From positions 1 through 14,938 of the forward strand of contig JAEOTC010000243.1 of NCBI GenBank assembly GCA_016840035.1: DNA of 14,938 nt, in the 5' to 3' direction. The notes below the pieces were generated by a model that searched no databases, had not been told where the DNA came from, and saw nothing but the letters and a program-made list of their open reading frames with translations. Shown here one piece after another: positions 1 through 14,938 of the stretch (position 1 is its first letter; every line of letters starts with the position of its first letter). Source of the stretch: Candidatus Hodarchaeota archaeon. GTDB taxonomy: Archaea; Asgardarchaeota; Heimdallarchaeia; Hodarchaeales; Hodarchaeaceae. Both the position numbers and the translations under genes were made by a program.

Positions 1-768
1 GAATATTCGGTTGATTTTAGCTCTAATCCTCCTGTTTATGGTGAAAATTCGATCACCCTCGATTGGACAGTTACTTACAATGATTTTCCAATTTGGTGGG
101 TTGATGATGGATGGTATGAATCTTTTACAACCTATGCTGACCTTTCATATGATTATACTATGGTAGTATTCCCCGACACTGGATATTCAGAATTAAGTAC
201 TACGACCTCCATTGGGGCCCAATCTGGATCAGAAGGAGTCTTTAGTGGCCTCGGGTTAGGAGTCGTCCAAACTTCAGAAGTAATTTCAACTTCAGAAATT
301 AACACTCAGCAATCCTTCAGACAATCTCAATCCACAAACCTTCTTAATTTCCAAATGGATGAAGGAGCTGTAGCAGCTATCGACTTCAGTGGTGATAAGA
401 GTAACTATGTTTTATCAACTTCTGGAGGGGATCAAACGAATTCCATTGCAGTAAATTACATGAATATGGTACATATTCGAGGAGATACAAATAAAACGCT
501 CTTCTCGGAGACCTCGGACAGAATTGGGGTCTTTCTAGCAAATAGTTATCAGAATGATAGTTTTGATTACATCTACGACAGATATCTGGTAATTACTTCT
601 TACCCCAAATGGGGTGGATCTGCTATTCAACATGATCCGACTTTTAGTGCCGTAGCAGCTTTATCCTCTCAAGAAACTTCCGATGGGCCTGCTCCAATCC
701 CCGGGTTTGAATTTTCAAGTCTCTTATTTGTAACTGTTGCGACTGCATTCCTTCGGAGAAAGAAATAA
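1..768 (+). CDS. 5'-truncated exported/surface protein with C-terminal PGF-CTERM-like sorting signal
   Basis: Frame 1 is open from base 1 (EYSVDFSSNPPVYGENSITLDWTVTYNDFPIWW...), so the ATG at 160 is internal. Ends with YPKWGGSAIQHDPTF, a Ser/Thr/Pro linker, then PIPGFEF + hydrophobic stretch + RRKK. Confidence 0.85.
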   Translation, partial: EYSVDFSSNPPVYGENSITLDWTVTYNDFPIWWVDDGWYESFTTYADLSYDYTMVVFPDTGYSELSTTTSIGAQSGSEGVFSGLGLGVVQTSEVISTSEINTQQSFRQSQSTNLLNFQMDEGAVAAIDFSGDKSNYVLSTSGGDQTNSIAVNYMNMVHIRGDTNKTLFSETSDRIGVFLANSYQNDSFDYIYDRYLVITSYPKWGGSAIQHDPTFSAVAALSSQETSDGPAPIPGFEFSSLLFVTVATAFLRRKK

Positions 769-800
769 CATTCTTTCCCTCCATCTTTTTCTTTTTTTCT
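769..800 (+). terminator. Oligo-T/pyrimidine-rich archaeal terminator
   Basis: Pyrimidine tract containing several T-runs directly after the stop at 768. Confidence 0.55.
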
Positions 801-901
801 TGATATACTCTCCTAAAGAGGTTTTTTTATTGGGAATTCAGTAGAGGAAGGCTTAAGAGAGATTTTCACTATAGTTAACTTAAACCTGACGGTGGTTAGA
901 C

Positions 902-1402
902 ATGCCTGAAAAAGTTATTCAAGGAGACAGTAAACTTAAAGTGGGCGATGAAGCACCAGATTTTGCTCTTCGTGCACAAGATGGGAAAAAAATTCGTTTA
1001 TCAGATTATCGCGGAAAAAAGAATGTGATGTTAGCATTTTATCCTCAAGATTTTACTCCTGTGTGCTCTCACCAACTTCCTTCGTACAGCAAGCAAGTTA
1101 ATAAGTTTGAGGAATTAAATACTCAAGTATTAGCAATTGGTATTGCTTCAATTCCAGTACATATCGCTTGGATTGATTCATTAGGGGGATTAGAGTATCC
1201 ACTATTAGCTGATTGGGTACCTTTCGGAGAAGTTAGTAAAAAATATGATGCATTTATTCCTAGAATTGGTTTTGGTAAAAGGGCTATCTTCATTGTAGAT
1301 AAAGAAGGAATTATCCAGTACATTGATATTCCTCACGAATTAAATGAAGGACCCCCTGATGAAGGGAAAATTTTCGCAGCTCTAGAAAAGCTGCAGAACT
1401 AA
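902..1402 (+). CDS. Peroxiredoxin, AhpC/TSA family, AhpE-like 1-Cys type
   Basis: VGDEAPDF N-terminus; [10 protein letters not shown] matches the PxxxTxxC active site; [15 protein letters not shown] resembles AhpE; conserved Arg in [11 protein letters not shown]; only one Cys (TGC). SD-like GGTGG at 891-895. Confidence 0.92.
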
Positions 1403-1420
1403 CTTCCTTCTCTTTTTCTT
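1403..1420 (+). terminator. Pyrimidine tract between convergent genes
   Basis: cttccttctctttttctt between the prx stop and the amidohydrolase stop. Confidence 0.45.
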
Positions 1421-2773
1421 TTAGAGAGGAACAACGCGGGGAGTCAAATCTAATCTGTCCCAAAGCTTGATGGCGGATTCTTTTGATTGCTGACTCACTT
1501 CACTTGCATCGAGAGATGTGTGAATACCATTCTTGACAACCGTTTTTCCATTCACTATTACTCGCTTGATATCTCTCCGAGAAAAGGACCCATAGACCAT
1601 ATGACCATAGACATTTCCTTCATGAATCGGAGTAGGAAGTGCTGATGTATCTAGAATCACAAAGTCCCCTTTTTTGCCTACTTCAATTGAACCAATTTGA
1701 TCCTTCAATCCAATTGCCTGTGCAGCGTTAATTGTGATCATTTGAATGACTTGTAATGGAGTAGGGACCTGACTAGGATTCCGATGATTTAATTTATGCA
1801 TAAGGTATGCAGTACGCATATTTTCTATCGCATCGTAGATAAACCCGTCATTACCTACACCAATATTTATCCCTTTAGCTAGCATTTCGGGAAGCTGGGC
1901 TACACCCACAGCATTTAATTCATTACTTTTCGGATTATGGGCAATATTAGTGTTTGTTTCCGCAATCAAGTCTATTTCACGTTGATTGATATGTACAGCA
2001 TGAGCCAAGGCTGTTCTTGGGCCAAGAAATCCCTCATCATACAGTCTTTCTACGGTTCGCTTGCCGTATCTTTCGAGATTATGCTGAAGGTCTACTAATC
2101 CTTCCGAAGTATGAACTGTCCTAAACGAGTTTGTTTTATCTGCATATTCGACTGTCTTATGAATCAACTCATCTGAAACGGTAAAAGATGCATGTAAACA
2201 GTAAACTCCGTGGACGAGCGTTTTTTCAGGATCATTCTGAGCAATAAATCTTCGATTTTCTTCCAATCCACGTACCCCTTCCTCTGGAGATCGTCGTTCA
2301 GTTGCTTCAAAACAGATAGCACCCCGTGTTCCTACTTCTTGTGTTGCTTTACAAATCCGATCAAGTGATCCTTCAATAGCATTTGGGCCAGAGTAGGTAT
2401 CAAGATAAGCAGTTACCCCATTTAATGCTAATTCATAAACTGCATAGAGTGTGGACGTATAAGCATCCTCTAATGTGAGAGCTTCATCCATGGGCCACCA
2501 AATTCGTTGTAGATTCTGAGTAAAATCAGTAGGGGGTGTAATATCCATGGGAGCTCCACGTAGTAGCGCAGAATATAAGTGTGTATGAGCACAGATAAAT
2601 CCTGGAAATATTACTTGATTTTCGCAATCTAATGTTTCTTCAGCTTTTTCGTTAATCTCTTTATCTACTCTAGTGATTTTTCCTCCCTCAACCAGTATAT
2701 CCACTGGTTCTTTCACTTCATTCTCGGCATTCATGGTTACAACTAAACCATTTTTTAGTAATAGGCTTTCCAT
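1421..2773 (-). CDS. Metal-dependent amidohydrolase, SsnA-like (aminohydrolase/deaminase group)
   Basis: HxH motif (ICAHTHLYS), IWWPMDEAL, HASFTVSD, HTSEG, AHAVH, HNPKSN, GNDG metal Asp, GSIEVGKKGD. SD GAGGT upstream. Substrate cannot be read from sequence. Confidence 0.88.
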   Translation of the reverse strand: MESLLLKNGLVVTMNAENEVKEPVDILVEGGKITRVDKEINEKAEETLDCENQVIFPGFICAHTHLYSALLRGAPMDITPPTDFTQNLQRIWWPMDEALTLEDAYTSTLYAVYELALNGVTAYLDTYSGPNAIEGSLDRICKATQEVGTRGAICFEATERRSPEEGVRGLEENRRFIAQNDPEKTLVHGVYCLHASFTVSDELIHKTVEYADKTNSFRTVHTSEGLVDLQHNLERYGKRTVERLYDEGFLGPRTALAHAVHINQREIDLIAETNTNIAHNPKSNELNAVGVAQLPEMLAKGINIGVGNDGFIYDAIENMRTAYLMHKLNHRNPSQVPTPLQVIQMITINAAQAIGLKDQIGSIEVGKKGDFVILDTSALPTPIHEGNVYGHMVYGSFSRRDIKRVIVNGKTVVKNGIHTSLDASEVSQQSKESAIKLWDRLDLTPRVVPL

Positions 2774-2956
2774 TAGAGTTACCTCGCATGTGTTAATTTC
2801 TAAAGGGTTGATTAATTGCTTACAAGGATTACATTCAACAAATCATTCGGGTTCTTCTCTCAATATTGGAATTAAAAATACTACTGAGATAAGAAAATTG
2901 TTGATTTCAGGTTTTATCTATTGGAATCAGTTGCTTCATGATTTACATTTTTGATA

Positions 2957-2972
2957 GGTAAAGAAATATAAA
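2957..2972 (+). promoter_or_regulatory. Putative BRE/TATA of the PLD gene
   Basis: GGTAAAGAAATATAAA about 40-55 nt upstream of ATG 3013; SD GAGGAG at 3002-3007. Confidence 0.45.
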
Positions 2973-3012
2973 CACTAGATCGTATTCATCTCCATCCATC
3001 AGAGGAGTTTCT

Positions 3013-4425
3013 ATGAAAAATTATTCTCGCAAATCCTTAACAGTTTTTACATTAGTCTTTTTGACATTACTTATTCTAAATAGCATGAGTCATACAAGGT
3101 CTTTCTCTATAGCCCTTGAATCAATAGAGGGGATTGAGTTGTATACTCCAAAGTTTGATTCCTTAAATCTTAAAGAATCAATGACCTTAACACCAATTGT
3201 CACCCCAGATAATGCTCTTGATGTTTGCGCCGCGTGGATTGATCGAGCTAATGATTCAATTGATCTACAAAACCAATATATCACTCAATTTGATGATAAC
3301 CAACCTTGGTCAGCGGATCCTTCACCAATCGTACAAAGTCTTGTCGCAGCGCATAGTAGAGGTGTAATTCTGCGTGTACAAATAAATGAAGATAGTGATT
3401 CAGATGATATTACAACATATTTTATGAGTCTTGGTATACCTATTAGATGGATGGGAAACTCCGCAAGTAATCCTGATGGTGAATGGATTTCCGATACTCA
3501 TAATAAATTGCTCATAATAGATGAAGAAGTGGTAATAGTATCATCCATCAATTTTAGTGAAAATGCGTTTACTAACAATCGGGAAGCTGGTATTGTAATT
3601 CAAAATACTGCAGTAGCTGCATATTATAAATCAATCTTTGACTCAGATTGGGAAGATGGAGAAATCCCAACCTCTTCAATAAAAACAGACCTAAGTATTC
3701 TATTAGACTCAAATGATATAAGAAATCCAATAAACTACAAATTAACCTATACAAGTCCAACGGACTTAGTTCCAGTTAATTTTACAGGTTCTTATAATGT
3801 AACTCTTTTTGCTAATCCTGATAATGCTGATGAAGTTATATTCCGCTATCTTAAATCTGCTCAAACCTCAATTTATGTCTCTATGTATACTATCAGTCGT
3901 CCAGATTTTAATAATACTTTAATCGATCTGAAGAATGCCAATCCGAATATTGATATTCAGGTTTTAATTTCTAATCGAAGAGTCGGTTCTACGGAGAATG
4001 AGGACACTTTTGCAGCTGCTCGTTCGTTAACTGCGAATTCTATTCCTGTTTACAACTCAACCTATGATTTAAAGTTCTATCATAATAAATACTGGATTAT
4101 CGATGGAACTCATGTGTTTATTTATACTGGTAACTGGAGTCCAAGAAGTGCAACCCCTCAACTTGAGCCTGGTGATGATGAATATGCTTCAGGTGAAGCT
4201 AATCGTGATATGGGAATTGCAGTTCACGAAGCTCCAGATATCGCGACTTATTTCAAGAATTTATGGGATGCTGATGTTGCAGTTGCTTTTTCTTGGATTA
4301 CAAATACAGAATGGATACCTACCACAACTGTGACAACAGAGGAGGTCTTCTTTTTCTGGAATCCTTTCTTACTTAGTTTATTGATTCTACTTGTTGTTAG
4401 GAGGACTCGACGATCACAAAAATGA
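3013..4425 (+). CDS. Exported phospholipase D superfamily enzyme with two HKD motifs and a C-terminal membrane/sorting tail
   Basis: Signal peptide MKNYSRKSLTVFTLVFLTLLIL; HKD1 HNKLLIID + SSINFS + NREAG (His codon 3499); HKD2 HNKYWIID + TGNWSP + NRDMG (His codon 4081); Thr linker, hydrophobic segment, RRTRRSQK. Confidence 0.92.
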   Translation: MKNYSRKSLTVFTLVFLTLLILNSMSHTRSFSIALESIEGIELYTPKFDSLNLKESMTLTPIVTPDNALDVCAAWIDRANDSIDLQNQYITQFDDNQPWSADPSPIVQSLVAAHSRGVILRVQINEDSDSDDITTYFMSLGIPIRWMGNSASNPDGEWISDTHNKLLIIDEEVVIVSSINFSENAFTNNREAGIVIQNTAVAAYYKSIFDSDWEDGEIPTSSIKTDLSILLDSNDIRNPINYKLTYTSPTDLVPVNFTGSYNVTLFANPDNADEVIFRYLKSAQTSIYVSMYTISRPDFNNTLIDLKNANPNIDIQVLISNRRVGSTENEDTFAAARSLTANSIPVYNSTYDLKFYHNKYWIIDGTHVFIYTGNWSPRSATPQLEPGDDEYASGEANRDMGIAVHEAPDIATYFKNLWDADVAVAFSWITNTEWIPTTTVTTEEVFFFWNPFLLSLLILLVVRRTRRSQK

Positions 4426-4658
4426 AATTTAAGCTCTCTTCTTGGGAAAAAGGAGAATTGTTTATGAAGGACGTAGCCTCGTCTTTAGATCTTAAAATCG
4501 AAACACGTGATGCTAAGCAAGTCATTCTAATTCCAGGAGGAAAAGTCACATTTTTTCCAGATGATAGAGGATTTGCTTTAATTACAGCTAAAAATGTTGA
4601 CTCTCATATCAAGGAAATGGTGGAACAATTACAGAAGAAATACTCACAAGAAGAGTAA
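4422..4658 (+). CDS. Small hypothetical protein (78 aa), probably translationally coupled to the PLD gene
   Basis: ATGA start/stop overlap at 4422-4425; plausible alpha/beta composition; no recognised motif. Confidence 0.65.
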   Translation: MKFKLSSWEKGELFMKDVASSLDLKIETRDAKQVILIPGGKVTFFPDDRGFALITAKNVDSHIKEMVEQLQKKYSQEE

Positions 4659-4677
4659 CCCTTCAGAGAGTAGCAAG

Positions 4678-4707
4678 GAAAAAGAAAAAAGAAAAAATAA
4701 AGGAAAA
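4678..4707 (-). terminator. Oligo-T terminator of the histone gene
   Basis: A-rich tract on + (several T-runs on -) beginning about 18 nt past the histone stop. Confidence 0.6.
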
Positions 4708-4724
4708 CTGTTATAATTAGGAGC

Positions 4725-4928
4725 CTATTTGGCGGCTGCTAATTTAACGTCGTTTTCTTTTACAGTTTTACGACCAGAGTGTCGAGCAACTTCGACTGCG
4801 TATTTGGCCAGATCCATACTGTAATCAGTAAGGACTTCGTTTAGTCTGCTGATAGCTCCTGCGGAAACGCGATGAGCACCGGCTGTTCGAATTAATTTTT
4901 CAATTCTTGCGCTAGCAAATCCTGCCAT
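4725..4928 (-). CDS. Archaeal histone (HMf-like, tailless, 67 aa)
   Basis: MAGFASARIEKLIRTAGAHRVSAGA...ARHSGRKTVKENDVKLAAAK has the histone-fold RVS and RKTVxxxD motifs. Start set at ATG 4928 because SD AGGTGA (4941-4936) lies 7 nt upstream. Confidence 0.95.
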   Translation of the reverse strand: MAGFASARIEKLIRTAGAHRVSAGAISRLNEVLTDYSMDLAKYAVEVARHSGRKTVKENDVKLAAAK

Positions 4929-4956
4929 TTTATTTTCACCTTTTCTCAATAAAAAG

Positions 4957-4985
4957 TTCTTGTTCTAAAAGTTCTAGAACAAGAA
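4957..4985. repeat. Perfect 11-bp inverted repeat overlapping the predicted histone TSS
   Basis: TTCTTGTTCTA (4957-4967), 7-nt spacer, TAGAACAAGAA (4975-4985); includes palindrome GTTCTAGAAC (4971-4980). Confidence 0.85.
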
Positions 4986-5000
4986 GCTTCCAAAAACTCA

Positions 5001-5020
5001 CTTATAAATATGTTTCTCTT
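5001..5020 (-). promoter_or_regulatory. BRE + TATA box of the histone gene
   Basis: Minus strand reads AAGAGAAACATATTTATAAG; predicted TSS near 4978-4982. Confidence 0.7.
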
Positions 5021-5508
5021 TCGTTGCTCAGATACCACGTGATATAATTCCCACTCTAGATTCTATCATAACCACAATTCAAGCTTCACTATTCCAGCTT
5101 GATATAAGTACCACTTGACATATGCTATCAATCCTAGCTCATCATTTTGAATTGATGACCACCATAGGTATCTCTCATCATTTGAACCTAATTCTTTGAA
5201 AAGACGTATTTAATTAAAGGATATTATCAAAATCTCAGTTTAATTCGTTCAATAACCTCATCAAAATGTAGAGAAGATATAATTTTGCCAATAAGATACT
5301 GAAACATTTTTTTTCTCGTTTTTCTTTCAAAATTTATGTGAAAAATATAAAAATAAAGATGAGAATCGTTGTAACCAATTTATGAGTAGAGACTATTATT
5401 TTATCATTAAACATGGTAATTTTATATATTTCAGAGCTTCGGATATCATGACTCTTATTAATACCAACAATAAATTTCATGCAACTCAATGCTTTGGTAG
5501 GTAATTTT

Positions 5509-7989
5509 ATGAAGAAATTTAGATTATTTATAATTGCTTCAATTTTATTATTTTCAAATGTAATCATATTAGAGAATTTTAACGCACAAAATAATGGAAC
5601 AGTAGCGCAAAATGTAAATTATTCAGTAGAAAGTGATGAATATTTTGATTCTTTGTCACCTAATGATACTTGGATTGAAGCTACTATTGATAATGATAGT
5701 GATGGACAGATAGACTATCTAACTATTAAGTTAGGTATAACAACGACAGAATATCTTGATGTATATGGAATATTAAAAGACCCTATGGGGAATTGGATAG
5801 GTTACACCGTAAACGCAACAATAGAATCAACTGTTGAACAAGAAATAACCCTGTCTTTTTATGGAGGATCTATCTATGCATCAGGGTATAGTGGAGTTTA
5901 TCAACTGTTTTTGATGTTTTTAGATTCTTCGAGCTCTCCAAATGAGGTAGACGCACGGTTTGTATATTCAACGAATAGTTACACTTACATTCAGTTTGAA
6001 CGCCCCTCAGCAATTTTTAATGGGGCAACCGATTATGGTGTTGATACTGATAATGATACACTTTATAATGAAATTCATATTGATTTTCTTGTCAACGTTA
6101 GTGAGACAGGAACATATCTTGCTGCACTAATGCTTAATAGCAATGATCCATTTAATGAGTCATCAATGGATTATATAGGAATGGGTATGGCAGAGTTATC
6201 CCCTGGAGATAATCAGGTAATTACTGCTATCGTTCCTACAATGCCTTTCTTTGTGAATAAATTGAATGGTCCTTATTCATATGGTTTTGTTTACCTTATG
6301 AAACAGACTCCTGACTATGAAATGGCTTTTCAACAATTTAAGCAAGACTTTGGATATACACAGGCATATAACTATTCCCAATTTGATCTAGCCTCTGCTT
6401 ACTTCACAGGGGGATTACATGATCATCCACTAGATACAATGGGAGACTCTAAGTTTGAAGGAGTAGAGATCCTAGTAGAATTAAACGTGACAGATCCTGG
6501 ACGTTATACAACAGAGATATACTATCAAATTGGCACATTAACGAGATATATGGAAAATGATTCAATTTACTCTGCTGGTTTACACAATGTTTCATTATTT
6601 ATTTCTGACACAACGGTATATGCCAATAAATTAAATGAATCTATACGCATTGATAGACTAGCTCTCACTGACTCCAGCTACCAAATAATTCACACTTTAA
6701 ACCCAAATTATCGCTCACAAAATTATACATATACTGATTTCAACCCCCCAGGATTATTACTCACGGAGAGATACTTCGATCAGGGTGTAGATACTGATAA
6801 TGATTCGTACTTCAATGAACTTCAAATTTCGGTAGAGGTAAATGTAACGAAGAATGACACCTATTATTTCGATATCTCATTAGCTGAACCTGTAGGAATT
6901 TGGGAATATGACGGAATCTACTTAGATCCAGGTTTGCAGAACGTATCCTTCTCTTTCCCTATGAATAATCATTATCAGAAACAGATCAACACCTCGTTTG
7001 TTGTAGAACATTTATACATTTCAGTGGATACTTCGGGAATGTATCAGCAGATTCACTCTGCCACTGACGTATATACTACAAGAATCTACTATTTTAATGA
7101 ATTTGATCGACCAAATATTCTTTTCACAAATAGATTCTGGGATTATGCAGTTGACATCAATAATAATAGTCTCTATGATCTGTTAGTAATAGATGCTGAA
7201 GTGGAAGTATTCGAAGGAGGGGTTTTCAATTTCGGTGGTGATATTCATTCAGTGACTTCTCCAGTCACATACTACTTTTATACTAATCATCAAGAATACT
7301 TAGACATAGGGATACATAACATCTCTCTTATCTTTACTGATTTACATGCGCGACAGCTAGATTGCTCTTATCACCTTAACTACGCATATGTCCGAGATGA
7401 AGGCTACCAGCTCATAAATGAAGTTTATGATCCCTATGATACGGCATTTTACTACTATAATGACTTTGAACGTCCAATGGTATCTATGGAGTATGTCAAA
7501 GATTATGGCTACGCAGAGTCAGGCAGTACTGCATTTAATTTCATTATAGTAGAATTTGATATTACGTTTAACCAGCCCGTGAGTGACTATACAGTGGAAA
7601 TGACTGCTGAAGCGAATTCAATTAGTTATGGATTTGGAATGGGGATTTATGGAAGTTTTGCTGCTGGTACAACAAGAATCGATTTTGGAATCGATCCGAG
7701 TAGCATTACAGAGCCTACTTGGCAAACCTCATTCGATATTTCTGTGCGAGTATATGACAACAACATGCAGGTTATCTATGAAGTTCATCATATCAATACA
7801 ACACAGACCTATTACTCCCATGACTTTATTCAACAGACTACAACGACTACTACAACAGATTCTCCAGAACATTCAACTACATCAGACAAAGAAACCACTC
7901 CAAGACCTGGGTTAACACCTGGATACACAGTAGTACTGTCCCTGCTTGTAGTGATTGCTCTCCCAATTTTCAAAAAAAGAGGTAGATAA
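5509..7989 (+). CDS. Large surface glycoprotein with six ~120-aa Ig-like repeats (acidic DxDxD loops), Thr linker and PGY-type sorting tail
   Basis: Signal peptide MKKFRLFIIASILLFSNVII (ATG 5509, GGTAGGT upstream). Repeats start near D-x-G-V-D-T-D-N-D and end near Y-x-T-x-x-Y-x-Y-x-x-F-[DE]-x-P. Many N-x-S/T sequons. Tail TPGYTVVLSLLVVIALPIFKKRGR. Confidence 0.88.
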   Translation: MKKFRLFIIASILLFSNVIILENFNAQNNGTVAQNVNYSVESDEYFDSLSPNDTWIEATIDNDSDGQIDYLTIKLGITTTEYLDVYGILKDPMGNWIGYTVNATIESTVEQEITLSFYGGSIYASGYSGVYQLFLMFLDSSSSPNEVDARFVYSTNSYTYIQFERPSAIFNGATDYGVDTDNDTLYNEIHIDFLVNVSETGTYLAALMLNSNDPFNESSMDYIGMGMAELSPGDNQVITAIVPTMPFFVNKLNGPYSYGFVYLMKQTPDYEMAFQQFKQDFGYTQAYNYSQFDLASAYFTGGLHDHPLDTMGDSKFEGVEILVELNVTDPGRYTTEIYYQIGTLTRYMENDSIYSAGLHNVSLFISDTTVYANKLNESIRIDRLALTDSSYQIIHTLNPNYRSQNYTYTDFNPPGLLLTERYFDQGVDTDNDSYFNELQISVEVNVTKNDTYYFDISLAEPVGIWEYDGIYLDPGLQNVSFSFPMNNHYQKQINTSFVVEHLYISVDTSGMYQQIHSATDVYTTRIYYFNEFDRPNILFTNRFWDYAVDINNNSLYDLLVIDAEVEVFEGGVFNFGGDIHSVTSPVTYYFYTNHQEYLDIGIHNISLIFTDLHARQLDCSYHLNYAYVRDEGYQLINEVYDPYDTAFYYYNDFERPMVSMEYVKDYGYAESGSTAFNFIIVEFDITFNQPVSDYTVEMTAEANSISYGFGMGIYGSFAAGTTRIDFGIDPSSITEPTWQTSFDISVRVYDNNMQVIYEVHHINTTQTYYSHDFIQQTTTTTTTDSPEHSTTSDKETTPRPGLTPGYTVVLSLLVVIALPIFKKRGR

Positions 7990-9325
7990 TTCTACCTCCT
8001 CTTTTCCTCCGAAAGCTTGCCATGATTGGCAATGCAGCGAGAAGTGGAATGATATTCAATCCTGAAGCACTAGGTTTGGAAAAGATGATATTTCCTGTAT
8101 TTACCAGCCACATATCAGACTGACCTGCACCGTATGAATACGTCGAGCCAAGTAACAAAAAAGAATTATTCGATGTTTGAATTAAGCCACCTAAACTCTC
8201 TTCTTTAGAGCCCCCATAGGTTTTACTCCCTTGAAAATTACCTTTTGGGTCTGCTTTTACCAAATATATATCAATATCATTAGTAGTGTATGTTCTTCCA
8301 CCTAGGATAAACTCGCCATCGACAGTTTGTAAGAGAGATCGTATATATTCATCTCGTGAACCCCCATAGGCTTGACTCCATTGGTAGGCACCATATTCAT
8401 CGGTTTTCACTAACCAGAAATCCTCATCCCCAGAGGAGTTTGTTATTCCTCCGAGGGCAAATCCGCCATCAATTGTTTGAAGACAATCAAATGCAATTTC
8501 ATTTGCTTCTCCTCCGTACGTCTGGTTCCATTGTACAGTGCCATTTTCATCCGTTTTCACTAACCACATGTCTCCTGAACCAGCACCGTAGAAAGTAGTC
8601 CATCCTGCTAGTACGAATCCCCCATCTGGAGTTTGGAGAAGGTCATATGCCATATTAAGTCTTTCTTCTCCAAAGGTTTGCTTCCAAATAGCAGTGCCAT
8701 TTATATTGGTTTTTATTAACAACATACTTGAACACAAAGAACCAGCATTCTTGAGTATAATAACCGAGCTACCAATGACAATTTCTCCAGTTGAGGTTTG
8801 GATAATTGAAAGACTGAAAAGGGGAGAGTAGAAAGTCCAATCAATTCCACCATAAAATTGATTCCATTCGATTTTTCCATATTCATCGGTTTTTATTAAC
8901 CAAATTGCAGTATTCCATGAGCTATTTGAATAAGACTCGGTATAACCTGCCAGTAGAAATCCACCATCATCTGTTTGGAGTAAATCTGTCCCATAATCCA
9001 TCGAATCGCCCCCGTACGACTGATTCCATTCCGCTTGGCCATTGATATCGGTTTTCACCAACCACATATCCTGTGTCCCAGTTCCAAATGAATTTGTAGC
9101 CCCTGCAAGAGCGTATCCTCCATCTAGAGTCTGGATTATTGCAGAACCAAAATCAAAATCAAAACCTCCAAAAGTGGTACTCCACTCCCCCTCATTCGAG
9201 ATTTTGGAAAGAAGTTGGTTTCCATCAACTTTTTCAGTCCTAAAGACCTTTATACCTAAAAAAATCACTGGAATAAGCAAAAAAACGATAATACAAGTAG
9301 ATAATCCTTTAATTTTTCGATTCAT
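7970..9325 (-). CDS. Exported seven-repeat beta-propeller protein with C-terminal sorting tail
   Basis: N-terminal signal/anchor; seven ~50-aa repeats of W-x-x-T-Y-G-G...Q-T-x-D-G-G-[YF]-x-L-A-G-x-T...D-x-W-L-V-K-T-D-x-x-G; tail SASGLNIIPLLAALPIMASFRRKRGGR. Confidence 0.88.
   Translation of the reverse strand: MNRKIKGLSTCIIVFLLIPVIFLGIKVFRTEKVDGNQLLSKISNEGEWSTTFGGFDFDFGSAIIQTLDGGYALAGATNSFGTGTQDMWLVKTDINGQAEWNQSYGGDSMDYGTDLLQTDDGGFLLAGYTESYSNSSWNTAIWLIKTDEYGKIEWNQFYGGIDWTFYSPLFSLSIIQTSTGEIVIGSSVIILKNAGSLCSSMLLIKTNINGTAIWKQTFGEERLNMAYDLLQTPDGGFVLAGWTTFYGAGSGDMWLVKTDENGTVQWNQTYGGEANEIAFDCLQTIDGGFALGGITNSSGDEDFWLVKTDEYGAYQWSQAYGGSRDEYIRSLLQTVDGEFILGGRTYTTNDIDIYLVKADPKGNFQGSKTYGGSKEESLGGLIQTSNNSFLLLGSTYSYGAGQSDMWLVNTGNIIFSKPSASGLNIIPLLAALPIMASFRRKRGGRIIYLFF
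7972..8005. terminator. Candidate bidirectional terminator at convergent gene ends
   Basis: Stem GAGGTAGA (7979-7986) - TAAT - TCTACCTC (7991-7998), with A7 on the left and CTCTTTT on the right. Confidence 0.45.
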
Positions 9326-9416
9326 GTTTTATTCCAACTTATTTCTATACCACGAAATTAATCAAAATATGACTTTTCACTTTATTTTCTCAACGATCCT
9401 GATTTTTAACAACCAG

Positions 9417-9989
9417 TCACCAAAAGATCAACGCTCCTAAATATATCCCGCTAATGAAGAAAAAACCCAATAGGCTGTAGTAAACAATCCTAAACTTTGT
9501 ACTTGTCACAATCGGAAACCATTCTTCATCCGTCAGCTTTTTTAGTGCATTTACCACTCGACGTTCTGATGAAAACGTAATTAAGAGTTGAGCCAATGTA
9601 ACTAAAACAATTAGGAAAATAAGTATTAAGAAAACATAATTTGGATCTTCGATATTTCTAATACTTGAAAGCCACTGTAAAAGAAACCAACTAAGTATTA
9701 ATGCAATAATATTCTGGCCAAAAGTAAACAGTAAGACTTTTGTTCTTGAGAATGAAATATCCAATAAAGTCCTTTCTTCACCCATTGGTTTGAGTTTAAT
9801 TGTGCCCTCTACAATTTCATTGTCGGGATTCAGGTCAAAAATCAAACTCCAAATCGTCCCAATCGAGAAGTATACCTCTTTAGGTGTAAAATTAACTTTT
9901 ACCTTCTTAAATCGGTTAAAAAATTTATTTAATTTGGATTCTACCTCATTTGAGGTGACTTCGAAATTAATCTGTACCAAATTCTTCAC
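9417..9989 (-). CDS. Hypothetical membrane protein (soluble N-terminal domain plus about 3 TM helices)
   Basis: 190-aa ORF with three hydrophobic segments; GAGGAG near the start (GTG 9989, or TTG 9980). Confidence 0.75.
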   Translation of the reverse strand: MKNLVQINFEVTSNEVESKLNKFFNRFKKVKVNFTPKEVYFSIGTIWSLIFDLNPDNEIVEGTIKLKPMGEERTLLDISFSRTKVLLFTFGQNIIALILSWFLLQWLSSIRNIEDPNYVFLILIFLIVLVTLAQLLITFSSERRVVNALKKLTDEEWFPIVTSTKFRIVYYSLLGFFFISGIYLGALIFW

Positions 9990-10081
9990 TCCTCATACTC
10001 GACATCGTTTGATGTAATAATTCGAATCTAGCACATTCAGCTATATATTGGTTTACTCTCTAATGATTCCTCTTTCTGGAA

Positions 10082-10785
10082 TTATTTTTTGGCACACGTT
10101 CTTACTTTTCTTCTATAGGCCAGGAGTATTAGAGTTATCCAACCAATTGCATCAAAACTCGTCATTAAATCATCTGTATCATCTGTAGAAGAAGTATAAT
10201 CTGTGGTAGAGGTCAAATTGAACGGAGTTGTGGAATAATAGACTAGTTCAGAAGGAGTGAAATATGATGAATAGTCGGCCCGAATATGATCATTTTTGTC
10301 AGACAAGGGTATAATGCTCGTATTCACAGACCTCTCTCTCTGTTATAACCTTAAATAACCTCCCTCATCATTCAGATCAAAAAGAGGTGATAAAACAAAT
10401 ATTTCCACGAAGCATTGGTCTAATTCACTTGTAACTATGTTAGACGAGTTACCCGTCAAAGGCAAGAGAAGAAAGATCCCTTAGAAGGGAGAGGTTTTGG
10501 TGTTGATGATATTAGATGAAAAGCTGGTTCAAGTAGTCCTAAAGGTCAGTACAGTTTTACTGGTTCTGATCAGCCGGATAGGGGATGTGTGACTCATCCC
10601 GTCGTGACTATAGAAGCTTCTTAGTTTTTGTTGTCCGACAAATTCAGTCATGAGTGTTAGTATTTCCTATTCCTGGATGTTCTAATATAAGTACGACCAA
10701 AGCTTCTTCCACCTTTATTGATGGAGACACAATACTAAATACTATGACCATAAAAAAAAGTCAGTGAGAATTTACCTTTCTTCAT
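10082..10785 (-). pseudogene. Decayed gene for an exported protein with sorting tail
   Basis: SD AGGTGA (10800-10795) and ATG 10785. Removing one T from the T8 run (10752-10759) gives signal peptide MKKGKFSLTFFMVIVFSIVSPSIKVEEA. The middle has several in-frame stops. The 3' remnant is the 81-aa ORF ending in a Thr/Asp linker + TSFDAIGWITLILLAYRRKVR. Confidence 0.6.
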
Positions 10786-10850
10786 TGCTATAGATCACCT
10801 GAAAGTTAGAGAATAACTCTTTTGTTTAATTCGGATTAAAATCTCTTGGG

Positions 10851-10868
10851 ATTATAATAAAGGTTTAC
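10851..10868 (-). promoter_or_regulatory. BRE/TATA upstream of the decayed gene
   Basis: Minus strand reads GTAAACCTTTATTATAAT, about 70 nt upstream of ATG 10785. Confidence 0.5.
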
Positions 10869-11000
10869 ATTGGTGAAATTACCTGCCAATAAAGAAAAAT
10901 CCGAAGTAGATTAAGGTAGAACTAGAATAACCCTAAAATATTGGAAAAAGTAATGGAATATTCGAAGAAGTAGAAATTAGCAATATTCGTAGCCGGTTGC

Positions 11001-11146
11001 GATTTACACTTAAGCGAAAAAAATCTTTGTTTCCTTGAGTGTTAAACTCCCCAAGAACTGTTCAGTCACAAGTAAAATTTCATTCTACTGAAGATGACCA
11101 ACAGTTTGTTGCATGATTCAATAAATGAGGTTATTTCCTATGCAAC
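11001..11146 (+). promoter_or_regulatory. Putative structured 5' leader of the thermosome operon (three adjacent hairpins)
   Basis: Manual pairing: 11006-11014/11034-11042; 11056-11062/11100-11106 with inner stems; 11108-11114/11140-11146 covering the AUG. Confidence 0.5.
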
Positions 11147-12798
11147 TAGGTGGACAACCCGTTATAATTCTTAAAGAAGGAACTGAGCGATCACGCGGCC
11201 GTGATGCTCAGCGAAATAATATTCAGGCCGCCATAGCCGTGGCTGATGCCGTACGCAGTGCATTAGGTCCTCGGGGTATGGATAAGCTACTCGTTGATTC
11301 GTTAGGCGATGTTGTTATCACTAATGATGGCGCTACGATTCTTGACGAGATTGATGTTCAACATCCTGCAGCTAAGATGCTTGTACAAGTCGCAAAAGTA
11401 CAGGATCAAGAAGTAGGCGATGGAACGACCACATCAGTAATCGTTGCTGGAGAATTACTTAAACGAGCTGAAAAATTGCTTGATCAGAAAATTCATCCTA
11501 CGGTTATCATTGGTGGTTTCAAACTTGCCTCTGACAAATGTACTGAGATCTTGATGGACATTGCTAATAAAGTAGAAGTTGATGATATCGAGAGTCTAAC
11601 TTCAATTGCAAGAACCTCTCTCAACTCTAAATCAATTGGTGGTGCCAAAGCTCTTCTCTCTGATATGGCTGTTACTGCTACAAAAGCAGTTATGGAGGAT
11701 GAAAAGGTCGACTTAGATATGATCTCTATCATCCAAAAACAAGGCAAGAGCTTAACCGATTCTGAACTCATTCAAGGCATTGTTATTGACAAAGAAGTTG
11801 TTAACAATCGTATGCCTTCATCTGTTGAGAATCCCAAAATCGCGCTGATTGATGTGGCATTAGAAATCAAGAAAACAGAATTTGATGCAAAAATCCGGAT
11901 TACTGAAGCTTCTATGATGGATGCTTTCCTTGATCAAGAACAAACCATGATTCAAGAGATGACTGATAAGATCAAAGCATCTGGTGCAACTACCGTTCTC
12001 TGTCAGAAAGGAATAGATGATCTAGCTCAACACTTCCTTGCAAAGGAGGGTATTTTAGCTGTTCGTCGAGTGAAGAAATCCGATATGGAGAAACTTGCTC
12101 GTGCTACTGGTGCTAAAGTGGTTACCAATCTTAAAGATCTTTCTAAAGCTGACTTAGGTTCCGCTGGAGTCATTGAAGAAGTTCAGATTGGTGATGAAAA
12201 ACTCATTTACGTGAGAAATTGCCCCAATCCTAAATCTGTCTCCATTGTTCTTCGTGGGGGTACCAAATACGTCACTGATGAAGCAGAACGGGCTTTACAC
12301 GATGCTTTATGTGTCGTTCGTGATGTTCTTGAAGATGGTTGGGCCGTTGCTGGTGCAGGTAGCCCTGAAATTGAACTCCATAAAGGTCTCAAAGAGTTTG
12401 CTGGAACTGTAAAGGGTCGTGAGCAAATGGCTGTTGATGCTTTTGCGGATGCAGTTGAAATTATTCCCCGAACCCTAGCTGAGAACGCAGGGCTTGACCC
12501 CATTGATGTTTTAGTTGAGCTTCGTGCTGCTCATGAAAAGGGCAAGACCAACATTGGTATCAATGTTGATACAGGAAAGAAAGTTGATGCTTTCAAAGCT
12601 GGCATTATTGAACCACTCCGTGTGAAACGCCAAGCACTTCGATCTGCTCGTGAAGCAGCAGAATTAATACTTCGAATTGATGATGTTATTCAGAGTAAGA
12701 GTATGGGTGGTGCTGGAGGTCCACCAGGCGGTATGCCCCCAGGTATGGGTGGCATGGGCGGAATGGGTGGCATGGGTGGTATGCCCCCAATGATGTAG
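11140..12798 (+). CDS. ths: Thermosome (group II chaperonin) subunit with GGM-repeat tail
   Basis: [53 protein letters not shown]; C-terminal GGM repeats. Start set at ATG 11140 with SD GAGGT at 11127-11131. Confidence 0.97.
12745..12780 (+). repeat. Coding 9-bp tandem repeat (ATGGGNGGN x4) encoding the MGG tail
   Basis: atgggtggc atgggcgga atgggtggc atgggtggt. Confidence 0.85.
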
Positions 12799-12810
12799 GA
12801 GGAAATAAAG

Positions 12811-14439
12811 ATGAGTTTACAAGGAACACCCGTATTTATATTAAAAGACGATACCCAGCGCACAACTGGGAAAGATGCAGTTAGTAGCAATATTGCTGCA
12901 GCTCGTGTAATTTCTGAAGCAATTCGTTCAGCCCTTGGACCTAAAGGGATGGACAAAATGCTCCTAGATAATTTTGGTGATGTAGTTATCACTAACGATG
13001 GTGCAACCATTCTCAAAGAGATTGATATTGCCCATCCTATTGGTAAGATGATGGTTGAGCTTTCCAAGATTCAAGATCAGGAAGTTGGTGATGGGACAAC
13101 AAGTGTTGTGATTTTAGCAGGTGAATTACTCTCACAAGCTGCAGAGTTGATTTCTGGCGATAAAATTCATCCCACAATTCTAGTTGAAGGATATCGCTTA
13201 GCAACTGAAAAAGCAATTGAATTTCTAGATGAAATTGCAACTGAGGTCTCTGCTGACGATGATGTTCTCCTCAAAGAAATTGTCACTACTTCTATGGGTT
13301 CTAAAATTGTCTCTCGCTCAAGTGGTCTGCTTTCCTCCATAGTAATTGATGCTGTAAAAAGCATTGATACTGGTTCTGGTAGAATTGACATCGATGATAT
13401 TAAGGTTGAGAAGAAAGAAGGCGAAGATATTGAAGCAACTGTCCTTGTCAAAGGAATCGTTCTTGACAAAGAAGTTGTTCATGCTGGAATGCCTAAAAGT
13501 CTCGAAAACCCTAAGATTGCATTGATTACCGAAGCTTTTGAAGTTTCTAAGACAGAATTTGATTCTGAACTCAGTATCACCGATCCCACTAAAATTCAAG
13601 AGTTTTTGGATCGTGAAGCCTCAATGCTTCAAAAAATGGTTGATAAAGTTGTTGCTGCTGGAGCCAATGTCGTGATTGCCCAGAAGGGAATTGATGATGT
13701 TGCTCAACACCTCTTAGCAAAGCAGGATATTATGGCAATTCGTCGGGTGAAGAAATCCGATATTGAGAAACTAAGCAAAGCTACTGGCGCATCTATTGTC
13801 AATAATTTAAGTGATTTATCTGCTGACGATTTAGGTGCTGCTGGTAAAGTCTACGAAACCAAGATCGGCGATGACGATATGGTTTTTGTCGAAGATTGCC
13901 CTGAAGCAAAATCTGTCACTATTCTAATTCGTGGGGGTACTGAATTGGTTGTTGACGAAGCTGAGAGATCTATTCACGATGCTGTCTGTGTCGTGCGTAA
14001 TGTTCTTGAAGACAAAAAAGTAGTGGCTGGTGGTGGTGCTCCTGAAGCATATGTCAGTCGTAAACTACATAAATTTGCCGAATCCCTTGTCGGACGCGAA
14101 CAACTTGCTGTTCAGGCATTCGCCAATGCATTGGAAGTTATTCCCAGGACTCTTGCAGAAAATGCAGGTCTTGATCCCATTGACATCATTGTAGCTCTTC
14201 GTAATGAACATGAAACTGGTAATTTCAAAGCTGGTGTAGATGTTTTTGAAGGCAAAGTGAAAAACATGGATGGTGTTACTGAACCCCTACGTGTGAAAAC
14301 TCATGCTATTTCAGCTGCTAGTGAGAATGCTCAAATGATTTTGAGAATTGATGATATAATTTCCGCTAAAGCAGGTGAAGGTGGTCCTCCTGGCGGTCCA
14401 GGTGGTCCTGGAGGCATGGGTGGAGACGACTTCGATTAA
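12811..14439 (+). CDS. ths: Second thermosome (group II chaperonin) subunit with Gly/Pro and acidic tail
   Basis: [43 protein letters not shown]; starts 12 nt after subunit 1, with AGGAGG overlapping the upstream stop; tail GGPPGGPGGPGGMGGDDFD. Confidence 0.97.
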   Translation: MSLQGTPVFILKDDTQRTTGKDAVSSNIAAARVISEAIRSALGPKGMDKMLLDNFGDVVITNDGATILKEIDIAHPIGKMMVELSKIQDQEVGDGTTSVVILAGELLSQAAELISGDKIHPTILVEGYRLATEKAIEFLDEIATEVSADDDVLLKEIVTTSMGSKIVSRSSGLLSSIVIDAVKSIDTGSGRIDIDDIKVEKKEGEDIEATVLVKGIVLDKEVVHAGMPKSLENPKIALITEAFEVSKTEFDSELSITDPTKIQEFLDREASMLQKMVDKVVAAGANVVIAQKGIDDVAQHLLAKQDIMAIRRVKKSDIEKLSKATGASIVNNLSDLSADDLGAAGKVYETKIGDDDMVFVEDCPEAKSVTILIRGGTELVVDEAERSIHDAVCVVRNVLEDKKVVAGGGAPEAYVSRKLHKFAESLVGREQLAVQAFANALEVIPRTLAENAGLDPIDIIVALRNEHETGNFKAGVDVFEGKVKNMDGVTEPLRVKTHAISAASENAQMILRIDDIISAKAGEGGPPGGPGGPGGMGGDDFD

Positions 14440-14451
14440 GAACAATCTACG

Positions 14452-14515
14452 CCTTCTTCCCTTTTTTTCTTTTAACCCCCCCCCCATACTCTCCCCTCTT
14501 TCTTTTTTTCCTCCC
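14452..14515 (+). terminator. Pyrimidine-rich terminator of the thermosome operon
   Basis: T7 runs at 14462-14468 and 14503-14509 around a C10 run at 14476-14485. Confidence 0.6.
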
Positions 14516-14612
14516 TGATATGTTCGTTTCCAGAATCTACCTTCGGGATAAATAAGAAGAACTCACTTATATCTCATGTAAATCCGTCAGTTCTTGTTTG
14601 GTATAGAGCTTT

Positions 14613-14628
14613 CCAAACCGTTTTTAAT
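14613..14628 (+). promoter_or_regulatory. Putative BRE/TATA of rpoK
   Basis: CCAAACCGTTTTTAAT about 45-60 nt upstream of GTG 14673. Confidence 0.45.
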
Positions 14629-14672
14629 TCTTAATGGAATGTCGGGCTGGTTACTTCTTGTTAGAGGCGAAT

Positions 14673-14938
14673 GTGGAATATAAAATAGAGATCGGACCTC
14701 AAATGCTGACGAGGTTTGAATATGCGCGTATTTTAGGGGCCAGAGCTTTACAAATTTCAATGGGAGCTCCTGTATTAGCCGAAGCAGAAGAAACAAAATT
14801 GGAACGGACAGTAGAAGAGGTTCAAGAGCAGGGTGATCCACTCCTCATCGCAGAACAGGAGATTAAGAAACGTCTCCTACCGATATTAGTTAGAAGAACG
14901 CTCCCTGATGGAAGATATCAAGATATACCACTTTCTCA
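14673..14938 (+). CDS. rpoK: DNA-directed RNA polymerase subunit K / Rpo6 (RPB6 homologue), 3'-truncated by the window edge
   Basis: Hand translation from GTG 14673: [35 protein letters not shown]...[37 protein letters not shown]-like GAGG upstream; alternative in-frame ATG at 14634. Absent from the ORF track because there is no stop in the window. Confidence 0.96.

Follow-up and report, generated by a model that had tools for sequence, protein, structure and literature searches.

A predicted 5′ leader with a covarying hairpin precedes the thermosome operon in one genus of Hodarchaeales

RNA thermometers of the ROSE and fourU types (the latter exemplified by Salmonella agsA) lie in the 5′ leaders of heat-shock genes, in which several hairpins are formed and the last one covers part of the initiation region. 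The Shine-Dalgarno (SD) sequence of these elements forms one strand of a weak, imperfect stem, opposite either U(U/C)GCU (with a bulged G) or UUUU. The bacterial CIRCE/HrcA system places an inverted repeat between the promoter and the start codon of the chaperonin operon (groESL, dnaK); HrcA is bacterial, and CIRCE is believed to work at two levels, as a DNA operator and within the mRNA. In archaea, repressor sites such as those of Phr sit on the start site. The thermosome mRNA of Methanolobus psychrophilus (cpn60) has a long, structured 5′ UTR, in which the ribosome-binding region can be embedded, and which is cut by an endonuclease, typically 20–30 nt before the AUG, to give higher stability and translation (Qi et al. 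2017, Nucleic Acids Res, PMC5499594). A designed RNA thermometer is functional in the SD-using archaeon Methanosarcina mazei (PMC11549558), and the mechanism is therefore feasible in archaea. Our literature searches found no natural archaeal RNA thermometer. Hodarchaeales is the Asgard order held closest to eukaryotes, and gene regulation in Asgard archaea is, to our knowledge, almost entirely uncharted.

The DNA analysed here is a stretch of 14,938 nt (the window), which is contig C234 of a 4.3-Mb MAG. We estimate a probability of roughly 55% that positions 11037–11139 are a ~103-nt 5′ leader of the ths1–ths2 thermosome mRNA, consisting of a 5′ motif, the hairpin H2 and, in one sub-clade, the hairpin H3, with a post-transcriptional role. 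This leader resembles that of Methanolobus cpn60 in belonging to an archaeal thermosome mRNA, in being long and structured, and in the possible embedding of the ribosome-binding region, and we also count as a likeness that the Methanolobus leader affects mRNA stability and translation after transcription. The two differ in that they share no sequence or structural homology and come from a methanogen and an Asgard archaeon, respectively; moreover, cleavage sites have been mapped in the Methanolobus element and define it, whereas the Hodarchaeales leader is defined by conservation only. The thermosome-specific leader appears to be new; it was found neither in Rfam nor in the literature searched. 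Its features and those of the surrounding DNA are the following.

11003–11015, forward strand: TATA-like element TTTACACT (11003–11010) followed by CTTAAG; the best TTTAWAWA-like octamer in the window.
11006–11042, forward strand: inverted repeat H1, ACACTTAAG / CTTGAGTGT; a strong fold (z −4.06).
11035–11037, forward strand: predicted transcription start, from the TATA-to-motif spacing, which is constant across the genus, and from the conservation boundary at 11037.
11037–11052, forward strand: 5′-terminal motif GAGUGUUAAACUCCCC, found in nearly all members of the genus.
11037–11040 with 11046–11049, forward strand: mini-hairpin A of 4 bp (GAGU with ACUC), inside the 5′-terminal motif.
11055–11107, forward strand: hairpin B, or H2, with an outer stem (11055–62/11100–07) and inner stems (11065–68/11095–98 and 11071–74/11086–89).
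11108–11146, forward strand: H3 in the minimum free energy (MFE) fold, GUUGCAUG (11108–15) with UAUGCAAC (11139–46).
11126–11131, forward strand: Shine-Dalgarno sequence UGAGGU, 8 nt before the AUG.
11140–12798, forward strand: thermosome gene 1 (ths1), Pfam Cpn60_TCP1, E 1.7e-185.
12811–14439, forward strand: thermosome gene 2 (ths2), Pfam Cpn60_TCP1, E 2.6e-183.

The two tandem Cpn60_TCP1 genes confirmed the thermosome genes that an earlier note on this DNA, made from the letters alone, had recognized, and they presumably form an operon because ths2 begins only 12 nt downstream of ths1. Comparison of the leaders indicates that the true start of ths1 is ATG 11140 and not the in-frame ATG 11125 chosen by the ORF lister, which is missing in most relatives. 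GAGGU (11127–11131) and the AUG at 11140 lie exactly where the earlier note had put them, and GAGGU is present in 17 of the 18 genus leaders, with AAGGU in the remaining one (L019). UGAGGU is complementary to ...GGAUCACCUCA, the putative 16S 3′ end on contigs C47 and C188 of the same genome. These contigs (C47, reverse strand, ~958; C188, forward strand, ~37196) carry two near-identical stretches ending in ...GCGGATGGATCACCTCA, which look like the 3′ end of a 16S rRNA. An SD-like motif precedes ~13% of the long ORFs of this genome when a 5-mer is counted and ~23% when a 4-mer is counted; in Lokiarchaea, SD use has been reported to be rare (PMC12993045). A tRNA scan of the window gave no hit. 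For the comparative analysis, all 22 genomes of the genus in the collection used were searched, and the orthologous locus was obtained from 17 relatives; four metagenome contigs and six contigs reached through protein look-ups supplied extra members.

The earlier note had described three hairpins upstream of and across the ths1 start, and the MFE fold of 11001–11146 reproduced them base for base (H1, 11006–11042; H2, 11055–11107; H3, 11108–11146). The folding energy was −30.2 kcal/mol, as compared with −21.4 ± 3.4 for shuffled sequences (z −2.58; 2 of 200 shuffles as good). H1 was the main source of this excess, since it alone gave the z value of −4.06 listed above (0 of 200 shuffles as good), while H2 and H3 alone gave −0.86 and −1.19, respectively. 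For the predicted transcript (11037–11152), z was −1.34, with 19 of 200 shuffles as good. Folding better than shuffles, as the note had expected, was therefore found for the whole of 11001–11146 and only weakly for the predicted transcript, and the leader reading is weakened by this value as well as by the dependence of H3 on sequence context described below.

The position of the promoter bears on which hairpins belong to the mRNA. The TATA-like octamer of the window is centred 30 nt before G11037 and has the lowest score of the set (5 of 8); that of 23 relatives is centred 23–27 nt before the first G of the 5′ motif. In archaea, TATA boxes are reported at ~26–28 nt before the transcription start (PMC8553660). 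Because the TATA-to-motif distance matches this usual spacing, we infer a start at or near G11037: transcription most likely begins at, or within a few bases of, this position, from a TATA promoter that overlaps H1. The earlier note had named a start downstream of ~11110 as evidence against its proposal, and the predicted one near 11037 lies well upstream of that point. Transcription could alternatively begin further upstream and take in H1, since the TATA element of the window is weak and the DNA upstream has been replaced. The leader and gene of the window share 87–92% DNA similarity with the closest relatives; this similarity ends abruptly at 11037, and the 1.7 kb upstream of it gave no match to them. 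Synteny with the nearest relatives also ends exactly at this predicted start. The coincident breaks in homology and synteny mean that the thermosome promoter of this genome has been replaced.

The 5′ arm of H1 (11006–11014) coincides with the only TATA-like element of the window and, as homology stops at 11037, has no counterpart elsewhere; H1 thus joins a strand found in this genome alone to the ancestral GAGUGU, and an equivalent pairing was present in none of the relatives compared. Given the predicted start at ~G11037 from a promoter overlapping it, H1 is read as promoter DNA and not as RNA, and it is probably a DNA-level coincidence that spans the TATA box and the start site and lies outside the mRNA. 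The three-hairpin mRNA architecture of the earlier note consequently did not hold, with H1 unconserved and overlapping the predicted TATA box; of the conserved pairing in relatives that it had looked for, H2 and, within the sub-clade, H3 provided examples and H1 did not.

Across the genus, the locus has a common layout: TCCGG(A/T)A, the TATA-like octamer, a spacer of 19–23 nt, (U)GAGUnnAAACUCCC, a hairpin, a variable stretch, GAGGU, 7–8 nt and AUGCAAY. The conserved promoter block of this layout was not found anywhere in the window. TCCGG(A/T)A lies 8–17 nt upstream of the TATA-like element across the genus (e.g., in L010, L012, L018, L007 and L008); only its CCGG is seen in the window, at 10994–10997, and five genomes have the CCGG motif as the palindrome TTCCGGAA, a dyad of TTCnnGAA form like that of heat-shock elements. 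We regard TCCGG(A/T)A as a candidate transcription-factor site.

At the 5′ end of the predicted transcript, the distance from the 5′ motif to the AUG is 92–106 nt in most genus leaders. Within this motif, hairpin A shows a single compensatory variant (GAGG/CCUC; L007 and L008), and its pairing is broken in L013, L014, L015 and L019; its arms are invariant within the sub-clade of the window. With a single compensatory variant and several breaks, hairpin A may be conserved as a sequence rather than as a structure. Other readings of this region were tried and rejected. A leaderless mini-ORF at the predicted 5′ end (AUGAGU...) has AUG as its first codon in only about half of the leaders (UUG in the window, CCG in L003 and L004) and meets a stop at codon 3 in L013. 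A C/D-box or K-turn formed from the UGA...UGA flanks relies on a motif that is unconserved in the clade of the window and is lacking in L006, and an anti-SD role for ACUCCC would require pairing with GAGGU that is poor.

In 17 of the 18 genus leaders, a hairpin (H2) starts 0–4 nt after CUC, with loops of 4 to ~45 nt, and while this position is constant, the stems are unrelated in sequence between at least seven lineages. The variants are AACUGU.../...ACAGUU, CCUAAAUUC/GAAUUUGGG, GUUCUCC/GGAGAAC, CCUUAGUUU/AAACUAAGG, UCCCCU/AGGGGA, GGUUAUC/GAUAACC, GUUGUCA/UGACAAC and GUUACCA/UGGUAAC, and the replacement of GUUGUCA/UGACAAC by GUUACCA/UGGUAAC is observed. By script comparison, in-register changes were compensatory (AU, UA and GC interchanged; CG with UA; UG with UA). 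Among the eight closest sequences, 96.6% of the cells were paired, as compared with 27–66% when the partner was slid, and two pairs had changed on both sides. In most lineages, H2 folded more stably than its shuffles: the share of shuffles at least as stable was, lineage by lineage, 0.06, 0.19, 0.02, 0.00, 0.05 and 0.04; stability over shuffles was not seen in L019. RNAalifold predicted no structure on MAFFT alignments, which is explained by stems that cannot be aligned by sequence, and a second alignment misplaced L016; the structural comparison was therefore made by script. These results identify H2, one of the hairpins of the earlier note, as a hairpin kept by compensatory change across the genus and by its position in 17 of 18 leaders, and its G-U pairs and variable loop length argue for RNA rather than for a protein operator. 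A structure kept by compensatory substitution, as expected of a cis-regulatory leader, was thus found in H2; covariation is weak in hairpin A and cannot be demonstrated in H3, of which the 3′ arm is coding.

A covariance model of hairpins A and B (R1) detected a single copy in each of five relatives, invariably ahead of the thermosome operon, and no second copy in the genome of the window; R1 is too sequence-specific and scores the window's own clade poorly, at 10.7 bits. Regular-expression scans of the genome for the 5′ motif and for the CCGG motif gave chance hits only, and the combined pattern of the two is unique to the thermosome locus in the genome. The long leader is specific to the genus, because other families of the class have their thermosome promoter just 45–60 nt before the ATG, with leaders of ~20–35 nt. 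Nine loci from such families (L020, L021, L022, L026, L027, L028, L064, L074 and L101) share a promoter-like block, (T)ATA(A/T)ATATCA(A/G)T; from its position 45–60 nt before the ATG, the other Heimdall-group families would have short leaders, perhaps with a conserved element right after the TATA box.

For the leader observed here in its anatomy, conservation, covariation and single-copy status, and with the start site proposed above, the most likely role is post-transcriptional control: 5′-end stability, processing or protein recognition through hairpins A and B, and gating of initiation through H3. The 5′ module would protect or mark the 5′ end of this abundant mRNA, and could do so through stability, through recognition by a protein or nuclease, or through processing of the Methanolobus type. 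H3 would set or gate the access of the small ribosomal subunit to the AUG, with the SD displayed in a loop. In Hodarchaeales, this covarying leader of the main chaperonin operon, with its authentic SD and stem-locked AUG, offers a concrete candidate for post-transcriptional control. Its reach is limited to the one genus in which the leader occurs.

H3 differs from H2 in that its conservation is confined to a small group. In the gene tree, the window forms one sub-clade with L003–L006, L124 and L125 (support 93/92); the branches of L124 and L125 have lengths of 0.35 and 0.26 changes per site in the coding sequence. When six leaders of the sub-clade were aligned, 41 of 103 columns were invariant, and the longest invariant run was 11108–11114, the GUUGCAU arm, followed by CAGUU at the base of H2, the SD and both arms of hairpin A. 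As 20% of the remaining columns are invariant, a seven-base run would arise by chance with a probability of ~1e-3, a rough estimate. The alignment indicates that the upstream arm of H3 is under purifying selection in the sub-clade of the window. The arm is conserved only in this sub-clade of ~8 lineages, and in the other members of the genus the AUG is open. The deep members L124, L125, L127 and L129 retain the arm and differ at the stem ends only: L127 has AUUGCAU, L129 and L130 have GUUGCAA, and the 6-bp core is kept in both variants. Among the extra sub-clade sequences from metagenomes and contig look-ups, covariation of H3 was sought and only one-sided changes at the stem ends were found.

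The effect of H3 on the start region was evaluated from predicted pairing probabilities. The inner stem, AAUAA/UUAUU, is weak and leaves AUGAGG in a six-base apical loop. This stem had been thought to cap the SD, but GAGG lies in the loop, with P(unpaired) of 0.60 versus 0.22 in shuffles. In short contexts, P(unpaired) of AUG+4 in the window was 0.07–0.10 at 25°C, below 98 of 100 shuffles, and the accessibility of the ths1 AUG was within the lowest 2.3% of 261 SD-led ORFs in the same genome; the ths2 start codon was not occluded (0.565 unpaired) and was ordinary within the genome. When 60 nt of coding sequence were added, H3 was displaced in the ensemble and the AUG became 0.77 unpaired, so that the start codon is buried, as the earlier note had it, in the short contexts but not in the longer one. 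The AUG was occluded in L002–L006 (P(unpaired) 0.06–0.33 at 25°C, with 0.02–0.29 of shuffles as low), and also in L124 and L125. In the other 13 of the 18 genus leaders, occlusion was no different from shuffles, and the AUG was mostly 0.6–0.94 unpaired.

The 3′ arm of H3 consists of codons 1–3, which are coding and invariant, and the pairing is consequently indistinguishable from a sequence-specific site. The pairing may thus be incidental: the invariant CAGUU-N-GUUGCAU would be kept because a protein or nuclease binds or cleaves it, or because it forms the base of H2, and the match to AUGCAAC would be non-regulatory. In favour of this, the 3′ arm is fixed by coding and covariation is therefore absent, and the arm of L125 is predicted to fold into a different, local hairpin. 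The loss of H3 from the ensemble with more coding sequence points the same way, as do the degenerate versions in the rest of the genus (UGUUAUAU, UGUCAUGU), which pair poorly, and the position of the block 20–30 nt before the AUG, like the processing sites of the Methanolobus thermosome (PMC5499594). However, chance would rarely give a perfect complement of 7–8 nt to the region of the start codon, the variants alter terminal pairs only and keep the 6-bp core, and the accessibility of the AUG is below that of 95–98% of shuffles for L002, L004 and L005. We consider an incidental H3 unlikely.

A second alternative is control at the DNA level, in which a heat-shock transcription factor would bind the dyads as operators, with GAGT-N5-ACTC on the start site and the H1 dyad reaching from the TATA box to the start. 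Such operators would account for the fixed spacing, high sequence conservation and little covariation of the GAGT/ACTC dyad at the predicted start, for TCCGG(A/T)A, the other conserved motif, which precedes the TATA element (palindromic in five relatives, as noted above), and for the strength of the H1 dyad. H2, however, cannot be an operator, with its unrelated stems, arms 4–45 nt apart and G-U pairs, which in DNA would not match; H1 occurs in this genome only; the motif is single-copy, with no regulon visible; and no conserved regulator gene was found beside the operon, whose upstream neighbours vary between genomes. The likeness to CIRCE lies in an inverted repeat placed after the promoter and before the start codon of a chaperonin operon, whereas the Hodarchaeales dyad is GAGT-N5-ACTC and its covarying hairpin has no fixed sequence; the consensus TTAGCACTC-N9-GAGTGCTAA had no match with three or fewer mismatches in the window. 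DNA-level control as an explanation of the locus is quite improbable in our judgement; for hairpin A, it can be compatible with the leader reading.

The temperature gating proposed in the earlier note is reduced by these results to H3 alone: GUUGCAU/AUGCAAC would block the AUG in the cold, and heat would melt it and raise thermosome translation. H3 does pair the AUG, which is unusually inaccessible among the genes of this genome, its arm is conserved in the sub-clade, the thermosome is a classic heat-shock gene, the stem-end changes in L127, L129 and L130 weaken H3 without removing it, and the designed thermometer of M. mazei (PMC11549558) shows that such control can work in an SD-using archaeon. 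On the other hand, the predicted ΔG of H3 is −11.0 kcal/mol at 25°C and −7.8 kcal/mol at 37°C, and the stem is predicted to be still closed at 60–70°C. The accessibility of the AUG in the window (leader + 30 nt) is 0.06 at 10°C and still no more than 0.26 at 50°C, and in L003, L004, L005 and L124 it falls with temperature. Occlusion of the SD or AUG was also not conserved among the orthologous leaders, being found for the AUG in the sub-clade of the window only and not in 13 of 18 genus members. Unlike ROSE and fourU elements, H3 leaves the SD unpaired in a loop, holds the AUG in a perfect stem of 8 bp that lacks the mismatches usual in thermometers, and is predicted to melt far above the physiological range. 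The ROSE analogy did not hold: U(U/C)GCU with a bulged G opposing the SD is absent in H3, the AAUAA/UUAUU stretches pair with each other and not with GAGG as a fourU element would, no Rfam family matched the whole window at the gathering threshold, and no Rfam thermometer family matched 10300–11200 even at E ≤ 5. The predicted melting is not thermometer-like. We hold a thermometer to be highly unlikely, with temperature gating left unsupported rather than refuted.

It is likewise very doubtful that H3 is the first natural archaeal RNA thermometer or a general initiation gate, and that hairpins A and B are a new thermosome-specific element that links the gate with mRNA stability or chaperonin feedback. 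Were a gate of this kind present, chaperonin translation would depend on temperature or on a helicase or chaperone. A temperature-responsive H3 would be the first natural RNA thermometer in archaea; an H3 that does not respond to temperature would still leave a defined case for mRNA 5′-end protection or processing and for SD-dependent initiation in the archaea closest to eukaryotes.

A different arrangement of the start region was observed in L009 (genome G009), which is without the GUUGCAU arm. Here, a hairpin AAUUGC...GCAAUU, within the 35 nt before and the 8 nt after the thermosome ATG, encloses both the SD and the AUG, and it could be an independent way of structuring this region.

The DNA upstream of the operon also differs from that of the nearest relatives. 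A histone gene lies 0.3–1.3 kb upstream of the operon in L003 and G010, and in G010 it is the immediate neighbour of the thermosome promoter. The window has its histone gene at 4725–4949 on the reverse strand, and ~6 kb of unrelated DNA (5161–11036), including an IS remnant, lies between it and the operon. The remnant, at 10379–10667 on the forward strand, is a repeat with copies on contigs C292, C57, C9 and C121 (68–80% identity), and no tnpB ORF is found next to it in the window. The C292 copy overlaps the last ~100 nt of a gene for a 419-aa TnpB (OrfB_IS605 and Cas12f1-like TNB domains) and 42 nt downstream of it. From this overlap with the 3′ end of tnpB, 10379–10667 resembles what an IS200/IS605 element would leave behind as a solo right end or omega-RNA.
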